A stretch of DNA of 58,218 nt, from positions 1 to 58,218 of IMG/VR virus record IMGVR_UViG_3300043538_000065. One strand, given 5' to 3'. This document shows positions 1 to 58,218 of this stretch, in pieces (position 1 is the stretch's first letter; the number at the start of each line of letters is the position of its first letter). Origin of the DNA: a virus (lineage: Duplodnaviria; Caudoviricetes). Both the position numbers and the translations under genes were made by a program. Under the pieces are notes generated by a model, which was not told the DNA's origin, did not search any database, and was given only the letters and a program-made list of their open reading frames with translations.

Positions 1-351
1 ATGCCCGCCACCAACCGCCCTGTCCGCTTCATCGGACGCCAGCCCTACGCCCGCATCCCGTTCGCGCACCTGGTTGACGTGGAAGCCGGCGAACGGCTGG
101 CGCTCGAGCGCGACTTACGCGACGCCCCTACCCCGATTTCAGGTGGCATGCGGAAAGCCAGAGCCAAGGAACTCGGATTCCAGAACGTCTTGCGCTACCG
201 GCCGCCGCGGCGCTACCGCGAGCAGGACCTGCGGCGGGCTTACGGCCTGATGCTGGCGGTCTGTGGATCCTGCCGGCATTCGATGTATTTTGACGACGTT
301 GAGGACTTTGCCGCGATCCGCTGCGACCGCTGCAAGCGGCCAGTATGGTGA
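1..351 (+). CDS. Hypothetical protein with C-terminal Zn ribbon
   Basis: CGSC...CDRC motif; 3' half duplicated at 1626-1802. Confidence 0.55.
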   Translation: MPATNRPVRFIGRQPYARIPFAHLVDVEAGERLALERDLRDAPTPISGGMRKARAKELGFQNVLRYRPPRRYREQDLRRAYGLMLAVCGSCRHSMYFDDVEDFAAIRCDRCKRPVW

Positions 352-648
352 CCTGTGGCTGAGAACTGGAACCGCCGCTTCGACGACACCATCGAGACGC
401 CGGACGGCGTCAAGATCAAGACGCTTGACGACGCCAGGCACTACCTGGTCACGTTTCACGTCCCGCGCCAGCCGAAGAAACGGGATATGCTCGCCGTCGC
501 AATGCGCGCCGTGCTGGGCGCGGCCAACGGGACGGACCTGATGATGCATGCGCGCATTGCCGTCGGGCGCTGGGTGCATCGCGACGCGCCGCTGAAACAG
601 GTGGAACGGCCGCGCAAACGCGCCAAGGCTTACAGGATTTTGAAATGA
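181..648 (+). repeat. Diverged direct repeat, copy 1 (partner 1626-2104)
   Basis: Aligns by eye with 1626-2104 across two ORFs. Confidence 0.9.
355..648 (+). CDS. Hypothetical protein (97 aa), paralogue of 1811-2104
   Basis: GTG start; about 80/97 aa identical to the second copy. Confidence 0.8.
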   Translation: MAENWNRRFDDTIETPDGVKIKTLDDARHYLVTFHVPRQPKKRDMLAVAMRAVLGAANGTDLMMHARIAVGRWVHRDAPLKQVERPRKRAKAYRILK

Positions 649-824
649 AAGACCCCTTCGACCAATTCTGGGAATGGGCCAACAAGCCGCCCGAAAGCTA
701 TTTGACCATCCCGGTTGAAATACATGGGCCGGTGATGGCGCTATCGGAGGAAGACCGGCGGGACCGCGACAAGGTCAATGCGGCGGTGCGCGCAGCTGCT
801 ATTCGTCGAGATCGGGCGCGTTGA
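645..824 (+). CDS. Small hypothetical protein (59 aa, MKDPFDQFWEWANKP...)
   Basis: ATGA overlap with upstream stop; translated manually. Confidence 0.65.
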   Translation: MKDPFDQFWEWANKPPESYLTIPVEIHGPVMALSEEDRRDRDKVNAAVRAAAIRRDRAR

Positions 825-1002
825 ACTTGCGCGGCTCTTGCCGCCAATCGCCTTCTGCAAAGATCACGATATCGTCCGGCGCAATCTCTCGCGCCGCCCT
901 GCGGTCCCACCATCTGTGGAATACGCGTGGCCCGCCGAAGATGCGAAACGCATTCCAGTAGCGGTCATCGCGAAAGCCGACGTAGTGAACGACGCGGGGC
1001 AT
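799..1002 (-). CDS. Hypothetical protein (67 aa, MPRVVHYVGFRDD...)
   Basis: Globular composition; ATG at 1002. Confidence 0.6.
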   Translation of the reverse strand: MPRVVHYVGFRDDRYWNAFRIFGGPRVFHRWWDRRAAREIAPDDIVIFAEGDWRQEPRKFNAPDLDE

Positions 1003-1268
1003 GGGATGTGTTATATTCGTTCCATTGCAGGACAGGGAGGTTGAGACGGCAAAGGCAGCCCGCAACAAACTTTAGGAACCACAATCATTCGCGATCTGCA
1101 TGGCGTTCGACGCGTTCAGAATCGCGTTGGGCGGAAAGCCGGCTTCTCGCATTTCTCGACCTGATCGAAGTTCGACCATCTGTCCGGATAATGCCGGAAC
1201 CGATGCCATCGGGTTTCCATCGTCTCACCCCTCATCGGGCGCGCTGTGGGTTGGGTCATGCCCGGCCC

Positions 1269-1520
1269 TCAGGTTGGCGCAACGTCAGTTGCGCGCTGGC
1301 TATGATAGTGCTCGTAATTCTTCGCGACGGTCGCCAGAATGTCTTTGCACAAATCCTCCGTCAGGCTCAGCGCCTCATCCATTGTCGGAGCCGCATAACA
1401 GATCGCAGCCGAAAGCAAGTCCTGCAGCGCGGCGACCGATACAGCAAACGACTTGCCTTGCAGAACAAAGTTGGCCTGCTCAAACGTCTCGCGGACCTGA
1501 TCAATATCGACCTCACCCAT
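1269..1520 (-). CDS. Hypothetical helical protein (83 aa)
   Basis: Purine-rich RBS upstream of ATG 1520; protein-like composition. Confidence 0.6.
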   Translation of the reverse strand: MGEVDIDQVRETFEQANFVLQGKSFAVSVAALQDLLSAAICYAAPTMDEALSLTEDLCKDILATVAKNYEHYHSQRATDVAPT

Positions 1521-1634
1521 TCCCATCCCCCTTCGTGCTGGCATCGGTGGTGGCGGACCTGGCGTCTAGCCACGCGGTGACTTCTTGTAGTGTGAAGTGT
1601 TCCGCTAAACAAGGAGATCAGCAAGCAGAACTCC

Positions 1635-1802
1635 TTGCGCTACCGGCCACAGCGTCGCTATCGCGCTCCAGGTCTTCAGCGCGCCTATGGCCTGATGCTG
1701 GCGGTGTGTAGTTTTTGCCGGCATTCCATGTATTTTGATGAGGTGGAGGATGAGGATTTTGCGGCGATCCGCTGCGATCGATGCAGGCGGCCGGTATGGT
1801 GA
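1635..1802 (+). CDS. Short or truncated Zn-ribbon paralogue of ORF 1-351
   Basis: LRYRP...CSFC...CDRCRRPVW; in-frame stop at 1593-1595; possible TTG start. Confidence 0.45.
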   Translation: MRYRPQRRYRAPGLQRAYGLMLAVCSFCRHSMYFDEVEDEDFAAIRCDRCRRPVW

Positions 1803-1810
1803 TCGGCCCC

Positions 1811-2104
1811 GTGGCTGAGAACTGGAAACGGCGCTTCGACGATACGATTGAGACGCCGGAAGGCGGCAAGATCAAAACCCTTGACGACGCGCGGCATTAT
1901 CTGGCGACGTTCGGATTGCCGAAGGCGGGACACAAGCGGCTGATGCTGGCCAACGCGCTCAGAGCCGTATTGGGCGCAGCAAACGGCACGGACCTGATGA
2001 TGCATGCTAGAATAGCCGTAGGGCGCTGGGTGCATCGCGACGCGCCGCCGAAGGAAATGGAACGACCGCGCAAGCGCGCCAAGGCTTACAGGATCGTGAA
2101 ATGA
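1811..2104 (+). CDS. Hypothetical protein (97 aa), paralogue of 355-648
   Basis: Same GTG GCT GAG AAC TGG start as copy 1. Confidence 0.8.
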   Translation: MAENWKRRFDDTIETPEGGKIKTLDDARHYLATFGLPKAGHKRLMLANALRAVLGAANGTDLMMHARIAVGRWVHRDAPPKEMERPRKRAKAYRIVK

Positions 2105-2259
2105 CCGTCTGGATTTACGTCGACACCTCAAAGCAGGTCGGCGACGTCGACCACCTCAAAGTGTTTGCAACATCGGATGCTGCGGATGAGTGGTTCGAGG
2201 TTCACGATCCGGAAGGCGTGGCGTTTGCGTATCACGTCATCGAGAAAAGAGAAAACTGA
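2101..2259 (+). CDS. Small hypothetical protein (52 aa, MTVWIYVDTSKQVGD...)
   Basis: ATGA-coupled to upstream gene; translated manually. Confidence 0.7.
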   Translation: MTVWIYVDTSKQVGDVDHLKVFATSDAADEWFEVHDPEGVAFAYHVIEKREN

Positions 2260-2497
2260 AGGCTTGCTGCGGCAACCATGCTGCCGTCGATCCGGTTACG
2301 CTATCGGACTGCGGTTCGTGCGGACGGGTCGCTGCCTCTAAGCGAAGCATTGTCCCTAAATGCCCTGTCCATCGCCCCTCGCTTTTGCGGCCATCCGGCT
2401 TCGGGCTTATAGCTGCGACCCCGCCGCTCTTTCAACTCACCTCAGGGCCACCATTCTCGCCATTCGCGTACAGTCTAACAGTACGCCGCAACAATTT

Positions 2498-2908
2498 TCA
2501 AAACGGAATATCGCTCAACCCCGACCGGAACGCCGCCACGGCCGGGACCGCGCGAATGCCGCGCCGGTTGGCCATGTTCTCTTTCGGCGTGAGCCAGCGC
2601 AGCTGCTGCAGGCCTTGATCGTTCTCTCGCTGATTATCGAGGCTGTCGCCGTTCTCATGGTCGACGAAGTGCTTGTCCGACGGACGTTCCAGTCCCATCC
2701 GTTCCGTGATGATCAGGCGATGCATCAGGACCGTGACGTTGCGCCCGCCTTCGCAGACCGAGCGCCGCGCATAGACCAGGCCGCCATGGCGCGGATGCGA
2801 CACGGCATAGGTCCATGGCCACTGCATCAGGAAGTCGACGTCTTGCCAGGAGACCTTGACGAGGTACTGCGTGAAACAGCCGACGATGATCGTCGCGTAG
2901 GGCAGCAT
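2498..2908 (-). CDS. HNH endonuclease (HNH_3-like)
   Basis: MHRLI...VDHENGDSLDNQREN...ENMAN motif. Confidence 0.85.
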   Translation of the reverse strand: MLPYATIIVGCFTQYLVKVSWQDVDFLMQWPWTYAVSHPRHGGLVYARRSVCEGGRNVTVLMHRLIITERMGLERPSDKHFVDHENGDSLDNQRENDQGLQQLRWLTPKENMANRRGIRAVPAVAAFRSGLSDIPF

Positions 2909-3057
2909 CAATCTAGATATTCAATATCTTCGTCGGCAACATCTTGCATGCCCCATAACATGATCTCTGGGCACGTCAACAACGGCTCTCGAAACATCCC
3001 CCAATGCGACCAGGAGAACCATTCAAATATGCGGCCTCGCTCAGAGAGAACGCTCAC
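2908..3057 (-). CDS. Small hypothetical protein (49 aa)
   Basis: GTGA and TGATG overlaps with both neighbours. Confidence 0.4.
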   Translation of the reverse strand: MSVLSERGRIFEWFSWSHWGMFREPLLTCPEIMLWGMQDVADEDIEYLD

Positions 3058-3254
3058 GGCTCGTCCGGACTGCGCGGCGCATCGCACCAATCGGTCGCCT
3101 CGCGATCGCCTCTCGCCGGACGCCAAGCCTCAACCGCGCCGTCGTCATGCAAGAGCAGATGTTGCCCTTTCTCGAAGGTGAGCCAAACCCAATGCCAGTG
3201 CGGCCGCATCACGGGCGTGGTCTTCGCGCGCTCCAAGGCCTGTTCGTAATTCAC
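3054..3254 (-). CDS. DUF2829/Tad2-like small protein
   Basis: MNYEQALERAK..VMRPHW...WRPARGDREATDW pattern; GGAG RBS before GTG. Confidence 0.55.
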   Translation of the reverse strand: MNYEQALERAKTTPVMRPHWHWVWLTFEKGQHLLLHDDGAVEAWRPARGDREATDWCDAPRSPDEP

Positions 3255-3255
3255 T

Positions 3256-3496
3256 TCACCGTCTCCCCTGATGTCTTGCATACCTCTTGTCGCGGAGTTC
3301 GTGCTTGCCGCACCAATCTTCCCAAAAGGTGATTGGCCAGACCGCATGCTGCGGTTCGGGACGTTCTTTACTTCCGTGCGGGACCATCTCTCCGGCAAGC
3401 CGTGGCGGATCGACCCGGCATAGACCAGCATTTGGGCGCAAAGTTTGCGTTGTGGTCGTACCACTTGCACGTCTCACAAACCGGATGAGCGCCCAT
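3256..3496 (-). pseudogene. Frameshifted Cys-rich phage protein
   Basis: CETC N-terminus in one frame; GLCRVDPP...WP...DWCGKH in the +1 frame. Confidence 0.55.
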
Positions 3497-3909
3497 CACG
3501 CCCCGCCCGCCTGCACATAGCAATACACAAACCCGCCCCGGCTCAAGAACACCACGCCGTGCCCGGTCGGGTTGCCGCGATCGTGCTTCAGCTTGTTCGG
3601 AGGGATTTCGATTTCCGTTCCGACGTCGACATGCGGGCGATGTCGCGGGGCATCGGGGCGACCATCCGTGATCCTGCAGAACGCACGGCCGTCCCTCGCA
3701 TAATAGTCATCGCACCAATAGGCGTCGGCTTCGCCGCAACATGACGCGGTCGGAACGTCCGGCTGCTTGAGGTCCTGATACCATTGCCGGATGGCCGGGT
3801 CGCTGTTGTCCCATTGGCCGCTGTCGTGAGCATTTGCTGCGACGATGAATAGGATCACCGCAATGAACGGGACGATGACGATCCAGCATCCGAGATACTT
3901 CGATTTCAT
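3496..3909 (-). CDS. Exported Cys-rich hypothetical protein
   Basis: Signal peptide/TM segment; SCCGEAD and NPTGHGVVF motifs; ATGA coupling. Confidence 0.75.
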   Translation of the reverse strand: MKSKYLGCWIVIVPFIAVILFIVAANAHDSGQWDNSDPAIRQWYQDLKQPDVPTASCCGEADAYWCDDYYARDGRAFCRITDGRPDAPRHRPHVDVGTEIEIPPNKLKHDRGNPTGHGVVFLSRGGFVYCYVQAGGA

Positions 3910-4118
3910 TTGAGGCACTCCAACGCCTCTGCGATCTCGCTCTTATTCCATCCGCACGCCCTTGCCTTCGCGACGACGCGAGACACGCCGTATTTGTTGA
4001 AAACTATTTTCGCTTGCCAGCAGAAATAGTATTTCGGCGGACACGGGAGATCGTCCGCATGGCCAGTCAGCGGCCATAGCAATGCGATCGCGAGGACGAG
4101 CGCGGCGGGCTTGTGCAT
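3906..4118 (-). CDS. Small exported protein
   Basis: Signal peptide ending GHA-DD; four Cys. Confidence 0.65.
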   Translation of the reverse strand: MHKPAALVLAIALLWPLTGHADDLPCPPKYYFCWQAKIVFNKYGVSRVVAKARACGWNKSEIAEALECLK

Positions 4119-4121
4119 GGC

Positions 4122-4490
4122 TCAAGCGCCTGTGTTTGGTTTTCTCGACCGCGCAATGATCGCCGCGACCGCTGGCCTTGCGTACTCGACCCACATGCAC
4201 CAGCGCGGCATTCCGCGCATGTAGTGGTTGCCTAAGATCGGGCCCTCCTGGCCGCTGCCGGGATTGGCGCTTTCCTCCATTGCACGGGCCACTAGCTCAA
4301 CCGCAGAGCCGCCGCGCATCGTATTTAGCGCGACCCTAGCAAAGCGTCGGAAGCCTTCGCTTTCAGGCTGTCCGTGGCTACGAATAGCCTTCGATACGTA
4401 GTCAATCTCGCTGGCGGTCCAATCATCGCCAAACGAAGCTGGTCCGGTATCCGCTGGCGGGAGCCAAGCCTTTGTCCTAAACGGCCACAT
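4122..4490 (-). CDS. Hypothetical protein
   Basis: AAGGAG RBS; 122 aa ORF. Confidence 0.6.
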   Translation of the reverse strand: MWPFRTKAWLPPADTGPASFGDDWTASEIDYVSKAIRSHGQPESEGFRRFARVALNTMRGGSAVELVARAMEESANPGSGQEGPILGNHYMRGMPRWCMWVEYARPAVAAIIARSRKPNTGA

Positions 4491-4629
4491 TTTTATTCTT
4501 CTCCTTCAACAATGAGATTCACCTTGGCGGGTCTGGCGGCTCCCGCATTGAGCTGCGCCATTGCCATGCCCGTCGCCCCATGCCAATGCCGGCGAAGGGG
4601 CATTTCATCCGCAAGGACGGCACCGGCTC

Positions 4630-4860
4630 CTACTCGTGATGATTTTTACGATGCAGGCGCGGATGCTCTTCGCCTTGCGTCACGCCTTCGGCATACTTCA
4701 CCTCGCCCGTCACTTCAGCCAGTTTGGCGGCCATGCCGTTTGTGGCCTTGTGAACATCCTCGATACGACGGGAGTTTCGCAAACCGATTGCAACCCCGCC
4801 GCACGCCGTAACGAGCGTTGCAATCGACAGAATAATCTGCGCAATTTCCGAGCCGGTCAT
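4630..4860 (-). CDS. Single-TM protein in lysis region
   Basis: N-terminal TM helix. Confidence 0.65.
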   Translation of the reverse strand: MTGSEIAQIILSIATLVTACGGVAIGLRNSRRIEDVHKATNGMAAKLAEVTGEVKYAEGVTQGEEHPRLHRKNHHE

Positions 4861-4890
4861 TTATTGCCCCCGTAGGGGCAAGAGCCCCGC

Positions 4891-5262
4891 CTATGTTTTT
4901 GTAAACTGAGTGTCGTTGAACCGCTGCAACGACGCGATGTGCCGATCCAATCCCTGATGCAGCTTGCCCAAGTCATCTCGGATCAGGAGATTGTCTTGCT
5001 CCATGTTACCCTGTCGCTTCGCGAGCTGACCTTGTCTGTCCTCAACCAAGGAAAGGCGGCGATCGGTATTTTTCAGATCAGTAAGGCTGGTTTCGACATT
5101 GCCGACGCGCGTACTCATCACGCGGATTTCGCCGGTCAAAGATGTGTGGTTCAGGTCGATCTTCCCGCCCAGTTTGACCACAAAAACCGTAACCGAAATG
5201 ATGTTGCCTAGAATGGCTACCACTCCGACAACGAGGGCAACGATGACAGATGGTTCCCACAT
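4891..5262 (-). CDS. TM plus coiled-coil protein in lysis region
   Basis: N-terminal TM then heptad-like region. Confidence 0.7.
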   Translation of the reverse strand: MWEPSVIVALVVGVVAILGNIISVTVFVVKLGGKIDLNHTSLTGEIRVMSTRVGNVETSLTDLKNTDRRLSLVEDRQGQLAKRQGNMEQDNLLIRDDLGKLHQGLDRHIASLQRFNDTQFTKT

Positions 5263-5388
5263 TCAATTTTCCGTTTCCCAGCCCTTAAGGATTTCCCGCT
5301 AGGAACATTCCCAGCCGTCGTGATGGTTTAGCTCCATCGTGGCGGTTAGGGTCGCCGTGCCGTTGACGCGACACGGCGGCCCGCCTCG

Positions 5389-5895
5389 TTATTTCTTCGC
5401 TGTAGCCGTGACCGTCGGTGATACCGCAAGCGTCGCCGCCATGCGCTGCGCGCCGCGCATCATCATGCGGTCGCCGAACCAAAACCCCATGATGGCGCCG
5501 AAGATGGCGGACGTGTTGTCGTCCCATACCAGTTTGGCGAGCTGGCCCAGATCATAACCGCTGTTGACGCCGTAGACCGCGAGACACACCTCTAGAAAAA
5601 TCCAGAGATGAAAGAAAATAAGGGTGATGTAGGGTCGGACAAATATGGCCAGCGCGTCCACAAAACGGTTGCCAGAAGCGCCGCTTGCAAACTCATAAAT
5701 ATGGTCTGCCTGCTTGATATCAGCCTGAGAATTCGCAAGATCAATCTGTAGCGCGCCGCCTTCCTTAGCAGCTTGCATCTGGAGTTGGGCGAGAGCGAGT
5801 TGCTGGGCATTGTTGGCCTTCAGCGTTAGCCATTGCATGATGGCGGGGACCATCCCGGTGATGGCCCCAAGGATTGCGACGATGCCGGTAATCAT
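5389..5895 (-). CDS. Holin-like membrane protein (3TM type)
   Basis: VRPYIT and GFWFGDR motifs; TM segments; downstream of endolysin. Confidence 0.7.
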   Translation of the reverse strand: MITGIVAILGAITGMVPAIMQWLTLKANNAQQLALAQLQMQAAKEGGALQIDLANSQADIKQADHIYEFASGASGNRFVDALAIFVRPYITLIFFHLWIFLEVCLAVYGVNSGYDLGQLAKLVWDDNTSAIFGAIMGFWFGDRMMMRGAQRMAATLAVSPTVTATAKK

Positions 5896-6203
5896 GCGAG
5901 CACCAAATAAGCTTTAGAGACGACGGCTGCGATCAGAAACCCACCAAGGAGGGTTGCAACGGCCGGCACCTTCGCCGACATGTTTTCGATCGTGACATCC
6001 TTTGACGTCGATCCGGACGATGATCCCATCCAGTAGGCTACGACGGTCGTGAAATTCGTGGCCAGCGACCCCAGCAGGATCGACAGGATTTCCGGAACCG
6101 GATTGCCGTCGAGTTTGCGCGTCATGTAGATGACCGTCACGCCGATAAATCCCGCAACGACGAGAATCGAAACGAGAACCCGGCCCCAATCGCCCATTTT
6201 CAT
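5892..6203 (-). CDS. Holin-like membrane protein
   Basis: TM helices; YWMGSSSGS.SKD motif; adjacent to endolysin. Confidence 0.7.
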   Translation of the reverse strand: MKMGDWGRVLVSILVVAGFIGVTVIYMTRKLDGNPVPEILSILLGSLATNFTTVVAYWMGSSSGSTSKDVTIENMSAKVPAVATLLGGFLIAAVVSKAYLVLA

Positions 6204-6205
6204 GT

Positions 6206-7210
6206 TTAGGTCCCCTTCGGTTTGAAAAGATTCTTGACGCGGCCCCAGAACGTAGGCGCGAGATCGGTTCGCACCTGGCCGGGCGGCGGCAACTTGATTT
6301 CGGGCGGTTTTGGAATGACTGCCCCTGCAGGAGTCAGCGCGGCCTTGATCGCCGCGATCGTCGCGGGGCCAACGATCCCATCGACGATCAGACCGTGACT
6401 GTCCTGGAATGCGCGGACCGCGGTACGCGTGCCGGCTCCATTGATGCCGTCGACACTCAATCGCGGCGTCGCTCCGAGATTGTTGAGCGATGTCTGCAGC
6501 CACACCGCGTCGAACACGCCATTGACCGGAACGAGATCGGGCGCCGGTAGCGACGGCTGCAGCGGCACGCTTGGGATGCGAGGGAGCGCGCCAAAGTTCA
6601 CCCCGTCATCGAGCGCATCGATCGCAAGCAAGAGACCGGCGCAGCCGAGCTGCGGGTCGACCGTGCTCCATACGACGGGACCGTGATCGACCAACACCTT
6701 GCCGCTCACATACTCATTGGTCCCCGCCCAGATGTACGGGCTTGGCGCCCCATTCGGATATTGCGCCGTGTGGACGTTCGCGTAGGCGAGCCCGTTGTAC
6801 CGCTCCGCATAGGTCAACATTCCGGAGACCGACCAATCCTTGTTGGCCACCGCCGCGCGCGGCGCGCAGTAAACCAGCGCATCGACCGCGCCCTGCTCAA
6901 ACGCATCCGGACCAAAAAACGGGCCGCGGCCCTCAGGAACGTGAGTGGTTTTCTTGTTGAGCGGATCGCCCTGTCCAAGATGTGTGGTGAAGTCCATCGA
7001 GGACTCTCGATTGTGGACAACCGCGATGAATACCCATGCCTCATCCGGCATGTTCGAGCCGAGCGCGCGACAGCGCCGGACAACATCGACATAGCGCGAC
7101 TTGTTCTTGAACGCCTTAGCTGCAGCGGCATTAAACGCCGTGCCCCGCGTGATATGGGCATCATGCCAGCGCTGGTCGTTTGCCTTTTGCAGCGCGACGA
7201 GATCAGTCAT
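6206..7210 (-). CDS. Endolysin: lysozyme-family domain plus peptidoglycan-binding domain
   Basis: HNRESS, GQGDPL, YNGLAY, SPYIWAGT; LQ..LN.LG...VDG..G..T..AVRAFQ. Confidence 0.9.
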   Translation of the reverse strand: MTDLVALQKANDQRWHDAHITRGTAFNAAAAKAFKNKSRYVDVVRRCRALGSNMPDEAWVFIAVVHNRESSMDFTTHLGQGDPLNKKTTHVPEGRGPFFGPDAFEQGAVDALVYCAPRAAVANKDWSVSGMLTYAERYNGLAYANVHTAQYPNGAPSPYIWAGTNEYVSGKVLVDHGPVVWSTVDPQLGCAGLLLAIDALDDGVNFGALPRIPSVPLQPSLPAPDLVPVNGVFDAVWLQTSLNNLGATPRLSVDGINGAGTRTAVRAFQDSHGLIVDGIVGPATIAAIKAALTPAGAVIPKPPEIKLPPPGQVRTDLAPTFWGRVKNLFKPKGT

Positions 7211-7267
7211 ATCGGGTTTCCTCGTGGAGAATAAGACGCGAACACGTGCCCTATACCCATGCACAGC

Positions 7268-7289
7268 AAAAAGCCGCCCGAAGGCGGCT
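7268..7289 (-). terminator. Intrinsic terminator after tail fibre gene
   Basis: AGCCGCC-TTCG-GGCGGCT hairpin followed by T run on minus strand. Confidence 0.75.
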
Positions 7290-7321
7290 GGTTTGCTTGC
7301 AAGGCGCGGGAATTCAGACGC

Positions 7322-9640
7322 TCACGGAAGTTCGTAAGTTATCGTGCAGGTGACAACATATCCGTTTACCCACCATGAACCAGCAGCGGCGTCCCTCGTC
7401 GAAAATGTGCTTCCTCCGCCACCTGCAAAAGAAGCCCCGCTCTTTCCCGTCACAGAGGATTCAAAACAAATACCTGCATTCAGAGCAGATGCTGAAGCTG
7501 CTGGCAGCGTGGCTATAAGTGCACCTGACCAGCTACCGATCGCCGTGATCGCGACAGTGGTCTCCGCAACCATGGTCTTCCCAATCTGCTTAGAGCGGCC
7601 TGTAGCAGCGACACTGCAAGCGCCACATGATCCGCCGCCGCCCGTGACCGCCGGCGAGTAAGCTGTCCATGCGGTGCCTTCATAGGCGTGGACGTGATCA
7701 GCGCGAGCATATCGCGTCGAAGTACCGACCGCCGCGGTGTTTGTGACCGCCGCAGGGGTTGCCGCCGCCGACTGGCCCAACACAAATGCTGTAGAAGCTA
7801 TTTGCGTCGTATTGGTATCAACGGCCGCCGTCGTCGTCGTCGGCGCACCGCCGAGCGCTGGCGAGTTGGCAAACACGGCGGGACCGCTACCGGTTTCGTC
7901 AGTAAGGCAGCTTGCTAGGTTGGCGCTCGATGACGTTCCAAGCCATGTCGAACAGCCGGCGGCAATACCCGTGATGCTGCCTATCGCCGGCGTGATAGTG
8001 ACGTTCGCAGCTGCCGTGAGTTGGCCCTGCGCGTTGACGGTAAACGTGCCAACCTGCGTAGCGGAGCCATAAGAGCCGGCGGTTACCCCGGTATTTGAAA
8101 GCGAACCACTTACGATGTTCGAGAGCGTGTTCGTCGATCCGCTGATCGACTTGTTCGTCAGCGTGTCAGGGGTCGATCTAGCGACGAACGTATCGGTTGC
8201 CGCCGGCAGCGTCATAACATTGGAGCCGGATACAGCCGGAGCCGCGACCTTCACCGCTCCTGAGGTTGTGCCAAAAAACGAGACGCCGGAATTCTCGAAA
8301 CGGTTGATCTCGACAAGAGGAGTTGTGCCCGGCTTTACAGCCCTGAGGCTTATGAAGCCGCCGTGATCGGTGTTGGTTTGGCCATTGGCGGTGAGCAGAT
8401 CAATTGCTGCGTTGATCCCATAAGCTAGGGTGCTGTCGTAAGACGCGCCTGCGATCGTTTTAATGTACGCAGACGAAGTTACGGGCAGCGGCGTCGTGGC
8501 GGTCCCGAAAGCGAACCGGGATAGATCGAAGCAAAAAGCGGGGAACGTTCCGTAGGCATCGCAAGCCACGCCGGCAGTGGCGTTGTTGGCTCCTACAGTA
8601 TGAAACTGCGCCGAGAACGGAAGCGCGGCGGAAGCTGCGGTGTTGGCGTTGCCGGTGAAGTACGCATCGGCCGGAAGCGGCGCGCCGGCCGCAAGTCCGT
8701 TGACGCCGGAGAACAGGCCATCGCAAAGCCCCCAAGTGTCGGAGAAACTACCGGGGATGCTGCCTGGCAGGCTCGAGCAACCAAGGCCAGAGGTGTCGAT
8801 CTTGCCGAAGTTATGAGCGAGCCATTTGGGACCGGTCGCGGCGCCGCTGAAACTGACACCACCTCCGATAACTATCTTGCCGTCATAGGCCGCGCCGGCA
8901 AAATACGCAGAAAATGCCGGCGTTCCGGTCAACGTGATCACGGCGCTGTTGAGCACTTCGATAAGGGCGCCGGTGTTGGCGTGCCAGTGAGATTCCCCGC
9001 CGCCCGATATCTTATAGTTGCCGGTGATGTGCACGCGTCCACCGTTGACCGCGGTGATGTGCTGTCCCGTGGAGCCGGAAAACTCTACGTTCGAGATCGA
9101 GATATCGCCGCCGTCGTAGGCAACCACCTGTCCAAACGACGCTGCAGTGATGAACTTGATTCCGCTGATCGTGACATAAGCGTTCTTGATCTTGATCGCG
9201 TTGTTGCCGGTGACGTTGATCACCACGTTGGACGGCGTGGTGTTGTTGCCGACAATCGCTACGGGCCCAGCCCCGGCCCAGGTTCCTGCGGCCAATAAGC
9301 CGGCGCTATAGGTTCCGTCGGCGACCTGGATGGCAGCGCCGCCAAGCCCGTAATTGGAGACCGCCGCCTTGTTCCAGGCGCCCTGCAGCGTCTTGCATGC
9401 TGCGCCAGCACTGAGGCAGCTGTTGGCATCGTTCGGCGCGCTGGCGTTGACGTAATAGGTGGTGAGAACGCCGAGCTGCGCAAGTTGCGAAATCGTCGTT
9501 GGCGACGCCGGGCCCCGCGATGCGTTCGGTTGGCCCCACAACTGGCCGCTGTCGAGTTGCCCGACGCCTTGCGCAAGCGCAGCCGCGGTGAACAGGCAAC
9601 CGAGAACGGCCCCCGCGAATAATGATTTGAGTTTCATCAT
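7322..9640 (-). CDS. Tail fibre/tailspike-like protein with beta-helix-like region
   Basis: G/A/T/S-rich; TQIASTAFV and ARADHVH fibre motifs; position after baseplate. Confidence 0.8.
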   Translation of the reverse strand: MMKLKSLFAGAVLGCLFTAAALAQGVGQLDSGQLWGQPNASRGPASPTTISQLAQLGVLTTYYVNASAPNDANSCLSAGAACKTLQGAWNKAAVSNYGLGGAAIQVADGTYSAGLLAAGTWAGAGPVAIVGNNTTPSNVVINVTGNNAIKIKNAYVTISGIKFITAASFGQVVAYDGGDISISNVEFSGSTGQHITAVNGGRVHITGNYKISGGGESHWHANTGALIEVLNSAVITLTGTPAFSAYFAGAAYDGKIVIGGGVSFSGAATGPKWLAHNFGKIDTSGLGCSSLPGSIPGSFSDTWGLCDGLFSGVNGLAAGAPLPADAYFTGNANTAASAALPFSAQFHTVGANNATAGVACDAYGTFPAFCFDLSRFAFGTATTPLPVTSSAYIKTIAGASYDSTLAYGINAAIDLLTANGQTNTDHGGFISLRAVKPGTTPLVEINRFENSGVSFFGTTSGAVKVAAPAVSGSNVMTLPAATDTFVARSTPDTLTNKSISGSTNTLSNIVSGSLSNTGVTAGSYGSATQVGTFTVNAQGQLTAAANVTITPAIGSITGIAAGCSTWLGTSSSANLASCLTDETGSGPAVFANSPALGGAPTTTTAAVDTNTTQIASTAFVLGQSAAATPAAVTNTAAVGTSTRYARADHVHAYEGTAWTAYSPAVTGGGGSCGACSVAATGRSKQIGKTMVAETTVAITAIGSWSGALIATLPAASASALNAGICFESSVTGKSGASFAGGGGSTFSTRDAAAGSWWVNGYVVTCTITYELP

Positions 9641-10194
9641 GGTAGGATCACGTATTTGCCGTTTGCGGGATAAAGCTTGAAACCGCCGTAGTTGGCGTTG
9701 ATCGGAAGGTACGGAAGACCCTCAACTGTCTCGACGCCGTTCGGGTTGATCCGGATGTTGTTGATCGCAGCAGTCGCTACATCCTTAATCGCCAGCGGCG
9801 GATCATCGAGCGCCGCACGATCTGCAGCAGGCTGTAGGTTGATCACTACTGGACCACCGGATGAATCGACGAAGATGACCGTGTCGCTCGACAGCACCGT
9901 GTAAGGCGATTGCGCAATTCCGATCAACGTTGGCGCGACTGTTAGCCGCGATGCCGCCACCACCGCATGCACGGCTTCCATGGTCGCGAGCCGCCGCGAA
10001 GTATCATCGGTCGCCGGCGTCGGCGCCGTCGGCGCGTTGACAAATTCCGGACTGTCGAGCGGCGCGGCGCCAACAACCTCGTGGGCGTCATCGCCGTTCC
10101 AATCGGAGGGCAGCAGCTCGCCCGCCGCGGCGGCTTCCTCGCTATCTTCAAGGTCGACGTGCCGCGTGTGGCGGACGATAATCGAGCCGGCCAT
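9637..10194 (-). CDS. Tail fibre-associated adaptor protein
   Basis: APLDSPEF..APTAPT...LAT fibre motif; ATGA coupling. Confidence 0.7.
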   Translation of the reverse strand: MAGSIIVRHTRHVDLEDSEEAAAAGELLPSDWNGDDAHEVVGAAPLDSPEFVNAPTAPTPATDDTSRRLATMEAVHAVVAASRLTVAPTLIGIAQSPYTVLSSDTVIFVDSSGGPVVINLQPAADRAALDDPPLAIKDVATAAINNIRINPNGVETVEGLPYLPINANYGGFKLYPANGKYVILP

Positions 10195-10211
10195 GGTTTA
10201 TAAAATCCGAT

Positions 10212-11381
10212 TCAGTATTTGATCGCGCGGCGACCGAACGAGATCGGGTTGAGCACCGGAAATGCGGTGCCTGAGCCCATATTGCCCGTCGTGCCTCCGC
10301 CCGTGGCGCTGGTGCCCGTCGTGCCTCCGCCCGTCGTGCCTCCGCCCGTCGTGCCTCCGCCCGTCGTGCCTCCGCCCGTCGTGCCTCCGCCCGTCGTGCC
10401 TCCGCCCGTCGTGCCAAGAACGCTGATTGTCGCGCTGTCCAGCGCCAGCGAGAACAAGCCGCCGTTATTACTGCCCTGAGAGATTTTGGTAGGGACTGCA
10501 GATCCGGTTTGCGCAAACCCCTGAACCGGCACAGAAAGCGCGTTCTGATTGAAACTGGCCGAGACCGATAGCGACGGAATGCTGAGGCCCGGAATGCTGA
10601 GGCCCGGAATGCTGAGGCCAGCAACGCTGAGGCCAGGAACGCTGAGGCCCGGAACGCTGAGGCCAGGAATGCTGAGGCCAGGGACACTTAGCCCGCTTGC
10701 AGGAAGATAAGTCGTGGAGATGCTCCGATTCTGCGAGCCGCACAGCCCAACGCCGGTCGCATCGCAGCCGCTGCCCGCAACCGTGATGCGGTTGGCCGCG
10801 CCGTTCAGCCCCTGCGTATCGAGCGCGCCGAACACGGTGCCTCGCGAATCGGGCAATCCAAACAGGGTCGATCCGTCGCAAACGCCATAGGTCGTGCCGA
10901 TCACGGCAAATAAAGCCGCGAAGGTGGCGCGCGACACGCAACTACCATCCTCGATCATCGCGCCACGCGGCGTCGCAGCGCCTCGAAACTCGACGGTGCG
11001 GCCGATCGGTGTCATGTCGACCGGACCTAGAATTTCGAATGTCGACCCGTTGTACATGATGGTGGTCGTGACGCCGGCCTGCAGTTCGCCGCCAGACAGT
11101 GCAACAAGTCCGATGCTGGACGGCCGCCGCACCGCAGCCGTAAAGGACGCGTTAATTCTGATGGTCGCGGGCCCGTTATTGTCGACAATCGGAACATATC
11201 GCAGCGGGACGCCCAGCACGTCGCTGAAGGTTTGCACATTGGAGATAATGATCGTCTGTGCATTTGCGCTGCCACCGACCGCTTCGGCCCATGTGCTTTG
11301 CGCCTCGAACGCAACGGCTGGTAGGGTCGAAACGATAAGCGCCAGCAGCAAACCGACGAAGGCGTTAAGTGACTTTTTCAT
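10212..11381 (-). CDS. Tail collar domain fibre protein
   Basis: PIG...DGSCVSRATFAALFAVIGTTYG.CDGSTLFGLPDSRG collar motif. Confidence 0.85.
   Translation of the reverse strand: MKKSLNAFVGLLLALIVSTLPAVAFEAQSTWAEAVGGSANAQTIIISNVQTFSDVLGVPLRYVPIVDNNGPATIRINASFTAAVRRPSSIGLVALSGGELQAGVTTTIMYNGSTFEILGPVDMTPIGRTVEFRGAATPRGAMIEDGSCVSRATFAALFAVIGTTYGVCDGSTLFGLPDSRGTVFGALDTQGLNGAANRITVAGSGCDATGVGLCGSQNRSISTTYLPASGLSVPGLSIPGLSVPGLSVPGLSVAGLSIPGLSIPGLSIPSLSVSASFNQNALSVPVQGFAQTGSAVPTKISQGSNNGGLFSLALDSATISVLGTTGGGTTGGGTTGGGTTGGGTTGGGTTGGGTTGTSATGGGTTGNMGSGTAFPVLNPISFGRRAIKY
10314..10415. repeat. Perfect 15-bp tandem repeat GCCCGTCGTGCCTCC, six copies plus partial (GGGTT)
   Basis: Directly visible; extra unit at 10284-10298. 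Confidence 0.97.
10576..10695. repeat. Degenerate 15-bp tandem repeat, about eight copies (PGLS[IV])
   Basis: GGAA(T/C)GCTGAGGCC(C/A) units. Confidence 0.95.
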
Positions 11382-12247
11382 GAACGGCTCCAGATGCGAA
11401 TAGTCCCATCGGTGTAAAATCGGAACGTGGTGCTTTGAAAGTTTTGGTTCATATGATAGAGCGCCGCCTGCCCGATGCTCTCGCCCGCCGGGGCATAGAC
11501 ATCGACCGGACAATCGTGCATGTTGCCGGCGACATCCTCGATGATGATGGTCTGACCGCTGCCGGCGCCTGCCGGAAGGTTGATGTTTTGCGGCGCAGGC
11601 GACACCGTTCGGAACAGCGCGATTGCGCGGTGCTGCAAGGTGAGATTTAAGACAGCGCTTGAAGTCACCAATAGCGAGGCGTTGCTGAACGCCGCCGGCA
11701 TATCGAGCTGGAATGAGGCGCCGTCATAGTCGAAGGTGTGTATCGCGCCGCCGAGCATATCCCTGCGCTGTAGCGGCGCGCCCCCCTTGCGAACGATCGG
11801 CCTCGTACCAAGCCCATTGCAGTTGATGGTCGCCGGCGCACCGGCGCCATCATGCGCCACGAGTACCTTCAGCGAAGTTCCCACCTTGTATTCGGCAAGC
11901 GCCGGCGTCATCGCCACCACCAGCGCATCAGCCGCTCCGCTATCGACCGCGAACCTCGCCTGCCCGCGCTGGATCAGGTGCTGGATCGCCTTCAGCGCCA
12001 TGGTGTCGTCGGAATTATCTTCCGTCACGACGTTGGACAGCGCCGCGGTCTGTCCGTTGCCGCGCACCAACGCGCGATACTGGGCCAGCATCCCGTTCAT
12101 GAAGCCGGCGCTGATGCCGGTGCCGTCGCCAGCCCCTGGCGAAGAGCAATCCTTGCCCCACGTGTCTACACCTCCGAACACGCGGCTGTCGGCGGGGCGC
12201 GTGATGACGACGTTCGGCGCGTTGTTGCCGTATCCGGCGAGGTCCAT
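11378..12247 (-). CDS. Baseplate-proximal tail fibre protein
   Basis: Follows gp48-like gene; FAVDSGAADAL, TINCNGLG fibre motifs. Confidence 0.8.
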   Translation of the reverse strand: MDLAGYGNNAPNVVITRPADSRVFGGVDTWGKDCSSPGAGDGTGISAGFMNGMLAQYRALVRGNGQTAALSNVVTEDNSDDTMALKAIQHLIQRGQARFAVDSGAADALVVAMTPALAEYKVGTSLKVLVAHDGAGAPATINCNGLGTRPIVRKGGAPLQRRDMLGGAIHTFDYDGASFQLDMPAAFSNASLLVTSSAVLNLTLQHRAIALFRTVSPAPQNINLPAGAGSGQTIIIEDVAGNMHDCPVDVYAPAGESIGQAALYHMNQNFQSTTFRFYTDGTIRIWSRS

Positions 12248-12258
12248 GGAGTAATCCT

Positions 12259-12957
12259 TCAGGCGGTTAGATAGACGACAGCGACGTGGGCGTGCACGAT
12301 GCGATCCAACAGGCACACCAGGGGCGAGAAATCAGGCTCGCAGTTCAGCGTGTTGCCGAGCTGGAACGCGCCAAGCTGCGGCCGCGTCTCGTTTTGCCCC
12401 TGAAACGCCGGACTGTTATCGAGGTCGACGATGATACGGATCGTTGCCGCACCGCCCTCGCCTCCAAGCCCGACGTTACCCAGCTGGAATGACCCGAATT
12501 GAAAGCATATCGCCGAAAACAGCGGCTCGCAGTTAATCAACCAACCGGCGCGCGCTGCAACTTCCCTATAATAGACGCAGTCGGTTCCACCGAGCGCGGA
12601 CACCTTGGCGCAGAGATCTGGAAACGGGTCGCAGGCATCGGGCAGGCCATACTCTTCAAGCCACAGATCGCGCGTTTGGCTTTGCGTTGCGCACCAAAAC
12701 TCCAGCCGCAGCGCGCACAACAGTTGAGTCAATTGAAAGAAGAAATCTGCTACCGCAGACCAAAACGCGTGCATCACCGTGAGCGGCCGATCCAGCGTCT
12801 GGAATAGGCCAGGCTGCGCAAAGCCAGGCTGCGCCATCGTCGCGGTGAACGCCTGCCCCGCCGGATCGTTACTCTGCCAGGCGTTGCCGCGCGGCAGCAG
12901 TATCAAGATCTGCCTAAATATCTGCAGCTTGCTCGGACAGCGAAATGCAGTGCTCAC
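12259..12957 (-). CDS. Mu gp48/YmfQ (DUF2313)-like baseplate protein
   Basis: LLPRGNAW, W.EEYGLPD.C, HAH motifs. Confidence 0.85.
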   Translation of the reverse strand: MSTAFRCPSKLQIFRQILILLPRGNAWQSNDPAGQAFTATMAQPGFAQPGLFQTLDRPLTVMHAFWSAVADFFFQLTQLLCALRLEFWCATQSQTRDLWLEEYGLPDACDPFPDLCAKVSALGGTDCVYYREVAARAGWLINCEPLFSAICFQFGSFQLGNVGLGGEGGAATIRIIVDLDNSPAFQGQNETRPQLGAFQLGNTLNCEPDFSPLVCLLDRIVHAHVAVVYLTA

Positions 12958-14081
12958 GTAAAGCTCACGTCACCCAGCGTGGCGATCTGCCCTGAGACCA
13001 ACGGACTGTCGGCCGGCGGCGCGAGCAGAACATGGCGCTTCTGTCCCGCCGCATTCGAGATCGCCTGCCCAATCCACTCCCGGGAGAACGATTGCGCGGT
13101 CGCCAGATACGGCATTCCGTCGTGTTCGGTATCGTTGCCCGCCACTGCCGACAACCGCCGGAACGCAGCGCCAAGTTCGGCGATGATCGCCTGCTGCACG
13201 CCCGTACTGTTCGGCGAGAGACTGTTGATGATGACCGGAACCGGCACACCGATCGGAGCCGCCACAGTAACCGCCGCGCCGGCCGGGGCCACGATGTCGA
13301 TATAATCCTGCACCCGCGCGATGTCGGCGACGGACGGAATTCCGTCGGGATAGCGGTCGTCCATCATCACGAATACGCGCACAGTCCCCGCGCCGATCCA
13401 GCGCCGCTCGACATAGACGCGGGTGACGCCCGATACCGACAATGCCCACTGTACATAATCCGCCGGCGCGCCGCCGTGTGGCGGGTTCCGCTTGCGAAAC
13501 AGGATCCTGCCGCGGAAGGTCGACAGATCGGACGTAAACGGTTCGCCATCATCTTCAATGTCGTCGCCTGCGACAATGCCATCGGACCCGACCGCCGCAG
13601 TTGCAACGCCTGTAACGCCTGACGTGATCACAAGCGGCGTTGCTGCGATGGCGTTGCCCGCCTTGCCATCCACTGAAGCGATGACGTCGACGTCGAGCGT
13701 GCCTGCGCCGGCCAGCGAGGTTGCAGCCGATGCCAGATAGCGAAAGCCATCGCCGCGGGTAAACACCGCGCCAAGGTCGACGGTGACCGCCACCGGCACC
13801 GTCAAGGTCACCTTGCCGCCGGCCGGCGACGCTGGCCGCTTGGTTAAGCCAACCTCCGCCCCGTGGAGGGCGAGGTTGTCGCCGTCCGCCGTCAACGCGA
13901 ATTTTTGCCGCGAGATGTAGTCAGCAAACCCCATGATTTCCGAGCCAACGCCGGCCATCACCTTGGCGGCGACGGCCATGTTGTTCGGCCATATCCATGC
14001 GTCGGTGCCCTTCAGATAGCTGCGCAGCGACTTGCGCGCCATCTCCGCCAGGGCGGCCAGGGTCGGAAGCGCGAAACTCAT
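12954..14081 (-). CDS. Baseplate J / Mu gp47-like wedge protein
   Basis: PPHGGAPADYVQWALSVSGVTR motif. Confidence 0.92.
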   Translation of the reverse strand: MSFALPTLAALAEMARKSLRSYLKGTDAWIWPNNMAVAAKVMAGVGSEIMGFADYISRQKFALTADGDNLALHGAEVGLTKRPASPAGGKVTLTVPVAVTVDLGAVFTRGDGFRYLASAATSLAGAGTLDVDVIASVDGKAGNAIAATPLVITSGVTGVATAAVGSDGIVAGDDIEDDGEPFTSDLSTFRGRILFRKRNPPHGGAPADYVQWALSVSGVTRVYVERRWIGAGTVRVFVMMDDRYPDGIPSVADIARVQDYIDIVAPAGAAVTVAAPIGVPVPVIINSLSPNSTGVQQAIIAELGAAFRRLSAVAGNDTEHDGMPYLATAQSFSREWIGQAISNAAGQKRHVLLAPPADSPLVSGQIATLGDVSFT

Positions 14082-14623
14082 TGCATCTGATTCCAGATAT
14101 CATCGAAGCGGCGGTCGACCGCCAGCGAACCGTTGCTGCGATACGCCTTGATCAGAAGGTCGAGACGTCCGATCGCAGGCTCCGCAATTGCTGTGACATC
14201 GATACGGGCTACAATGCGCTGGCGTATCAAGGTCTGCAGCGCATCCTTCGCAAGAGTTTCAGCCCAACGTCGGATATCTTCGGTGAGCGGCGCACGCGCC
14301 AGCACCCAGAGCAGCGACCCCATCTCGGATTCGCCAAGATCGGTCCGGATATCGACGCCGTCACCCCACCATCCACGCAAATCACCGCCGTCAACATATT
14401 TGCGCAGTGGATGATCGACCGGCATGCGCTTGTCGGTAAACAACTGGATCACGATCGCAGTTTCCATAGCGCGCGTTGCAGCTAACCCGCCGCGGTTCAA
14501 CGTCTCGGATGCCGCCGCCAGCGCCCATTCGGCAAAGCCACGCGCGGTGTCCCAGTTGCTGTCCCACAACAACTGCGGCTGCGGATCGCGGCCTTCGTTG
14601 ATCCGAATGCGCGGCGTGGTCAT
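14078..14623 (-). CDS. Mu gp46-like baseplate protein
   Basis: LFTDKR, RGWWGD, GSLLWVLAR. Confidence 0.9.
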   Translation of the reverse strand: MTTPRIRINEGRDPQPQLLWDSNWDTARGFAEWALAAASETLNRGGLAATRAMETAIVIQLFTDKRMPVDHPLRKYVDGGDLRGWWGDGVDIRTDLGESEMGSLLWVLARAPLTEDIRRWAETLAKDALQTLIRQRIVARIDVTAIAEPAIGRLDLLIKAYRSNGSLAVDRRFDDIWNQMQ

Positions 14624-15103
14624 CTAAAGCCCTGCGACCTTCGCATAAACATTGATCGAAAAACCGCCCACCGTGCGCACTTGCTGATAGGTGCCGTCCG
14701 TGCCGTCGCCGCCGAGATAGAGGTTCTGTCCGTCCGCCGGCGACACCACGATCGTGCCTTCGTTCGCCTTCACCACGATGCCGTTGCTGCCCTTGGCGAA
14801 GATGACGTTGCCGGATGCGTCATAGAGTACCGACGTGCCCGACGGCAGATTGGCTTGGCGATAATCCTTGTGCTCTCCGCCGATCGCCATCATGCGGCTT
14901 CCGCCGCCCAACGACAGCAGCAGGAAATCCGCGCCGGGAGGTGGCGACGACGCAAAACCGAAGTCCGCCATGCGAGGCACCTTGGGCGGCTGATCGGCCT
15001 TCAGCCCACTGAGAGCGAGCAACTGTCGCACGCCGGAATCATCGAGGCTGACAAGCTGCGCGCGGCGCAGCATTGACCGTACCTCATCCTCCCGCGCGTA
15101 CAT
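14624..15103 (-). CDS. Mu gp45-like baseplate spike
   Basis: DDSG..Q, FGFASSPP.GA motifs; synteny. Confidence 0.88.
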   Translation of the reverse strand: MYAREDEVRSMLRRAQLVSLDDSGVRQLLALSGLKADQPPKVPRMADFGFASSPPPGADFLLLSLGGGSRMMAIGGEHKDYRQANLPSGTSVLYDASGNVIFAKGSNGIVVKANEGTIVVSPADGQNLYLGGDGTDGTYQQVRTVGGFSINVYAKVAGL

Positions 15104-16164
15104 CACAGTGCCTCGCTCTCGTCGAGATCGTTATCCTCGCTGGAGCGGTTGCCCTTGCCCTTGTCGCCGTCATAGGCGCGCGGGTCGACCAAGCCGAGTG
15201 AGGTGATCGAACCGGATTTATTCGCTTGCGCGAACTCGACGCTTTCGATCAGCATGTCCTGCGCGATCCCGACCGTCTTGCTTTCGGTCCATATCAGCCG
15301 GCCGGGATCGAACAACAACCCCGCCTCATCGTGAAAACCCTGCACATCCACATCGCAGCGGAGCGCCTTGCCGGCGGCGCGGTCGCGGCGGGTCTCCGCA
15401 GCGCCCTTGGCAATGGCCTTGGTGGCGCTGTCGCGATGAATAATGATGCGCGGCCGAAACCGCGTGACTTTGAAGTCGTTCGCCGTCGCCTCGGTCTCAA
15501 GCGCCTCCGGCCCATCGCCGTCGTCACTCTGGCCGCGCACGATTAGCTTGGAGAACCGGTTGGTGGCGTCGTGATCGGCTTCGATCGATAAAATATTGAC
15601 TCCCTCGTAAAGGCCGCCGGCGTGGCGCGACTTGCCGGCCTTCGTTATCTTGACGTTTCCATTCGGCAAGCCCGTCAGCGTCCGGTTCTGATTGCGGCAA
15701 AACTGTTCGATCACCGAGAATACAGTTGATCCGGGGGTCAGTTGGTAACTCTCGATTTCATCAAGCGCCTGATCGGTCTCAAATTGAGCGCCTAGACCCG
15801 TAGCCAGCCTGTTGCCAATCGCGACCGGGTCGACCTTCGCAAAGGCGCCGGTCTCATGTATCGCGCTGCAGTCCACCAGGTCGCAGGATTTGGAGCGGCC
15901 GGTGATGGTGAACAGACTTGAATCGTCATCGAGCTTGACCCGGCGCCGTTCGACATAGCCGTCGAGCATCAGATCGTCGTTGGCAAAAATTTTGATCTGC
16001 GTACCCAATGCGAAGATTGCGTGTGTCGCCGACGCGCCACGCTCGGCAACCGCATTCAGGCTGAAGCTACGGCACGCCTCATCGAATGCGGCGCATACCT
16101 TTACTTGCTCCCAAGCAGTGAAGATGTCGCCACCGACTTCGACCCTGATCCGCTCCGCACCCAT
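15103..16164 (-). CDS. Mu gpP/gp44-like baseplate hub
   Basis: GRSKSCDLVDCS, LYEGVNIL, RFS...V.GQ. Confidence 0.9.
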   Translation of the reverse strand: MGAERIRVEVGGDIFTAWEQVKVCAAFDEACRSFSLNAVAERGASATHAIFALGTQIKIFANDDLMLDGYVERRRVKLDDDSSLFTITGRSKSCDLVDCSAIHETGAFAKVDPVAIGNRLATGLGAQFETDQALDEIESYQLTPGSTVFSVIEQFCRNQNRTLTGLPNGNVKITKAGKSRHAGGLYEGVNILSIEADHDATNRFSKLIVRGQSDDGDGPEALETEATANDFKVTRFRPRIIIHRDSATKAIAKGAAETRRDRAAGKALRCDVDVQGFHDEAGLLFDPGRLIWTESKTVGIAQDMLIESVEFAQANKSGSITSLGLVDPRAYDGDKGKGNRSSEDNDLDESEAL

Positions 16165-16202
16165 TCATTCCACTTCCTAAAAAAACCCTCTTACCAATGA
16201 CG

Positions 16203-16232
16203 AAGGCCGCCACTTATCGTGACGGCCCTTTT
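16203..16232. terminator. Hairpin downstream of moron gene
   Basis: AAGGCCG.CAC/GTG.CGGCCCTTTT imperfect inverted repeat. Confidence 0.45.
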
Positions 16233-16269
16233 GGGAAACCATTCTAAGATGATTTGCTCTTTCCCCCAA

Positions 16270-16758
16270 TTACTTCAGTTGAGGACACTCCCTCGAAATA
16301 TCTGCGAAGGCGAATCTTGCGCCAGACGTTTTGAACACCAACGTAATCTCGCTACCAGCGGCATCTTTCATCCGCATCGCGGTTTCGTTGCTGTCGCGGA
16401 TCGCCCTTATAAAATCGAGATCAATGTGAACGTCTATCACGCGGGGATGAATTACCTTGCCCTCCGCCTCGACGACCGACCGCTGGTCAACCCTAAACTT
16501 AAAGCTATACCACTTGCCCACTATGAAAGGGCTGGGATCACCGCCAACTCGCATTACGACAACGGTCAGTTGCCTTTGGAGACACCTGACCGCCAGTGCG
16601 GTATCCAGGACAGATGTCGCTGCTAGAAAATTGTCGCCGTCACCAAATCCGCCAGCACTTGACGACGTTGTCCAATTGCCAAGCACGCGAACACCATATT
16701 CCGCCCGCGCATCCTGCACGGCGACGATTAGCAAGGCCGCAATCAAGATTGCCTTCAT
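16270..16758 (-). CDS. Exported moron protein
   Basis: Signal peptide (ARA-E); lower GC; interrupts tail operon. Confidence 0.75.
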   Translation of the reverse strand: MKAILIAALLIVAVQDARAEYGVRVLGNWTTSSSAGGFGDGDNFLAATSVLDTALAVRCLQRQLTVVVMRVGGDPSPFIVGKWYSFKFRVDQRSVVEAEGKVIHPRVIDVHIDLDFIRAIRDSNETAMRMKDAAGSEITLVFKTSGARFAFADISRECPQLK

Positions 16759-16922
16759 TAACTCTCCCGCACCCGTGCGGGAGAGCCTGCCATGATCCTC
16801 AGGGGCGTTCTAGCGGGCGGAAGGGACAATCCCCTAAGGAATTTCCCTTCTCCCCTGGCCGAGCCGAACCATGCCGGGCCCCTAACCGAACCCAAACACC
16901 TAAAAAAACCTAAGCCTTGACC

Positions 16923-18140
16923 TCACGACGCCCGCGCCTCGATCTCGACCGGCATGAAACCCGGATGTGACACGCTGTTGCGCGCAACCAGTTCGGCCGC
17001 TCGAGACGGGTCGCCATACAGCCGCCACGCCCAGACGAGCGACGGCAATTCAAGGTTCGAAGTCACAGTAATGACCGGCGCCAGTGTGGTGATCTTCTGG
17101 CTGAGGTAATCGACGGCAGCGCCTCGCAGGTTCTGCACGCAAGCAATCAGATTGCCGTTCCGCATATCCAATGCAAAACATTGCGCATCGAACAACTCAA
17201 CAATATCCGCGCGCAGCGTGATCCCCGCGGGGCGGTCCGAAATTGAATCGTCACGCGCAACGGATTCAGCAGAAACCATCAGTGCCGCCAGCCGCGCTGC
17301 AAGGCGGACCGCGTTGGCATTGCTGATGGCGAGTTGCCCGGACACCGTCGCGGCCAGGTCGACCGGCACGTCAGGAAGCACGTCCAGCAGCGGCAGGAAG
17401 GCCGCCCGCGCTCCCGGCGCGGCAATGCCGTCACCAAGTGCACGCGCAACGTCAACGATCCGGTTGCCGAGTGAAGGGTCAACGCCGGTCAAACGATGGA
17501 TCAGGCTTGGCGCGTCATCGTAAAGCGACTGAATCGCAGTACGCGTGATTGCACTGACCGCAATATCAACCGGCGCCGAGGTGCGTAGCTCCTCGAACAG
17601 CGAAGCCACATCGCGCACCGCATCAACGGCCGCGCCGACGACGTAATCCGGCATATCGAGCGCTGCAAGTTCGTCAACGCAGAAGTCTGCAATCGCAGGC
17701 TGTAGCTCATCGGCCTCGACAAAGACTTGGTTAGCGAGCGCGTTCTCCGAAGGCTGCGCCTTGGTGGCCCCATCGCGCACAAACTCCATCTCGATTGCGA
17801 TGTAGCCGTGCTTATCCCCCTTGCGGTCGCGCTTGAAGGTCAGACATTGCACCTCGATCGGACCGTGTGAGGGCAACACAAGTGTGCCGGCGCTTGCTTC
17901 GTCACAAATATTCATGAGAGCGTCGGCGTCTGTATCCGCCGTATCGGACGCGAGATATGCCGTGACGGAAAAATCGCGACGGTCCGCGCCAAGATCTTCA
18001 ACATAAGGATCGTCGCGGCCGGGAAACTGATGCACGGCCTTGCGGCGCGCACCTTTTTCCGTGTCGGAGTCGACCATAAACCCGACCGATTTATAGCTCG
18101 CAGGCCACAGTGTCTTGAGCCAGTCGCGCGCCAGGGTCAT
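16923..18140 (-). CDS. Mu gpN-like DNA circularisation/tail protein
   Basis: ASYKSVGF, HQFPGRD.PYVEDLG, LYGD.SRA.EL..RN...HPGF. Confidence 0.92.
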   Translation of the reverse strand: MTLARDWLKTLWPASYKSVGFMVDSDTEKGARRKAVHQFPGRDDPYVEDLGADRRDFSVTAYLASDTADTDADALMNICDEASAGTLVLPSHGPIEVQCLTFKRDRKGDKHGYIAIEMEFVRDGATKAQPSENALANQVFVEADELQPAIADFCVDELAALDMPDYVVGAAVDAVRDVASLFEELRTSAPVDIAVSAITRTAIQSLYDDAPSLIHRLTGVDPSLGNRIVDVARALGDGIAAPGARAAFLPLLDVLPDVPVDLAATVSGQLAISNANAVRLAARLAALMVSAESVARDDSISDRPAGITLRADIVELFDAQCFALDMRNGNLIACVQNLRGAAVDYLSQKITTLAPVITVTSNLELPSLVWAWRLYGDPSRAAELVARNSVSHPGFMPVEIEARAS

Positions 18141-20596
18141 CGATAGCCTCCGACCGTACCGCGCCATCCCGGCCGTGCGTCGGGTGAGGATTTGCCAACG
18201 CTGCCTGGACCGTGAAGCGGAAGACTTCCCGAAACCCACACGCTGTCGCCGCCATCCACGGTTACACGCTTGTCCTCGACCAATATCTTGACCTCGCCCT
18301 TTACTTCGGCGGTCCCGGTGACCTCAGTCTGCGCAGCGCCGAGCCGCGGAATTCCTAAGCGGTCGCGATCGGCGTTGTGGCTTGCGATTGTCGCATCGCG
18401 CAATCCCTTGCCGCGTTTGTTGCGGGATTCAGCTGCGCCGGGATTGTTGGCGTCCTGCGTCCACGGATACGACGCGGCGTACAACGCCGCGGGAACTGCG
18501 ACCGCTCCCAAAAATGGCACCGCGGCAGCAGCTCGGCCCCATACCGAAGCAAGACCGCCAGCAGCCGGCGCAGCCTTCGCGATATCCTTGCCAACTTCTT
18601 TCGCGCCGCCCGCAGCGCCGCTGGCACCAAGCCTGACAGCAGCCGCTGTAAGCGCCGCGGCACTATGATCCAACGCGACGGCTGAGGCTGTCAGTGCCGG
18701 CCCTCCGGTAAAGAGAGCTTTTAGGCTGATGATGCCCTTGATGCCGGCATAAGCCCCGCCCAAAGCGACTATCGATGCGCCCGCCATCACGACCTTGGAA
18801 TCAAGTTCGGCGAGGCTCTGCGTCAGCGCAGCCGCCCTGTTGGTGATCGCCGTTAGCGGACCTCCGGATCCGTCGCGATCAAACGAACGCCCGATAGCTG
18901 TCTCAAGGTTCTTAACCGCACCCTCGAACTTCGAAACAGCGCCGTCGAAGCCCGCCATCCTCTCTTCGGCGATCTTCTTGGCATAGCCGTCAGAGCCGGT
19001 CAGTAATTCCTTCATCATTTTCTTGAAGGTTTCCGGATCTCCCAGTGCGGTCGCGATCCGGCCGCCCTGCTTCGCTCCAAATACGGCATTGGCGAGTTGT
19101 AGGTTGCCCGGAATCTTTGTCATCAGGTCCGCTATGAACGCATTGACGTCGATCCCGCCCATCGATTTGTCTCGATAGCGGTTGGCCATGCCGGCGATGC
19201 TGCGCTTGCTCTTGGCGTCGTCGCCGCCGAGATTGTCGCCAAGGAAACTCATCACCGCCGGCGTGAATTTCGCCGGATCACTGATCAGCTTCTTGTTGGT
19301 GAAGATTTTTCCAAGCCCAGCCTGGGTTTTCTTGTCGAGTTTGACGCCATACTGCGCCGCGACGTTCTGTACAAACGGATCTAGCGCCAGGCTATCCGGC
19401 GTCTTCTGATAATTCTTGAAATTGAGCCCGTTCGCCAGCAGCGCCTCTTTCGCGCCGCGTGTCGGCGATTGCGCCGCCGCCATCAACGCCCGAAACGCTA
19501 CGCCGGACTCGTCGCCGCCCATATTGGCCTTTTTGCCGATACCCGCGAAGGCCAACAGCGTTTGTTCAGACACGCCCGACATCCGGGAGGGCGTAGCACC
19601 GAACTTGTAGGCCGCCTTGATGTCGTCCGGCGTCATGCCGGAAATCTTCGCGGCCTTCACTTGCAGATCGGCGGTTTGCTTTGCCGACGCCAGTGCGGCA
19701 GGCAGCGAACTGATGTCTTTCTTGAAGCCAAAGATTGCGCCCTCCATCTGTTTGACAGCGTCGGGCAGCTTCAGGTCCATCGACATGCCGAGATTGCCGG
19801 CCGGCTCCATCATCCCCATGATCTGATCTTTCTTCAGACCGCGCGCGGCGAGTTCGCGCTGGGCTTCAAGTACCTGGATATCGTTGAACTTGGTTTTGGC
19901 TCCCATATGGATGGCTTGATCAACCAACGGTTTCTGCTCTTCGTCGGTTAGTCCCATCACCGCCTTGCCGAACCGGCGCTCCTTGTCGAATTCGCGGTAG
20001 GTTTCCAGCGTCGCACGGCCGGCGTGTGCTACCTTGTGCGCAGCCATCAAGCCCACCAGGCCGGCGGCGTTGCCTATTTCCTCTCTCCGCACGGAGTTGC
20101 GCTTTTGCCGCGCCATCGCCGCCGTGGTCCGCTCAATTGACCTGCGAAGCCTGTCCTGTTCCGCCGCGACGTTCTTGACCGGACCGCCAAAGCCCTCCAG
20201 CGCACGCTTCGAAGACAGCACTTCGCTCTTTTGAAGAGCGAACGCCTTGGCCGCCGCCGAAACTGCGGAAGCCGCGCGGCGATGCGCCATCTCAAGGGCG
20301 CGCGTCGGCGCTTCAGCCGCCGCAAGCGCCTTGGCATGCCGCTCGACAGCGATCTGCGCTTCCCGAAACCGCGTCCGCGCATCGGCAAATCCCCCACGGG
20401 CGCGGTTGAACCGGTCGAGAGCCTCCATTTGCTGCTTGGCGCGCTCGATCGATGCCGCCATGCGGTCGACTGCACTGGCCGACTTTCCGGCGGCCTCGAG
20501 CTGTTTCAGCTTCTTCGCTACCTTGTCGATAGCATCGCCCGCACCGGCATCGCTGCCGGTGATTTTGAGCTTTGCTTCGATGATACGGCTGGGCAT
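18137..20596 (-). CDS. Tape measure protein
   Basis: 819 aa Ala-rich helical protein between chaperone and gpN. Confidence 0.92.
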   Translation of the reverse strand: MPSRIIEAKLKITGSDAGAGDAIDKVAKKLKQLEAAGKSASAVDRMAASIERAKQQMEALDRFNRARGGFADARTRFREAQIAVERHAKALAAAEAPTRALEMAHRRAASAVSAAAKAFALQKSEVLSSKRALEGFGGPVKNVAAEQDRLRRSIERTTAAMARQKRNSVRREEIGNAAGLVGLMAAHKVAHAGRATLETYREFDKERRFGKAVMGLTDEEQKPLVDQAIHMGAKTKFNDIQVLEAQRELAARGLKKDQIMGMMEPAGNLGMSMDLKLPDAVKQMEGAIFGFKKDISSLPAALASAKQTADLQVKAAKISGMTPDDIKAAYKFGATPSRMSGVSEQTLLAFAGIGKKANMGGDESGVAFRALMAAAQSPTRGAKEALLANGLNFKNYQKTPDSLALDPFVQNVAAQYGVKLDKKTQAGLGKIFTNKKLISDPAKFTPAVMSFLGDNLGGDDAKSKRSIAGMANRYRDKSMGGIDVNAFIADLMTKIPGNLQLANAVFGAKQGGRIATALGDPETFKKMMKELLTGSDGYAKKIAEERMAGFDGAVSKFEGAVKNLETAIGRSFDRDGSGGPLTAITNRAAALTQSLAELDSKVVMAGASIVALGGAYAGIKGIISLKALFTGGPALTASAVALDHSAAALTAAAVRLGASGAAGGAKEVGKDIAKAAPAAGGLASVWGRAAAAVPFLGAVAVPAALYAASYPWTQDANNPGAAESRNKRGKGLRDATIASHNADRDRLGIPRLGAAQTEVTGTAEVKGEVKILVEDKRVTVDGGDSVWVSGSLPLHGPGSVGKSSPDARPGWRGTVGGYR

Positions 20597-20607
20597 TTAA
20601 GAGCGTT

Positions 20608-20775
20608 TCACCTTTTGGAACGGCGCTTGCTGCGCTCGACAGCGCGGCTTTGCCAGTAAAGCAGTTTGGAGATCGTCAGGCGCCCGACGGCATCGGCATC
20701 AACCCCGCATTCGAACGCGAGATCGTCCGCCGCGTCCTCTATTCCGCGCTCGCCGGCGCGTCGGGCTGGAAAAAA
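20608..20775 (-). CDS. -1 frameshift extension of tail assembly chaperone (E+E'/G-T type)
   Basis: Slippery T TTT TTC at 20775-20769; -1 frame open to TGA at 20608. Confidence 0.75.
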   Translation of the reverse strand, partial: FFPARRAGERGIEDAADDLAFECGVDADAVGRLTISKLLYWQSRAVERSKRRSKR

Positions 20776-21056
20776 GCGAGAAACTTGTCCTTGATGTCGA
20801 TCGCTGTCCGGCCGTTGACCTGCGCCAGCAGCGCAGGATCCTTTGGCTCAACGATGCAGCGCTCCAGATACGCCCGGATTACATCGGAATTCTCGACCTG
20901 GAACGGCACATTTGAGGCCGTCATTGCGATCGTATAGGGATCGCCAAGGTCAATTACGTCGTCGAACATCGGCTCACGGATAATGACAGCCGCAACCTCA
21001 AGGCCGTTCGGTCCCTTGAGCGGCTTTTTGAGTGAGATGGTGACTGTTTCACCCAT
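20739..21056 (-). CDS. Tail assembly chaperone
   Basis: Between tube and tape measure; L.KP...IREP motif. Confidence 0.85.
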   Translation of the reverse strand: MGETVTISLKKPLKGPNGLEVAAVIIREPMFDDVIDLGDPYTIAMTASNVPFQVENSDVIRAYLERCIVEPKDPALLAQVNGRTAIDIKDKFLAFFQPDAPASAE

Positions 21057-21448
21057 CACACGCTCTCATAGTCATCGGCGGCGATACCGAGACCGGAAAT
21101 TTCGCCAGTCGAGAGGTTCTGTTGAGGCTCGCCGGTAAAAAATGCACCTGAAAGCAGATGCTGCTTGCCGCGATTGTCTTTTTCGGTGAACGTTACCGGC
21201 AAATCGATGATCAACATCATCGTTTCGTCCCATTTCATCACAGAACCGTCCGGCGCAGTCAGCACGGAGCCTTGATCGAATGTGACTTCGGCGGTGCGCG
21301 GCTTCGGCGTAACCGTGCGGTAGGTCGAGCCATCCGAATTCGACTTGGCCTCGACGGAAATGTTCGACTTGTTGAGTGTAATCTCACCGCGCGCCGAATA
21401 CGGCACGCCGGCAATGACGATCGACACGCGACCAGTGCTGGTTGGCAT
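21056..21448 (-). CDS. Tail tube protein
   Basis: 130 aa, immediately after sheath. Confidence 0.85.
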   Translation of the reverse strand: MPTSTGRVSIVIAGVPYSARGEITLNKSNISVEAKSNSDGSTYRTVTPKPRTAEVTFDQGSVLTAPDGSVMKWDETMMLIIDLPVTFTEKDNRGKQHLLSGAFFTGEPQQNLSTGEISGLGIAADDYESV

Positions 21449-21491
21449 GAAAAGCTCCTATTTTGTCAGCGAAAGAGGCGACGCTTGCGAG

Positions 21492-22988
21492 TTACGCCGG
21501 AAATTGCAGGAATGTGGTCGCGTTCGCTGCGAAGATGCGCAACTGGTTGATCACGTCGACCGGCAGGTAGGCGTTGACGCGGTTCGGATCGTCCGAACGC
21601 TCCACCACCAGGCGTTCAGCGAACAGCCCAGAATTTTCCACCAACCCGCCGCGCTCCATCTCCTTGTAGGCATGGACACACTCGGCCTTCAGCGTCGCCA
21701 CGGTCACGATCGTCGGTTTGTTGCCGGGATTGTCGTCGGCAAGCGAGCATCGCGAATAGTTCTGTGCGATGCGCTGCCGCATGTAGCGCACGAAATACAC
21801 CATCTGAGCGCGGGTATCGACGTCGAGCCAGGTGATATCCGGCTGGCCCGCGGCATTGGTCTGATAGGTGGTGATCAGCCGGTCGATGCGAACCGTGCCG
21901 TCCGGATCGACGGTGAAGCCGGAGATGCCGTCCAGATAGAGTTGCTGGCGCTGGGTTTTAGTGAACCAGTTGATCCGCGACTTGGGCGGCTTGACGCCAA
22001 CCAGTTCCAGCGTCTGCAGCGGACGGCTGATCTGATAGGCCTGGTCCACGGAGCCTGCCAGGTTCTTTGCTTGCGCGACGGCCGCGCCGATCGCCGCCAC
22101 CCATACCCACGGCGGCGAGGATGATTCCACCACGCCCATGATTTCCGCGTTCGGATCATTGCGCGACGCACCGGCCGCCGCGAGGTTGCCGAAGGTATCG
22201 AACGACGCGGTGATGTAGTTGCCGTAGGTCTGCTGCATCGGCGACCAGCGGTCGGCCAGGAACGCCTGGATGGCATTGAGCGACGTGGTGTCAGCATAGG
22301 GCGCAGCGATCCAGTCGTATTCCTGATCGCCCAACGCTGCGAGCCCGGTCGCGAGCGAGGGCACCAGCGTGCCAGCGGTCGGCGCTGCGATGGTGAGATA
22401 CTGCGCCAGCGCGCCTTCGTTGCCGAGCAGATCCCTGTCGACCGCGATTGCGTTGCCCATTGTGCCGACGTTGCGCGCGGTCAGCGACACCACATTGGCC
22501 GCAACCGACGCAATGACCGGGAACGACAGCGCGCGGCCGAATTTGACATAGCCAAGATTGATCGCCGCGGAAAGATTGGTCGCGACGTTGGCATTGGTAT
22601 CCGCCGCCGCGACCGGCACAGAGACCGGCTCGCCCTGGATGTATACAGTCACCGCACCGACACTGCCGAGAATGCCGACGCCGACCGTGACTGTCTTGAT
22701 GGCCGCAACGCCGCCGGGATCGGCCAGCGGCAACGCCCAGATTTCTCCGAGCGGAAAACCCTGCCGGGCATACAGCGCCATGTCGGCGAGCATGGAGCCT
22801 GCGCCGAACATCACGGTCGGATCGCCGTCGACCCGAATGGGAGCGTTCGCGGGCGCGGTCCCGGCGCCGGTCTTCTGCCCGATCAAGAGCGTGCGGCTGG
22901 CGGAAAGATAAGGCGACTGCCCCGCGTTGATCTCGAAATAGGCGAACGGCACGCGGATGTTCGAGGGGATTTGGTTGAAAGTGACCAT
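21492..22988 (-). CDS. Tail sheath protein (Mu gpL-like)
   Basis: FNQIPSNIRVP, FGAGSML, RPLQTL, ITTYQTN. Confidence 0.95.
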   Translation of the reverse strand: MVTFNQIPSNIRVPFAYFEINAGQSPYLSASRTLLIGQKTGAGTAPANAPIRVDGDPTVMFGAGSMLADMALYARQGFPLGEIWALPLADPGGVAAIKTVTVGVGILGSVGAVTVYIQGEPVSVPVAAADTNANVATNLSAAINLGYVKFGRALSFPVIASVAANVVSLTARNVGTMGNAIAVDRDLLGNEGALAQYLTIAAPTAGTLVPSLATGLAALGDQEYDWIAAPYADTTSLNAIQAFLADRWSPMQQTYGNYITASFDTFGNLAAAGASRNDPNAEIMGVVESSSPPWVWVAAIGAAVAQAKNLAGSVDQAYQISRPLQTLELVGVKPPKSRINWFTKTQRQQLYLDGISGFTVDPDGTVRIDRLITTYQTNAAGQPDITWLDVDTRAQMVYFVRYMRQRIAQNYSRCSLADDNPGNKPTIVTVATLKAECVHAYKEMERGGLVENSGLFAERLVVERSDDPNRVNAYLPVDVINQLRIFAANATTFLQFPA

Positions 22989-22994
22989 CGACGT

Positions 22995-23225
22995 TCAGTC
23001 CTCTGAGCTTTGCGCAACGGCGGCGGGTTTGTCCGGCGCTGGCGCAGGTTGCGGGTCGGGCGAGGCTTTCGGCGGATCCGTCTCGACGACGTCCTCGCCG
23101 ATGATCAGCCTCTCATAATAGGTGTCACGCGGGACCATCGCGCCGACATCGGGCATGACCTGGCCTCCTCGTTCCGGCTGGCGGATGCGCGCACCCTTGC
23201 TCGGCTTGACGTATACAGTGTCCAT
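22995..23225 (-). CDS. DUF2635 / Mu gp38-like protein
   Basis: YVKP..G.RIRQP...G..VP...YY.R; precedes sheath. Confidence 0.8.
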   Translation of the reverse strand: MDTVYVKPSKGARIRQPERGGQVMPDVGAMVPRDTYYERLIIGEDVVETDPPKASPDPQPAPAPDKPAAVAQSSED

Positions 23226-23241
23226 CGCTGTGTCTCTCTGG

Positions 23242-24012
23242 TTAAGCCTGTGGGAGATCGACCGTGAGAACAACTTCGCGGTCGTCTGGAAATTCGGTTT
23301 TCACCGCATCGCCGGCGTCGGCGCGGAAATCGAAGCCTTCGAGAGCAATGCCGGCCGTGATCTGCGCAAGCATCGCCGCTAGCGCGGCGCACGTCACGCC
23401 GCCGGACGATTCAGGCGGCAACAACTTTGCGACCGAGCGCAACGGCTCCGGCAGGGCATCGAGGCCCACCGGCGTCGGCGCGTTAGCATCGAGCACCTCG
23501 ATCTGATCGTCATTGACGCGACAGCGCAGCGTAAGCAGGCGCGATGCGATCTTCACGCCATCGTCGGTTGCGGCGCGATGACATGCGCGATGCACGATGC
23601 GCGCAACCTGGCGAAACATGACCGAATAAGGCGACAACCCGAAAGCCAGTTCGCGTATCGCCTGGAATTCCAGAAAGTCCAGCGATGCTTCGAGCCGCGC
23701 ATCGGTGTCCGGCGCTTCAACCACATAGATCGAAGCAACAGGATTGTTCGGATCGACATACTGCACGCGCGAGGCGATCGATAGCTCGAGATTGAGGTCG
23801 ATCATGCGGTCGAACGGCGGCCCGCCATTCTGGTCCGACAACGCATCCCCATCATCGTCGTCGCAGATCACCATGATGACCGGCAGGCCATCCTCCGGCA
23901 CGCTCTCCGGCGACAGGTCCGCCAGGCGGCTGTCGTCGACCCTCCCTTCCGCAATCGTCCTGCCGGACAATGCAGCGGCCGTAATCAGCCGCAGCGCGGT
24001 TCGGGCCAGCAT
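23242..24012 (-). CDS. Putative tail terminator/neck protein
   Basis: Synteny; acidic 256 aa. Confidence 0.6.
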   Translation of the reverse strand: MLARTALRLITAAALSGRTIAEGRVDDSRLADLSPESVPEDGLPVIMVICDDDDGDALSDQNGGPPFDRMIDLNLELSIASRVQYVDPNNPVASIYVVEAPDTDARLEASLDFLEFQAIRELAFGLSPYSVMFRQVARIVHRACHRAATDDGVKIASRLLTLRCRVNDDQIEVLDANAPTPVGLDALPEPLRSVAKLLPPESSGGVTCAALAAMLAQITAGIALEGFDFRADAGDAVKTEFPDDREVVLTVDLPQA

Positions 24013-24013
24013 G

Positions 24014-24409
24014 TCAGGCGGTCTTTCCGGTCAGGAAGAACAAGGTGCGCGCGACGCCGTCCGGCATCGGCCGTGCGACCTCGTATTGCATCCCCGTCTT
24101 AAGCCGGGTAATGCGATCGCCGGTAACGACCACCCATACCAGCTTCGCATTGTCCACCGATACGAACGGCTCAGTAATGACGTGGCGCTGCGCCTGGTTG
24201 TTTTCCGTCCCACGCGCGAGCGGAAAGCCTGACTTCGACGGATCGATAAAGCCACCAACCGCATCGAACTTCAGCCGCGCAGTATCAAGCACCTTCGGCG
24301 ATCCACGATCAACGCCCGCCTTCATACCGATGAAGGTGAAGGTCTCGCCGTAGATCGTATCGACCGCCGCCGATGTCAGAGCAGCGGCGGTCTCGAAGGG
24401 AGTCGGCAT
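24014..24409 (-). CDS. Head-tail joining protein (gpFII-like)
   Basis: Synteny; GDRI...YEV...PDG. Confidence 0.7.
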   Translation of the reverse strand: MPTPFETAAALTSAAVDTIYGETFTFIGMKAGVDRGSPKVLDTARLKFDAVGGFIDPSKSGFPLARGTENNQAQRHVITEPFVSVDNAKLVWVVVTGDRITRLKTGMQYEVARPMPDGVARTLFFLTGKTA

Positions 24410-24468
24410 TAAGGTTCAATCCCCCGCAAACTCAGCGAACCTGCGCCAATCGGCGCAGGCCTCAACGA

Positions 24469-25485
24469 TCAGGTCAGCTTGCCCTTGACCAAGGCCTTTG
24501 GCCGCGTGCACAGCGACAACGCGTTCATCTGGCTGTCCAGATTGATGCCCTTATCGTTTTCCATAAGGTACTGTTTCAAGTAGATGCGCTGGCCGATGGT
24601 ATTGACCGTCTCGACATAGTCGGCGGGCGCGAAATAGGTCCGGAACAGGTTTGGGACACCGAGCGGGAAGATGTGGCATTTGTTGGTGTTGATAAACCCG
24701 GTTCCGCCCACTGCGCCGCGATAGTTTTCCCAGATGATGCCTCCAAACTCGAACGAGCCGAAGGACATGCCGTTCATCACATAGGCCTTGCGCAATTCGG
24801 CCGCTGCCGGATTGTTAAGGAACGTGGCACGAACTTCCGGATGTGCCAACAGAGCGTCGAAGAACGCATCGCCGCAGAGTGCGTGCAGGCCGGCGAACGG
24901 AATGCCGCCGAGATTGTTCGAGACCTGACGAATAACGGCCGCAACCGCCTTGCGCAAGGCGCCTGGAGCCGGGGCCGGATCGTCAAGATTGAAGTCGATT
25001 TCAGCGTCCTGCGCGATACCGAACGAGGCAAACAGATCAGTAGTGGCCCCGTCGGCATAGGTGATCAGACCGATCACCGCGCCGATACGTTGATACTCCA
25101 GCGTGACCTCATGCGAGGGCCGATGAATACCGATACGGTCGGCAACCACACCCATCACGGTTTGCAGCTGGTTTTCCGTTCCCCAGGCGCGCACCCCCTG
25201 CACCTCGTCGGCATAGATGGCGTCATTGATCTCAAAGTGAGGTACGACAAACGGTCGTGCAATCGCCTTGTTCTTGCCGAGCGTATTGCCGGGACCGCCG
25301 CGCGGCGTCGGCGGGATCAGGATCAGATTGCCGTCCTTTTCCTCCAGCACGATGGTGGTGGTTGTGACGCCCCGCTCGTTGAAGAGACCCATCTGACCGA
25401 GCCGGCCGGGTGCGAACAGCGGCTTGTTGATCGCGTCGGTGAGACTAACCACGCCGAACGCATTGTTATTAAAGATGTCCAACAT
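24469..25485 (-). CDS. Major capsid protein (lambda gpE family)
   Basis: LTDAIN, PGRLGQMGLF, TLEYQRIGA, FAPADY. Confidence 0.95.
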   Translation of the reverse strand: MLDIFNNNAFGVVSLTDAINKPLFAPGRLGQMGLFNERGVTTTTIVLEEKDGNLILIPPTPRGGPGNTLGKNKAIARPFVVPHFEINDAIYADEVQGVRAWGTENQLQTVMGVVADRIGIHRPSHEVTLEYQRIGAVIGLITYADGATTDLFASFGIAQDAEIDFNLDDPAPAPGALRKAVAAVIRQVSNNLGGIPFAGLHALCGDAFFDALLAHPEVRATFLNNPAAAELRKAYVMNGMSFGSFEFGGIIWENYRGAVGGTGFINTNKCHIFPLGVPNLFRTYFAPADYVETVNTIGQRIYLKQYLMENDKGINLDSQMNALSLCTRPKALVKGKLT

Positions 25486-25547
25486 GGTTCGTTGGTCCTT
25501 CCGTTTTGATGAGTGGTGGGATAGAATGAAACGTCTGAGACCTTCGG

Positions 25548-26213
25548 TCAGCGGACCATGATCATCCGTTTGCGCAACTGCTCGATGGCTTCCGCCTTTT
25601 GCGGCGCAGTGATGCCGGCCGGCCATTCGATACATTTGCCGTTGACTTCGGCACCACGCACGATCGCGGCGATCTTGGTGGTGGTCGCTCCGTCATTAAC
25701 GACGGGATAGATCGCGATGCCGGCTGCGTTTTGCGAACCATCCGCGCCGGCCGGATTAAGCGCGACGTAAGTCAGGTCGCCGGGCGTCTCGATCCCGATA
25801 CGGACCTTGAAACTGTCGCCGATAATGAAGTCGGTCGTGCCGTCGGCGATCGTCAACTTTATTTCCTTATCGAAGGCGACAGGCACGATCAACGGGCCGA
25901 TCTCACGGCCGTCGGGCGTCTGGACACTGAAGGTTCCTGAGTTGGCCGCAGCAGCCGTGCAGGTCAACAGATAGTCGCCATCGACTGCAGCCTGGCTTGT
26001 CGCCGGATTCGCCAGCGCCGCCACGCCATTGCCCGTGTTGGCGCCAATGATGATCAAGGAAGTCTCGCCGGCCACGATCGGCGCCGCGCCAAGCACGCCA
26101 CCAACGAGGATGGTTTGCGAAATACCGATCAGCACATTTTCACGCGAGCCGTGACCGTCCAGCTCGGAAAGGATGAACTCGCCCGGATGACGGGCCTCGA
26201 TGAAGGTTGTCAT
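25548..26213 (-). CDS. Head decoration protein (gpD family)
   Basis: EFILSE...SRE, DGSQNAAGI, WPAGIT. Confidence 0.88.
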   Translation of the reverse strand: MTTFIEARHPGEFILSELDGHGSRENVLIGISQTILVGGVLGAAPIVAGETSLIIIGANTGNGVAALANPATSQAAVDGDYLLTCTAAAANSGTFSVQTPDGREIGPLIVPVAFDKEIKLTIADGTTDFIIGDSFKVRIGIETPGDLTYVALNPAGADGSQNAAGIAIYPVVNDGATTTKIAAIVRGAEVNGKCIEWPAGITAPQKAEAIEQLRKRMIMVR

Positions 26214-26282
26214 GTTTCAGGATTCCGTTCGTTGTAGGGGGGAAAGGGAAGATTCAAAAACTCAGAGCCGAAAAAAAACGGC

Positions 26283-26747
26283 TTAAGCGATTTTCATTCC
26301 GCGTTTCGTCAGGACGCTGCCCCACGCCTCACCGGTCGCGGCCGCATCCATCTGCTGCCCGGAGTTTTCATCCGCCCCGAGTTTCGGATCCGGAACGGAG
26401 CCATCGAGACGCGACAGCGACTGACCCTTTGGCGCGTCTTTGAGCATATCGATCGCAGCATCCGCCGACATGTTGCTATCGAAAGCGAGCCGATGAGCCA
26501 TCTTCTCGCGACCCTTGGCTTCAGCGTGACCGAGGATCGCCTTGCAGCGGACGTTCGCCGCAGCAACGGCGTCGGAACCGATCTTGGTGGCGTCATTGCC
26601 AGCCTTCTGCAAACCAACCTTCTCGCCCTCGGCAAGCGCCGCAGCGATTGCACTCGAAAGAGCATCTCGCGACACGGAATCCTTTGCGTCCATGCTCAAT
26701 CCAGCCGCAGCGTACACGGCCGCAAGCCCGGTCAGTGCCGTTGTCAT
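26283..26747 (-). CDS. Scaffold-like protein
   Basis: RCKAILGHAEAKGRE..A..LAF as in gpC/Nu3 C-termini. Confidence 0.7.
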   Translation of the reverse strand: MTTALTGLAAVYAAAGLSMDAKDSVSRDALSSAIAAALAEGEKVGLQKAGNDATKIGSDAVAAANVRCKAILGHAEAKGREKMAHRLAFDSNMSADAAIDMLKDAPKGQSLSRLDGSVPDPKLGADENSGQQMDAAATGEAWGSVLTKRGMKIA

Positions 26748-26805
26748 TTCAATCTCTCCATTCTTCGGGGGTGGTAAGCGGACGCCGCGATGCAGAGCCC
26801 GGAGA

Positions 26806-27732
26806 TCAACGCATTAGCGAAACAAATTGTGCAAAGGCTTCCGACGGACGAACCACGCCGTCCGCAATTCCGGCAGCGACCGCATCGATACCTCTGAAAC
26901 ACTCAGCTTCTGTCGCCAGAGCCGCGTCCTTCGTCAACCGCGCCCCGCGGTAGCGACCAACGGCCGCTGCAAATTGCTCACGGCCCGCATCGAGCCGCTT
27001 CTGAATGCGGGCGGTCGTATCATCCGACAGCGCGGCGAACGGATTGCCTTCGGCCTTGAGCTTGCCTGACGACAACACGGTGACCTTGATGCCATCCTTC
27101 TCGAGCTGCTTGGAGTAGTCGACATGCATGGTGACGACGCCGATATTCCCGGCGTTGCCATTCTCCGGCAACACGATGTAGCGGCATGCGGACGCCAGGA
27201 GATAGGCCGCTGAAAGCGAATTGTCCGTCAGGATGGCAAGCGTCGGCTTGACCTTTGAGAGTTCGTAGACCGCCTCTGCGAGATCGTAGACGCCAGAACT
27301 ATCGCCGCCGAAACTATCCTGCTCAAACACCACGCCGCGCACTGAATTGGATCTCGCCGCAGCAGCGACACGGGTTTGCAAGCCTTCGTACGAAGTACTG
27401 CCGGAATAGGCGCCGAGGTAACTTCCCTTGTGGACCAGCGTTCCCTCGACGGGGATAACGGCGACATTCTCTACCCTGAACAGGGTATCGTCGGCGGCGT
27501 AGCCGTTCTGCTGTAGCCTCCGCATCAGCGGGTCACCGAGCCGCCCCATTTCATCGGATGCCCTGCCACTGGCAAAGGCGATGTGATCAATAGGCGCGCC
27601 GCCGCCGGACAATTCAACGCCGCCGTCGACAATGCGGCCGCCAATCCCCATCAGGATCGCTGCGGCCTTGCCGGGGTCTATCATCAGCGTCGAGTTGAAA
27701 ACCCGCGCCGCGATCTCAGGACGCAGGATCAT
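26806..27732 (-). CDS. Capsid maturation protease, S49 family (gpC-like)
   Basis: GTLVHKG, TSYEGL, DSFGG, SAAYLLAS. Confidence 0.93.
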   Translation of the reverse strand: MILRPEIAARVFNSTLMIDPGKAAAILMGIGGRIVDGGVELSGGGAPIDHIAFASGRASDEMGRLGDPLMRRLQQNGYAADDTLFRVENVAVIPVEGTLVHKGSYLGAYSGSTSYEGLQTRVAAAARSNSVRGVVFEQDSFGGDSSGVYDLAEAVYELSKVKPTLAILTDNSLSAAYLLASACRYIVLPENGNAGNIGVVTMHVDYSKQLEKDGIKVTVLSSGKLKAEGNPFAALSDDTTARIQKRLDAGREQFAAAVGRYRGARLTKDAALATEAECFRGIDAVAAGIADGVVRPSEAFAQFVSLMR

Positions 27733-29363
27733 TGACCGGGCCTCTTGTCGGCTGCGGCATCGGCCGCAGCATCATTGCCGGCGTCACTCGGATCGGGCAG
27801 GAGCCCGGATCCTGCCGAAAGTGTCCGGGTCAAACCGCGATCCTTCAGCATCGCTTCTTCGCGCGCAATCTGATCGAGCGTTTCCTCGAGATCGCCGCCC
27901 TGGTCGGCACATTCCGTCTCGAGCGTCGCGGTCATGTTTCCCATGCGCAGCCCCGCGCCCTGCGCTTCCTTGACCGGGTCGACATAACCACGGCCGGGAC
28001 CTATCCATCGCCCGCGCAGATAAGCGCCGGGCATGTCCCAGAAATCCGGAAGGCCTTTCGGAGCGACAATGTAACCTCGATCGAAGGCTTCTTCGATCAC
28101 GGCAAGGCGAATTGGATCCGCGACCTGCTCGGTAAAGGCGGAGAAGATCGTCATAATGTGCCGCCAGACCTCATTCAGGGCCGCGCGAGCCGACGAATAG
28201 TTGACCATCGACCAATCCATCGACAACTGCTCATAGGAAACGCCAAGCGCCGCGGCGATCGACTGCAGGAACGCGGACTGGAACTTCGGAAAGGAGACGG
28301 TGCTACGCGTCGCATTATTGATCTGGATCTCATCGCCAACCGGCATCACTGGAATCCGGACGCCGTTGAGCATCGCCGGAAACTTCTCGTAATGGTCGAG
28401 CCGCTTATCGGCGTAGGTCAGCGTCTGTGGTGTAAACGCCTGGTTGACGGCATCGACCGGCAGCGACGACTTGACGAAGGCCGCGAACAGTGCATTCACC
28501 ATCGCGGATGCCAGTTCGGTATCGGCGAACTTGCCGATCATTCGCATGCGCTGCATCAGCGCCGCGAACGGCGTGATGGCACGGGCCTGATCTTCGCGAT
28601 CGGGCTCGAAGCCATGGATGAAAACCGGCCTGCCCCAGCTCGTGCTGCGCGGGATCCTCGTCCAGGTCAGCGCATTCGGACGGATATCATACCAGTCGCT
28701 CGGATGGCCGTTGCGGACGTGATAGGCTATCGGCTCGCCATCATCGTCGAACTCGACGCCGGCGCGCATCGTCGCCGTTGTGGCGGCGCCATTTGGTTGC
28801 GAAAGGCGATCGGGATCGATGGCGCGGACGCAGGTGGAATAGCGGCCGCGATTTTTCCAGCCGAGAGAGGCTGTCGTCTCACCGTTGATGACCCATGTCC
28901 GGCACAGCAGCCGGAACATCCCGTTCATCGAAAGCCGTCGCTGCGCGTCGCAGCGACGCAACGGATCATTGGCGAAGGTACGCCATTCGGCTTCCATCGC
29001 TTCGCCAAGCTCACGGGCTATCTTCGCGTCTTTCTTTTTCGACGGGCTCAAGCCGAGCGCCCGCATGTCGGGCTTCGAGGAAGAACGAAGGCCAGCACCG
29101 ATCAGCATGTCGACCAGTTTTGCGACGCCGGCCACGGCGTGCGGATCGTTGCGCACCAGGTCGCGGACCCGCGCAATCGAAAGATCGCGGTTCGGAAGGA
29201 TGGCAGCATCGGCCGATGCGCTGAACGGCCGCCATGCGGCCATTTCCTGCGAATGATAAGACCCGGACCTGTACGCCGTCGGCCAAAACGCTTCGGCGCG
29301 GATGCCGGCGATGTAGGACGCCGGCACCGGCGTGCCGCTAGGATCGAGGACCGCAGTCGTCAT
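27729..29363 (-). CDS. Portal protein, lambda family
   Basis: RDLVRND, GVSYEQLSMD..VNYSSAR, YVDPVKE. Confidence 0.96.
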   Translation of the reverse strand: MTTAVLDPSGTPVPASYIAGIRAEAFWPTAYRSGSYHSQEMAAWRPFSASADAAILPNRDLSIARVRDLVRNDPHAVAGVAKLVDMLIGAGLRSSSKPDMRALGLSPSKKKDAKIARELGEAMEAEWRTFANDPLRRCDAQRRLSMNGMFRLLCRTWVINGETTASLGWKNRGRYSTCVRAIDPDRLSQPNGAATTATMRAGVEFDDDGEPIAYHVRNGHPSDWYDIRPNALTWTRIPRSTSWGRPVFIHGFEPDREDQARAITPFAALMQRMRMIGKFADTELASAMVNALFAAFVKSSLPVDAVNQAFTPQTLTYADKRLDHYEKFPAMLNGVRIPVMPVGDEIQINNATRSTVSFPKFQSAFLQSIAAALGVSYEQLSMDWSMVNYSSARAALNEVWRHIMTIFSAFTEQVADPIRLAVIEEAFDRGYIVAPKGLPDFWDMPGAYLRGRWIGPGRGYVDPVKEAQGAGLRMGNMTATLETECADQGGDLEETLDQIAREEAMLKDRGLTRTLSAGSGLLPDPSDAGNDAAADAAADKRPGQ

Positions 29364-29381
29364 GCTGTTTCAGGTTTCCGG

Positions 29382-29597
29382 TTAAAAGATAAAACCGACG
29401 GCGCCGCGCGGCGATCGTCCGGCAACCTTCGCCTCGAGCTCGGCAATGTAGGCATCCAGCCTGTCGGCATTCGCCGCCGTGAACTTGGTTCGCTGCTGGC
29501 CTCCGGCGCCGCCGAAGTCGCATTCGACAATGCCCTGCCCCATCAGCAACTGATGGCGCGCTACGCGGGCGGCATCGAGCATCTCCTGGTCGGTCAT
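29382..29597 (-). CDS. gpW-like head completion protein
   Basis: A.HQLLMG...L.AYIAELE; between terminase and portal. Confidence 0.85.
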   Translation of the reverse strand: MTDQEMLDAARVARHQLLMGQGIVECDFGGAGGQQRTKFTAANADRLDAYIAELEAKVAGRSPRGAVGFIF

Positions 29598-29599
29598 GA

Positions 29600-29800
29600 T
29601 CAGAAGCGCCTCAACCCAACCGCTGCGATGTCTTCATCTTCAAGAGCGCTCAGAATGTCGCGTTGGTATTGCGGAACCAACTGATCGTAAGGGGTGTGAA
29701 ACACCGCCGCTATCTGGCGCAGGTTTTTTCTCTGAAACTGCTCAAACAGCAGATCAGTTGGCCCGGGTGTTTGCGGTTTTCGTATCGTGCGATCATCCAT
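29600..29800 (-). CDS. Small hypothetical protein resembling a portal segment
   Basis: 66 aa ORF tightly packed between terL and gpW. Confidence 0.55.
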   Translation of the reverse strand: MDDRTIRKPQTPGPTDLLFEQFQRKNLRQIAAVFHTPYDQLVPQYQRDILSALEDEDIAAVGLRRF

Positions 29801-29803
29801 CTC

Positions 29804-31834
29804 TCAAATCCCCCGGTTCATTTCCGCAAGCCGCGCCCATGGATCGTCTTTCGGCACTTCGATCGGTATCTCGCCCGTCACCATGTCGGCTCCGCGCTGG
29901 AACGCGCGCGGCGTGAACAGATCCGGCGTGCGCAGGTCTTCCGGAATGCCGCGCTCGGCAGCAAGCCGGGCCCAATCGTCCGAGGTGAAGCTCGCGAAGT
30001 ACGCATCGAGCGAGGCCATGTTGTAGATGCGGCAATCCAGCCAGTGATTGTCGGCGCCAGCGCGCACGGTCCACACTTGCAGCTTGCGCTTCTTCTTGCC
30101 CTTGCCGGTCTTTTCGTCGGCAAGGAATTCCGACGTGATCTGCTTGAAGTAGGCTTCGTCCAGAAAGTTTCCGAAGTGGCAATAGCCCATCGGATAGACC
30201 AGGCTGGAGCCTTCCGCCTTCGCCACTAGGGCGAGATAGGTGTAGAACGTGCTCTTCAGCGGCCAAGTGCCGACGAAGCGGACGGTTGCGCCGCCCTTCA
30301 TCACCTTGCCGCGGTAGTCGATATCTTGCGGCGCAGCCGCGCTCAGTGGCGGGCGGCCCCATCCGTCGCGCCCGATGACGGCTTGTGTACCCGCATGCAG
30401 TCGTGTCCAAGTCTTGACCGCGCCGGCGTTGTAGTTGGAATCGACCGAAAACGTATCGTGCCTTCGCAACTGGCCGTAAGCATCGGGCCAGGTCCGGTGA
30501 TACAGCTTGGTCAACTCAAGAAACGCGCCGCCGTCATGATCTGTCGTCGCGCCGTCGATATAACCGTAGTCGACAACCCAGCTCTCGCGATTTGGCGCGA
30601 CCGCTAGGCCCTCCCAATAGATGCCGCGCTTCTGCACGTCGGAAGCCATCGCGTATAGCAGCGCGCCCGGCGGAATGTGACCACGTCGATAATCCTCGCG
30701 GCGCTCGAACAGCCGCATGTGGTCCGGCGCATCGCCGCGGAAACGATAGGCGAGACCCATTTTCAGGGTCGAGTAGTCTTTTTTCGCGGTCTCGCTCTTG
30801 CGCGAGCCGAGCCAATCTTCCGCGAGCGCCTCATACGACATCATCAGCGAGATGAAAGCGTCGATATGAAAGCCCGGCTGGCGTCTTAAGTCGTCGAGAA
30901 CGCTTGCGATCCACTTTCCGGCGCGGACCGCGTCGACACGCTCGGTTTCGGTGACATTGTGACCGCAGTCGCAGCGATAGACCGAGCGATGCGGGTGTTT
31001 TTCATCGATCAGGAAGTTGTCGAAGCGATGGACGAAGCGTTTTAGGCATTCCGGGCACAGACAATTCCAAAACCGCTGATCGGAACGCTCGAACTTCAGC
31101 GTAATCCGGCAGTGTCCCTCGGTGTCTCCGCTCGGATCGCCGGTATCGACCTCCGGCGTCGAGATATTCAGGATCTTGAAGTTCTTCCGACGTCGGAACG
31201 CCGTGAAGCGCCCTTTGAACAGCGTATCCGGATCGCCAAAGCCCGGAATATTCTGCCATTTGGAGAATTCGTCGCGAATTCCCTTCTTGGCTGTCTTGCC
31301 GCTCATATCCATCACGGAATGAGCGTTGGCGAGCCATAGCCGGCCGCCTGCGAATACTTTTTCTGTCGTGGTCGAGCCCGCCATCTGGCGGGCCAGCGGA
31401 TAGATCACCGGCGGTTTGTTGCCGCCGATGCCGTCGCGCCTGGTATGCTTCTGCCAGGCGTCGATCAGCGGCTGAAGTTTGGCGTTGTTGATGTCCCGAA
31501 GGAACTCGATTCCGGGACATGCGTACAACGTATTGGCAGGCTCGCAGTCGGCGATGAACAAACCCCACGCCAATGCGAGGATCGACGCGCCGGATTGCTC
31601 CGATTTGCGGATGCTGACCTCAGTGCAGGGATGATCGTCCCCAAGACACTCGGCAATCTCGCGCAGGTAGGGGGCGCCGTCGGCGCTCCACAACTCGCCC
31701 GCGTTGGGACCGTCGATCAGCTTGATGTTTTTCGGCAACCAGTCGACGAAACCGACTTCTTCCCGCGGCGACAGCGATGCATCGAAGACCGCCGCAAGCC
31801 TGTCATACGCCGTTTGTTTGAACTGGATCGTCAT
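29804..31834 (-). CDS. Terminase large subunit (GpA family)
   Basis: PYLREI, KSEQSGAS Walker A variant, DE, ISTP, SDQR, DVQ, NHWLDC. Confidence 0.96.
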   Translation of the reverse strand: MTIQFKQTAYDRLAAVFDASLSPREEVGFVDWLPKNIKLIDGPNAGELWSADGAPYLREIAECLGDDHPCTEVSIRKSEQSGASILALAWGLFIADCEPANTLYACPGIEFLRDINNAKLQPLIDAWQKHTRRDGIGGNKPPVIYPLARQMAGSTTTEKVFAGGRLWLANAHSVMDMSGKTAKKGIRDEFSKWQNIPGFGDPDTLFKGRFTAFRRRKNFKILNISTPEVDTGDPSGDTEGHCRITLKFERSDQRFWNCLCPECLKRFVHRFDNFLIDEKHPHRSVYRCDCGHNVTETERVDAVRAGKWIASVLDDLRRQPGFHIDAFISLMMSYEALAEDWLGSRKSETAKKDYSTLKMGLAYRFRGDAPDHMRLFERREDYRRGHIPPGALLYAMASDVQKRGIYWEGLAVAPNRESWVVDYGYIDGATTDHDGGAFLELTKLYHRTWPDAYGQLRRHDTFSVDSNYNAGAVKTWTRLHAGTQAVIGRDGWGRPPLSAAAPQDIDYRGKVMKGGATVRFVGTWPLKSTFYTYLALVAKAEGSSLVYPMGYCHFGNFLDEAYFKQITSEFLADEKTGKGKKKRKLQVWTVRAGADNHWLDCRIYNMASLDAYFASFTSDDWARLAAERGIPEDLRTPDLFTPRAFQRGADMVTGEIPIEVPKDDPWARLAEMNRGI

Positions 31835-32468
31835 CGGACAGCAAATCGGCCTGCAGCATGGGTACGCCGCTCGCGTTTGAGGCGGCGCGGGCGCGAGCGG
31901 CGATGGCCATGTCTTTCATCGCCGTCACGATCGCGACCCGCTGCGTCCTGGCGATCCGCTTCAGTGCCGCGCGCATGCCGTTCTCGCCTTCCTTGATCGC
32001 GACCGCGGTCAAATCGGAATCCCGCGCCAGCAAACCATCCACGATATCGCCGATGCGGCTGGCGGCATCTTCGGCCAGTGGATCGAAGTCGGCGACGGCA
32101 AGCAGGTTGCCCCGCGCGCGCTCGAGGTCGATGAACTTCAGGTCCGCCGCATAAGCCTTGTCGCGCGTCTGTTCGTCGCGAAGCCTGCCGTCCGGCAACT
32201 TCGGCGAGATGGTGGTGTCTGCCCTATCGGCAGCCTTTGTGGCTGCGCCCTGCTCTCTCGCCCCGTCGCCGACCTCGCCGATCGCGGTATCGTATTGCGC
32301 AAGGTTGATAAGCTTCTGTTTTCCAGCACCCGGCTTTGTGGTCAGCCTGCCTTCCGAGACCAGTCGCGTTACCTTTTCCGAGATCGTCGACTTGCCGACG
32401 CCCTTCTTTTCGGCCAATTCCGTGACCGAAAGCCACAGCCCATCGTCAAGTTCGGTGTGTTCGGCCAT
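31803..32468 (-). CDS. Terminase small subunit (Nu1-like)
   Basis: N-terminal HTH; ERARGNL motif; precedes terL. Confidence 0.85.
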   Translation of the reverse strand: MAEHTELDDGLWLSVTELAEKKGVGKSTISEKVTRLVSEGRLTTKPGAGKQKLINLAQYDTAIGEVGDGAREQGAATKAADRADTTISPKLPDGRLRDEQTRDKAYAADLKFIDLERARGNLLAVADFDPLAEDAASRIGDIVDGLLARDSDLTAVAIKEGENGMRAALKRIARTQRVAIVTAMKDMAIAARARAASNASGVPMLQADLLSDDDPVQTNGV

Positions 32469-32519
32469 GTGCTGTTCGGGTGTTCGGCATGTTCGGTCAG
32501 TTTCAAAACCCGTCCAACT

Positions 32520-32573
32520 GGAAAACCCCGGCGAGCATTTATGCCCGTGGTGAAAGGGCGCGGGGAAGGACCC
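32520..32573 (-). other. Lambda-like cos site: cosQ GGGTCCT and candidate 12-nt cohesive end GGCATAAATGCT
   Basis: GGGTCCT-N18-ACG|GGCATAAATGCT|CGCCGGGGTTTTC parallels lambda cosQ/cosN; upstream of terS. Confidence 0.75.
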
Positions 32574-32599
32574 GCTCAGTTCCAGCTGTTGCCCTTCGG

Positions 32600-33175
32600 T
32601 CAGTGGCCGCGCAGGGTGTCGTTAATGGCCCGCTCGACCTGGAGCGGAAGATCGGTCGTCACCATGGCGTCGAAGGCTGCAAGCGTCCGGCCCTGCAACA
32701 TCTCCGTCGGGATGTAGACGCCGCTCCGCCCGCCCTCGATCGGCAAACGGCCCTTGCCCCTGCGCACGAAGACGTTGCCGTCCATTCCCTTGCCTTTGCC
32801 GCGACTGTCCAAGCGAACGCGCTTGGGAAAGCGGCCGGCTTTCATGAACGTGTGGGGTACAACGATCCGCTTGCCGAGCGGTGCAGCACTCACACCCGAC
32901 CGGGTCTCTCGCGCCTTGAAGAAGCGCAGGTTGATGTTGCCGCCACGCGTCTTGAGGGCAAAGCTTAAGTTCCGCTCGCTGGCGCGATAGGACTTCACCG
33001 CGCGCTTGATCGTCTTGCGGGGCAGTCCGGTTTGGTCCGTCAACGCCCGCACGACCTGTGTGACGGCTTTCGCGCCTGTCCGGTTGAGCGCCCGCATCGC
33101 TACCTTGGGCATCGCCCGCCGAAGGTCCACTAGGCGCTCAATCTGCTCAATATTCAGCGAACGGCCGAAATTCAT
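32600..33175 (-). CDS. Lambda gpZ-like minor tail protein
   Basis: RALNRTG..A.T; basic; VFVRRGK.RLPI. Confidence 0.8.
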   Translation of the reverse strand: MNFGRSLNIEQIERLVDLRRAMPKVAMRALNRTGAKAVTQVVRALTDQTGLPRKTIKRAVKSYRASERNLSFALKTRGGNINLRFFKARETRSGVSAAPLGKRIVVPHTFMKAGRFPKRVRLDSRGKGKGMDGNVFVRRGKGRLPIEGGRSGVYIPTEMLQGRTLAAFDAMVTTDLPLQVERAINDTLRGH

Positions 33176-33360
33176 CTTCGCATCCCAAGCCCGGCGGTCC
33201 TGCGAACCAAAGCCAGCCTTGTGCGCGCCTGGAACGCAACATCCTCAATCAAGCTACGGGCAACGAAGCGAACGCTCTCGGTTACGGCGCCGGAATCACC
33301 GCGCCCAACAGCCGACGCGGCGCGCTTCAAGGCAAGCTGGCGTTCAGCACATCGGCACAT
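33172..33360 (-). CDS. Small hypothetical protein (MCRCAER...)
   Basis: ATGA-coupled to gpZ-like gene. Confidence 0.45.
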   Translation of the reverse strand: MCRCAERQLALKRAASAVGRGDSGAVTESVRFVARSLIEDVAFQARTRLALVRRTAGLGMRR

Positions 33361-33373
33361 CGAGGAAAATCCG

Positions 33374-33449
33374 AAAAGGGCCGGCCCGCCTGCGGAGAGC
33401 GTCAACAAGCGGGCGGCCCAAGTCTAGGGAGGAAACGCCCAAAGAGGGC
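33374..33449 (-). ncRNA. MmgR/suhB (alpha-r8)-like small RNA
   Basis: GCCCTCTTTGGGCGTTTCCTCCCTAGACTTGGGCCG followed by terminator hairpin and T run. Confidence 0.7.
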
Positions 33450-33496
33450 TAAGGCTGCGATAGCGCCGACGCGCTACCGCATACCTATAGACATGC

Positions 33497-33525
33497 AAAA
33501 GCCCCGGGCGATGCCGGGGCTTTTT
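33497..33525. terminator. Bidirectional intrinsic terminator in late leader
   Basis: AAAAGCCCCGG-N6-CCGGGGCTTTTT. Confidence 0.75.
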
Positions 33526-33608
33526 GGGCACATTGTTGGCTTCGTGAAGCGAGGTCTTTCTCGCTCCGGTCCGCCAGTCTGTTCCTCTCACTCCCTTTCG
33601 GGCGAGTA

Positions 33609-34286
33609 CTAAGCGGCTAATTGCAACGCATTACGCAGTGTCTGATTCCGTCCCTCCTCGTCAAGCTTAATCAGACTGTCTTGGAAGGCTGACCAAGACC
33701 TGCATGCAACGACCTCGTTGTTCCGCTCCCACTCGGCGCGCGCTAACTCATAGGCCCGCTTCTGCTTGTGGGTCAATCGGCCCTTTTTCGGCGGAGCGAT
33801 TTCTTCCGGGATCATCACTGCAGGCAAAGGGCGCTCACGGTTTTCCACAGCTCTTATCTGATCAATCATGGCGTCGCTGATCACGGCGGGCCGTTTCCTT
33901 CCCCCGGCAGTGTCCACGTACATAATCCGCGACACGCCTGGAATGCTTTCGATTCGACGCTTATGCGCGAGAATGTCCCAGACAAAAACGAAGATGTAGC
34001 CCCGGAACATCAGCCGTGTGACGTCGACCCCACGGCCGCGGCGGATGATGGTTTCTTCGGTCTCGGGCACGAACATGCCAAAGCGCCGGGCTACCAGATG
34101 CGCGGCGGCCGTCCGTTCGCTGTTCGGATGTGCTTCGATCACATGCCATTGCGGCACGGCGCCGGCCACAATTTCAGCCAAACGCTGATTGCCCGGCGTG
34201 TAATCCACGATATCGCCGATGGCAAGATCGCCTCGAAGAGCCGACCGTACCTGTTCCAAATTCCCTTTTTCCACTGCCATCAGCAT
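33609..34286 (-). CDS. NusG-family (RfaH/LoaP-like) late antiterminator
   Basis: WHVI...PNSE..AA.HL, LMFRGYIFV, IPGVSRI; occupies the Q position. Confidence 0.88.
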   Translation of the reverse strand: MLMAVEKGNLEQVRSALRGDLAIGDIVDYTPGNQRLAEIVAGAVPQWHVIEAHPNSERTAAAHLVARRFGMFVPETEETIIRRGRGVDVTRLMFRGYIFVFVWDILAHKRRIESIPGVSRIMYVDTAGGRKRPAVISDAMIDQIRAVENRERPLPAVMIPEEIAPPKKGRLTHKQKRAYELARAEWERNNEVVACRSWSAFQDSLIKLDEEGRNQTLRNALQLAA

Positions 34287-34311
34287 GTTCCCTCACCCTC
34301 TCCCCGTTCTG

Positions 34312-35103
34312 TCACTTGAAATCTTCCTGTAGGTCTTGATCGGTCATCAGCGGAGGGCCGGTTTCGGCCGTGTAGATTTTGCCCTCGATCGAGGGCGGCC
34401 ACGGCCAAGGCGCGCGGGATCCTTCGACCAAGTGGAGCCGCACCAATCCCGGATCGAAGAACTTGCTTAGGAAGCCGCCCTTCCCGTCCCAAGCGCCCGC
34501 CTGTTGCCGGGTCAGGTGGACCCACGTCTCGGTTGGTGGGGCTTGTGCGAGCGCCGCCAGTTGCTCTGTCACTTGCTTGGTGTAAGTGACCGAACCATCG
34601 CCGCGCCTGAAGATGGTGAAGAATGCCGAGGTGCGACCGACGATGTCATGCAGCACCCGGATCGCCTTCGCTTCAGGGCTGTCGATCGCGTAGACCGGCC
34701 GCGGTTCGGTTTCGCCCCGCTCGGCGATCTGCTTTTCAACGCGCTTTTTCCGTGCAGCATCTTCGCGCCGTGGCGAGACGCGATCTTCGCACGCGTCATA
34801 GACTTCCTTGACCGTCGGCAGGAAATCGCACTTGATCGGCAGGCCTTTGACCGGATGCGTCACGTCGCGGATCACGTCGCGCGGGTATCGCGACAACACG
34901 GCCGTGATCGCGGCGACGTAGGTATCCGGATCGTTGGCGTCACCCTTTCGGTAGCATCCGAACAGGAGGCGCGAGCGCTCCGCTGCGTATTTCTTCAGAA
35001 CCGCCGGGTCCGGTTCCGTCGTCGTCGAACCGTCTGAGGGCGTCGACGAGACGGTCAGCGGCTTGAATGATGTTTCCTTGTCCTTGCTGTCCTGATCGTC
35101 CAT
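34312..35103 (-). CDS. Replication-associated protein (possible helicase loader)
   Basis: Follows and overlaps initiator; start uncertain. Confidence 0.65.
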   Translation of the reverse strand: MDDQDSKDKETSFKPLTVSSTPSDGSTTTEPDPAVLKKYAAERSRLLFGCYRKGDANDPDTYVAAITAVLSRYPRDVIRDVTHPVKGLPIKCDFLPTVKEVYDACEDRVSPRREDAARKKRVEKQIAERGETEPRPVYAIDSPEAKAIRVLHDIVGRTSAFFTIFRRGDGSVTYTKQVTEQLAALAQAPPTETWVHLTRQQAGAWDGKGGFLSKFFDPGLVRLHLVEGSRAPWPWPPSIEGKIYTAETGPPLMTDQDLQEDFK

Positions 35104-35908
35104 TGCGGTTCACCGTGAGTTGTTCCGCTTCCCGGACCTGTACGACCGGGAGCGGCGCCTGCCGTTTGGCAAAGGCGGTTGCGAAGACTTTTTCGAAATA
35201 CGAGATCGGCTTGAACGGCCGATCGGGTGCGAACTTGCGGGTTTCCGCTTCGATCATGTCGGGAGGCCAGCCCTCGCGTTCCCACATCGTGGCGCGGTAA
35301 TCGATTCCGGCAAACTCGGGCGGGATTTGCAGAGGACCGTCGAAGCCGAGCGCTTTCCAGAACACGGATGCGAGCGTCCTTGACCCTGCGGTGAACATCG
35401 TCACGGGTCGCGCGCGCGCATCTCCTCTACCATCCGGTTCAACTGACGGTTCATTATGGGGGTTGCCGCAGTGATACCCCCGGGGCGTCACATCTGCACT
35501 CCCTGGGGTGCTGATCTGATCAGGGGGGGGTGCTACCTGACACCCCCCTTCCCCCCCGTCATCGTCGGCGGATTCACCGTCAGTTTCGGGCGTTTCGCAG
35601 GCCTTTAAGGCCCGCGTCCGACGCATGACTTCATCGGGCGTCAGGGCCAAGTCCAGCCTTATTTCATCGGTCGTCTGCGAGCCATCCTCGCGGTACCGCT
35701 CGAACACGCCGACGACGCGCAGATCAACGAGAAGCTTCATGCGCCGGTTGATCGTGGCCCGCGATTGCGAGCTTTTCGACGCGATCAGGTCGCGCGATGG
35801 CCATGCAATGCCGTCATCGTCGGCATTGTCGGCGATCGCCAGCAACGCGATCTTGGCCCGCGGCTCCAACGGCAGGCCGAACGCCCATGTCATCGCCTTA
35901 ATGCTCAA
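34940..35908 (-). CDS. Replication initiator with N-terminal winged HTH
   Basis: AKIALLAIADNADDDGIAWPSR..IA; TTG start. Confidence 0.85.
   Translation of the reverse strand: MSIKAMTWAFGLPLEPRAKIALLAIADNADDDGIAWPSRDLIASKSSQSRATINRRMKLLVDLRVVGVFERYREDGSQTTDEIRLDLALTPDEVMRRTRALKACETPETDGESADDDGGEGGCQVAPPPDQISTPGSADVTPRGYHCGNPHNEPSVEPDGRGDARARPVTMFTAGSRTLASVFWKALGFDGPLQIPPEFAGIDYRATMWEREGWPPDMIEAETRKFAPDRPFKPISYFEKVFATAFAKRQAPLPVVQVREAEQLTVNRNGRSGQQGQGNIIQAADRLVDALRRFDDDGTGPGGSEEIRSGALAPPVRMLPKG
35458..35557. promoter_or_regulatory. Putative replication origin iterons within initiator gene
   Basis: Four ~22-bp units beginning GGGG, three ending in CCC(C), in the low-complexity linker. Confidence 0.55.
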
Positions 35909-35989
35909 ACCGCACCGGAATTGTACGCTTTAGGGGTTGACTACTATGAATAGTCATAATAGGTTACCTCCATAAAGCAGGGGTTTCAG

Positions 35990-36916
35990 ATGACTTCGAT
36001 TGTGAGCGTTTACCGTCGCTGGCCGACACGGGCCGATTGCATCCGGCATATGGAGGAAGTGCGATGGGGCGATAAGCCGATCTGCCCCTACTGCGGAGCA
36101 GATCGCGTCTCGCGCAACCGCGACGACAGCCGCGGAGCGACGGCGGAACGCTGGAAATGCCAACGCTGCATCAAGTCGTTTTCGGTCACGGTCGGAACGA
36201 TCTTCCACAACACGCATGTCGATTTGCAGCGCTGGTTTTTGCTGATCTCGCTCATGATGTGCGCGAAGAAGGGACTGAGCGCGATGCAGGCGGCGCGCGA
36301 TCTGGAAATGCGCCGCCCTACCGTGTGGAGCATGATGCATCGCATCCGCGCCGCGATGAAGGATGACGGCGAATTGCTGTCCGGCCTTGTCGAAATGGAC
36401 GAAGCGTTTATCGGAGGCAAGCCGCGCAAGGGCACGCGCAAGGACATGGACGATGACGGCCCGCGCGATCCCGGCTCTAAGACGCCAGTGGTCGCCGCAA
36501 TCCAGCGTGGCGGCAAGGTAAAGGCCCGCGTGATGAAACGGTCGGAGTTGAACGCCAACGTGTTCAAGGCGCTGGTGTACAACTGGATGAAGCAGCGCGA
36601 GACCGTGCTGACAACCGACGAACTGCCGAGCTATCGCAACCTTGCCGACGTGATTCCGCACCGCATGATAAATCACTCCCGTCGCTATTCGCAGAAAGAT
36701 GCGACCTTCGATCTTGGTTTCGGCATGACGCACACCAATACGATTGAGGCGTTCTGGTCCATCGTGCGCCGCGCGATCATGGGGCAGTTCCACCACGTCA
36801 GTCAGAAATACCTGCCGCTGTACATGCGAGAGATTTGCTACAGGTATAACGACCGTATCGACCAATGCGGCTTGGACGGCGTGCTGAATTTGGCGTGCAA
36901 CGGGCGTCAAGGCTGA
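35990..36916 (+). CDS. IS1595-family (ISXO2-like) DDE transposase
   Basis: CPYCG..WKCQRC Zn ribbon, GTIFH.T, VEMDE, TDE, HTNTIE.FW. Confidence 0.95.
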   Translation: MTSIVSVYRRWPTRADCIRHMEEVRWGDKPICPYCGADRVSRNRDDSRGATAERWKCQRCIKSFSVTVGTIFHNTHVDLQRWFLLISLMMCAKKGLSAMQAARDLEMRRPTVWSMMHRIRAAMKDDGELLSGLVEMDEAFIGGKPRKGTRKDMDDDGPRDPGSKTPVVAAIQRGGKVKARVMKRSELNANVFKALVYNWMKQRETVLTTDELPSYRNLADVIPHRMINHSRRYSQKDATFDLGFGMTHTNTIEAFWSIVRRAIMGQFHHVSQKYLPLYMREICYRYNDRIDQCGLDGVLNLACNGRQG

Positions 36917-37440
36917 CCCTCCAATGATGTTCGCACCTCATTGAAGATCGCGCGCGTCATCAATTCGCCGATGGGCTTGACCTGCTGCGCATTCGAGAGT
37001 GCGCCCAAGCGATCCTTGATGGCGCTCGCCAGTTTCCCGTCGCGGTCCATTCCGATTAGCTCGTGAGCGCCGACCGTTGCCCAGTCACGGCCGTCGCTCG
37101 TGAGGTGCTTGAAGTGGATGGCATCGACCGCACTATGAACTATTTGCGCTACCGCGCGCCGCTGCTGAGGGTCCGGCCTGCGTCGTTCAACACGCGCAGG
37201 CGCAGGCTCCGATACCTGGGGCTGCGATCCTCGCATATCCGCCTGCCGTTGGATCAGATACGGCTTCAGCAGCGCCTCTTTCGCAACCCTCGGCTCTTTG
37301 CTCAGCATCCCAAACAGCGCATCAGCAGCCGCTGAGATATCGCCATGGCACTCATGCAAAGCCATGAAGGCCAGCGTAGCCAATCGCGAGGCCGCCAAGT
37401 TGATGCCAGCAGTCTGCAGCTTCTCCTTAAGCAAGGTCAT
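36907..37440 (-). CDS. IS passenger hypothetical protein
   Basis: AGGAG RBS; inside TIRs. Confidence 0.7.
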   Translation of the reverse strand: MTLLKEKLQTAGINLAASRLATLAFMALHECHGDISAAADALFGMLSKEPRVAKEALLKPYLIQRQADMRGSQPQVSEPAPARVERRRPDPQQRRAVAQIVHSAVDAIHFKHLTSDGRDWATVGAHELIGMDRDGKLASAIKDRLGALSNAQQVKPIGELMTRAIFNEVRTSLEGQP

Positions 37441-37726
37441 CCAACTCTCCTATGATCGATTGAAGGCGTTCGTCAGTCTTTGCGAGTTCGCGGACGATTG
37501 CCCAAGCCGCTGACAACTTGGCTTGACGTAATCGGCTAGTGCTCCGATGTTTTGACCGCGCAACCGGGTCCGACCGCCGCCTTTTGTCGGTCGCGGCGGT
37601 TGCGCGTCGGTTTTTGCGGGCGCGCGCGCAGTCCGTTGAGCACGTGAGTCTGCGCGGCCAGATCGGCTCGAATTCTTTATGGCAGGACGCGCAAGATTTC
37701 ATTTGGACCCCGGATTTACTAGTCAT
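37427..37726 (-). CDS. IS passenger Zn-finger protein
   Basis: CASC.KEF...TCS.DC motif; inside TIRs. Confidence 0.65.
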   Translation of the reverse strand: MTSKSGVQMKSCASCHKEFEPIWPRRLTCSTDCARARKNRRATAATDKRRRSDPVARSKHRSTSRLRQAKLSAAWAIVRELAKTDERLQSIIGELDDLA

Positions 37727-37941
37727 TGTGCATCAACCCCCAAAGCGTACAGGTCCCAAACCGCACCTGTGGAAAACTCGCATAACGGGGACAACCACGC
37801 CTCAAAACACCCTTGCGAGGCGACGAAGGGACGCGGGCGTGAGAGGATGGGAGTGTGGAAAAGCCTGCGGTCATAGGACAGGCCCGCCAGTGGCGTCGAA
37901 CTTTATGCCGGCGCGCTCCAGGTACGCCCGCGCCAAGGCCT

Positions 37942-38172
37942 TCATTCCCGGATGCGAAGCTTGCGCGTCGCGATGATCTGATGGTGCTGTGCGCGGTCCA
38001 TCGCCGCCTTGATGTGCTCGCCTGTGGTCACGATATTCTCCTCTCTTTTCAAACGGCGCTCACGACACAGATGACAATCTATAGGCGCGCCATAGCCCGA
38101 CCCGGCGATGTAGTATCGGCCAGTTCCGTGGCAGAGATCGCAACTGCCGTCAGCGGTGTACTGTCCCATCAC
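37942..38172 (-). CDS. Small Zn-finger protein
   Basis: CDLCHGTG...CHLC; ATGA coupling. Confidence 0.6.
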
Positions 38173-38459
38173 ATCATCCCCAGCGCCTGCATGTAGGTTT
38201 CCAGGATGGTTTCCTGTTCCTGCCGCTCGCCCGCGTCCTGCTTGCGCAGGCGCACGATGGTGCGCAGCGCCTTGACGTCGAAGCCATTGCCCTTGGCCTC
38301 CGCATAGACGTCGCGGATATCGTCCGAGATGGTTTTGCGCTCTTCATCGAGGCGCTCGATGCGCTCGACGATGGATTTCAGTTGATCCTTGGCGAACCGG
38401 GTCCCGCCAAGCGCACCTTTGGTTTCGACAACTCCGGTATTGCTGGCGTGCGGCTGCAT
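38169..38459 (-). CDS. gapR: GapR/DUF2312 nucleoid-associated protein homologue
   Basis: [15 protein letters not shown]...[24 protein letters not shown]...LETYM.ALGM. Confidence 0.92.
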
Positions 38460-38509
38460 TGAGCCTCTCCATCAGGTTTGAATTTTTGGGGACGCAACAG
38501 ACGCAACAA

Positions 38510-38731
38510 TTACAGCGGCACGATCTTCCAGCCGCTTCTCTTCAGCGCATCGAGGATGGTGTGCACCACGATGCTGTCTTCCGAGAGTGGTTGCCGCCAG
38601 AACGCATACGGGATCGAATTCAGCGTGCAGGCGATGATCTCGTTCGGCTCTAAATATGGACCGGCGCGCGGCTCTTTCAGTAGCAGAGGCGCTACCTGGT
38701 CGATCAGCAAGGGTCCGCGGGAGGGTTTCAT
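38510..38731 (-). CDS. Hypothetical protein
   Basis: ATGA coupling. Confidence 0.55.
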   Translation of the reverse strand: MKPSRGPLLIDQVAPLLLKEPRAGPYLEPNEIIACTLNSIPYAFWRQPLSEDSIVVHTILDALKRSGWKIVPL

Positions 38732-39078
38732 TCGCCCGCCCTCGAAAACGGCGCATCTTCCGGCTGCCAGCCGTTGAACCAGTCATTCAGCAGAATGTGA
38801 GCTTCAACGAGATCGCCCTGGCGATCTAAGATAGCCTCTTGTTCCGACATTTCCCCGACGACGAATGTTTCCCAGTCGCCTTCACCACACGAGCGAAGGC
38901 GTGCAAGCCCCCGCTCCGCCCCAGGGACCATGTGGGACCAAGCGTCGGGTATGCTGAAATGATCCAGGTCAATCTTCTTGCCGGGATAGACCGTGCCGAT
39001 CAGATGGCCGCCATTGTCACGTTCGATCGCCGCAAAAGCAGCGAGTAATTCCGGGTAGTTTGTGCGCTCGACGATCAT
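38728..39078 (-). CDS. Hypothetical protein
   Basis: TGATG coupling with RBS. Confidence 0.65.
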   Translation of the reverse strand: MIVERTNYPELLAAFAAIERDNGGHLIGTVYPGKKIDLDHFSIPDAWSHMVPGAERGLARLRSCGEGDWETFVVGEMSEQEAILDRQGDLVEAHILLNDWFNGWQPEDAPFSRAGE

Positions 39079-39416
39079 CACAGCCCCACCTCTCGCAGAA
39101 AGCAATCGAGACCGACCGGCTTTGTGCCCGTGACGAAATAGTTTCGGATGGCGCGCCAGTTTTGCTCACATCGCCCCGTGAATTGACGCTCCAAGAGCTC
39201 GATTGTCGACGGGGCGATATCGCGGCGTACCAGACGACGCTCGATCAGCTTGAACATGCGGCGCTGGCGGCTGCGCAATTGCTGATAGCGGCTGCGCAGT
39301 TCTACCGGCAAGAGGTTCCAGCACTTGCGACAGATGACCTCTCGCTCGCCTTCCTGTTCGGCAGGCGCAGTCCGCTTGCAGCGCGGATTGACACAGGGGA
39401 GGCGCCCGGGTTTCAT
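39078..39416 (-). CDS. Zn-binding hypothetical protein
   Basis: CVNPRC...ICRKCW. Confidence 0.65.
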   Translation of the reverse strand: MKPGRLPCVNPRCKRTAPAEQEGEREVICRKCWNLLPVELRSRYQQLRSRQRRMFKLIERRLVRRDIAPSTIELLERQFTGRCEQNWRAIRNYFVTGTKPVGLDCFLREVGL

Positions 39417-39505
39417 CAAGCCTTCTCCCCATGCCGCTTGTTCGGCGAAAGCCAGAGCGAGCCCGATGGCTGCCAGAGGGAGAGGGCTTTGAGGGTAGCG
39501 GTCAA
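39416..39505 (-). pseudogene. Truncated ASCH-domain gene remnant
   Basis: KALSLWQP.GSL....KRH matches ASCH N-termini, then stops at 29 aa. Confidence 0.55.
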
Positions 39506-39660
39506 TGTGCCGTCTCCTCGTTTTGGACGAGAGGCGCTGAGATCGGACAAACCAGATCGGCGCACTGCGGCGCTTCCTGATCAAACCTGATCTCTTTGCC
39601 GCAACGCGGACACGCGATTGCAGCCACTACCGGTACTCTCGGAGAAGTGTCGTCCGGCAT
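39502..39660 (-). CDS. Small Zn-ribbon protein
   Basis: GGAGG RBS; CPRC...C...C. Confidence 0.5.
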   Translation of the reverse strand: MPDDTSPRVPVVAAIACPRCGKEIRFDQEAPQCADLVCPISAPLVQNEETAH

Positions 39661-39661
39661 C

Positions 39662-42600
39662 TCAGCCTCCATCAGGTCCTGAAGGGGGGGGGGTATTGAC
39701 GGCATCGAACGTCGCCAGATCGAACAGCTGCGGAACGTACATTTTGCTCTCCGCCGCTCGCAGGTGTTCAATGGAGTCAAGGTAAGATACTGAGTTCAAC
39801 TCAACGACCGCGCCCCTGCGACCCTTCAAGATTGCTCTATAAGCGACGGTGCCGAGACCTCCGAAGGGATCGAAGATCAACTCCCCCTCGTTCGAGAAGC
39901 GATTTATCAGCCGGTCGACGGTATCAAACTGGAGCGGACAAATGTGCTTCTCTCGCCCCTGCTGCACCTGCTTTGAGTTGAGGGTGTGCATGCGGCTGAT
40001 GTCGTACCAGACGTTTTCATTAGCCGACCCCGGCGTAAGGCAACTCCACTGGGCAGGCAGGTCGCGAACCCGCTCAAGTCTCTCGCCAATCCTGACGTGT
40101 GCTTCATAATCATAGATGCGCTCGCTTGAGATTTTCGCAAATATCTTGCGAAGGGTCTCAGCCGGCAGGCTCTCAAATTCTTCCGCTGTCAGCAGCCTGT
40201 TGCCGCTCGATCGCCAACGCCCGTGAGCGTCAATCTGCCACCTTGCTCGCGAATAGCCATCGTTTGCGGCTTCACCGTCCGCAAGCCCCTCCCCATCCCA
40301 TTTTTCCTTGACGACGGGCACGTCGGCATATCCGCGCGCTCGATCGCTTTGCCCCTTCCGCATTAGGAGAACGTATTCCGGCGAGCCGACGCCCTTCGTT
40401 GTGGAATCCTTGCAGTTCTCACTCCAGCCTAGGCGATAGCTGCCGTCAGCGTTTTCCTTCACCACATCGGTATCGATCTGGATCATCCCCATCTTGAAGA
40501 ACCCGTGGGCCTTGTAATGCATGACAGCTTCTTCATGGAACGAAGATATCGTCGAAAAGCCCAAGCCCGTCACGCTTCCGAACAGCACGCGGTCCTTGAC
40601 GTGAATGCAGGCGAGCCGGCCGGGCTTGAGCATTCGAAACAGCTCTGTCGTCAAAAAATCCATCTGACTCCAGAAGTGGCCATTGTCATCGGTGTGGCCG
40701 AAGTCGTTATAGGAGGCCGAATATTCGTAGTGGTTCGAAAACGGGATCGATGTAATGATCTGATCGACCGAATTGTCAGGCCAGGTCCGGCATTCGGCGA
40801 CGCAATCGTTGTTGATCGCGATAAATTTCTCACCCCTGATCTCGACGCGCTTGACACCGATGGTGCGCGCAAGAGCGTCGCGCAAGGGCAGCGTGTTGAG
40901 GCCGTGCGCCAGGATGATGGCGCTCATCCGCTTGCGCATCTCGGAATCCAGCGCCCACTTCTGCTCCAAAGTCGCCCGGCCGGCGCGCATGTCTTCGGAA
41001 TAGATGATGTCGACTTCGACTGGGAACGTTTGTCCGAACCGCTGCAGCCGATAGATCGACTGGATAAAATCGTTGAACTTGTAGCCGTCGCCGGGCATGC
41101 CGACGTAGATCGCCTTGTGGCAGTGATACTGGAAATTCGAACCCGATCCCGACAGGATCGGTTTGGTCCCGAAATACTTGACCCGGCCTTCCTCGAAATC
41201 GTGCAGGCGGACTTCCCGGTCGTCGATATCCATGCTGCCGGTGATGGTGACGACTTCAGGCAAGGCCTGTTCGATCGCTTCGCGCTCGGCTTCAAGATCG
41301 TGCCAGATGATCCGATGCGGCTCTGGATCCTTCGCGATGATCTCAACCATCTTCGCAATCCGCGAAGACAGGCTGTCCCGCCGCGACTTCGCCGCATCCT
41401 GCAGGCTGTTTGCGACGTTGCGGAACATGACGCCCTGCCCGTCGCGTTCCGGCTGCGCCTTGGAATGATCCGCGGGCACTTCGTGCCAGGTGAGCTTCAG
41501 CGGCGGCAGTTCATAGCCTTCGTCGCTGTAGCCGAGCTCGGAGGGCCGCTGCAGGAACGCCGCCCACGAATGCACCCACATCCAGAATTCATCTTCCTTG
41601 TGCGGGTAGAGCGTGAGATCGCCGGCCTTTTCCGAGTTGCGCTGGAACCAGCGCGTCAAGGCAAGGCCGGTATCCATGACGCCAAGGAAACCGGCGTAAT
41701 GGATCAATTCCTTGTAGCGGTTCGGCGATGGAGTTGCGGTCGCGACCAGCTTGAATTCGACCTTGGAGAACAGCGGCAGGAATTCTTGAAATGTCTTGGA
41801 GCCGTAGCTGCGCAGCACGCTCGCTTCGTCCAGCGAACAGGCCGCGAACAGGTTCGGATCAAGCTTGCCCTCGCGGATCGATTCATAATTGGTCAGGAAG
41901 TGGACGACGCCTTCGGCCGTGAGCGCGTGGAATTCCGCATTAGTGCGGACGAAGCGCACATCCATGGAAAGCTGCAGCGCTTCCTTGATAAAGCCGTGAC
42001 GAACGCCCAAGGGCACGACGTTGAGCGTCGCGCCGCCGACATGCTTGTGCAGTTGCCGGCACCATTCCAGCTGCATCGCCGTCTTGTGCAGGCCGAAATT
42101 GGCGAAGATCGCAGCACATCCGAGCCGCAGGGCCCAGAGCGTCAGGTCCTTACAGTGCGGCTTCAGCCAGGGATGCAGCGCGTCGCGGTTGACCTCTATA
42201 CCACGTAGTGGCGCAGTGACGATCTTGTCTTCGAGGAAGGCGTCATAGGACGGCCATTCGATAGCGAGGTCGTCGTCGTCGTTCAAATTGTCGGCAAGGG
42301 CCGGATTGGATACCGGGGATTTCCCGCCCGCAAGGGGCATGCACGTCGATCCCTCGAACGCTTTCACCTCGCCGTCCGCCGTTGCCGGCGAACTGAAATC
42401 TACAGCGCCAGGCGCGCACGCCTCACACTTCACATCGGCAACGGAGCCTGCGCCAATTGGCGCAGGCTCGATGGTTTCTGACGGGCCGGGCGCTACGCCG
42501 GCTACTGCACAGTCCGGCCCATTATGGGGTTCCCGGAGTATAGGGCTTTCGCCCATCGGTTTCTGTGCACCCTCCCGATAAGGAGCGGGTCCGCTTTCCC

Positions 42601-43483
42601 CACCTCCGCCAGAACTTTTGAGCAGCGCTTCGCCAGCTTCCGTCAGGCCGATCCGCGTTGTCGTCGCATGCACCAATCCATCGCGGACAAGGCCGCGCAC
42701 GATGGAGAATGTGACCTGTTCGCCTGCCGCAATTGCGCGCAGCGCTGAAAGGGTGGAGCCCGCGCCGTCAGGGGACAGTGACGACACGGGCTCTGATCGC
42801 AGCGACCGGGGAGGATCATCTGCGATAATCGGCGCGGAAGTTAGCCCTCCGGCGCCGGGTTGGGATTGAGGCGAGCCGGCACCCTCCACGCTAAGCGTGA
42901 CTGATGCCGGCTCTGGCAACGCGGCGTTGGCAAGGTCCGGGGCCTCCCGTAGGATCGGGTGCTGCCCCTCTACCGTCAGCCGTCGCTGCGCCGGGTCTGC
43001 GTTTGCTACGGGTGAGCCGCCGTTATTTCGAGCCCCATGTCCAAGAAGATTTTGAGGTTGAGGGGTCGGTTCCGACGGCTCGCCGGTAGCAACTGGCGCG
43101 ATCAGCGACTTCGCCCAATGGATCACCTGGTTGCCGTAGTCCGCGCTGCACTGCGTGCCCTCGCCTCCGGTTTCGGCGTTGCCCATGTAGGTTTGCGCGC
43201 GACGAATAACTTCGTCGACTGCTTCCTGCAGTGCATCTTCGCGGCTGATGAAAAACAGGTCGGGCGCATTGGCGTGGAACCCCGGCGGGTGCGCCAACCA
43301 GTTTCCGTTTTCCAATTCGAGCACGCCTATCTTGGCCCATACGGCCCGGAAGCGCGGGTTGTCGTGTTCGAATATCTCGCCCTGTTCGTCGCGGAAGGAT
43401 CGCCCTTCAGGGCCCAGCGGAGGCTCGCCGGCGGCGTTGCGCAGGATCGGGGTTGCGGGTGTGGTGCGGGCGGGAGCGTTCAT
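39662..43483 (-). CDS. SNF2-like helicase fused to N6/N4 DNA methyltransferase, long N-terminal extension
   Basis: FGLHKT, DEAS, TATPSP, Q...R..RFGQ; TSIPF, HICPLQ, DPFGGLGT. Confidence 0.92.
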   Translation of the reverse strand: MNAPARTTPATPILRNAAGEPPLGPEGRSFRDEQGEIFEHDNPRFRAVWAKIGVLELENGNWLAHPPGFHANAPDLFFISREDALQEAVDEVIRRAQTYMGNAETGGEGTQCSADYGNQVIHWAKSLIAPVATGEPSEPTPQPQNLLGHGARNNGGSPVANADPAQRRLTVEGQHPILREAPDLANAALPEPASVTLSVEGAGSPQSQPGAGGLTSAPIIADDPPRSLRSEPVSSLSPDGAGSTLSALRAIAAGEQVTFSIVRGLVRDGLVHATTTRIGLTEAGEALLKSSGGGGESGPAPYREGAQKPMGESPILREPHNGPDCAVAGVAPGPSETIEPAPIGAGSVADVKCEACAPGAVDFSSPATADGEVKAFEGSTCMPLAGGKSPVSNPALADNLNDDDDLAIEWPSYDAFLEDKIVTAPLRGIEVNRDALHPWLKPHCKDLTLWALRLGCAAIFANFGLHKTAMQLEWCRQLHKHVGGATLNVVPLGVRHGFIKEALQLSMDVRFVRTNAEFHALTAEGVVHFLTNYESIREGKLDPNLFAACSLDEASVLRSYGSKTFQEFLPLFSKVEFKLVATATPSPNRYKELIHYAGFLGVMDTGLALTRWFQRNSEKAGDLTLYPHKEDEFWMWVHSWAAFLQRPSELGYSDEGYELPPLKLTWHEVPADHSKAQPERDGQGVMFRNVANSLQDAAKSRRDSLSSRIAKMVEIIAKDPEPHRIIWHDLEAEREAIEQALPEVVTITGSMDIDDREVRLHDFEEGRVKYFGTKPILSGSGSNFQYHCHKAIYVGMPGDGYKFNDFIQSIYRLQRFGQTFPVEVDIIYSEDMRAGRATLEQKWALDSEMRKRMSAIILAHGLNTLPLRDALARTIGVKRVEIRGEKFIAINNDCVAECRTWPDNSVDQIITSIPFSNHYEYSASYNDFGHTDDNGHFWSQMDFLTTELFRMLKPGRLACIHVKDRVLFGSVTGLGFSTISSFHEEAVMHYKAHGFFKMGMIQIDTDVVKENADGSYRLGWSENCKDSTTKGVGSPEYVLLMRKGQSDRARGYADVPVVKEKWDGEGLADGEAANDGYSRARWQIDAHGRWRSSGNRLLTAEEFESLPAETLRKIFAKISSERIYDYEAHVRIGERLERVRDLPAQWSCLTPGSANENVWYDISRMHTLNSKQVQQGREKHICPLQFDTVDRLINRFSNEGELIFDPFGGLGTVAYRAILKGRRGAVVELNSVSYLDSIEHLRAAESKMYVPQLFDLATFDAVNTPPPSGPDGG

Positions 43484-44142
43484 GCGGGCGCTCCGGTATC
43501 AACCGGAAAATCTTCCGGATCCAGCGCTTCACCTTTTTTGAGGGCGGATTTCGCGCCGACCGCCGTGAGCCAAAAGATGTTATCGCCACCCGTAAACGCC
43601 GATCCTTTACGACCTCGCGCAAGCCCGGCCGCAACCATGTCGCACCAAGCGACATAGTCAGGATGCCGCTCGCCGGCGACGAAATGGTTGCGGTAGCTCT
43701 GGTTGCGCTTGTTCGGAAGGCCGAGCGCATGGCGGGCGAGTTCACGGCGCTGATCGAGCGCGCTCCTGCCCGGCAGAGGATCGCCGAACAATCCGCCCGT
43801 CAGGCCCAGCACCTCGCATCGCGCCCGCAGTTCGGCGTCGGCAACCAGGATTGCCGTTCGCATGGTCCGCGCCGATGGCGGCAGCGCCGGCGGCATGACG
43901 AGGTTGGCCGGCGCGCGCAGCACAAGGTTTCGATCTGGAGCGGCCTCAATCATGTCGCGCGTTACTGCGTTAACCCGATCTCGTCTCAGCATAGACAACC
44001 GCGTCTGGCAGCTTCCCTTCGGATGCTCCAGGCGTTTTGCCACCTCAGGCCAGGGCAGGCCCTCCACCTCGCGCATCTGCCACAGCAGCGCATTCTGCTG
44101 ATCGGTCCATGGATTGGCGCGGCCCCGGAATCGGTACGTCAT
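43480..44142 (-). CDS. Myb/GcrA-like HTH protein fused to second domain
   Basis: WTDQQ..LL..M....L.W.EVA..L. Confidence 0.6.
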   Translation of the reverse strand: MTYRFRGRANPWTDQQNALLWQMREVEGLPWPEVAKRLEHPKGSCQTRLSMLRRDRVNAVTRDMIEAAPDRNLVLRAPANLVMPPALPPSARTMRTAILVADAELRARCEVLGLTGGLFGDPLPGRSALDQRRELARHALGLPNKRNQSYRNHFVAGERHPDYVAWCDMVAAGLARGRKGSAFTGGDNIFWLTAVGAKSALKKGEALDPEDFPVDTGAPA

Positions 44143-46313
44143 TCCGCCGCCTCCAATATGAATTGAGGCGCGTCGGCTTCATCTGCAAACAGTGCTGTTA
44201 CGCAGGCATCCGCCAATTCGACCGGCACGGCGTTGCCTATCTGCTTGACCTTTTCCGTCTTGTTGCCCGTGAACTCGTATTTCACCAGCTCAGGATCGAA
44301 ACCCATCGCCGCGCCGAGCTCGTAATCCTCCAGCATGCGGAACAGGATGTCGTGACCGGTCGCCTCCACCAAGTTGATGTGGCCAGTGGCGCAGATCGTG
44401 GGCGTCGGAACTTCTAGGGAATGAACGCGCGGTGGTTGGCCCTCACGTTCGCCGAATTGAGCCGCAATAAATGCGAGTTCGCCCCTATGTGCAGTCGTCA
44501 AGGTCGGCAGCGGATCAACCTCGACGTCGCGCGCACGGTTCGACATGTCCGAGTGAGTGACCGGTATCACCAGGGCGAAGCGGTCCAAAGCCGTTACCGT
44601 GGGTAAAGGCTCGTTGACCGTGCTGCAGGTCTCGCCTGATCCCGATCCATAGTACGGAGCAATCAGCGCGATCGCGCCGTCACCAACGTTGGTAGGAAGA
44701 GGATCACTGGTCGCACGCGGCGCACCGCCGGAAGCCTGAGACAAGACGAAGGGCTCAACGATCGCGAACTTGCCTCCCTGTGCGTGAATCGTCTGCAGCG
44801 GGTCATTCAGACTGAGACATCGTCGGGCATCGGGGTTTCGTTCATGCGGGGAATTGCCGTGCGCAACCGCCGCAATGAACGGTTCAACCAACATCGGCCG
44901 CGCGCAGCCGGGACGTTCCTCGTTGCCAGCGCCGCCGGTCGTAAAGCCTGGTAGCGGATCGCTAACCTCACGAGCGGGTGCTTGCCCAGTGGCCAGAATC
45001 AGCGGCTGAACGAGTGCAACGCCGCCGCCTGGCGCGGTAGTGAAACAAGGCGACGGCGAGACTGCGGGATCCTTCGCCGCGTTATTGTTCCGGTTCGCCA
45101 GGATCAACGCTTCCGCCAGCCACACCCCGCCCTTACTGTCCAAGGCCGGTAGCGGCGTGGTCGACACATCCGCCGCCTTGTTGTTCTTGCGGCCGTTAAT
45201 GAAGATCGGCTCCGCCAGCCCAATATGCTGACCGTTCGCGGCCAACGCCGGCACGGGCAGCTCGATCGAGCGGCCGTCGGCATGATTGCGCAGCGTGACT
45301 AACATCGGCGCAAATGTTTCCGCATTTGTAACAGCCGGCGCGGCCGTGCGGCGGAACTCGCGTAGCCATTTGCCGTAGAAACAAGTCCGCGCGCGCGATC
45401 GTCGGCTTACGTCAGGTTTGGCGGCATGACGGCGGGCAAAATTGTAGCGGATGGTGTGGATCAGCGAGCGCTCCAGTTCGGTCCGCAACATGAAGGCGAA
45501 TACCGGCGGCCAACAGAACTTGATGACGCCGGCCAGCACCCGCGCCAGCGTCTTTGGCGCAAGCGGTACCGGCCGGCCGAAGATCGAGCGGCCTTTGATG
45601 TTCCAGTCGATGATGTCGCGCGCAGGGCGCCACGGCTTTGCCGCGCCCTTGCCGTGGCTGATGATCGGCCAAGTGATGTTGCGCCGGCGTTTCTTCGCCA
45701 ACATGATGAAGCGTTTTCGCGTCGTGGCGCTGCCGTAGTTGGCGGCGTTTAGCTTCTGATATTCCGGCTCGAAGTCGAACTTGCGGATATTGTCGATCCA
45801 CATCTCGAAATACTGGCCCTCTTTCTCCTTGATCGGCCGGCGGGTAACGACGTCGACCGGTCCCCACTTTGTGTATTCCCAGACGTTCTCGATCATCAGG
45901 TTGAGGACATCGAGTTCGGCCAGCCAAGTGAGAATGTGCCAAGGGTCGCTGCGCTGCTGGTCCGAGGTGGGCTTTCCGCCGCGCGCGACCGAATGATGCG
46001 TACAGGTTGGCGATGCCATCAGGATGTCGAGATAGCCTTCCGGCACAATCAAGCCGGGCCGCGCCGCTGCGATGTTCTGGAGATAATGCCGGGCCTTGGG
46101 ATGATGGCGCGCGTGAGTATGCAGCGCGATCGGCCAGTGATTGAGGCAGACGAGGTCCATCTCGAAGCCTAGCCGCTCCAGCGCCCGCTTGGCTCCGGTC
46201 GACGTGCCGCCAGCACCGCAAAGCAGATCAGCCACCTTTTTGACGGGACGGCCATTGATGGCATCAAGAATACGTATCGACTCGTCGCGAATATGGTCGA
46301 GTTCGGACTTCAC
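44139..46313 (-). CDS. C5 DNA cytosine methyltransferase with repeated insert
   Basis: DLLCGAGG, SPTC, IENV, RKRF, KQIGNAVP; repeated xPLPT units; GTGA coupling. Confidence 0.93.
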   Translation of the reverse strand: MKSELDHIRDESIRILDAINGRPVKKVADLLCGAGGTSTGAKRALERLGFEMDLVCLNHWPIALHTHARHHPKARHYLQNIAAARPGLIVPEGYLDILMASPTCTHHSVARGGKPTSDQQRSDPWHILTWLAELDVLNLMIENVWEYTKWGPVDVVTRRPIKEKEGQYFEMWIDNIRKFDFEPEYQKLNAANYGSATTRKRFIMLAKKRRRNITWPIISHGKGAAKPWRPARDIIDWNIKGRSIFGRPVPLAPKTLARVLAGVIKFCWPPVFAFMLRTELERSLIHTIRYNFARRHAAKPDVSRRSRARTCFYGKWLREFRRTAAPAVTNAETFAPMLVTLRNHADGRSIELPVPALAANGQHIGLAEPIFINGRKNNKAADVSTTPLPALDSKGGVWLAEALILANRNNNAAKDPAVSPSPCFTTAPGGGVALVQPLILATGQAPAREVSDPLPGFTTGGAGNEERPGCARPMLVEPFIAAVAHGNSPHERNPDARRCLSLNDPLQTIHAQGGKFAIVEPFVLSQASGGAPRATSDPLPTNVGDGAIALIAPYYGSGSGETCSTVNEPLPTVTALDRFALVIPVTHSDMSNRARDVEVDPLPTLTTAHRGELAFIAAQFGEREGQPPRVHSLEVPTPTICATGHINLVEATGHDILFRMLEDYELGAAMGFDPELVKYEFTGNKTEKVKQIGNAVPVELADACVTALFADEADAPQFILEAAE

Positions 46314-46579
46314 TCCGCAGCCTCCCGCACCATTCCGACGCCGCCAAAATGCCATTCAACCGGATAGCCGCCTACGTTTTGCGGCTTTGGCATGCTCCAC
46401 TGCGCTTCAGCGCAGCCGGCGTAGACGTGGAGTTCGCCGTCGCCGAGCGCGATGGTGAAACTGTTGGAGGGCGCGCCGTGGGTTTCGAGAATATCCACCA
46501 GCCAGCGGGCGCCGAACTCGAGTTCGTCGCGCTTCAGCGCAGCGCGCGGGCGGGGCAATGGTGCCTGGATCGGCCTCAT
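46310..46579 (-). CDS. Hypothetical protein
   Basis: ATGA coupling. Confidence 0.65.
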   Translation of the reverse strand: MRPIQAPLPRPRAALKRDELEFGARWLVDILETHGAPSNSFTIALGDGELHVYAGCAEAQWSMPKPQNVGGYPVEWHFGGVGMVREAAE

Positions 46580-46755
46580 CGCAAAGCCCTCGCGTTCTTC
46601 GGCTCAATGCCGAACTCGCGCGCTTTCGCCTCGTTGACGTAATTGCCGGGCGTGATCTCCACCATGCAGGTATCGCCGCGCATGTAGTATTCGCCGGGCT
46701 TGAAGCCGCGACGCTGGGCTTCTTCGATCTGTTTGCGCTGTTCGTCGGCGTTCAT
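46576..46755 (-). CDS. Small hypothetical protein (59 aa)
   Basis: TGATG coupling; GGAGG RBS. Confidence 0.6.
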   Translation of the reverse strand: MNADEQRKQIEEAQRRGFKPGEYYMRGDTCMVEITPGNYVNEAKAREFGIEPKNARALR

Positions 46756-47300
46756 CAGAACGACCTCCGCTTTGTCTTGCGGGAGCGGTCGAACTTGTCG
46801 CCTTCGGCGATGATGAGGGCGCAGGCCTTGACGAGGTCGCGGCGGAACCCGGTCGGTTTCCACCAATCATGGGACCATGGCCAGAAGTTCGGAAGAAGCA
46901 TGCGCGGGTTATTGCCAAAACCGATGCCGTCCAGATGGATGTAGGCCTGTTTTGCGTAGGCAGCGCCCGCAAGCGCCAGATCGCCGACGTCGTGCGCATC
47001 GTCATGCTCGACGGTCCAGCCCTCCACGTCACGTTGCCTGTAGCATTCCGCGATCACGGCTTGCACGAAGCCCGACAGCGGCCGACGGATATGCAGCGCC
47101 TCAAACACCCGTCGCATCACGAACTGCCGCAACAGCGACACGACCGTCATGATCGCGGCAAAGGCGAGGTTCATCTCGATCGGGATGTTGACGCCGAGCA
47201 GGACGGGCAATACGAGCCACTGCACGAACAGCGAGAGGAAGAACCCGGCCGCGGTCGAGAGGAAGGTTTCCAGCATGGACATTAGGCGGGACTGTTTCAT
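46755..47300 (-). CDS. Two-TM domain fused to conserved phage EHDD/WWKP domain
   Basis: MKQSR.MS..E TM module; RQ...EGW..EHDD.H, WPW...WWKP...RR.LVKA.ALI.AE. Confidence 0.75.
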   Translation of the reverse strand: MKQSRLMSMLETFLSTAAGFFLSLFVQWLVLPVLLGVNIPIEMNLAFAAIMTVVSLLRQFVMRRVFEALHIRRPLSGFVQAVIAECYRQRDVEGWTVEHDDAHDVGDLALAGAAYAKQAYIHLDGIGFGNNPRMLLPNFWPWSHDWWKPTGFRRDLVKACALIIAEGDKFDRSRKTKRRSF

Positions 47301-47491
47301 GTGCGGCCCTCGATAACATCCATGCCACGAGCATCGAACTCGCAGAGATCGACGCGCGGCTCTGTTAGGTCATAAACGTGGCGCAGCCGTTCTTGCCGGG
47401 ACCATTCGAGAACGCCGGCCTTGTCGCGTTCCCGTTTTCGGTGACGGCGTTGCCGGACAGCATCCGGAGACATTGATGGCGGGCGCTTCAT
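47297..47491 (-). CDS. Small basic hypothetical protein
   Basis: ATGA coupling at both ends. Confidence 0.5.
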   Translation of the reverse strand: MKRPPSMSPDAVRQRRHRKRERDKAGVLEWSRQERLRHVYDLTEPRVDLCEFDARGMDVIEGRT

Positions 47492-48933
47492 TCGGCGGCC
47501 TCCGCAGGTTCAAGGCCAAGCGCCGGCTGCTCAACCTCCGGCGCTTCATTGCCCCATCGAATCCAACCCTCGCGCGCACGACGGGCGTTGAGTTCGATCT
47601 TTGGCGTGTTCGGAAAATGGAATTCCGCGTGTTCGTATTGTTGATCGGGCTTTTCCGAATGTTTGCCGACCGGCGCTTCGAAGCGCGATGGGAAATGCGC
47701 CGTGCTTGGTGCGGTCACCTTGCCGCGCGTTCCGATCAGCAGCAGCTCGTGCTCGCCAGTCACCCAGAAGCCGGGGCCGCGGCCATCACCGTTACGAACC
47801 TTGTCCCAACATCGCTGCGACTTGTAGTCAAAGCCGCGCAGCTCCATCACCTTCATTGCGATGGCGCAATGCGGAATCGTGGTCCACATGTAGAGGACAC
47901 AATCGTCATCGGCGCAGGCGAAGCGCTCCGCAGTGCGGGCAACAATCTCTTCGGCAGTATGTGCGTCACGCGCGGTCGGGTAGTGGTTGGAAGGATGCCG
48001 GTCCATGCCGGTCTCGCGGCTACGGGGCTCGAAATCCCATTCGAAATCTTCCAGCACGACGCCGAACTTGCCTTTGGCGGCGATGGCCGTGCCGAGCTTC
48101 GCTTCCTTGTCGTCGCGCTTTTTCTTTTTCTCAGCCTGGTCTTCGGCGCGGACTTCCTTGGCGACTTTTCGGATTTCTTTTTTGGCATCAGGTGTCAGCT
48201 TGCCGGCTTCGTCGCGCGGCAGCGCATCGAGGATGGGCTTTTGCTCGGTAACCGGCAGCGCCGCAATGCTGGCGGCATCATTGACGGTCACATCGCCTTG
48301 CCGGAAGGCATGCTGCAGCTCGGGCGCGCCCTGATCAAGTACCGTGCTATACCGCTTGATCGACGCGACGCTGACATCGTATCTCTCGGCAGCCTCATCG
48401 TGAGTCATCGGCGGTTCGGTAGACGCCGGCTCAACAGGCTGATCCGCGAACGGCAATGAACTCGTCCTAGATAGCTCACGTGAGCTACCTAGCGTGTAGC
48501 GATTTACGCCACGCGGGATTTTCGCGCGCCGGGCCGCGTAGTCGACCCTCTGCTGGAACGTCAGATGACGCCGTTTAAAATTTTCGTCGTCGAGAAAGTC
48601 AAATAGCTGCGCCAGCGTTCCATTGAAAACGGCGTAGCTGATCGGTCTCCTCAGCTCGAGCAGCTCGCGCACCCGGTTACGGCCGTCAGCGAGCATCGCG
48701 TGATGAAATAGAACCGGCCGATTCTGCCTCTCAGCAAGGGAGGCGCGGAATGGCGGTCGTTGATCCTCCGGAATCATTGGCAGGTAATTCGCCAACGGAT
48801 GAATGAACTTGAACTTGTGCTCAAGCGCCAAGTGCCCGGCGAGCATGTCGGCGAATTCCTGCGACGCGAATTCGGCGGCAAGGCCCTTATAACGCGGCTC
48901 GCCGGGCTGAAGTATCCCGCCTGACTGGATCAT
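47488..48933 (-). CDS. ParB-like N-terminus fused to MT-A70 adenine methyltransferase
   Basis: HPLA..LP, DGRNR, EN.KRRHLT; NHYPT, LYMWTT, G.G.W..GEHELLLIGTRG, HSEKP, IELNAR. Confidence 0.9.
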   Translation of the reverse strand: MIQSGGILQPGEPRYKGLAAEFASQEFADMLAGHLALEHKFKFIHPLANYLPMIPEDQRPPFRASLAERQNRPVLFHHAMLADGRNRVRELLELRRPISYAVFNGTLAQLFDFLDDENFKRRHLTFQQRVDYAARRAKIPRGVNRYTLGSSRELSRTSSLPFADQPVEPASTEPPMTHDEAAERYDVSVASIKRYSTVLDQGAPELQHAFRQGDVTVNDAASIAALPVTEQKPILDALPRDEAGKLTPDAKKEIRKVAKEVRAEDQAEKKKKRDDKEAKLGTAIAAKGKFGVVLEDFEWDFEPRSRETGMDRHPSNHYPTARDAHTAEEIVARTAERFACADDDCVLYMWTTIPHCAIAMKVMELRGFDYKSQRCWDKVRNGDGRGPGFWVTGEHELLLIGTRGKVTAPSTAHFPSRFEAPVGKHSEKPDQQYEHAEFHFPNTPKIELNARRAREGWIRWGNEAPEVEQPALGLEPAEAAE

Positions 48934-48935
48934 GC

Positions 48936-49100
48936 CTACCGCCCCGCCCGCTTGTGGATCCTGAGATCGTCCGGCGCGCGCAGATGCGCGACCAAGGCCG
49001 CGCCCAACAGCAGCGCCAGCATCACGGCAATGCCCATCAATGGCGTCCGCAGGTCGCCGAACAGGTCCAGTCCGTCGAGGTCGATGGCGAGCGGCATCAT
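48936..49100 (-). CDS. Small TM protein
   Basis: ATGA coupling; one TM. Confidence 0.5.
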   Translation of the reverse strand: MMPLAIDLDGLDLFGDLRTPLMGIAVMLALLLGAALVAHLRAPDDLRIHKRAGR

Positions 49101-49318
49101 GTGCTCCACATTCCCTTGAGGTAGCGGAAGACGAACGCGGGCCATCCTGCGATCATCGCCAGGGTCGCCAGCACCATCCGGATACGCACTGCCGTCATCT
49201 GCGATCTTGCAGCAAAGGTGTTGTCGACGATGCCAAGCCCACCGAGCACGAGCCAAAGCACCCCGCCGATCGACAGGTAGACCAGCGCTGGCGTGATGAG
49301 GTCGTCGGGTGACATCAT
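49097..49318 (-). CDS. Small two-TM protein
   Basis: ATGA coupling; hydrophobic segments. Confidence 0.6.
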   Translation of the reverse strand: MMSPDDLITPALVYLSIGGVLWLVLGGLGIVDNTFAARSQMTAVRIRMVLATLAMIAGWPAFVFRYLKGMWST

Positions 49319-49677
49319 GGAAACGATCCTCCATCACGACTGTCGGAATCGTCGCCGTCGAAGCCATCATCTTCATCGTCGCCGTGGTCGCGATATGGAA
49401 TCGCGGGCGTGTAGGATCGCTCCGCGTAATTCATGACGGTCTTTTCGTCCGTCACGGTGTAGGAGAAAATCGACGAGCCGCCGTAGTAATGGCTGGACCA
49501 GGTCACCTCGTTCGGAGCGGCGATCTTCGGAACATCGATGCGCAGCATCTTGGCGCCGAAGCGCTCTTCCTCCCGGGCCTTGCCGACGTGGCGGCGATGG
49601 CCGAATATCTCGACAATGGCCCATTCCCAGGTTTCGGTTTCTGGCGTCGGGGCAGCGATATCGGCAGGTTCGGACAT
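49315..49677 (-). CDS. Conserved phage hypothetical protein
   Basis: WAIVEIFGHRR..G...E....G...LRIDVP...YGGSSIF. Confidence 0.75.
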   Translation of the reverse strand: MSEPADIAAPTPETETWEWAIVEIFGHRRHVGKAREEERFGAKMLRIDVPKIAAPNEVTWSSHYYGGSSIFSYTVTDEKTVMNYAERSYTPAIPYRDHGDDEDDGFDGDDSDSRDGGSFP

Positions 49678-49796
49678 CGGACGCGTTCCACTTTTTTCGA
49701 GACAAAACTTCTCACGCTCGGAAACGACCGGGCGCGCGGCAGATCGGCGATACGCAAGGGGAAGCAACTGGAACGCGGGGAACTTAAAAAGACGCG

Positions 49797-49943
49797 TTAG
49801 CGAGGCAACGGGACCTCGCGGATGTGAGAGATGGCGCGCGCCGGGACGCGGCGCGGCTGGATCATGGCGACGGCGATGCACAGCAGGAACGCCAGACCGA
49901 GCAGGATGGGCGAGATGGCGTCCAGGAATGCGAGGAGCGTCAT
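49797..49943 (-). CDS. Small TM protein (48 aa)
   Basis: ATGA coupling; translated manually. Confidence 0.5.
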   Translation of the reverse strand: MTLLAFLDAISPILLGLAFLLCIAVAMIQPRRVPARAISHIREVPLPR

Positions 49944-50188
49944 GGCCGGTACTTCCTCTCGACGCGCAACGGCTTGTTGTCGTGGCCGCGCAGCGCGTAA
50001 GCCTGCACGAAGCCATCAAGGCTCGCCCGGGTCAGGAAAATATCGCCGTCGTCATTTTGCAAAAGGCGCAGTCCGCTGTGCTTGGCCCCGGCGTCGATAT
50101 GCCAAAGGCCTCCGCACTTGCCGGCGTCCGCCATCCTCATACGGACAACACGCTTGTGTCTGTTTCTCGAGGGATGCTTCGCTGTCAT
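49940..50188 (-). CDS. Hypothetical protein
   Basis: GGAGGGCGGC-ATGA start. Confidence 0.55.
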   Translation of the reverse strand: MTAKHPSRNRHKRVVRMRMADAGKCGGLWHIDAGAKHSGLRLLQNDDGDIFLTRASLDGFVQAYALRGHDNKPLRVERKYRP

Positions 50189-50403
50189 GCCGCCCTCCGC
50201 GTTCGGCGGCGCTTTGGCATGATGCGCCATTCAAGTCCCAAGGCTTCAAGCAACTGGGCCGGCGGGTTGCTTTTGCCGGACAAGAAGGTGCTAACGTTCC
50301 CATCATGGACGGCGTGCGCTACACACCAGGCGCGCATTCCTCCTCGACTTCGATACGGCGCGCTCTTGCGAAGAAGCAGCCTGCGAACCTGGTTCAGGGT
50401 CAT
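50185..50403 (-). CDS. Small XRE-like HTH protein
   Basis: MRAWC..H.V..GNVS.FLSGK..P...LLEALGL. Confidence 0.7.
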   Translation of the reverse strand: MTLNQVRRLLLRKSAPYRSRGGMRAWCVAHAVHDGNVSTFLSGKSNPPAQLLEALGLEWRIMPKRRRTRRAA

Positions 50404-50573
50404 GCCGCCCTCCCCTCAGCCGATGATCTCGGCATAGACCGCAAGGGCTGCACGCGCGTTCGGCTTGCGTTTGCCTTCGATGAGAGTTGTGGATGCCCGC
50501 CGAACGAGACTTGCGGCCCGGTCGGCGGGCGGTCTCCACTGGGAGTCTTGCAAACACCCCACGGAGAAAATAG
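50400..50573 (+). repeat. Cassette leader copy 1 (junction, promoter, two hairpins)
   Basis: About 75 bp nearly identical to 50966-51041, then structurally conserved hairpins. Confidence 0.9.
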
Positions 50574-50891
50574 ATGCCGCAACGCTTTGATGAGACTATA
50601 GAAGAATTCGGTCAGCGTCGCATAAAAGAGGCAGAGCAAAATCAGCAACGCGCAACAAGACTTCACGAATTTGCCGTTGAGCCCAAAGACCTCTACGCAG
50701 ATGCCGTAACGTTCCACGAGGATCGTGGCGTTCTCCGCATCGGCTTCCATTGCACCCGACCGGAAAGTGCCGACGCTATCGGTTACCCTACCGTCCCCGT
50801 CGCGCGCGTCTCCTTCCACTTCAAGATGTTCAAGCACTACTTTGAGACATGGCTCCAAACGGAGGCCGGCCGCGACGCGCTGACGGAGTAA
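50574..50891 (+). CDS. Counter-oriented cargo gene 1, hypothetical
   Basis: GGAG RBS; globular 105 aa (LYADAV...VLRIGF...PVARV). Confidence 0.75.
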   Translation: MPQRFDETIEEFGQRRIKEAEQNQQRATRLHEFAVEPKDLYADAVTFHEDRGVLRIGFHCTRPESADAIGYPTVPVARVSFHFKMFKHYFETWLQTEAGRDALTE

Positions 50892-50965
50892 GCCACGCCA
50901 GAATGCAGGTCGCAGAACCGGGTCCATCGGCATGATCGCAAGATAGGGCGGGTGCCTCAGCACGA

Positions 50966-51145
50966 TCATGCCGCCCTCCGATCAGCCGATGATCTCGGCA
51001 TAGACCGCAAGGGCTGCGCGGGCGTTCGGCTTGCGTTTGCCGACCTCGCGGCATTGTGTGTTGATTGCCCGCCGGGCGAGCCTTGCGACTCACCCGGCGC
51101 GCGGTCTTCGATGGGAGTTGCAACACAACCATCGGAGCTAAAATC
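50966..51145 (+). repeat. Cassette leader copy 2
   Basis: Partner of 50400-50573. Confidence 0.9.
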
Positions 51146-51433
51146 ATGAACACGATCAGTGCAACCGGCATCGGCTGGTACAACCGCGAGGACTATCCGC
51201 GCATTCTCGAGATCATGGAGGATGCGGATGTCCTGCCGACGACCTACGATACTTGGCGCCAGAAAGCCGAGGGCTTGGAACGCCAGATCAAGGCGAGCGG
51301 GGCAATTGTGGTCCGCGCCGTAATCGAGCCAAAGGAGTTCGTCGCCTGGTGCGCTGCGCGCGGTCTGAAGGTCAACGCCAAGGCACGCACCGCATTCGGC
51401 TCCGAATGCGCCTACCGGAAGATCAACCCCTGA
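51146..51433 (+). CDS. Counter-oriented cargo gene 2, hypothetical
   Basis: GGAG RBS; 95 aa (WYNREDY...LP.TYD.W...AE...F.AWC...G...AR..F). Confidence 0.8.
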   Translation: MNTISATGIGWYNREDYPRILEIMEDADVLPTTYDTWRQKAEGLERQIKASGAIVVRAVIEPKEFVAWCAARGLKVNAKARTAFGSECAYRKINP

Positions 51434-51466
51434 GACCTGTACGGCAATCATGGGGCGCTCCTGATC

Positions 51467-51730
51467 TCAGCCGATGCGCGCGAAGATGTCGGCAAAGACT
51501 GCGTACACAGCCCGGTCCGGCACGCGAGACGTGCCCTTAAGCCAGCGCTTCGCCGTGCTTTTGTCCTTGCCGGTGGCGTCCGCGAGGAACTGCTCGGTCT
51601 TGCAAGGCGCGGCGAACTTGGCGAGATCGGAGAAGGAAATTCTCTTATCCACAGGGCATATTTTTTTGGGTTCATATTTGAACCCTCGCGGATTTGACAA
51701 CCGCCGCGTGTAACCCCTTGATTCCACCAT
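51467..51730 (-). CDS. CII-position HTH protein
   Basis: LADATGKDKSTAKRWLKG HTH; downstream of cro. Confidence 0.65.
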   Translation of the reverse strand: MVESRGYTRRLSNPRGFKYEPKKICPVDKRISFSDLAKFAAPCKTEQFLADATGKDKSTAKRWLKGTSRVPDRAVYAVFADIFARIG

Positions 51731-51989
51731 GACGCACCCCCGCACGCAAAAACGAACTCCGGTTGCAACCCGCGCGATCTACATGCTACGTTCCGTTTGT
51801 AGCCAGTCCGTAGTGCAACTTCACGCTGGTACAGTTGCGTTTCTCGCACATGACGACAGACGCGCGAAGCAAGCGAAAATCTCACACTTCGCGAAATATT
51901 TTCCGTTAGTGCAAAACCAGACGATGTGCTTGCCTGCCCCTTTAGTCGTAGGGGCTGGGAATGGACAATGTGGTTCGCTTCCCGCGGCG

Positions 51990-52232
51990 TCATGTCGGGA
52001 CTTCCTCGGATACTTTAGCTGCCAGCCGGGTCAAGATTTCAGCAGTCAATCCGGCAGACTTGGCCGTTTCCGTCGTCAGAAGCCGCTCCCACCATTCGGA
52101 CGGGATAGTGTCTCGCTTGAACCACTTGCGCACGACCGAACCGTCATTGATCCCCAACTCGGCCGCCATCGCCTCGCGGGAGCGCCACAAGTCGATGATT
52201 GAGCGGAATGAGGTGGGCACAGAATCAGTCAT
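51990..52232 (-). CDS. Cro-like protein, probably leaderless
   Basis: IIDLW.S...MAAELG.....VRKW.KRD.IP..WW; divergent from repressor. Confidence 0.8.
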   Translation of the reverse strand: MTDSVPTSFRSIIDLWRSREAMAAELGINDGSVVRKWFKRDTIPSEWWERLLTTETAKSAGLTAEILTRLAAKVSEEVPT

Positions 52233-52239
52233 GCCCGAA

Positions 52240-52316
52240 GTATTGGGACATAACGTCCCGATTTGCAAGGGCATCATGGTACGGGACAGAAAATCTCCTG
52301 TGGGACATTCTGGCCC
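52240..52316. promoter_or_regulatory. OR-like region: three operators and cro promoter
   Basis: GGGAC-N5-GTCCC-like sites at 52245, 52283, 52302; TTGCAA-N17-CAATAC on minus strand. Confidence 0.8.
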
Positions 52317-52317
52317 T

Positions 52318-52632
52318 ATGGGAAAAGACTACGAAAAACTGTCCGACAGCGATTGGCGTTCGCGGTTCCAAGAACGACTTAACCGCATTCAAGGCAAGCG
52401 GAGCCACGACGCCATGGCTGATATTCTCGGTATGTCAGTCGAGAGCTGGAAGAAGTGCGTCAATAGAGGTGACAGTTTTCCGCTTCGGAGGTTGCCTAAA
52501 CTTGCCTCCCTCGCTGGAATCCCCATCGAAAGCCTGATCAAGGGTGACAGAGACGACGAACTCCCAGCTCCGGTGGAGCGATATCGGCAGCGAACAATTC
52601 AGTCGAAGACCGGCACCCGACGAACGGGCTAG
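52318..52632 (+). CDS. CI-like XRE repressor without peptidase domain
   Basis: HTH MADILGMSVESWKK; divergent from cro. Confidence 0.8.
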   Translation: MGKDYEKLSDSDWRSRFQERLNRIQGKRSHDAMADILGMSVESWKKCVNRGDSFPLRRLPKLASLAGIPIESLIKGDRDDELPAPVERYRQRTIQSKTGTRRTG

Positions 52633-52645
52633 CTAGTGAGCGCAA

Positions 52646-52969
52646 ATGAACCGCACCTTTTATCTCTTACTGGCGACGGCGACGCTCGCAATATCTCCCG
52701 CTCACACACAGGAGGCGGGCGTTAAGCTCCCTTATGCCGCATGCATAACCGAGGAAGCCTTTAAGAAATTTGACGATATACGCCGATCTGGTGACCGCGA
52801 GGCCCTCGAAAAATATTATATGGCCTCAGCCTTGGCCGGCGTTTGTTTGCCGCTCAAAGTTGGCCAGCGCGTCTTCAAGGAGGGTCTTGGCCAAGGCTTT
52901 GCGATCATAAAGATTCGGCCCAAAGGCATGTTCCAGAGCTATTTCACCTACGATATGGTGGTTGAGTAA
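52646..52969 (+). CDS. Exported protein downstream of repressor (possible superinfection exclusion)
   Basis: Signal peptide; follows cI. Confidence 0.7.
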   Translation: MNRTFYLLLATATLAISPAHTQEAGVKLPYAACITEEAFKKFDDIRRSGDREALEKYYMASALAGVCLPLKVGQRVFKEGLGQGFAIIKIRPKGMFQSYFTYDMVVE

Positions 52970-53021
52970 CGAGTGAGCGGGCCTATAATGAGGCCCAGTT
53001 CCAAAATGTAATTTTCTTCTT

Positions 53022-53064
53022 GGGACAATTTGGCCTTGACTTCGGGACATTTTGTCCCGAATAT
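53022..53064 (+). promoter_or_regulatory. OL-like region: two operators and promoter
   Basis: GGGACAATTTGGCCT at 53022, GGGACATTTTGTCCC at 53044; TTGACT-N17-GAATAT. Confidence 0.8.
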
Positions 53065-53100
53065 GTTTCCCGTGAAACAACCTCACGGGAATCAGTTCAA

Positions 53101-53361
53101 ATGGCTGAGCCAGCCACCAAACCGCGCTTAGATGGTTTTGCGCCCGGCGCCCGTCCTATCTGTGTGTTTTGCAATGCACCTTGGTCGGACGACATGATCA
53201 AGGTGCTGGCGGAATCCGAGGTTGAAGTCGGGTACTACGGCGATCCCGAAGGCGTCGATACCATGGCGATTATCGACATCGCCTGCGCCGCATGCGAGCG
53301 GCTGATCTATCGCAAGGAATGCCGCGGCAACACGTTCAGTCAACTGACGGTGTTGAAATGA
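53101..53361 (+). CDS. Zn-binding hypothetical protein
   Basis: CVFC...CAAC; first gene after promoter. Confidence 0.7.
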   Translation: MAEPATKPRLDGFAPGARPICVFCNAPWSDDMIKVLAESEVEVGYYGDPEGVDTMAIIDIACAACERLIYRKECRGNTFSQLTVLK

Positions 53362-53378
53362 CCGCCGGCCCACCTGCT

Positions 53379-53873
53379 TCAGCCGTGTTTTTGCAGCCGC
53401 TCGACATGAAACGCGTCGAGCGAAGCAACAACCGCGCGCACGTTGGTCAAGTGACGCTTCAGGTCGGCCAGCCGAAGGGATGGCGCCATCTTGTAGCGGG
53501 GCAACAATGTCTCGGCGAAGGCGGCATCAATGCTCGGTTCGATCTGAGACCATGGAAAATCTTGGCTCTTTCCCACCGGTTGATGGGCGAGGCGATTTCG
53601 AACCGGAAGCAGTTTCTCGATCTTGGACTTGATCGCGTCCCATTCCTTGAGGTCGGCGTCTGCGGTCTCGCCGACGAGGCTCGCGTGCAAAAGCCCGTTC
53701 GTCAGTTCAAGCTGCCGCCACAGCGATCGTGTGTGGTAGTACGCGACGCCAGCAATAACGATGTGGGTGCGCATGCATGTCCAGCAGGTGAAAAGCAGCC
53801 TGTTGTCGACGTTCGCCCACTCCGCCACGCACATGCCGAGCCATCGGTAGAATTCGTCCACCTCATTTTCCAC
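53379..53873 (-). CDS. HEPN-like helical protein, counter-oriented
   Basis: RNRLAH (RxxxxH) motif; LG.....WA.VD N-terminus; GGAG RBS. Confidence 0.7.
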   Translation of the reverse strand: MENEVDEFYRWLGMCVAEWANVDNRLLFTCWTCMRTHIVIAGVAYYHTRSLWRQLELTNGLLHASLVGETADADLKEWDAIKSKIEKLLPVRNRLAHQPVGKSQDFPWSQIEPSIDAAFAETLLPRYKMAPSLRLADLKRHLTNVRAVVASLDAFHVERLQKHG

Positions 53874-53987
53874 GAACGTATCTCCATTGCCAGCAACACT
53901 GGGGATGCCAGGGCCGTCGCTGACCTCGAATCAGCGGCGGCCCGTCTTTTCATCTTACGTCCACATCAAACCTCGCGAGTAACAGTC

Positions 53988-54422
53988 ATGCGTAAATCCC
54001 CCGCCACCTCCTCCGTCGTCCCCTCCGCCGCCCCGGCCGCTGCCCGGTCGTTCGACCGGCGCCCGCTGCCGAAGGTGTTCGCTGAATTCACCTCCCTCGT
54101 GCTGGTCAAGCATCAGGAGAGCAAGAGCGGCAGGGCCCTCTACGTCTCCGACGACGGCGATGTTTTGAACGCCGTCTGGGTCCCCAAGGCGATGCTGGGC
54201 ATCGATAAGGTCGACCGCGGCCGGTTTCTGGTTGCGACCGTTTCCAAGGCCTTCGCCGGACAGAAGCGTCTCGACATCGGCCGCATCGATCATGAGCGCT
54301 TGACGCCGGATGAATCCGCGCAACTCAAAGCCGCGCAAGACCTCGCCAAGCTTACCCGCCAGCGGTTCAACGGCTACCGATCCTCTTCACTGACCTACAT
54401 GGGAAGGAACGAGTTCGCATGA
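53988..54422 (+). CDS. Hypothetical phage protein
   Basis: A..VSDDG....AVW.PK motif; ATGA-coupled downstream. Confidence 0.65.
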   Translation: MRKSPATSSVVPSAAPAAARSFDRRPLPKVFAEFTSLVLVKHQESKSGRALYVSDDGDVLNAVWVPKAMLGIDKVDRGRFLVATVSKAFAGQKRLDIGRIDHERLTPDESAQLKAAQDLAKLTRQRFNGYRSSSLTYMGRNEFA

Positions 54423-54844
54423 GCATCCACGACGGCATCTCCGACTTCGACGGCAGACGCGAGCCGATGCGCGCACTGCGCGACCTGATCAACCTTTGCG
54501 AACAGACCTTTCCTCTTGAGAATGGCGGTCGCGAAGAACAGGAGATCATCGCGCAGGCGCAGAACGGATTCACCACACTGCGCAAGTTGTTCGGAGATAA
54601 CCGGCTTGCGGAAGATGTGGCCCACGGGCCGATGGTTGAGCCGCCGCTTCCTCTCCCCGATCAACCCGACCTGCATCCCGGCTGCAAGAAAGTTCGCGAC
54701 GTGGTCATCGCGCTGCTGAAACTGCCGATGCACGCCGATTTCCAGGTCGATGATGGCGCAGAATTCCGCGACTTCACAATCGAGCATGTCGTTCGCGAAA
54801 CTGCCCCAGGCGACGCGCAACTCGTCGTTATCAAACCGGAGTAG
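54419..54844 (+). CDS. Hypothetical protein
   Basis: ATGA coupling. Confidence 0.65.
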   Translation: MSIHDGISDFDGRREPMRALRDLINLCEQTFPLENGGREEQEIIAQAQNGFTTLRKLFGDNRLAEDVAHGPMVEPPLPLPDQPDLHPGCKKVRDVVIALLKLPMHADFQVDDGAEFRDFTIEHVVRETAPGDAQLVVIKPE

Positions 54845-54848
54845 CGCG

Positions 54849-55043
54849 ATGCCCGTGCTTGAGGTCTACGAACGCACAACAGAAGCTTTCATCGTTCTGA
54901 CTGCCGACGCGCCGTTACCGACCTGCACGCCGGCCGATCCCTTCGGCGTCGACCACGACTGCCTCAACCCGGCCGGGCATCATCCCATCGTCTCTTGCGG
55001 AGACATCGTCTGCCGCCACTGTCCGAAGGTGTTTTGGCTATGA
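54849..55043 (+). CDS. Small Cys/His-rich protein
   Basis: GGAG RBS; C.N..GH...CRHC. Confidence 0.55.
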   Translation: MPVLEVYERTTEAFIVLTADAPLPTCTPADPFGVDHDCLNPAGHHPIVSCGDIVCRHCPKVFWL

Positions 55044-55288
55044 CCTCGCATCTTCACCTCCACATCGTCGATAGCCCGATGGTCGACAACAAGACCTGGC
55101 GCAACGCCAAGGTCGAGCGGATGGCCAACGACCTGATCCGCCATAAGCAGGCCGCCGGCCGGGAGGCCGCGGCGATGCGCACCTTGCGCGACTGCGGCCA
55201 CGCCATGGCCGACATCGTCATGCTGATCGATGACGTGCGCAATCTGGCGTTTCAGGAGATCGTGGCGAAGGAAGTGAGCGAGCCGTGA
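55040..55288 (+). CDS. Hypothetical protein
   Basis: ATGA coupling. Confidence 0.6.
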   Translation: MTSHLHLHIVDSPMVDNKTWRNAKVERMANDLIRHKQAAGREAAAMRTLRDCGHAMADIVMLIDDVRNLAFQEIVAKEVSEP

Positions 55289-55536
55289 GATGGACCCCAT
55301 ACCATCATTGGATGTGGTTTTGGTGCTGGCTTTGCTACCGGCTGTACCTCGCGCTTCCCGTGGCGAACTTCAACACCCGATATCACAGGTTCACCTTATG
55401 GCTGCTCGGCTACGGCGGGGCCTATGCGCACAGCACGCGAGAGGACTTCCACTGGTGCGCTTTCTTTTTCGAGAGCGATGAGGCCTGCCGCGCGGCGTGG
55501 GCCAAGCATCTTGACGAAACGAGCACAGCGCCATGA
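55285..55536 (+). CDS. Trp-rich hypothetical protein
   Basis: GTGA and ATGA coupling. Confidence 0.55.
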   Translation: MRWTPYHHWMWFWCWLCYRLYLALPVANFNTRYHRFTLWLLGYGGAYAHSTREDFHWCAFFFESDEACRAAWAKHLDETSTAP

Positions 55537-55973
55537 TCCTTCCCCGCCCTCAACGCATCATCCCGCCATCGGCCCCGGGCTCGCTGCTGAAGCGCTTCGA
55601 CGCCCCAGCGTCACGGCCGCGCGCGATCGAGACCGAGCGGGATCCTGACTACCTCGCAATGGTCCGGACCTTGCCCTGTCTGTACTGCGGGATGGAGCCT
55701 TGCGGCGAGGCCGCGCACGTCCGCATGGCGTCGGCCGCCTTTCGCAAGGCATCGGGCATGAACAAAACGCCGCCCGACAAATGGGCGCTGCCGCTCTGCG
55801 GACCTGACCATCGCGTCCTTAAAACCGCGCAGCACAATCACGGCGAGGCTCAATTCTGGTATCGGCTCGGCATCTCGCCGCTGATCGTCTGCGAGAAGCT
55901 GTACGCGCAACGCGGCGACCTGGTTGCGATGCGGGCTGTGGTGTTTTCGGCGATTGCGGAGCGCGGACGATGA
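55533..55973 (+). CDS. DUF968-like HNH-fold protein
   Basis: YL..VR.LPC..CG....AAHVR...D.WALPLC..DH...QH..GE..FW. Confidence 0.8.
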   Translation: MILPRPQRIIPPSAPGSLLKRFDAPASRPRAIETERDPDYLAMVRTLPCLYCGMEPCGEAAHVRMASAAFRKASGMNKTPPDKWALPLCGPDHRVLKTAQHNHGEAQFWYRLGISPLIVCEKLYAQRGDLVAMRAVVFSAIAERGR

Positions 55974-56266
55974 AGCTGACGGAACGACAGGCCGATCATC
56001 TTGAAATCCTTCGAGACGGCGAATTGCATCACGTCGTCAAAGGCGCGACCTCTCATTCGACATTTCATGGCCTTGTCAAAAAGGGTTTGGCCGAAAGAGT
56101 TGTGGAGCCATGGACGTACCACAAGACAAAGTATCGCGTCACGGCCGCAGGCCGCGCTGAGCTTAAGCGCTTCCGCAATGATCCTATCTTCTCCACTTGC
56201 GGCTCGCCTTCGGCGATGTGTCTCGCGATGGGCGTTCGCGAGGGCGGGGCGGAAACGATGAAATGA
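55970..56266 (+). CDS. Winged-helix-like hypothetical protein
   Basis: LT.RQ...L...LVKKGL....Y.VT.AGR. Confidence 0.6.
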   Translation: MKLTERQADHLEILRDGELHHVVKGATSHSTFHGLVKKGLAERVVEPWTYHKTKYRVTAAGRAELKRFRNDPIFSTCGSPSAMCLAMGVREGGAETMK

Positions 56267-56294
56267 GGGTGCGCCAATTGGCGCAGGCTGGATC

Positions 56295-56642
56295 ATGAAC
56301 AGACATCAACGCCGCCGCGATCAGAAACTTTCCCGCGATGCCTCGCCGGATGAAATCTTCCCGGCCGGTCACGGCCCTGTGCAGCGGAGCGTCGTCGACC
56401 TGATGACTGCCGCTCTCGACGGGCTACGGAAAGCACTTGGCCCAAACTACCACGTCACGCTCTTCGTTGCCGAGCGCGTTCCGCCGGCGGAAGAAGCCCG
56501 CTTGCCTCGCTTCAACTACATGTCGACCGGGCACCGCGAAGACATGCTGGCCGTACTTGAGGCCTTCGTTGCTAAGAACCGCGCAGCTGCGCCGAAACTC
56601 GACAGGATCGCCGACGATCCGCCGACGGACGTGCCCCAATGA
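56295..56642 (+). CDS. Hypothetical protein
   Basis: MNRHQRR start; NYMS...REDM motif. Confidence 0.65.
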   Translation: MNRHQRRRDQKLSRDASPDEIFPAGHGPVQRSVVDLMTAALDGLRKALGPNYHVTLFVAERVPPAEEARLPRFNYMSTGHREDMLAVLEAFVAKNRAAAPKLDRIADDPPTDVPQ

Positions 56643-56724
56643 CCCGCCCCGCCACCATCCCGCCCGGCCTGTGGCCTCCCCGAATGCCAGTGGAAATGGC
56701 GGCGGGCTATTGCGGGGAGCTCCG

Positions 56725-56913
56725 ATGATTTCCGACACATTGTCCGACGCCGCCTCCGAGATCAGGCGCTACCTCAAGGATATGCCCCACGTTTATGCCG
56801 ACACGGCACCGCTGATCCACGATCTGCTCGTGAAGATGGACACAGTCCGTATCCTGCTCGATACCCCGCCGAACCCCGGCGAGCGCTCGGCGACCTTGGG
56901 GAAAGGCACCTAA
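56725..56913 (+). CDS. Small hypothetical protein
   Basis: GGGGAG RBS; 62 aa. Confidence 0.6.
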   Translation: MISDTLSDAASEIRRYLKDMPHVYADTAPLIHDLLVKMDTVRILLDTPPNPGERSATLGKGT

Positions 56914-56914
56914 A

Positions 56915-57292
56915 ATGCCCCGCAAGCCCCTTGCCAGCCCTCAGGAACGCATCAAGATGCCCCGGGCGGTTGCCATCACCGGGGAAACCGAGCGCACGCT
57001 GCAGGCAGCGGCGGCGCGGGGCGATATCGAGGGCGCGGCAAAACCGTTCAAGTGCTGGACCTTCAATGAGGCCAAGCTGCGTGCCTGGCTCAAGGCCAAG
57101 GAGTCAAAGCCGTGTCGGAGAAACCTCGAGGAGGAAGAGGACCGCGGCGCGAGCCGGGCCACGTCTTCGACCGCGGCGGCATCAAATGGGCGCGGTTTCA
57201 GGTCGCCGGCAAAGAGTTCCGAGGAAGCCTATCAACGCGCGATGCAGGCGTTGCGAAGCGCAGAGCCAGCGAATGGCACCAGCGCGAGGTAG
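56915..57292 (+). CDS. Excisionase-like HTH protein
   Basis: ITG...RTLQ..A.RG.I.GA.K...WTF...L..W; precedes and overlaps int. Confidence 0.75.
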   Translation: MPRKPLASPQERIKMPRAVAITGETERTLQAAAARGDIEGAAKPFKCWTFNEAKLRAWLKAKESKPCRRNLEEEEDRGASRATSSTAAASNGRGFRSPAKSSEEAYQRAMQALRSAEPANGTSAR

Positions 57293-58218
57293 GCATCGCC
57301 AAATTCGGCGAAGACCGCAAAAGCTACCTCGACGTCTTTGCGGCATGGACGCTCCACATCGCAGACCAGGTCGGCACACAGACCCGCCGGCGATACGCAG
57401 TTTCATTGAAGATGCTGGAACCCTGGCTGAAGCCGCGGTTCTTCGACGAGATCGACCGCGAGCTGATCGGCACCATTGTGCGGGAGCGGCGCGCCAAGGG
57501 CATCACCACGGCCACCATCCGCCGCGACCTCACCGCGCTTTCATCGGTCATCGAATTCGCAATCGAGGAGGGCTGGCGGCCAGACGAAAGCAACCCCGCA
57601 TTGGCGCGGTTGAAGCGGCTGAAGGAACGCCGCGAGCCGATCGTGCTGCCCCTTGCCGAAGACATAGCGTATCTGATCGGCCGCGCGCCGGGCAACTTCG
57701 CGAAGATGATCGAGGCCGCTCGAGACTCCGGTTGCCGGCAGGACGAGCTAGCCAAGGCCGAGCGACGCCGCCTGGACCGCGATCGGCGGCAGCTGACGAT
57801 CCGACGCAAGGGCAACCAGGAGCGCACCATCAGCCTGCCGGACGCCGCCTGGGCGGTCATGAGCGCGATCCCTGCCCACCTGACCGGCAGGTGGCTGTTC
57901 TGGCACGGCAACGGCGAGCCCTACCGGAACGTCGCCGCCCGCTTCAACGAGCTGGTCAAGTCGGCACAAAAGGCGGCACAGAAAGAGGGCCGCGAGTTCC
58001 GCCCCTTCACGTTCCATCACCTGAGGCACTTCTACGCAGTCTGGTATTTGAAAAACGGCGGCAACATCTATGCCCTGCAACAGCATCTTAACCATAAGAG
58101 CATCACGACGACTGAGGGCTATCTGAAGTTCCTGACACCGGAGGAAGCCGCTGCGGCCAAGGCCGGTCCGTCACGAATCCCGGCACAGCCAGAGCGGTTT
58201 AGTGAAAAATCGACGTAG
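57112..58218 (+). CDS. int: Tyrosine integrase
   Basis: Catalytic R (GCRQDE), K, HHLRH, H (LNHKS), Y (TTEGY). Confidence 0.96.
   Translation: MSEKPRGGRGPRREPGHVFDRGGIKWARFQVAGKEFRGSLSTRDAGVAKRRASEWHQREVGIAKFGEDRKSYLDVFAAWTLHIADQVGTQTRRRYAVSLKMLEPWLKPRFFDEIDRELIGTIVRERRAKGITTATIRRDLTALSSVIEFAIEEGWRPDESNPALARLKRLKERREPIVLPLAEDIAYLIGRAPGNFAKMIEAARDSGCRQDELAKAERRRLDRDRRQLTIRRKGNQERTISLPDAAWAVMSAIPAHLTGRWLFWHGNGEPYRNVAARFNELVKSAQKAAQKEGREFRPFTFHHLRHFYAVWYLKNGGNIYALQQHLNHKSITTTEGYLKFLTPEEAAAAKAGPSRIPAQPERFSEKST

What the first reader, a model, noticed from the sequence alone, without database searches (positions are those of the whole stretch)
49797..52232. Unbroken ATGA-coupled ORF chain running antisense across two cargo genes
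Seen: cro (stop 51990), 51993-51448, 51451-50966, 50969-50400, 50403-50185, 50188-49940 and 49943-49797 are each joined by an exact ATGA overlap. Three links look non-proteinaceous: two are antisense to plus-strand cargo genes, and one crosses intergenic DNA and the CII-like gene out of frame. The same upstream coupling occurs at the HEPN-like gene and the IS1595. Inference: selected 'bridge' ORFs keep ribosomes on the lytic transcript to avoid Rho polarity while antisense-silencing lysogenic cargo. Caveat: antisense ORFs are common at high GC; the evidence is the repeated exact coupling.
Basis: partly seen in the sequence, partly recalled or inferred. Interest (0 to 1): 0.75.

Follow-up and report, generated by a model that had tools for sequence, protein, structure and literature searches.

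The report
Stop-free bridge reading frames in prophages
In a family of Bradyrhizobium-type prophages, a reading frame with no conserved protein sequence is kept free of stop codons from the end of the cro-like gene to the start of the next lytic gene, which suggests ribosomes are meant to ride across the lysogeny and cargo module inserted there.

Summary
Seven minus-strand ORFs from cro (51990-52277) to 49797 are joined by six exact ATGA overlaps.

The three "bridge" ORFs match no protein family. Two of their ATGA junctions are copies of one about 179-nt repeat, a decayed HTH gene end plus SD plus ATG. Being open antisense to the cargo genes is ordinary: 11 of 15 cargo homologues elsewhere are also open in that frame.

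The first bridge is not ordinary. In 14 of 14 related loci with a cro-like gene, the cro stop overlaps an ATG (ATGA) that opens a 68-517-codon ORF. That ORF stays open across the spacer and the whole CII-like HTH gene, always in the +1 frame. In 11 of 14 it ends within -4 to +2 nt of the next gene's start.

The cro proteins are mostly 21-36% identical, and the bridge peptides are not conserved. Neighbouring genes carry about 3.3 stops per 100 codons in their +1 frame; the HTH genes carry 0 in 573 codons.

Best reading: these frames are selected for uninterrupted translation, not for a protein. Protection from Rho and antisense silencing of cargo remain untested.

The parts
51990..52277 (-). 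cro-like gene. This is the longest ORF; the likely start is the ATG at 52232. Its TGA overlaps the ATG of bridge 1.
   Evidence: Weak YdaS/Cro-type Pfam hit (E=0.053). The L014 counterpart hits PHROG 8008 'DNA binding protein' at 7.5e-5. It has no Tyr.
51448..51993 (-). Bridge ORF 1 (181 codons). It runs from the cro stop across the 244-nt spacer and the whole CII-like gene in its +1 frame, and ends ATGA.
   Evidence: No Pfam or PHROG hit. GC by codon position is 0.54/0.63/0.52, not coding-like. Counterparts are present in 13 of 13 relatives. A GAGG SD core lies 8-11 nt upstream of the ATG.
51467..51745 (-). CII-like small HTH-type gene. The likely start is the ATG at 51730 (MVES...). It is 29% identical to the family found in relatives.
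   Evidence: Weak HTH_31 hit (E=0.065). Its +1 frame has 0 stops and its +2 frame has 3.
50966..51451 (-). Bridge ORF 2 (161 codons). It is codon-aligned antisense to cargo gene B, then runs through repeat copy B.
   Evidence: An AGGAG SD lies 6 nt before the ATG.
51146..51433 (+). Cargo gene B (95 aa).
   Evidence: PHROG 4753, E=1.5e-21. Homologues in 37 of 401 Bradyrhizobium-genus genomes searched.
50966..51144 (.). Repeat copy B. It is a decayed HTH gene (its own frame is closed and has no start) plus SD GGAGG plus ATGA. It is bounded by the start codons of cargo B and of bridge 3.
   Evidence: (80% identity to copy A). No ORF of at least 30 aa ends at its HTH stop.
50400..50969 (-). Bridge ORF 3 (189 codons). 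It is codon-aligned antisense to cargo gene A, then runs through repeat copy A.
50574..50891 (+). Cargo gene A (105 aa). No family hit.
   Evidence: No relatives found in viral contigs.
50395..50573 (.). Repeat copy A. It is an internally deleted HTH gene remnant (48 codons) plus SD plus the ATGA that starts the 72-aa gene.
50185..50403 (-). Real 72-aa gene, ATGA-coupled on both sides.
   Evidence: A 45%-identical homologue is in L001. Its +1 frame has 3 stops.
49940..50188 (-). Real-looking 82-aa gene, ATGA-coupled.
   Evidence: Its +1 frame has 3 stops.
49797..49943 (-). 48-aa membrane-type gene. It is the end of the chain (TAA stop).
   Evidence: Homologues in L013, L014 and L015 at the same position.
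51961..52632 (+). Long repressor ORF on the opposite strand. Its conserved N-terminal motif (..VVRFPRRH..) starts 29 nt before the cro stop. It then runs antisense through all of cro and in frame into the cI-type HTH.
   Evidence: Residues 136-220 hit PHROG 2328 'transcriptional repressor' at 2.6e-4.

Best explanation
The minus-strand early lytic operon of this prophage family carries, just after cro, a module that does not belong to its reading direction. The module holds a regulatory spacer, a small CII-like HTH gene and one or more oppositely oriented cargo genes.

A reading frame is kept free of stop codons across the whole module. It starts at an ATG that overlaps the cro stop (ATGA), usually behind an SD-like core. 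It ends on or next to the start codon of the next lytic gene.

What is selected is uninterrupted translation, a ribosome relay by termination-reinitiation, not the peptide. In this window the module has been expanded by two extra cassettes, each made of a cargo gene plus a decayed HTH copy. Each cassette brought its own copy of the SD-ATGA junction, so the relay runs in three legs (bridges 1, 2 and 3) before reaching the real 72-aa gene.

Shown here: the frames exist, they are conserved as open frames, and they are coupled.

Inferred, not shown: they are translated, and the benefit is to keep the transcript covered by ribosomes. That could mean less Rho-dependent polarity, help for RNA polymerase through a region with convergent promoters and operators, and/or delivery of ribosomes to the next gene.
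For: (1) All six ATGA links are present.

(2) In 14 of 14 loci with a cro-like gene, the cro stop overlaps the ATG of an ORF of 68, 91, 148, 154, 160, 163, 164, 181, 191, 240, 251, 253, 278 and 517 codons. The loci are the window, L013-15, L017, L018, L021-23, L025, L028, L029, L030/L033 and L032. Two further contig-end fragments (L016, L020) are open up to the contig end.

(3) The ORF ends within -4 to +2 nt of the next ORF's start in 11 of 14 loci, as ATGA, TTGA, TAATG or a +2 spacing.

(4) Where the HTH gene is present, the bridge is always its +1 frame.

(5) The cro-like proteins are mostly 21-36% identical, with a maximum of 59%. The bridge peptides do not align outside DNA-conserved blocks. 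So the openness is not simply inherited sequence.

(6) Synonymous resampling of seven HTH genes gives P(+1 open) = 0.19, 0.06, 0.06, 0.41, 0.14, 0.017 and 0.044. Their +2 frames carry 1-4 stops each.

(7) Internal controls: the HTH +1 frame has 0 stops in 573 codons. The cro-like genes have 3.5 per 100 codons. The 19 downstream genes have 3.3 per 100, and each of the 19 has at least one +1 stop.

(8) Spacers alone have P(open) of 0.02-0.12 under a first-order Markov model. Over all bridged intervals, the other two forward frames carry 105 and 81 stops in 3,193 codons, against 0 in the bridge frame.

(9) In real genes of this phage, a +1 frame is open in 9.5% of 85-codon windows, 1.1% of 165-codon windows and 0 of 940 windows of 240 codons.

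(10) An SD core (GGAG, GAGG or AGGA) lies at -16 to -5 of the bridge ATG in 9 of 14 loci, against 7.6% of background 12-mers.

(11) Different insertions all keep the frame: cargo A and B here, a 54-aa plus-strand gene in L014 and L015, extra tails in L014, L016 and L028, and a 91-aa gene plus a tRNA-Met in L030/L033.

(12) In the decayed HTH copies of the window, the original HTH frame is broken or deleted while the +1 frame is intact.
Against: - There are no expression or translation data. No RNA run could be listed.
- Bridges 2 and 3 are individually explainable. The antisense frame they use is open in 52% of synonymous resamplings and in 11 of 15 unrelated homologues of cargo B. Their ATGA junctions are copies by descent. 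Only the phase match, about 1/3 each, is left to explain.
- In 3 of 14 loci the bridge stops 24, 40 or 220 nt before the next ORF of at least 50 codons (L017, L021, L029).
- 5 of 14 loci lack an SD core.
- The C/G content of the bridged RNA is not clearly rut-like. Maxima of 1.35-2.8 occur in 80-nt windows, but no control was run.
- The phage encodes a NusG-like antiterminator at 33609-34286, which could deal with Rho without any bridge.
- A ribosome stream in the +1 frame should interfere with initiation at the HTH gene.
- A 517-codon frame running through a tRNA gene is odd for a pure relay.
- The probabilities assume independent lineages, which is only roughly true. L025 was found with a pattern that contains the ATGA. 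Some intervals are defined by the ORF itself.
Confidence: 0.55

Rival explanations
1. The first bridge ORF is a genuine overprinted protein-coding gene: a basic, disordered, fast-evolving protein that overlaps the HTH gene. The other two bridges are by-products.
For: It is a conserved open frame with an SD and an ATG in 14 of 14 loci. Stop avoidance operates at codon level. Overprinted viral genes are often disordered and poorly conserved; this point is recalled, not tested.
Against: Length varies from 68 to 517 codons, and the content changes with whatever is inserted. There is no alignable sequence outside DNA-conserved blocks. There is no Pfam or PHROG hit. GC3 is the lowest codon position in the spacers, the opposite of real genes here. 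In the best-conserved block shared by the window and L014, 3 of 7 differences are synonymous, which shows no purifying signal (read by eye). At the N-terminus, the changes are synonymous in the opposite-strand repressor frame and non-synonymous in the bridge frame. Only 2 predicted homologues turned up in the 5.8-billion-protein search.
Confidence: 0.13
2. The bridge is a regulatory upstream or overlapping ORF. Its translation tunes the CII-like gene, by occluding or unfolding that gene's initiation site, and so sets the lysis-lysogeny balance. Anti-polarity is not its purpose.
For: The frame always covers the HTH start and runs in its +1 frame. It is coupled to cro translation. The spacer holds a DNA-conserved block with TTGCAA-type palindromes, consistent with a control region.
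Against: L025 and L032 have a bridge (68 and 91 codons) but no HTH gene at all. The frame continues well past the HTH stop in L014, L016, L028 and L030/L033, and over cargo cassettes in the window. The exact coupling to the next gene's start in 11 of 14 loci is not needed for this role.
Confidence: 0.15
3. There is no selection. The chain is a by-product of 60% GC codon bias, abundant NTGA junctions and a duplicated junction.
For: Long antisense ORFs are common in this window. The codon-aligned antisense frame is open in 33% of 100-codon windows and 20% of 190-codon windows. A 650-codon antisense ORF exists. There are 74 NTGA junctions on the minus strand. The junctions of bridges 2 and 3 are repeat copies. 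11 of 15 cargo-B homologues are open in the same antisense frame.
Against: This cannot explain a +1 sense frame and non-coding spacers staying open in 14 of 14 divergent loci. It also cannot explain the enrichment of SD cores.
Confidence: 0.05
4. Programmed -1 frameshifting: the bridge frame is reached from cro, or the HTH frame is reached from the bridge, by ribosome slippage. This would give fusion proteins rather than reinitiation.
For: The bridge is the -1 frame of cro, and the HTH is the -1 frame of the bridge. In L020 the HTH N-terminus lies in the bridge frame.
Against: An ATG overlaps the stop exactly in 14 of 14 loci, with an SD core in 9 of 14. That points to initiation, not slippage. 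No slippery site was sought or seen. L020 is a single short metagenome contig and may carry an indel.
Confidence: 0.03

Closest known systems
Translational coupling at NTGA (-4) junctions by termination-reinitiation (review PMC12548453; passages read)
   Same: Every link is an exact NTGA overlap, the spacing the review calls the most common and the most efficient. The review also states that untranslated RNA in an operon invites Rho (polarity).
   Different: Known cases couple two functional genes. Here three consecutive links are ORFs without a conserved product, and they overlap other genes out of frame or antisense.
Short upstream ORFs whose only role is to deliver a ribosome to the next gene (mentioned in PMC12548453). 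The plasmid leader peptides tap/repA and repY/repZ are recalled from memory and were not checked.
   Same: The peptide is irrelevant and translation is what matters. The stop lies on or next to the downstream start.
   Different: Those ORFs are short (tens of codons) and sit in 5' leaders. These are 68-517 codons, lie inside an operon, and run over a regulatory gene, cargo genes and even a tRNA gene.
Lambda cro-tR1/nutR-cII region with N antitermination (recalled from memory, not tested)
   Same: Same position in the same kind of operon: a spacer between cro and a cII-type gene where transcription could be lost.
   Different: No N-like protein or nut site was looked for or found. The proposed remedy is translation across the spacer, not modification of the polymerase.
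Overlapping or overprinted genes. Examples: the MS2 lysis gene in the +1 frame of coat (passage); antisense overlapping genes of E. coli (PMC9927249, listing and abstract only).
   Same: A long ORF in an alternative frame of a real gene, kept open by selection.
   Different: Those encode a defined protein. Here the sequence is not conserved and the content changes between relatives.

Membership tests
NTGA translationally coupled gene pairs | [quoted passage not shown] | tested here: met
   There are six of six links in the window. The cro-bridge link is present in 14 of 14 loci.
NTGA translationally coupled gene pairs | Translation of the downstream ORF depends on translation of the upstream ORF. 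| not testable with these tools
   This needs reporter or ribosome-profiling experiments.
Ribosome-delivery (non-functional) upstream ORFs | The ORF ends within a few nt of the downstream start. | tested here: met
   11 of 14 loci end within -4 to +2 nt. Three end 24-220 nt short.
Ribosome-delivery (non-functional) upstream ORFs | The peptide sequence is not conserved. | tested here: met
   The alignment of six bridge peptides shows similarity only over DNA-conserved blocks. There are no family hits.
Ribosome-delivery (non-functional) upstream ORFs | The ORF is short and lies in a 5' leader. | tested here: not met
   The ORFs are 68-517 codons, lie inside the operon, and overlap whole genes.
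Overprinted protein-coding gene | An alternative-frame ORF is kept open across relatives. | tested here: met
Overprinted protein-coding gene | Purifying selection acts on the encoded amino-acid sequence. | tested here: not met
   One search shows no conservation. The N-terminal changes are non-synonymous in the bridge frame and synonymous in the opposite-strand frame. The samples are small, so this is weak.
Rho-polarity suppression by translation | Transcript loss downstream when translation is interrupted, relieved by Rho inhibition. | not testable with these tools
   Only composition was examined, and it was inconclusive.
Lambda-type N/nut antitermination | A nut site (boxA/boxB) in the cro-cII spacer and an N-like protein. 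| not tested
   The Rfam scan of 49000-53500 gave only sub-threshold chance-level hits. No specific nut search was made.

The most novel reading that the evidence does not exclude
Temperate phages of this group keep 'ghost' reading frames on both strands of the immunity region. These frames are free of stops and free of sequence constraint. As a result, any transcript that must cross an oppositely oriented or out-of-frame module stays covered by ribosomes.

This would act as a filter on genome evolution in three ways:
- Cargo genes, decayed regulators, an IS and even a tRNA can settle only in phases that keep the frame.
- The codon choice of the CII-like gene is shaped by the frame that overlaps it.
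- The amino-acid make-up of Cro (almost no Tyr) is shaped by the opposite-strand frame that overlaps it.

Translation would then be a third solution to early-operon polarity, beside terminator-free design and N/Q-type antitermination.
Probability: 0.35. Interest if true: 0.85.

Novelty: new variant of a known kind. Interest (0 to 1): 0.72.

Why it matters
If the frames are translated relays, three things follow.

- Annotation pipelines, which discard such ORFs, miss a functional layer of phage operons.
- Where morons and mobile elements can insert into a prophage would be limited by reading phase as well as by position.
- It would give a simple, testable link between translation and the lysis-lysogeny circuit in alphaproteobacterial phages that seem to lack a lambda-type N system.

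The test is direct: put stops in the bridge frame that are silent in the overlapped gene, with and without Rho inhibition. The finding also supplies a clean natural data set of 14 divergent loci for studying selection on "openness" without selection on sequence.

Tried and rejected
- Family searches of the three bridge ORFs gave nothing.
- An Rfam scan of 49000-53500 gave only sub-threshold hits.
- The promoter and terminator scan found 0 promoter-like and 2 terminator-like sites, no more than in shuffles. My by-eye promoter (TTGCAA-17 nt-CTACGT at 51763-51791, plus strand) is therefore not supported by the tool.
- The phage collection held no useful DNA relative, only a 99-nt match.
- Exact-word searches for cargo A and B in viral contigs found no relatives.
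- Relatives found through the 481-aa methyltransferase gene (L002-L010) and L001 share almost nothing in the early region and were not used for counts.
- Dropped rows:
  - L024, L026 and L027 share only the 19-mer. There it starts an ordinary long protein or a 29-codon ORF with no cro-like gene upstream.
  - L031 matches only residues 71-199 of the repressor and shows no cro-like ORF.
  - L019 is the same contig as L016.
- The bridge 1 peptide searched against 5.8 billion proteins gave 2 hits. This is not informative, because gene callers rarely call such frames.
- RNA evidence: no RNA holder was listed.
- C/G (rut-like) composition had no control and is not used as evidence.
- Rejected idea: that the open bridge frame is a side effect of a real gene on the other strand. 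The nearly open reverse frame is codon-aligned with the forward frame that has the most stops, not with the bridge frame.
- Literature: three full-text searches listed no paper describing long sequence-free bridging ORFs in prophage early operons. Only listings and abstracts were seen, except passages of PMC12548453. Subscription journals are not covered. Supplements were not consulted.
- The look-up of encoding contigs is stated closed and was not called, so protein hits have no DNA context.
Full report
**What the window is.** The window is a complete 58,218-bp provirus record. Most genes lie on the minus strand. The finding sits in the immunity and early region:
- A cI-type repressor lies on the plus strand. 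Residues 136-220 of ORF 51961-52632 hit PHROG 2328 'transcriptional repressor'.
- A divergent cro-like gene lies on the minus strand at 51990-52277.
- A 244-nt spacer follows.
- A small CII-like HTH-type gene lies at 51467-51745; its likely start is the ATG at 51730.
- Two plus-strand cargo genes follow. Cargo B is 51146-51433 (PHROG 4753, 1.5e-21). Cargo A is 50574-50891 (no hit).
- Then come minus-strand genes of 72, 82 and 48 aa.
- Further on lie a 117-aa gene (PHROG 29525), an MT-A70 methyltransferase-domain protein, a replication initiator and a NusG-like antiterminator.

**The observation.** Each junction is an exact ATGA in which the TGA ends the previous ORF. Each ATG has a purine-rich SD-like stretch 5-8 nt upstream. 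The three 'bridge' ORFs have no Pfam or PHROG match and no coding-type GC pattern.

Three points:
- First, NTGA junctions are everywhere in this genome: 74 on the minus strand with both ORFs of at least 45 codons.
- Second, the junctions at 50969 and 50403 belong to two copies of one about 179-nt direct repeat (80% identity).
  - The repeat is bounded on one side by the start codon of a cargo gene and on the other by the ATGA.
  - On the minus strand it reads as a decayed copy of an HTH gene (..KRKPNARAALAVYAEIIG stop), followed by SD GGAGG and the ATG.
  - Copy A has lost the middle of the gene. Copy B has no start and a closed frame. The end of the CII-like gene is a third, more distant copy.
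  - So the 'repeated exact coupling' is partly one junction copied with each cargo cassette.
- Third, bridges 2 and 3 use the codon-aligned antisense frame of the cargo genes.
  - That frame is open in 33% of 100-codon windows of real genes here.
  - It is open in 52% of synonymous resamplings of the two cargo genes.
  - It is open in 11 of 15 homologues of cargo B from other Bradyrhizobium-genus genomes in unrelated contexts.
  - What remains for bridges 2 and 3 is the phase match, about one in three each.

**What the relatives show.** Relatives were found in three ways:
- By degenerate DNA patterns for the HTH C-terminus: L013-L016, L020 and L021-L023.
- By an HTH alignment in species genomes: L017 from a Bradyrhizobium and L018 from a Pseudolabrys MAG.
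- By the long repressor protein in 401 genomes of the genus: L028-L032.

One more locus, L025, came from a pattern that contains the ATGA itself, so it is not an unbiased sample. In every locus that has a cro-like gene (14 of 14, the window included), the cro stop overlaps an ATG (ATGA). That ATG opens an ORF of 68 to 517 codons. The ORF crosses the spacer and, where an HTH gene is present, the whole gene, always in its +1 frame. It also crosses whatever else sits there:
- A 54-aa plus-strand gene in L014 and L015.
- Extra tails in L014, L016 and L028.
- A 91-aa gene plus about 700 nt containing a tRNA-Met in L030/L033.

In 11 of 14 loci it ends within -4 to +2 nt of the next ORF's start, as ATGA, TTGA, TAATG or +2. 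In L017, L021 and L029 it ends 24, 40 and 220 nt short. Two contig-end fragments (L016, L020) are open up to the contig end and end GTGA and ATGA.

**Is that more than shared ancestry or composition?** The cro-like proteins are mostly 21-36% identical, with a maximum of 59%. The bridge peptides align only where the DNA itself is conserved. Several tests bear on composition:
- Resampling synonymous codons of seven HTH genes with the phage's codon usage leaves the +1 frame open with probability 0.19, 0.06, 0.06, 0.41, 0.14, 0.017 and 0.044. The +2 frames carry 1-4 stops as expected.
- Within the same loci, the +1 frame of the HTH genes has 0 stops in 573 codons. The cro-like genes have 3.5 per 100 codons. 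Nineteen downstream genes have 3.3 per 100, and every one of the nineteen has at least one.
- The spacers alone would be open with probability 0.02-0.12.
- Across all bridged intervals, the two other forward frames hold 105 and 81 stops in 3,193 codons. These intervals are partly defined by the ORF, but in 11 loci both ends coincide with independent landmarks.
- In real genes of this phage, no 240-codon window of 940 is open in the +1 frame.
- A GGAG, GAGG or AGGA core lies at -16 to -5 of the bridge ATG in 9 of 14 loci, against 7.6% of background windows.

Chance and codon bias therefore do not explain bridge 1.

**What it most likely is.** The frame is selected to be open and to be entered from cro and left into the next gene. 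Its sequence is free.
- GC3 is the lowest codon position in the spacers.
- The best-conserved block shared by the window and L014 shows no excess of synonymous change. It looks like regulatory DNA with TTGCAA-type palindromes (read by eye).
- At the N-terminus, the variation is synonymous in the opposite-strand frame and non-synonymous in the bridge frame.

I therefore read the bridges as a ribosome relay across a module that interrupts the lytic reading direction. The window's three-leg chain arose when two cargo cassettes, each carrying a copy of the junction, were added in a phase that keeps the relay.

The benefit is inferred. It could be keeping the early transcript translated so that Rho cannot load; the principle is stated in PMC12548453. 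It could be helping the polymerase through a region with operators and convergent promoters. It could be delivering ribosomes to weak starts such as the TTG in L014 and the GTG in L016.

Nothing here tests Rho. The composition check is inconclusive, and the phage has its own NusG-like antiterminator.

**A mirror image on the other strand.** A plus-strand ORF starts 29-95 nt before the cro stop. It runs antisense through the whole cro gene and continues in frame into the repressor HTH.
- It is present in 8 of 10 loci examined for it. It is also present in the four comparable loci found by homology to it.
- 28 database proteins at 50-82% identity were found; 19 of the 21 that I aligned carry the full-length form.
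- Its first residues (..VVRFPRRH..) vary mainly at third codon positions of this frame, so this N-terminus is under protein-level selection.
- It uses the antisense phase that is almost never open in ordinary genes (0.0 for the cargo genes). Yet it is open in 45-100% of resamplings of the cro genes. This is because those cro proteins almost lack Tyr: 3 Tyr in 1,189 residues of 12 proteins, against 2.25% in 14 long genes.

So cro's composition is shaped by the frame that overlaps it. This supports the general idea that open frames across the immunity region are under selection on both strands. It may also mean a long repressor isoform exists.

**Comparison with what is known.** The links themselves are standard NTGA coupling. 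The idea that an ORF can exist only to deliver ribosomes is in print for short upstream ORFs (PMC12548453). Long, sequence-free frames that overlap a regulator, cargo genes and a tRNA, conserved across a prophage family, did not appear in three full-text searches (listings and abstracts only). I file this as a new variant of a known kind.

**Verdict.**
- Observation: confirmed.
- Interpretation: partly supported.
- Bridge 1 and the continuity of the chain are real, conserved and very unlikely by chance.
- Bridges 2 and 3 are ordinary on their own and gain meaning only from the family pattern.
- The mechanism (translation relay; anti-polarity) is inferred at about 0.55.

Noticed in passing
window 51961-52632 (+), overlapping cro 51990-52277 (-): A long repressor ORF has a conserved N-terminal motif (..VVRFPRRH..). 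It is encoded antisense through all of cro and runs in frame into the cI-type HTH. The cro proteins of loci with this ORF are nearly Tyr-free (3 Y in 1,189 aa, against a 2.25% background). This looks like a selected antisense gene overlap or a long repressor isoform.
   Followed up: partly
window 50395-50573 and 50966-51144: There are two copies (80% identity) of a unit bounded exactly by two divergent start codons. Each is a decayed HTH gene plus SD plus ATG, and each is paired with a different plus-strand cargo gene. In L014 and L015 the same slot holds an intact HTH gene paired with a 54-aa plus-strand gene. This suggests a swappable 'regulator plus cargo' cassette.
   Followed up: partly
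window 51761-51791 (+) and L014 about 4985-5075: A DNA block is about 90% conserved between the window and L014, inside an otherwise 71%-identical spacer. It contains the palindrome GGTTGCAACC and an inverted GCAACT/AGTTGC pair. By eye it could hold a plus-strand establishment-type promoter (TTGCAA-17 nt-CTACGT), but the promoter scan did not call it.
   Followed up: partly
window 51668-51685: A perfect 18-bp palindrome (GGGTTCATATTTGAACCC) lies next to a T7 run, inside the 5' part of the CII-like ORF. It may be an operator. It is unexplained.
   Followed up: no
window 35954-36916: An IS1595-family transposase (plus strand, 35990-36916; 6.7e-33) sits between minus-strand genes. A 318-codon codon-aligned antisense ORF covers it and is TTGA-coupled to the upstream gene 36907-37440. 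It ends 46 nt before the replication-initiator gene. P(open) is 0.04 with phage codon usage and 0.26 with the transposase's own usage.
   Followed up: partly
window 33609-34286 (-): The phage encodes a NusG-like protein (Pfam NusG 4.4e-12; PHROG 6386 'transcription antiterminator' 5.3e-11). This bears on how this phage handles Rho and termination.
   Followed up: no
L030 3305-3382 (= L033, inside the ORF 932-2485): A tRNA-Met gene lies on the operon strand inside the 517-codon bridge ORF of a Bradyrhizobium-genus prophage. The frame stays open through it.
   Followed up: partly
L020 12-287: In this short metagenome contig, the N-terminus of the HTH gene (..VMRES..) is in the bridge frame and the rest is in the HTH frame. 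This is either an indel or a real frameshift.
   Followed up: no
All bridged intervals, opposite strand: One reverse frame is also poor in stops: 41 in 3,193 codons, against 124 and 99 in the other two reverse frames. It is fully open over the spacers of 6 of 6 loci. It is not codon-aligned with the bridge frame. It is unexplained. It may serve transcripts running from the cargo genes towards the repressor.
   Followed up: partly
An RNRLAH stretch (Rx4H-like) is visible in its translation. No NTGA junction of at least 45 codons lies at its start.
   Followed up: partly
window 51146-51149 (+): On the plus strand, a 65-codon ORF (50952-51149) across repeat copy B ends ATGA on the start of cargo gene B. 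The homologous frame in copy A instead overruns the start of cargo A by 25 nt.
   Followed up: no

Follow-up and report, generated by a model that had tools for sequence, protein, structure and literature searches.

Tandem accessory gene cassettes with a covarying two-hairpin leader, set backward in the early operon of a probable temperate prophage

Introduction

Prophage accessory genes are a main source of new host traits and anti-phage functions, and how they join phage operons and leave them intact is poorly described. Morons, the accessory gene units of temperate phages, take their definition from the lambdoid phages HK97 and HK022. Translational control is known from com/mom of phage Mu, and leader hairpins that sequester the Shine–Dalgarno (SD) sequence exist in other systems. 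The attC sites of integron cassettes follow a consensus of R''/L''–L'/R' boxes with the core GTTRRRY. Prophage accessory loci are the subject of published work, e.g. PMC7067206.

The window analysed in the present study is the whole 58,218-nucleotide stretch of the virus record IMGVR_UViG_3300043538_000065, and all positions refer to it. The phage is probably a temperate myovirus-like prophage, and its host is probably a member of Xanthobacteraceae. Two cassettes lie on the plus strand within its minus-strand early operon, each consisting of a structured leader of approximately 85 nt and one small gene.

The locus resembles a moron in that an additional small gene, preceded by upstream signals of its own, stands between phage operon genes, is missing in close relatives and varies by phage. 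G002 and G004, the near-complete relatives scanned that hold an intact copy of the cro allele described below, carry no leader, indicating that the cassettes are inserts, and the flanks differ between records. Unlike described morons, however, the cassettes run backward in a translationally coupled operon, have a covarying two-hairpin leader in common, and face an opposite strand that is open and coupled. As in Mu com/mom and with SD-sequestering hairpins, a hairpin just before the start is predicted to occlude the ribosome-binding site of a dispensable phage gene and, by analogy with Mu, the conserved exposed loop could be a candidate binding site for an activator. In contrast to Mu, no loop partner, protein or RNA, was found here, and SD occlusion is predicted in only six of 10 leaders.

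Integron cassettes are likewise short, swappable single-gene units with imperfect palindromes in which pairing rather than sequence is conserved, and here two units stand in tandem. However, the palindromes of the present cassettes stand on the 5' side of the gene, with a constant spacing to the SD, whereas attC lies 3' of the gene; no IntI-type integrase or attI stands beside the cassettes; and the loop word GTTGCAA, compared by eye, mismatches the attC core at the fifth letter. The window holds two cassettes and the eight other leader-bearing records re-scanned one each at E ≤ 0.01, rather than arrays varying in number. ROSE and other alphaproteobacterial RNA thermometers also have a multi-hairpin 5' leader whose last hairpin pairs with the SD, but the leader described here gives no Rfam gathering-score match in the window or at eight leader loci, and its hairpin 2 has a GC-rich stem of 6–9 bp, not the weak, mismatched stem typical of thermometers.

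Results

Layout of the tandem units

Each unit begins with an 81-nt block, followed by the two-hairpin leader up to the start codon. A near-identical block of approximately 75 bp had been noticed at the head of both units in a previous reading based on the letters of this DNA (the sequence-only reading); it is present and corresponds to direct repeat D1 (50395–50475 vs 50961–51041; 81 nt, 93% identity, offset 566 nt). Direct repeat D2 (50494–50546 vs 51066–51118) covers 53 nt at 77% identity, and the homology between the units extends as far as the start codons at 50574 and 51146. The features of the locus are as follows.

50185..50403, minus strand: 72-aa early gene; downstream of the cassettes it is the first real gene on this strand
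50395–50576: unit 1
50400..50415, minus strand: junction 1, read on the minus strand as SD GGAGGGCGG, then ATGA
50400..50969, minus strand: shadow ORF 1, 189 codons, running antisense and codon-aligned to cargo 1 and its leader, with an ATGA overlap at each end
50416..50484, minus strand: cro stump 1, the last 22 codons (LIEGKRKPNARAALAVYAEIIG) and stop of a cro-like gene whose intact form occurs in relatives
50574..50891, plus strand: cargo gene 1, a 105-aa conserved hypothetical protein
50961–51148: unit 2
50966..50981, minus strand: junction 2, a copy of the SD GGAGGGCGG and ATGA junction
50966..51451, minus strand: shadow ORF 2, 161 codons, running antisense and codon-aligned to cargo 2 and its leader
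50982..51041, minus strand: cro stump 2, the last 19 codons (GKRKPNARAALAVYAEIIG) and stop
51146..51433, plus strand: cargo gene 2, 95 aa, phrog_4753, a family with no function assigned
51467..51652, minus strand: intact cro-like gene of the phage, 61 aa from GTG, ending in AVFADIFARIG before the stop; the start codon was picked by eye

The repeated block is the 3' end of a cro-like gene

The 81-nt block is the last 19–22 codons of a cro-like gene together with the SD/ATG junction of the next early gene. Translated on the minus strand, both copies end in GKRKPNARAALAVYAEIIG and a stop, and the same sequence ends an intact cro-like ORF behind a palindromic operator-like site in 4/4 IMG/VR loci and one genome locus, all of which were found by the block pattern. 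The intact cro-like gene of the window also lies directly downstream of a palindromic operator-like site. The block aligns collinearly with intact cro-like genes through their 3' end, their stop codon and the junction that follows, and it shares 85–96% nucleotide identity over 68–88 nt with five records carrying intact ORFs. All five match only bases 4–91 of the 186-nt query, and the hairpin part is found in none. The 5' two-thirds of the cro-like gene are missing from both stumps, and in-frame stops lie upstream of stump 2.

The block had been taken for a shared promoter. Its identity as a cro stump with an SD/ATG junction, its absence from the other nine leaders, and a scan of 49700–52700 in which no sigma-70-like promoter was scored (sigma-70 consensus only) speak against that reading. 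The only plus-strand terminator-like site near the cassettes in the scan of 49700–52700 was a weak 5-bp stem at 51038–51053. No motif common to the 90 nt upstream of hairpin 1 was found across the leaders. Among sequencing runs, none of RNA was listed for 49800–52300, and the one run that contains this stretch in full is of soil-metagenome DNA and may be the source of the record.

Anatomy of the leader

The hairpins of the two window leaders are as follows.

50495–50530, plus strand: leader 1 hairpin 1, arms GCCCGCCGA/TCGGCGGGC, a GC-rich clamp with a 9-bp outer stem
50534–50566, plus strand: leader 1 hairpin 2, CUCC pairing with GGAG (SD, 50563–50566), loop AGUCUUGCAAACAC
51067–51102, plus strand: leader 2 hairpin 1, arms GCCCGCCGGG/CCCGGCGCGC, with one C·C mismatch
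51106–51137, plus strand: leader 2 hairpin 2, CUUCGAUGG pairing with CCAUCGGAG, SD at 51134–51137 in the 3' arm, loop GAGUUGCAACACAA

The description from which this study started, a hairpin 1 with CTTGCG in its loop in both units and a hairpin 2 with TTGCAA in its loop and GGAG in its 3' arm, held in coordinates. Across the family, a long GC hairpin is followed by a spacer of 3–6 nt and a second hairpin, in which a CUNC motif of the 5' arm (CUCC, CUUC or CUAC) is base-paired to the ribosome-binding site GGAG around a conserved 14-nt CA-rich loop. The SD stands 7–9 nt ahead of the ATG in the family, and a GGAG or AGGA core starts 11–12 nt before the ATG in 10/10 leaders.

The predicted probability that the SD is unpaired was at most 0.15 in six of 10 leaders, and its mean was 0.24 in the leaders vs 0.38 in 28 leaderless homologues (one-sided Mann–Whitney, p = 0.04). 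Occlusion was not universal, with the SD of L048 predicted to be 0.90 unpaired and those of three other leaders 0.37–0.52. The folding z-scores of the plus strand were −0.44 (unit 1) and −2.76 (unit 2), and those of the minus strand, at −2.87 and −4.56, were at least as good; folding energy alone is thus weak evidence for structure. Kissing between loop 1 and loop 2 was significant in three of 10 leaders (unit 2, L051 and L092) and not in the remaining seven.

Covariation and distribution of the leader family

A covariance model, proposed earlier as a check on the leader, was built without the window copies. This model, R2, comprised seven leaders from other records and recovered both window leaders (64.9 bits, E 2.9e-10; 36.4 bits, E 9e-5). 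At E ≤ 0.1 it gave no further match in the window, nor any in those leaderless loci with cargo-2 homologues to which it was applied. The R2 searches covered 151 + 151 + 19 sampled genomes, ten named records (five of them already in the family sample) and the loci already fetched. Together, 11 distinct leaders were distinguished: the two of the window, L048 (identical to L049), L050, L051, L081, L082, L084, L085 (identical to L086 and L089), L092 and L127. The family is rare, being present in three of 151 genomes of the probable host family and in 0/151 of the order. One of the eight other leader-bearing records that were re-scanned has, besides its single copy, an extra weak overlapping match (E 0.03).

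Among 10 leaders, 91.5% of cells were able to pair vs 67.6% in shuffles, none of 500 shuffles reaching 91.5%, and both sides had changed in a compensatory manner at 18 of the 22 base pairs, as counted on an alignment that was fitted to the structure of the model and favours that structure. In a control with the partner slid by 1–3 columns, pairing dropped to 34–44%. Unit 1, unit 2 and L085 are related, as are L048 and L092, and L051 and L127, so that independent lineages number fewer than 11. The claim that the stems differ in sequence yet keep pairing is upheld by the compensatory changes. The 201 cells comprised 176 Watson–Crick pairs, 8 G·U pairs (plus strand), 10 A·C pairs (equivalent to G·U on the minus strand) and 7 others, and the G·U vs A·C counts carry no strand signal. 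Judged by sequence comparison, the two-hairpin leader is a real, covarying and conserved element.

A search of Rfam 15 with window positions 49000–53000 returned three matches at E ≤ 1, which scored only 19–23.8 bits vs gathering scores of 41–100, and eight leader loci gave no match at E ≤ 0.1. In agreement with the sequence-only reading, which recognised no named family, no Rfam match explains the leader in the window or at these eight loci, and the leader family, set apart from the families of Rfam 15 by the lack of a gathering-score match, is so far undescribed.

Pattern and similarity searches were also run. The exact hairpin-1 pattern had one match in IMG/VR (L008), inside a coding sequence and without a hairpin, and the 28 IMG/VR matches to the hairpin-2 loop pattern included none confirmed by R2. 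A BLAST-type search of 50476–50580 against 401 genomes of the probable host family yielded only GC-rich matches of 17–53 nt (best E 9.5e-5 per genome), which were taken as noise, and nhmmer with a two-sequence leader profile found nothing under E 0.48.

Reuse of the leader and insertion of the cassettes

Downstream of the leaders stand three unrelated gene families, namely relatives of cargo 1, relatives of cargo 2 and a 73-aa CxxC protein, the last in another genome; the leader is therefore not confined to the two genes of the window. L085 combines a leader resembling window leader 2 (78% identity) with a cargo-1 gene (77% nucleotide identity). Homologous cassettes have different flanks from record to record, the leader being conserved despite completely different flanks, and the gene junction that they occupy varies among prophages.

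The locus had also been likened to an integron-like expandable array. As a mechanism, this likeness gained no support: no recombinase was detected by Pfam in 49300–53900 (17 ORFs around the cassettes, with 41 more scanned across the window), no attC features were seen, and single copies occur in the other eight re-scanned records. The sole recombinase in the Pfam scans was a Phage_integrase protein at 57112–58218, at the prophage end and approximately 6 kb from the cassettes. No palindrome common to the cassette 3' flanks was found, and no terminal repeats or target duplications common to unit 1 and L085 were visible at the cassette ends.

Cargo genes

As previously claimed, each leader is followed by its own small gene facing the early operon, and the two genes are unrelated, with no BLASTP alignment between cargo 1 and cargo 2 at E ≤ 100. 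It is the cargo genes that represent the true coding strand. Eight homologues at 51–77% identity were found for each cargo protein; differences between the cargo genes of unit 1 and L085 number 13/13/42 at codon positions one, two and three; GC3 exceeds GC2 in 10/10 cargo genes; and the structure model of cargo 2 has a pLDDT of 93. A real minus-strand gene in place of the cargo genes was ruled out by the codon-position statistics.

Cargo 2 matches the phrog_4753 profile over its full length (E 1.5e-21, residues 6–93 on positions 5–93 of 97). Pfam, NCBIfam and PADLOC gave no match for cargo 1 or cargo 2, and the protein atlas placed both in unnamed clusters only. The three cargo proteins matched no family of the 2023 PADLOC library at E ≤ 0.01, a result that leaves room for a defence role. 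Foldseek against the PDB gave no match at E ≤ 0.001 for cargo 1 or cargo 2. By structure alignment, the best match of cargo 2 was 2ox6_A, a protein of unknown function (Z 8.8, rmsd 3.4, 84 aligned), followed by one at Z 4.2, and the C-terminal half of cargo 1 had only weak PC4/Pur-alpha-like matches (Z 4.0–4.6, 48–55 aligned). Cargo 3, the CxxC protein, matched small zinc-binding prophage proteins only below the cut-off. Single-protein searches for related loci gave no usable relatives of cargo 1 or cargo 2, and the cargo-1 alignment found nothing in IMG/VR. In a metagenome scan with the same alignment, L088 had a different upstream region without a leader, and L087 began inside the gene, with no sequence upstream of it.

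Shadow ORFs

On the minus strand, shadow ORF 2 starts 13 nt after the cro stop with the SD GGAGCG and ends in an ATGA on shadow ORF 1, whose TGA overlaps the ATG of the 72-aa gene (50401–50403) in the same manner. In 10/10 cassettes, no stop interrupts the codon-aligned antisense frame over the gene and 99–216 nt of leader, and in nine of 10 this frame closes with a TCAT (minus-strand ATGA) where the next minus-strand gene starts. The 28 leaderless homologues include 16 whose frame is open inside the gene, only four in which it also stays open for at least 99 nt upstream, and four with the TCAT context. From the antisense-stop rate in 24 genes of the same phage (0.0109 per codon), the chance of staying open is approximately 0.12–0.22 over 140–190 codons. 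Long shadow ORFs do, however, also lie over ordinary genes of this GC-rich phage, the portal gene having no antisense stops in 544 codons. These data suggest that the shadow ORFs are non-random and that the early operon is kept translationally coupled through them, a clear statistical hint that the opposite strand of the insert is kept translatable so that the interrupted operon still works.

Discussion

Considering these results, we propose the following scenario, toward which we lean slightly. Two tandem moron-type cassettes would have settled backward just downstream of the cro-like gene in a coupled early operon, with a leader that acts in cis, a repeated block that is a cro stump, and shadow ORFs that bridge the operon. 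The leader would most likely act within the plus-strand cargo mRNA, where hairpin 2 would hold translation initiation down until it is opened, or until its loop is bound, and hairpin 1 may serve as a 5' clamp or stabiliser. The opposite strand of each cassette would be kept as an open shadow frame, ATGA-joined to its neighbours, and ribosomes on the early operon could cross the backward insert without a gap. The 81-nt block is no part of the leader device but the stump of a cro allele with its SD/ATGA junction, which recombination at the conserved 3' end of cro would have left behind; under this corrected reading, conserved gene ends act as joints for recombination and leave stumps.

The hairpin letters could also be read as a cargo promoter inside the leader, with a −10 box over the 5' arm of hairpin 2, such that internal transcripts without the arm would be translatable and read-through RNA with the full hairpin would be silent. 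A similar promoter-inside-hairpin logic is known for some phage T4 late genes. A TAYCNT-type box, its second letter A and its sixth T (TACCAT, TATCGT, TACGTT or TACCGT) was seen by eye between the hairpins in seven of 11 leaders, two of these having TG two bases upstream; one stem pair (columns 69/94) is U-A in seven of nine leaders though its neighbours covary; and a conserved promoter upstream of hairpin 1 is absent. Nevertheless, we regard this reading as unlikely. The window's two leaders, L085 and L081 have no such box and read TCTCCACT, TCTTCGAT, TCTTCGCT and GGCATCCC, −35 matches are poor or absent, the window scan (49700–52700) scored no promoter, and the box letters are also explained as the anti-SD arm.

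Two further readings, each of which we consider distinctly improbable, place the action of the structure elsewhere than in the cargo mRNA. According to one, the hairpins form in DNA that is single-stranded or extruded as a cruciform, and the leader is a mobility site that tags the cassettes for recombination or insertion. The nearly exclusive Watson–Crick pairing without strand bias would suit such a site, as would the occurrence of one leader type with different genes, the swapping of leaders between genes and the different gene junctions occupied in different prophages. However, no recombinase adjoins the cassettes, the integrase lying only at the prophage end, the ends of unit 1 and L085 show no visible terminal repeats or target duplications, single copies at E ≤ 0.01 are the rule in the eight re-scanned records besides the window, and a DNA site leaves the fixed SD/ATG spacing and the anti-SD pairing unexplained.

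According to the other reading, which we hold to be about as improbable, the structure belongs to the early-operon transcript, as a minus-strand processing or stability signal or a coupling structure just before the next start. The z-scores are lower on that strand, where hairpin 1 shows a GCAA tetraloop, and every shadow ORF has the leader at its 3' end, a short way ahead of the ATGA junction. By eye, however, the next minus-strand start lies anywhere from less than 20 nt (L051) to approximately 90 nt (window) away from hairpin 1, whereas the spacing to the plus-strand SD and ATG is fixed; only on the plus strand is there a rationale for the SD and its conserved CUNC/GGAG pairing, and the G·U vs A·C counts do not favour the minus strand. 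That the repeat and hairpins are functionless leftovers of a duplication was already disfavoured and is very improbable: the cro stumps are indeed debris and the leader family is rare, but the compensatory changes at 18/22 pairs in 10 leaders, the recovery of the window leaders by a model built from other records, and the conservation of the leader amid completely different flanks argue against it.

Under the scenario of moron-type cassettes with a cis-acting leader, a broader rule can be put forward tentatively, with rather less confidence than the scenario itself. Backward accessory genes in tightly coupled phage operons may be tolerated only with an open, ATGA-coupled antisense shadow ORF, which would avoid Rho-type polarity and the loss of coupling. 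Such a cassette would be under three overlapping codes, namely the cargo protein, the leader hairpins together with the SD, and an opposite frame that is free of stops and ends exactly where the next gene starts, and the leader would constitute a new, portable device for translational control of genes expressed in the lysogen. The parts of papers returned by a full-text literature search contained nothing on backward morons bridged by antisense ORFs. If true, the hint from the shadow ORFs would amount to a rule on the sites and manner in which backward genes settle in coupled operons, and would explain some of the long 'antisense ORFs' in annotations of GC-rich phages. The locus also offers a compact, testable and undescribed leader family that covaries strongly and is reused ahead of unrelated genes.

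An upstream ORF on the plus strand, coupled to the start of the cargo gene, was rejected as a common mechanism because most leaders lack it; such an ORF is present in unit 2 (65 codons, with its TGA overlapping the ATG) and in L048.

A shared leader in front of three gene families

Re-reading of the sequence placed both arms and the loop of each hairpin, and the GGAG within the 3′ arm of hairpin 2, where the sequence-only reading had put them, and protein comparison agreed that the ORFs downstream of the two units are mutually unrelated. The features concerned are the following.

50395-50576: unit 1, block and two-hairpin leader
50574-50891 (+): cargo 1, 105 aa
50961-51148: unit 2, block and two-hairpin leader
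51146-51433 (+): cargo 2, 95 aa
51467-51652: intact cro-like gene
57112-58218: phage integrase (Pfam), right end of the window

Upstream of cargo-1 relatives, the two-hairpin layout was also found in three genomes (L048 = L049, L050) and in a metagenome (L085 = L086 = L089); among cargo-2 relatives, it precedes the closest genomic one (L051) and three of the four from IMG/VR (L081, L082, L084). The remaining 28 cargo-2-family loci, with 30-44% identity and chromosomal contexts, had upstream regions without the leader. A covariance model built from unit 1, unit 2 and L085 (R1) guided a structural alignment of the seven leaders from outside the window, and a second model built from those seven alone (R2) detected unit 2 with 64.9 bits and unit 1 with 36.4 bits in the window. 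R2 matched 3 of 151 genomes in the family of the Pseudolabrys genome, 0 of 151 in its order and 2 of 19 in one genus. Two of the three family matches were known before; the third, L092, lies ahead of a gene for a 73-aa CxxC...CxxC protein that has no relation to either cargo 1 or cargo 2. The new genus match, L127, scored 35.5 bits and lies before a further cargo-2 relative. The model search and the catalogue of downstream genes thus brought the number of distinct leaders to 11, upstream of genes from three families, upholding the proposal of a shared, covarying leader with swappable cargo. Leader and gene have also been reshuffled, because L085 joins a leader like that of unit 2 (78% identity) to a cargo-1 gene. 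A search of Rfam returned nothing that accounts for the leader; this alphaproteobacterial locus has a leader family of its own, matching no curated RNA family.

In the 10-leader alignment, which was fitted to the structure and includes some close kin, 91.5% of pairing cells were complementary compared to 67.6% in shuffles, with none of 500 shuffles reaching 91.5%. Both sides changed in 18 of 22 pairs, and sliding the partners by 1-3 columns lowered pairing to 34-44%. The hairpin-2 stems include CGATGG/CCATCG, CGCTGG/CCAGCG, CATCGG/CCGATG, CGTCGG/CCGACG and CGTTGG/CCAACG, closed by a 14-nt loop with a consensus close to GGTTGCAACACCAA. Loop-loop complementarity was significant against shuffles in only 3 of 10 leaders (unit 2, L051 and L092), and a kissing contact may form in this subset. 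The hairpin-1 apex is complementary to the hairpin-2 loop as UUGCGACUC with GAGUUGCAA in unit 2, GCAACU with AGUUGC in L051 and GGCAACC with GGUUGCC in L092.

Cargo genes

Cargo 1 and cargo 2 each have eight homologues at 51-77% identity, and their families occur in 3 and 35, respectively, of 401 sampled genomes of the bacterial family. The plus strand is their selected coding strand, since the unit 1 gene and its L085 homologue differ at 13, 13 and 42 sites in codon positions 1, 2 and 3, respectively, and GC3 exceeds GC2 in all 10 cargo genes. Cargo 2 matches phrog_4753 (E 1.5e-21), and searches of both cargos against Pfam, NCBIfam and PADLOC profiles gave no match. The predicted fold of cargo 2 is confident (pLDDT 93), and its sole clear structural neighbour is 2ox6_A, an uncharacterised Shewanella protein (Z 8.8, rmsd 3.4, 84 aligned; next Z 4.2). 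The C-terminal half of cargo 1 weakly resembles PC4/Pur-alpha folds (Z 4.0-4.6).

The repeated blocks as cro remnants

A repeat search delimited a direct repeat of 81 nt (50395-50475 and 50961-51041; 93% identity, spacing 566 nt) and a 53-nt repeat (77% identity) spanning hairpin 1 and running into hairpin 2, and the alignment extends the similarity of the two units to both start codons. Read on the minus strand, both block copies end in ...GKRKPNARAALAVYAEIIG*, followed by a ribosome-binding site (SD), GGAGGGCGG, and ATG. A wobble-degenerate pattern of this peptide end found four IMG/VR loci and one genome locus, in all five of which the peptide terminates a small cro-like ORF that is intact and has a palindromic operator-like site immediately 5′ of it. 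Against the five records, the match of the 186-nt unit is confined to bases 4-91 (85-96% identity) and leaves out the hairpin part. The two blocks are thus cro stumps, of 22 and 19 codons, each with a copy of the SD/ATG junction. A related peptide and junction end the intact cro-like gene that the window itself carries. Across records, the cro-like proteins vary in their N-terminal parts, but the last ~20 codons and the junction are almost unchanged, a pattern that marks a conserved joint for recombination. The breakpoints of the stumps differ (50484 and 51041), and each stump is about equally close to the cro of other phages (95-98%) and to the other stump (93%).

The idea that the block is a shared promoter did not hold, given this origin, its absence from the other nine leaders and a scan of 49700-52700 in which no sigma-70-type promoter was scored on either strand. 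The junction word TCATGCCGCCCTCC (on the minus strand, SD GGAGGGCGG with ATGA) occurs three times within 800 bp, at 50185-50198, 50400-50413 and 50966-50979, at successive minus-strand ORF starts. Such repeated junctions could act as short homologies for gain or loss of units. In addition, a 10-nt inverted repeat, GGCATGATCG at 50929-50938 and CGATCATGCC at 50963-50972, encloses the 3′ flank of cargo 1, and its first arm, GGCATGATCG, is common to the L085 cassette, where it lies at the first start codon of the frame antisense to the cargo gene.

The likeness to an integron was not borne out: the eight other leader-bearing records, re-scanned, hold one copy each (E<=0.01; one has an extra weak overlapping match, E 0.03), and the integrase lies only at the right end of the window. 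No leader is present in the two near-complete relatives in which the block's cro allele is intact. The locus works like phage morons, which are defined by a promoter and terminator of their own; for the cassettes, the scan of 49700-52700 scored no sigma-70 promoter and, on the plus strand nearby, a single weak terminator-like 5-bp stem (51038-51053).

How the leader may act

We favour a cis-acting role of the leader in the cargo mRNA, because the plus-strand geometry is fixed, the SD is predicted to be paired in most leaders, and the next minus-strand start lies at a variable distance, between under 20 nt and ~90 nt (by eye). A GGAG or AGGA core starts 11-12 nt before ATG in all 10 leaders, the 3′ arm of hairpin 2 runs into it, and the SD is the pairing partner of a conserved CUCC, CUUC or CUAC 5′ of the stem. 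The SD's predicted probability of being unpaired is at most 0.15 in 6 of 10 leaders, the start codon being mostly open, and averages 0.24 in leaders compared to 0.38 in the 28 leaderless homologues (p=0.04). In such a scheme, a stable hairpin 2 would hold the SD, its large CA-rich loop would be exposed to a partner or for ribosome standby, and hairpin 1 would provide a 5′-side GC clamp. However, G.U pairs (8) are not commoner than A.C pairs (10), the minus strand folds the window hairpins equally well or better, the SD of L048 is predicted to be free, and the scanned region has no evident promoter.

A variant with an internal promoter is kept alive by a −10-like TAYCNT box (TACCAT, TATCGT, TACGTT or TACCGT) that was seen by eye between the hairpins in 7 of the 11 leaders (L048, L050, L051, L082, L084, L092 and L127), with TG two bases upstream in two of them; the window's own leaders, however, lack the box (by eye). 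A shared upstream-ORF mechanism was rejected, as no upstream ORF is common to the leaders.

Open antisense frames in a leftward early operon

The window is an entire IMG/VR provirus record of 58,218 bp. According to Pfam, its minus strand carries genes for terminase, portal, capsid, sheath and baseplate, three DNA methylases/helicase and a NusG-like gene, and with the integrase at the right end this layout means that the genome is read towards the left, starting from an immunity region at about 51.5-52.6 kb. The cassettes, each a leader with one cargo gene, thus lie backwards at the very start of the leftward early operon. In all 10 cassettes tested, the codon-aligned antisense frame has no stop codon across the cargo gene or across 99-216 nt of the leader (a shadow ORF), and in nine, L081 being the exception, it first meets a stop at the TGA within an ATGA overlapping the start of the next minus-strand gene. 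The preceding gene's stop overlaps the shadow start or lies shortly before it in 6 of 10 (unit 1, unit 2, L048, L050, L051 and L092; by eye). On the minus strand of the window, the cro stop is followed by 13 nt with an SD, shadow ORF 2 (51451-50966), ATGA, shadow ORF 1 (50969-50400), ATGA and a 72-aa gene.

Among the 28 leaderless homologues, the frame is open within the gene in 16, also open for at least 99 nt upstream in only 4, and in a TCAT context in 4. Antisense-stop codons occur in the phage's own genes at 0.0109 per codon, so that a stretch of 140-190 codons is expected to be open only 12-22% of the time. Long antisense ORFs nevertheless arise without function in this GC-rich phage: the portal gene (27729-29363, minus strand) has no antisense stop in 544 codons, leaving a 650-codon plus-strand shadow ORF (27732-29684). 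Openness of the gene body alone is therefore weak evidence, and the argument rests on the stretch through the leader and on the ATGA ends. Codon-position statistics gave no sign of selection on the shadow proteins themselves. The simplest reading is that only those backward inserts survive that keep the early operon translatable and coupled, which suggests an anti-polarity purpose of the shadow ORFs. A full-text search, judged by the beginnings of abstracts, returned no paper on an open, coupled antisense frame. Such a bridge, if confirmed experimentally, could be new in kind.

An IS1595-family transposase gene (35990-36916, plus strand) also lies backwards in the minus-strand operon. Its antisense frame (35954-36910, minus strand; 318 codons, with 0 antisense-stop codons in 308) is fully open, and its TTG start, as listed, shares 4 nt with the stop of the minus-strand ORF before it. 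The transposase gene may be another bridged backward insert, or its antisense frame a mere GC-rich shadow ORF.

Other features of the phage

Named relatives come only from Hyphomicrobiales and Xanthobacteraceae; a Pseudolabrys MAG carries the cro block, and a Bradyrhizobium record holds a cargo-2 homologue. The NusG-like protein (33609-34286, minus strand; PF02357, E 4.4e-12) is encoded between the early and structural genes, which hints that the phage actively manages transcription termination or polarity. Two overlapping regulator-like ORFs lie on opposite strands: 51990-52277 (minus) has a 'carph-isopro' domain match under the cut-off (E 1.1e-7), and the C-terminal part of 51961-52632 (plus) matches phage repressor phrogs (E 2.6e-4). 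The plus-strand region 51668-51731 was seen by eye to hold an inverted repeat, GGGTTCA-N4-TGAACCC (51668-51685), followed by TTGACA (51694-51699), a 17-nt spacer, CTTGAT (51717-51722) and an ATG at 51729, whose first base is 7 nt past the CTTGAT box. This site may be a divergent promoter for a leaderless plus-strand mRNA opposite cro. The layout TTGAC-N17-YTTGAT-ATG recurs, with variations, in five relatives with an intact cro-like gene (L003-L006 and L009).
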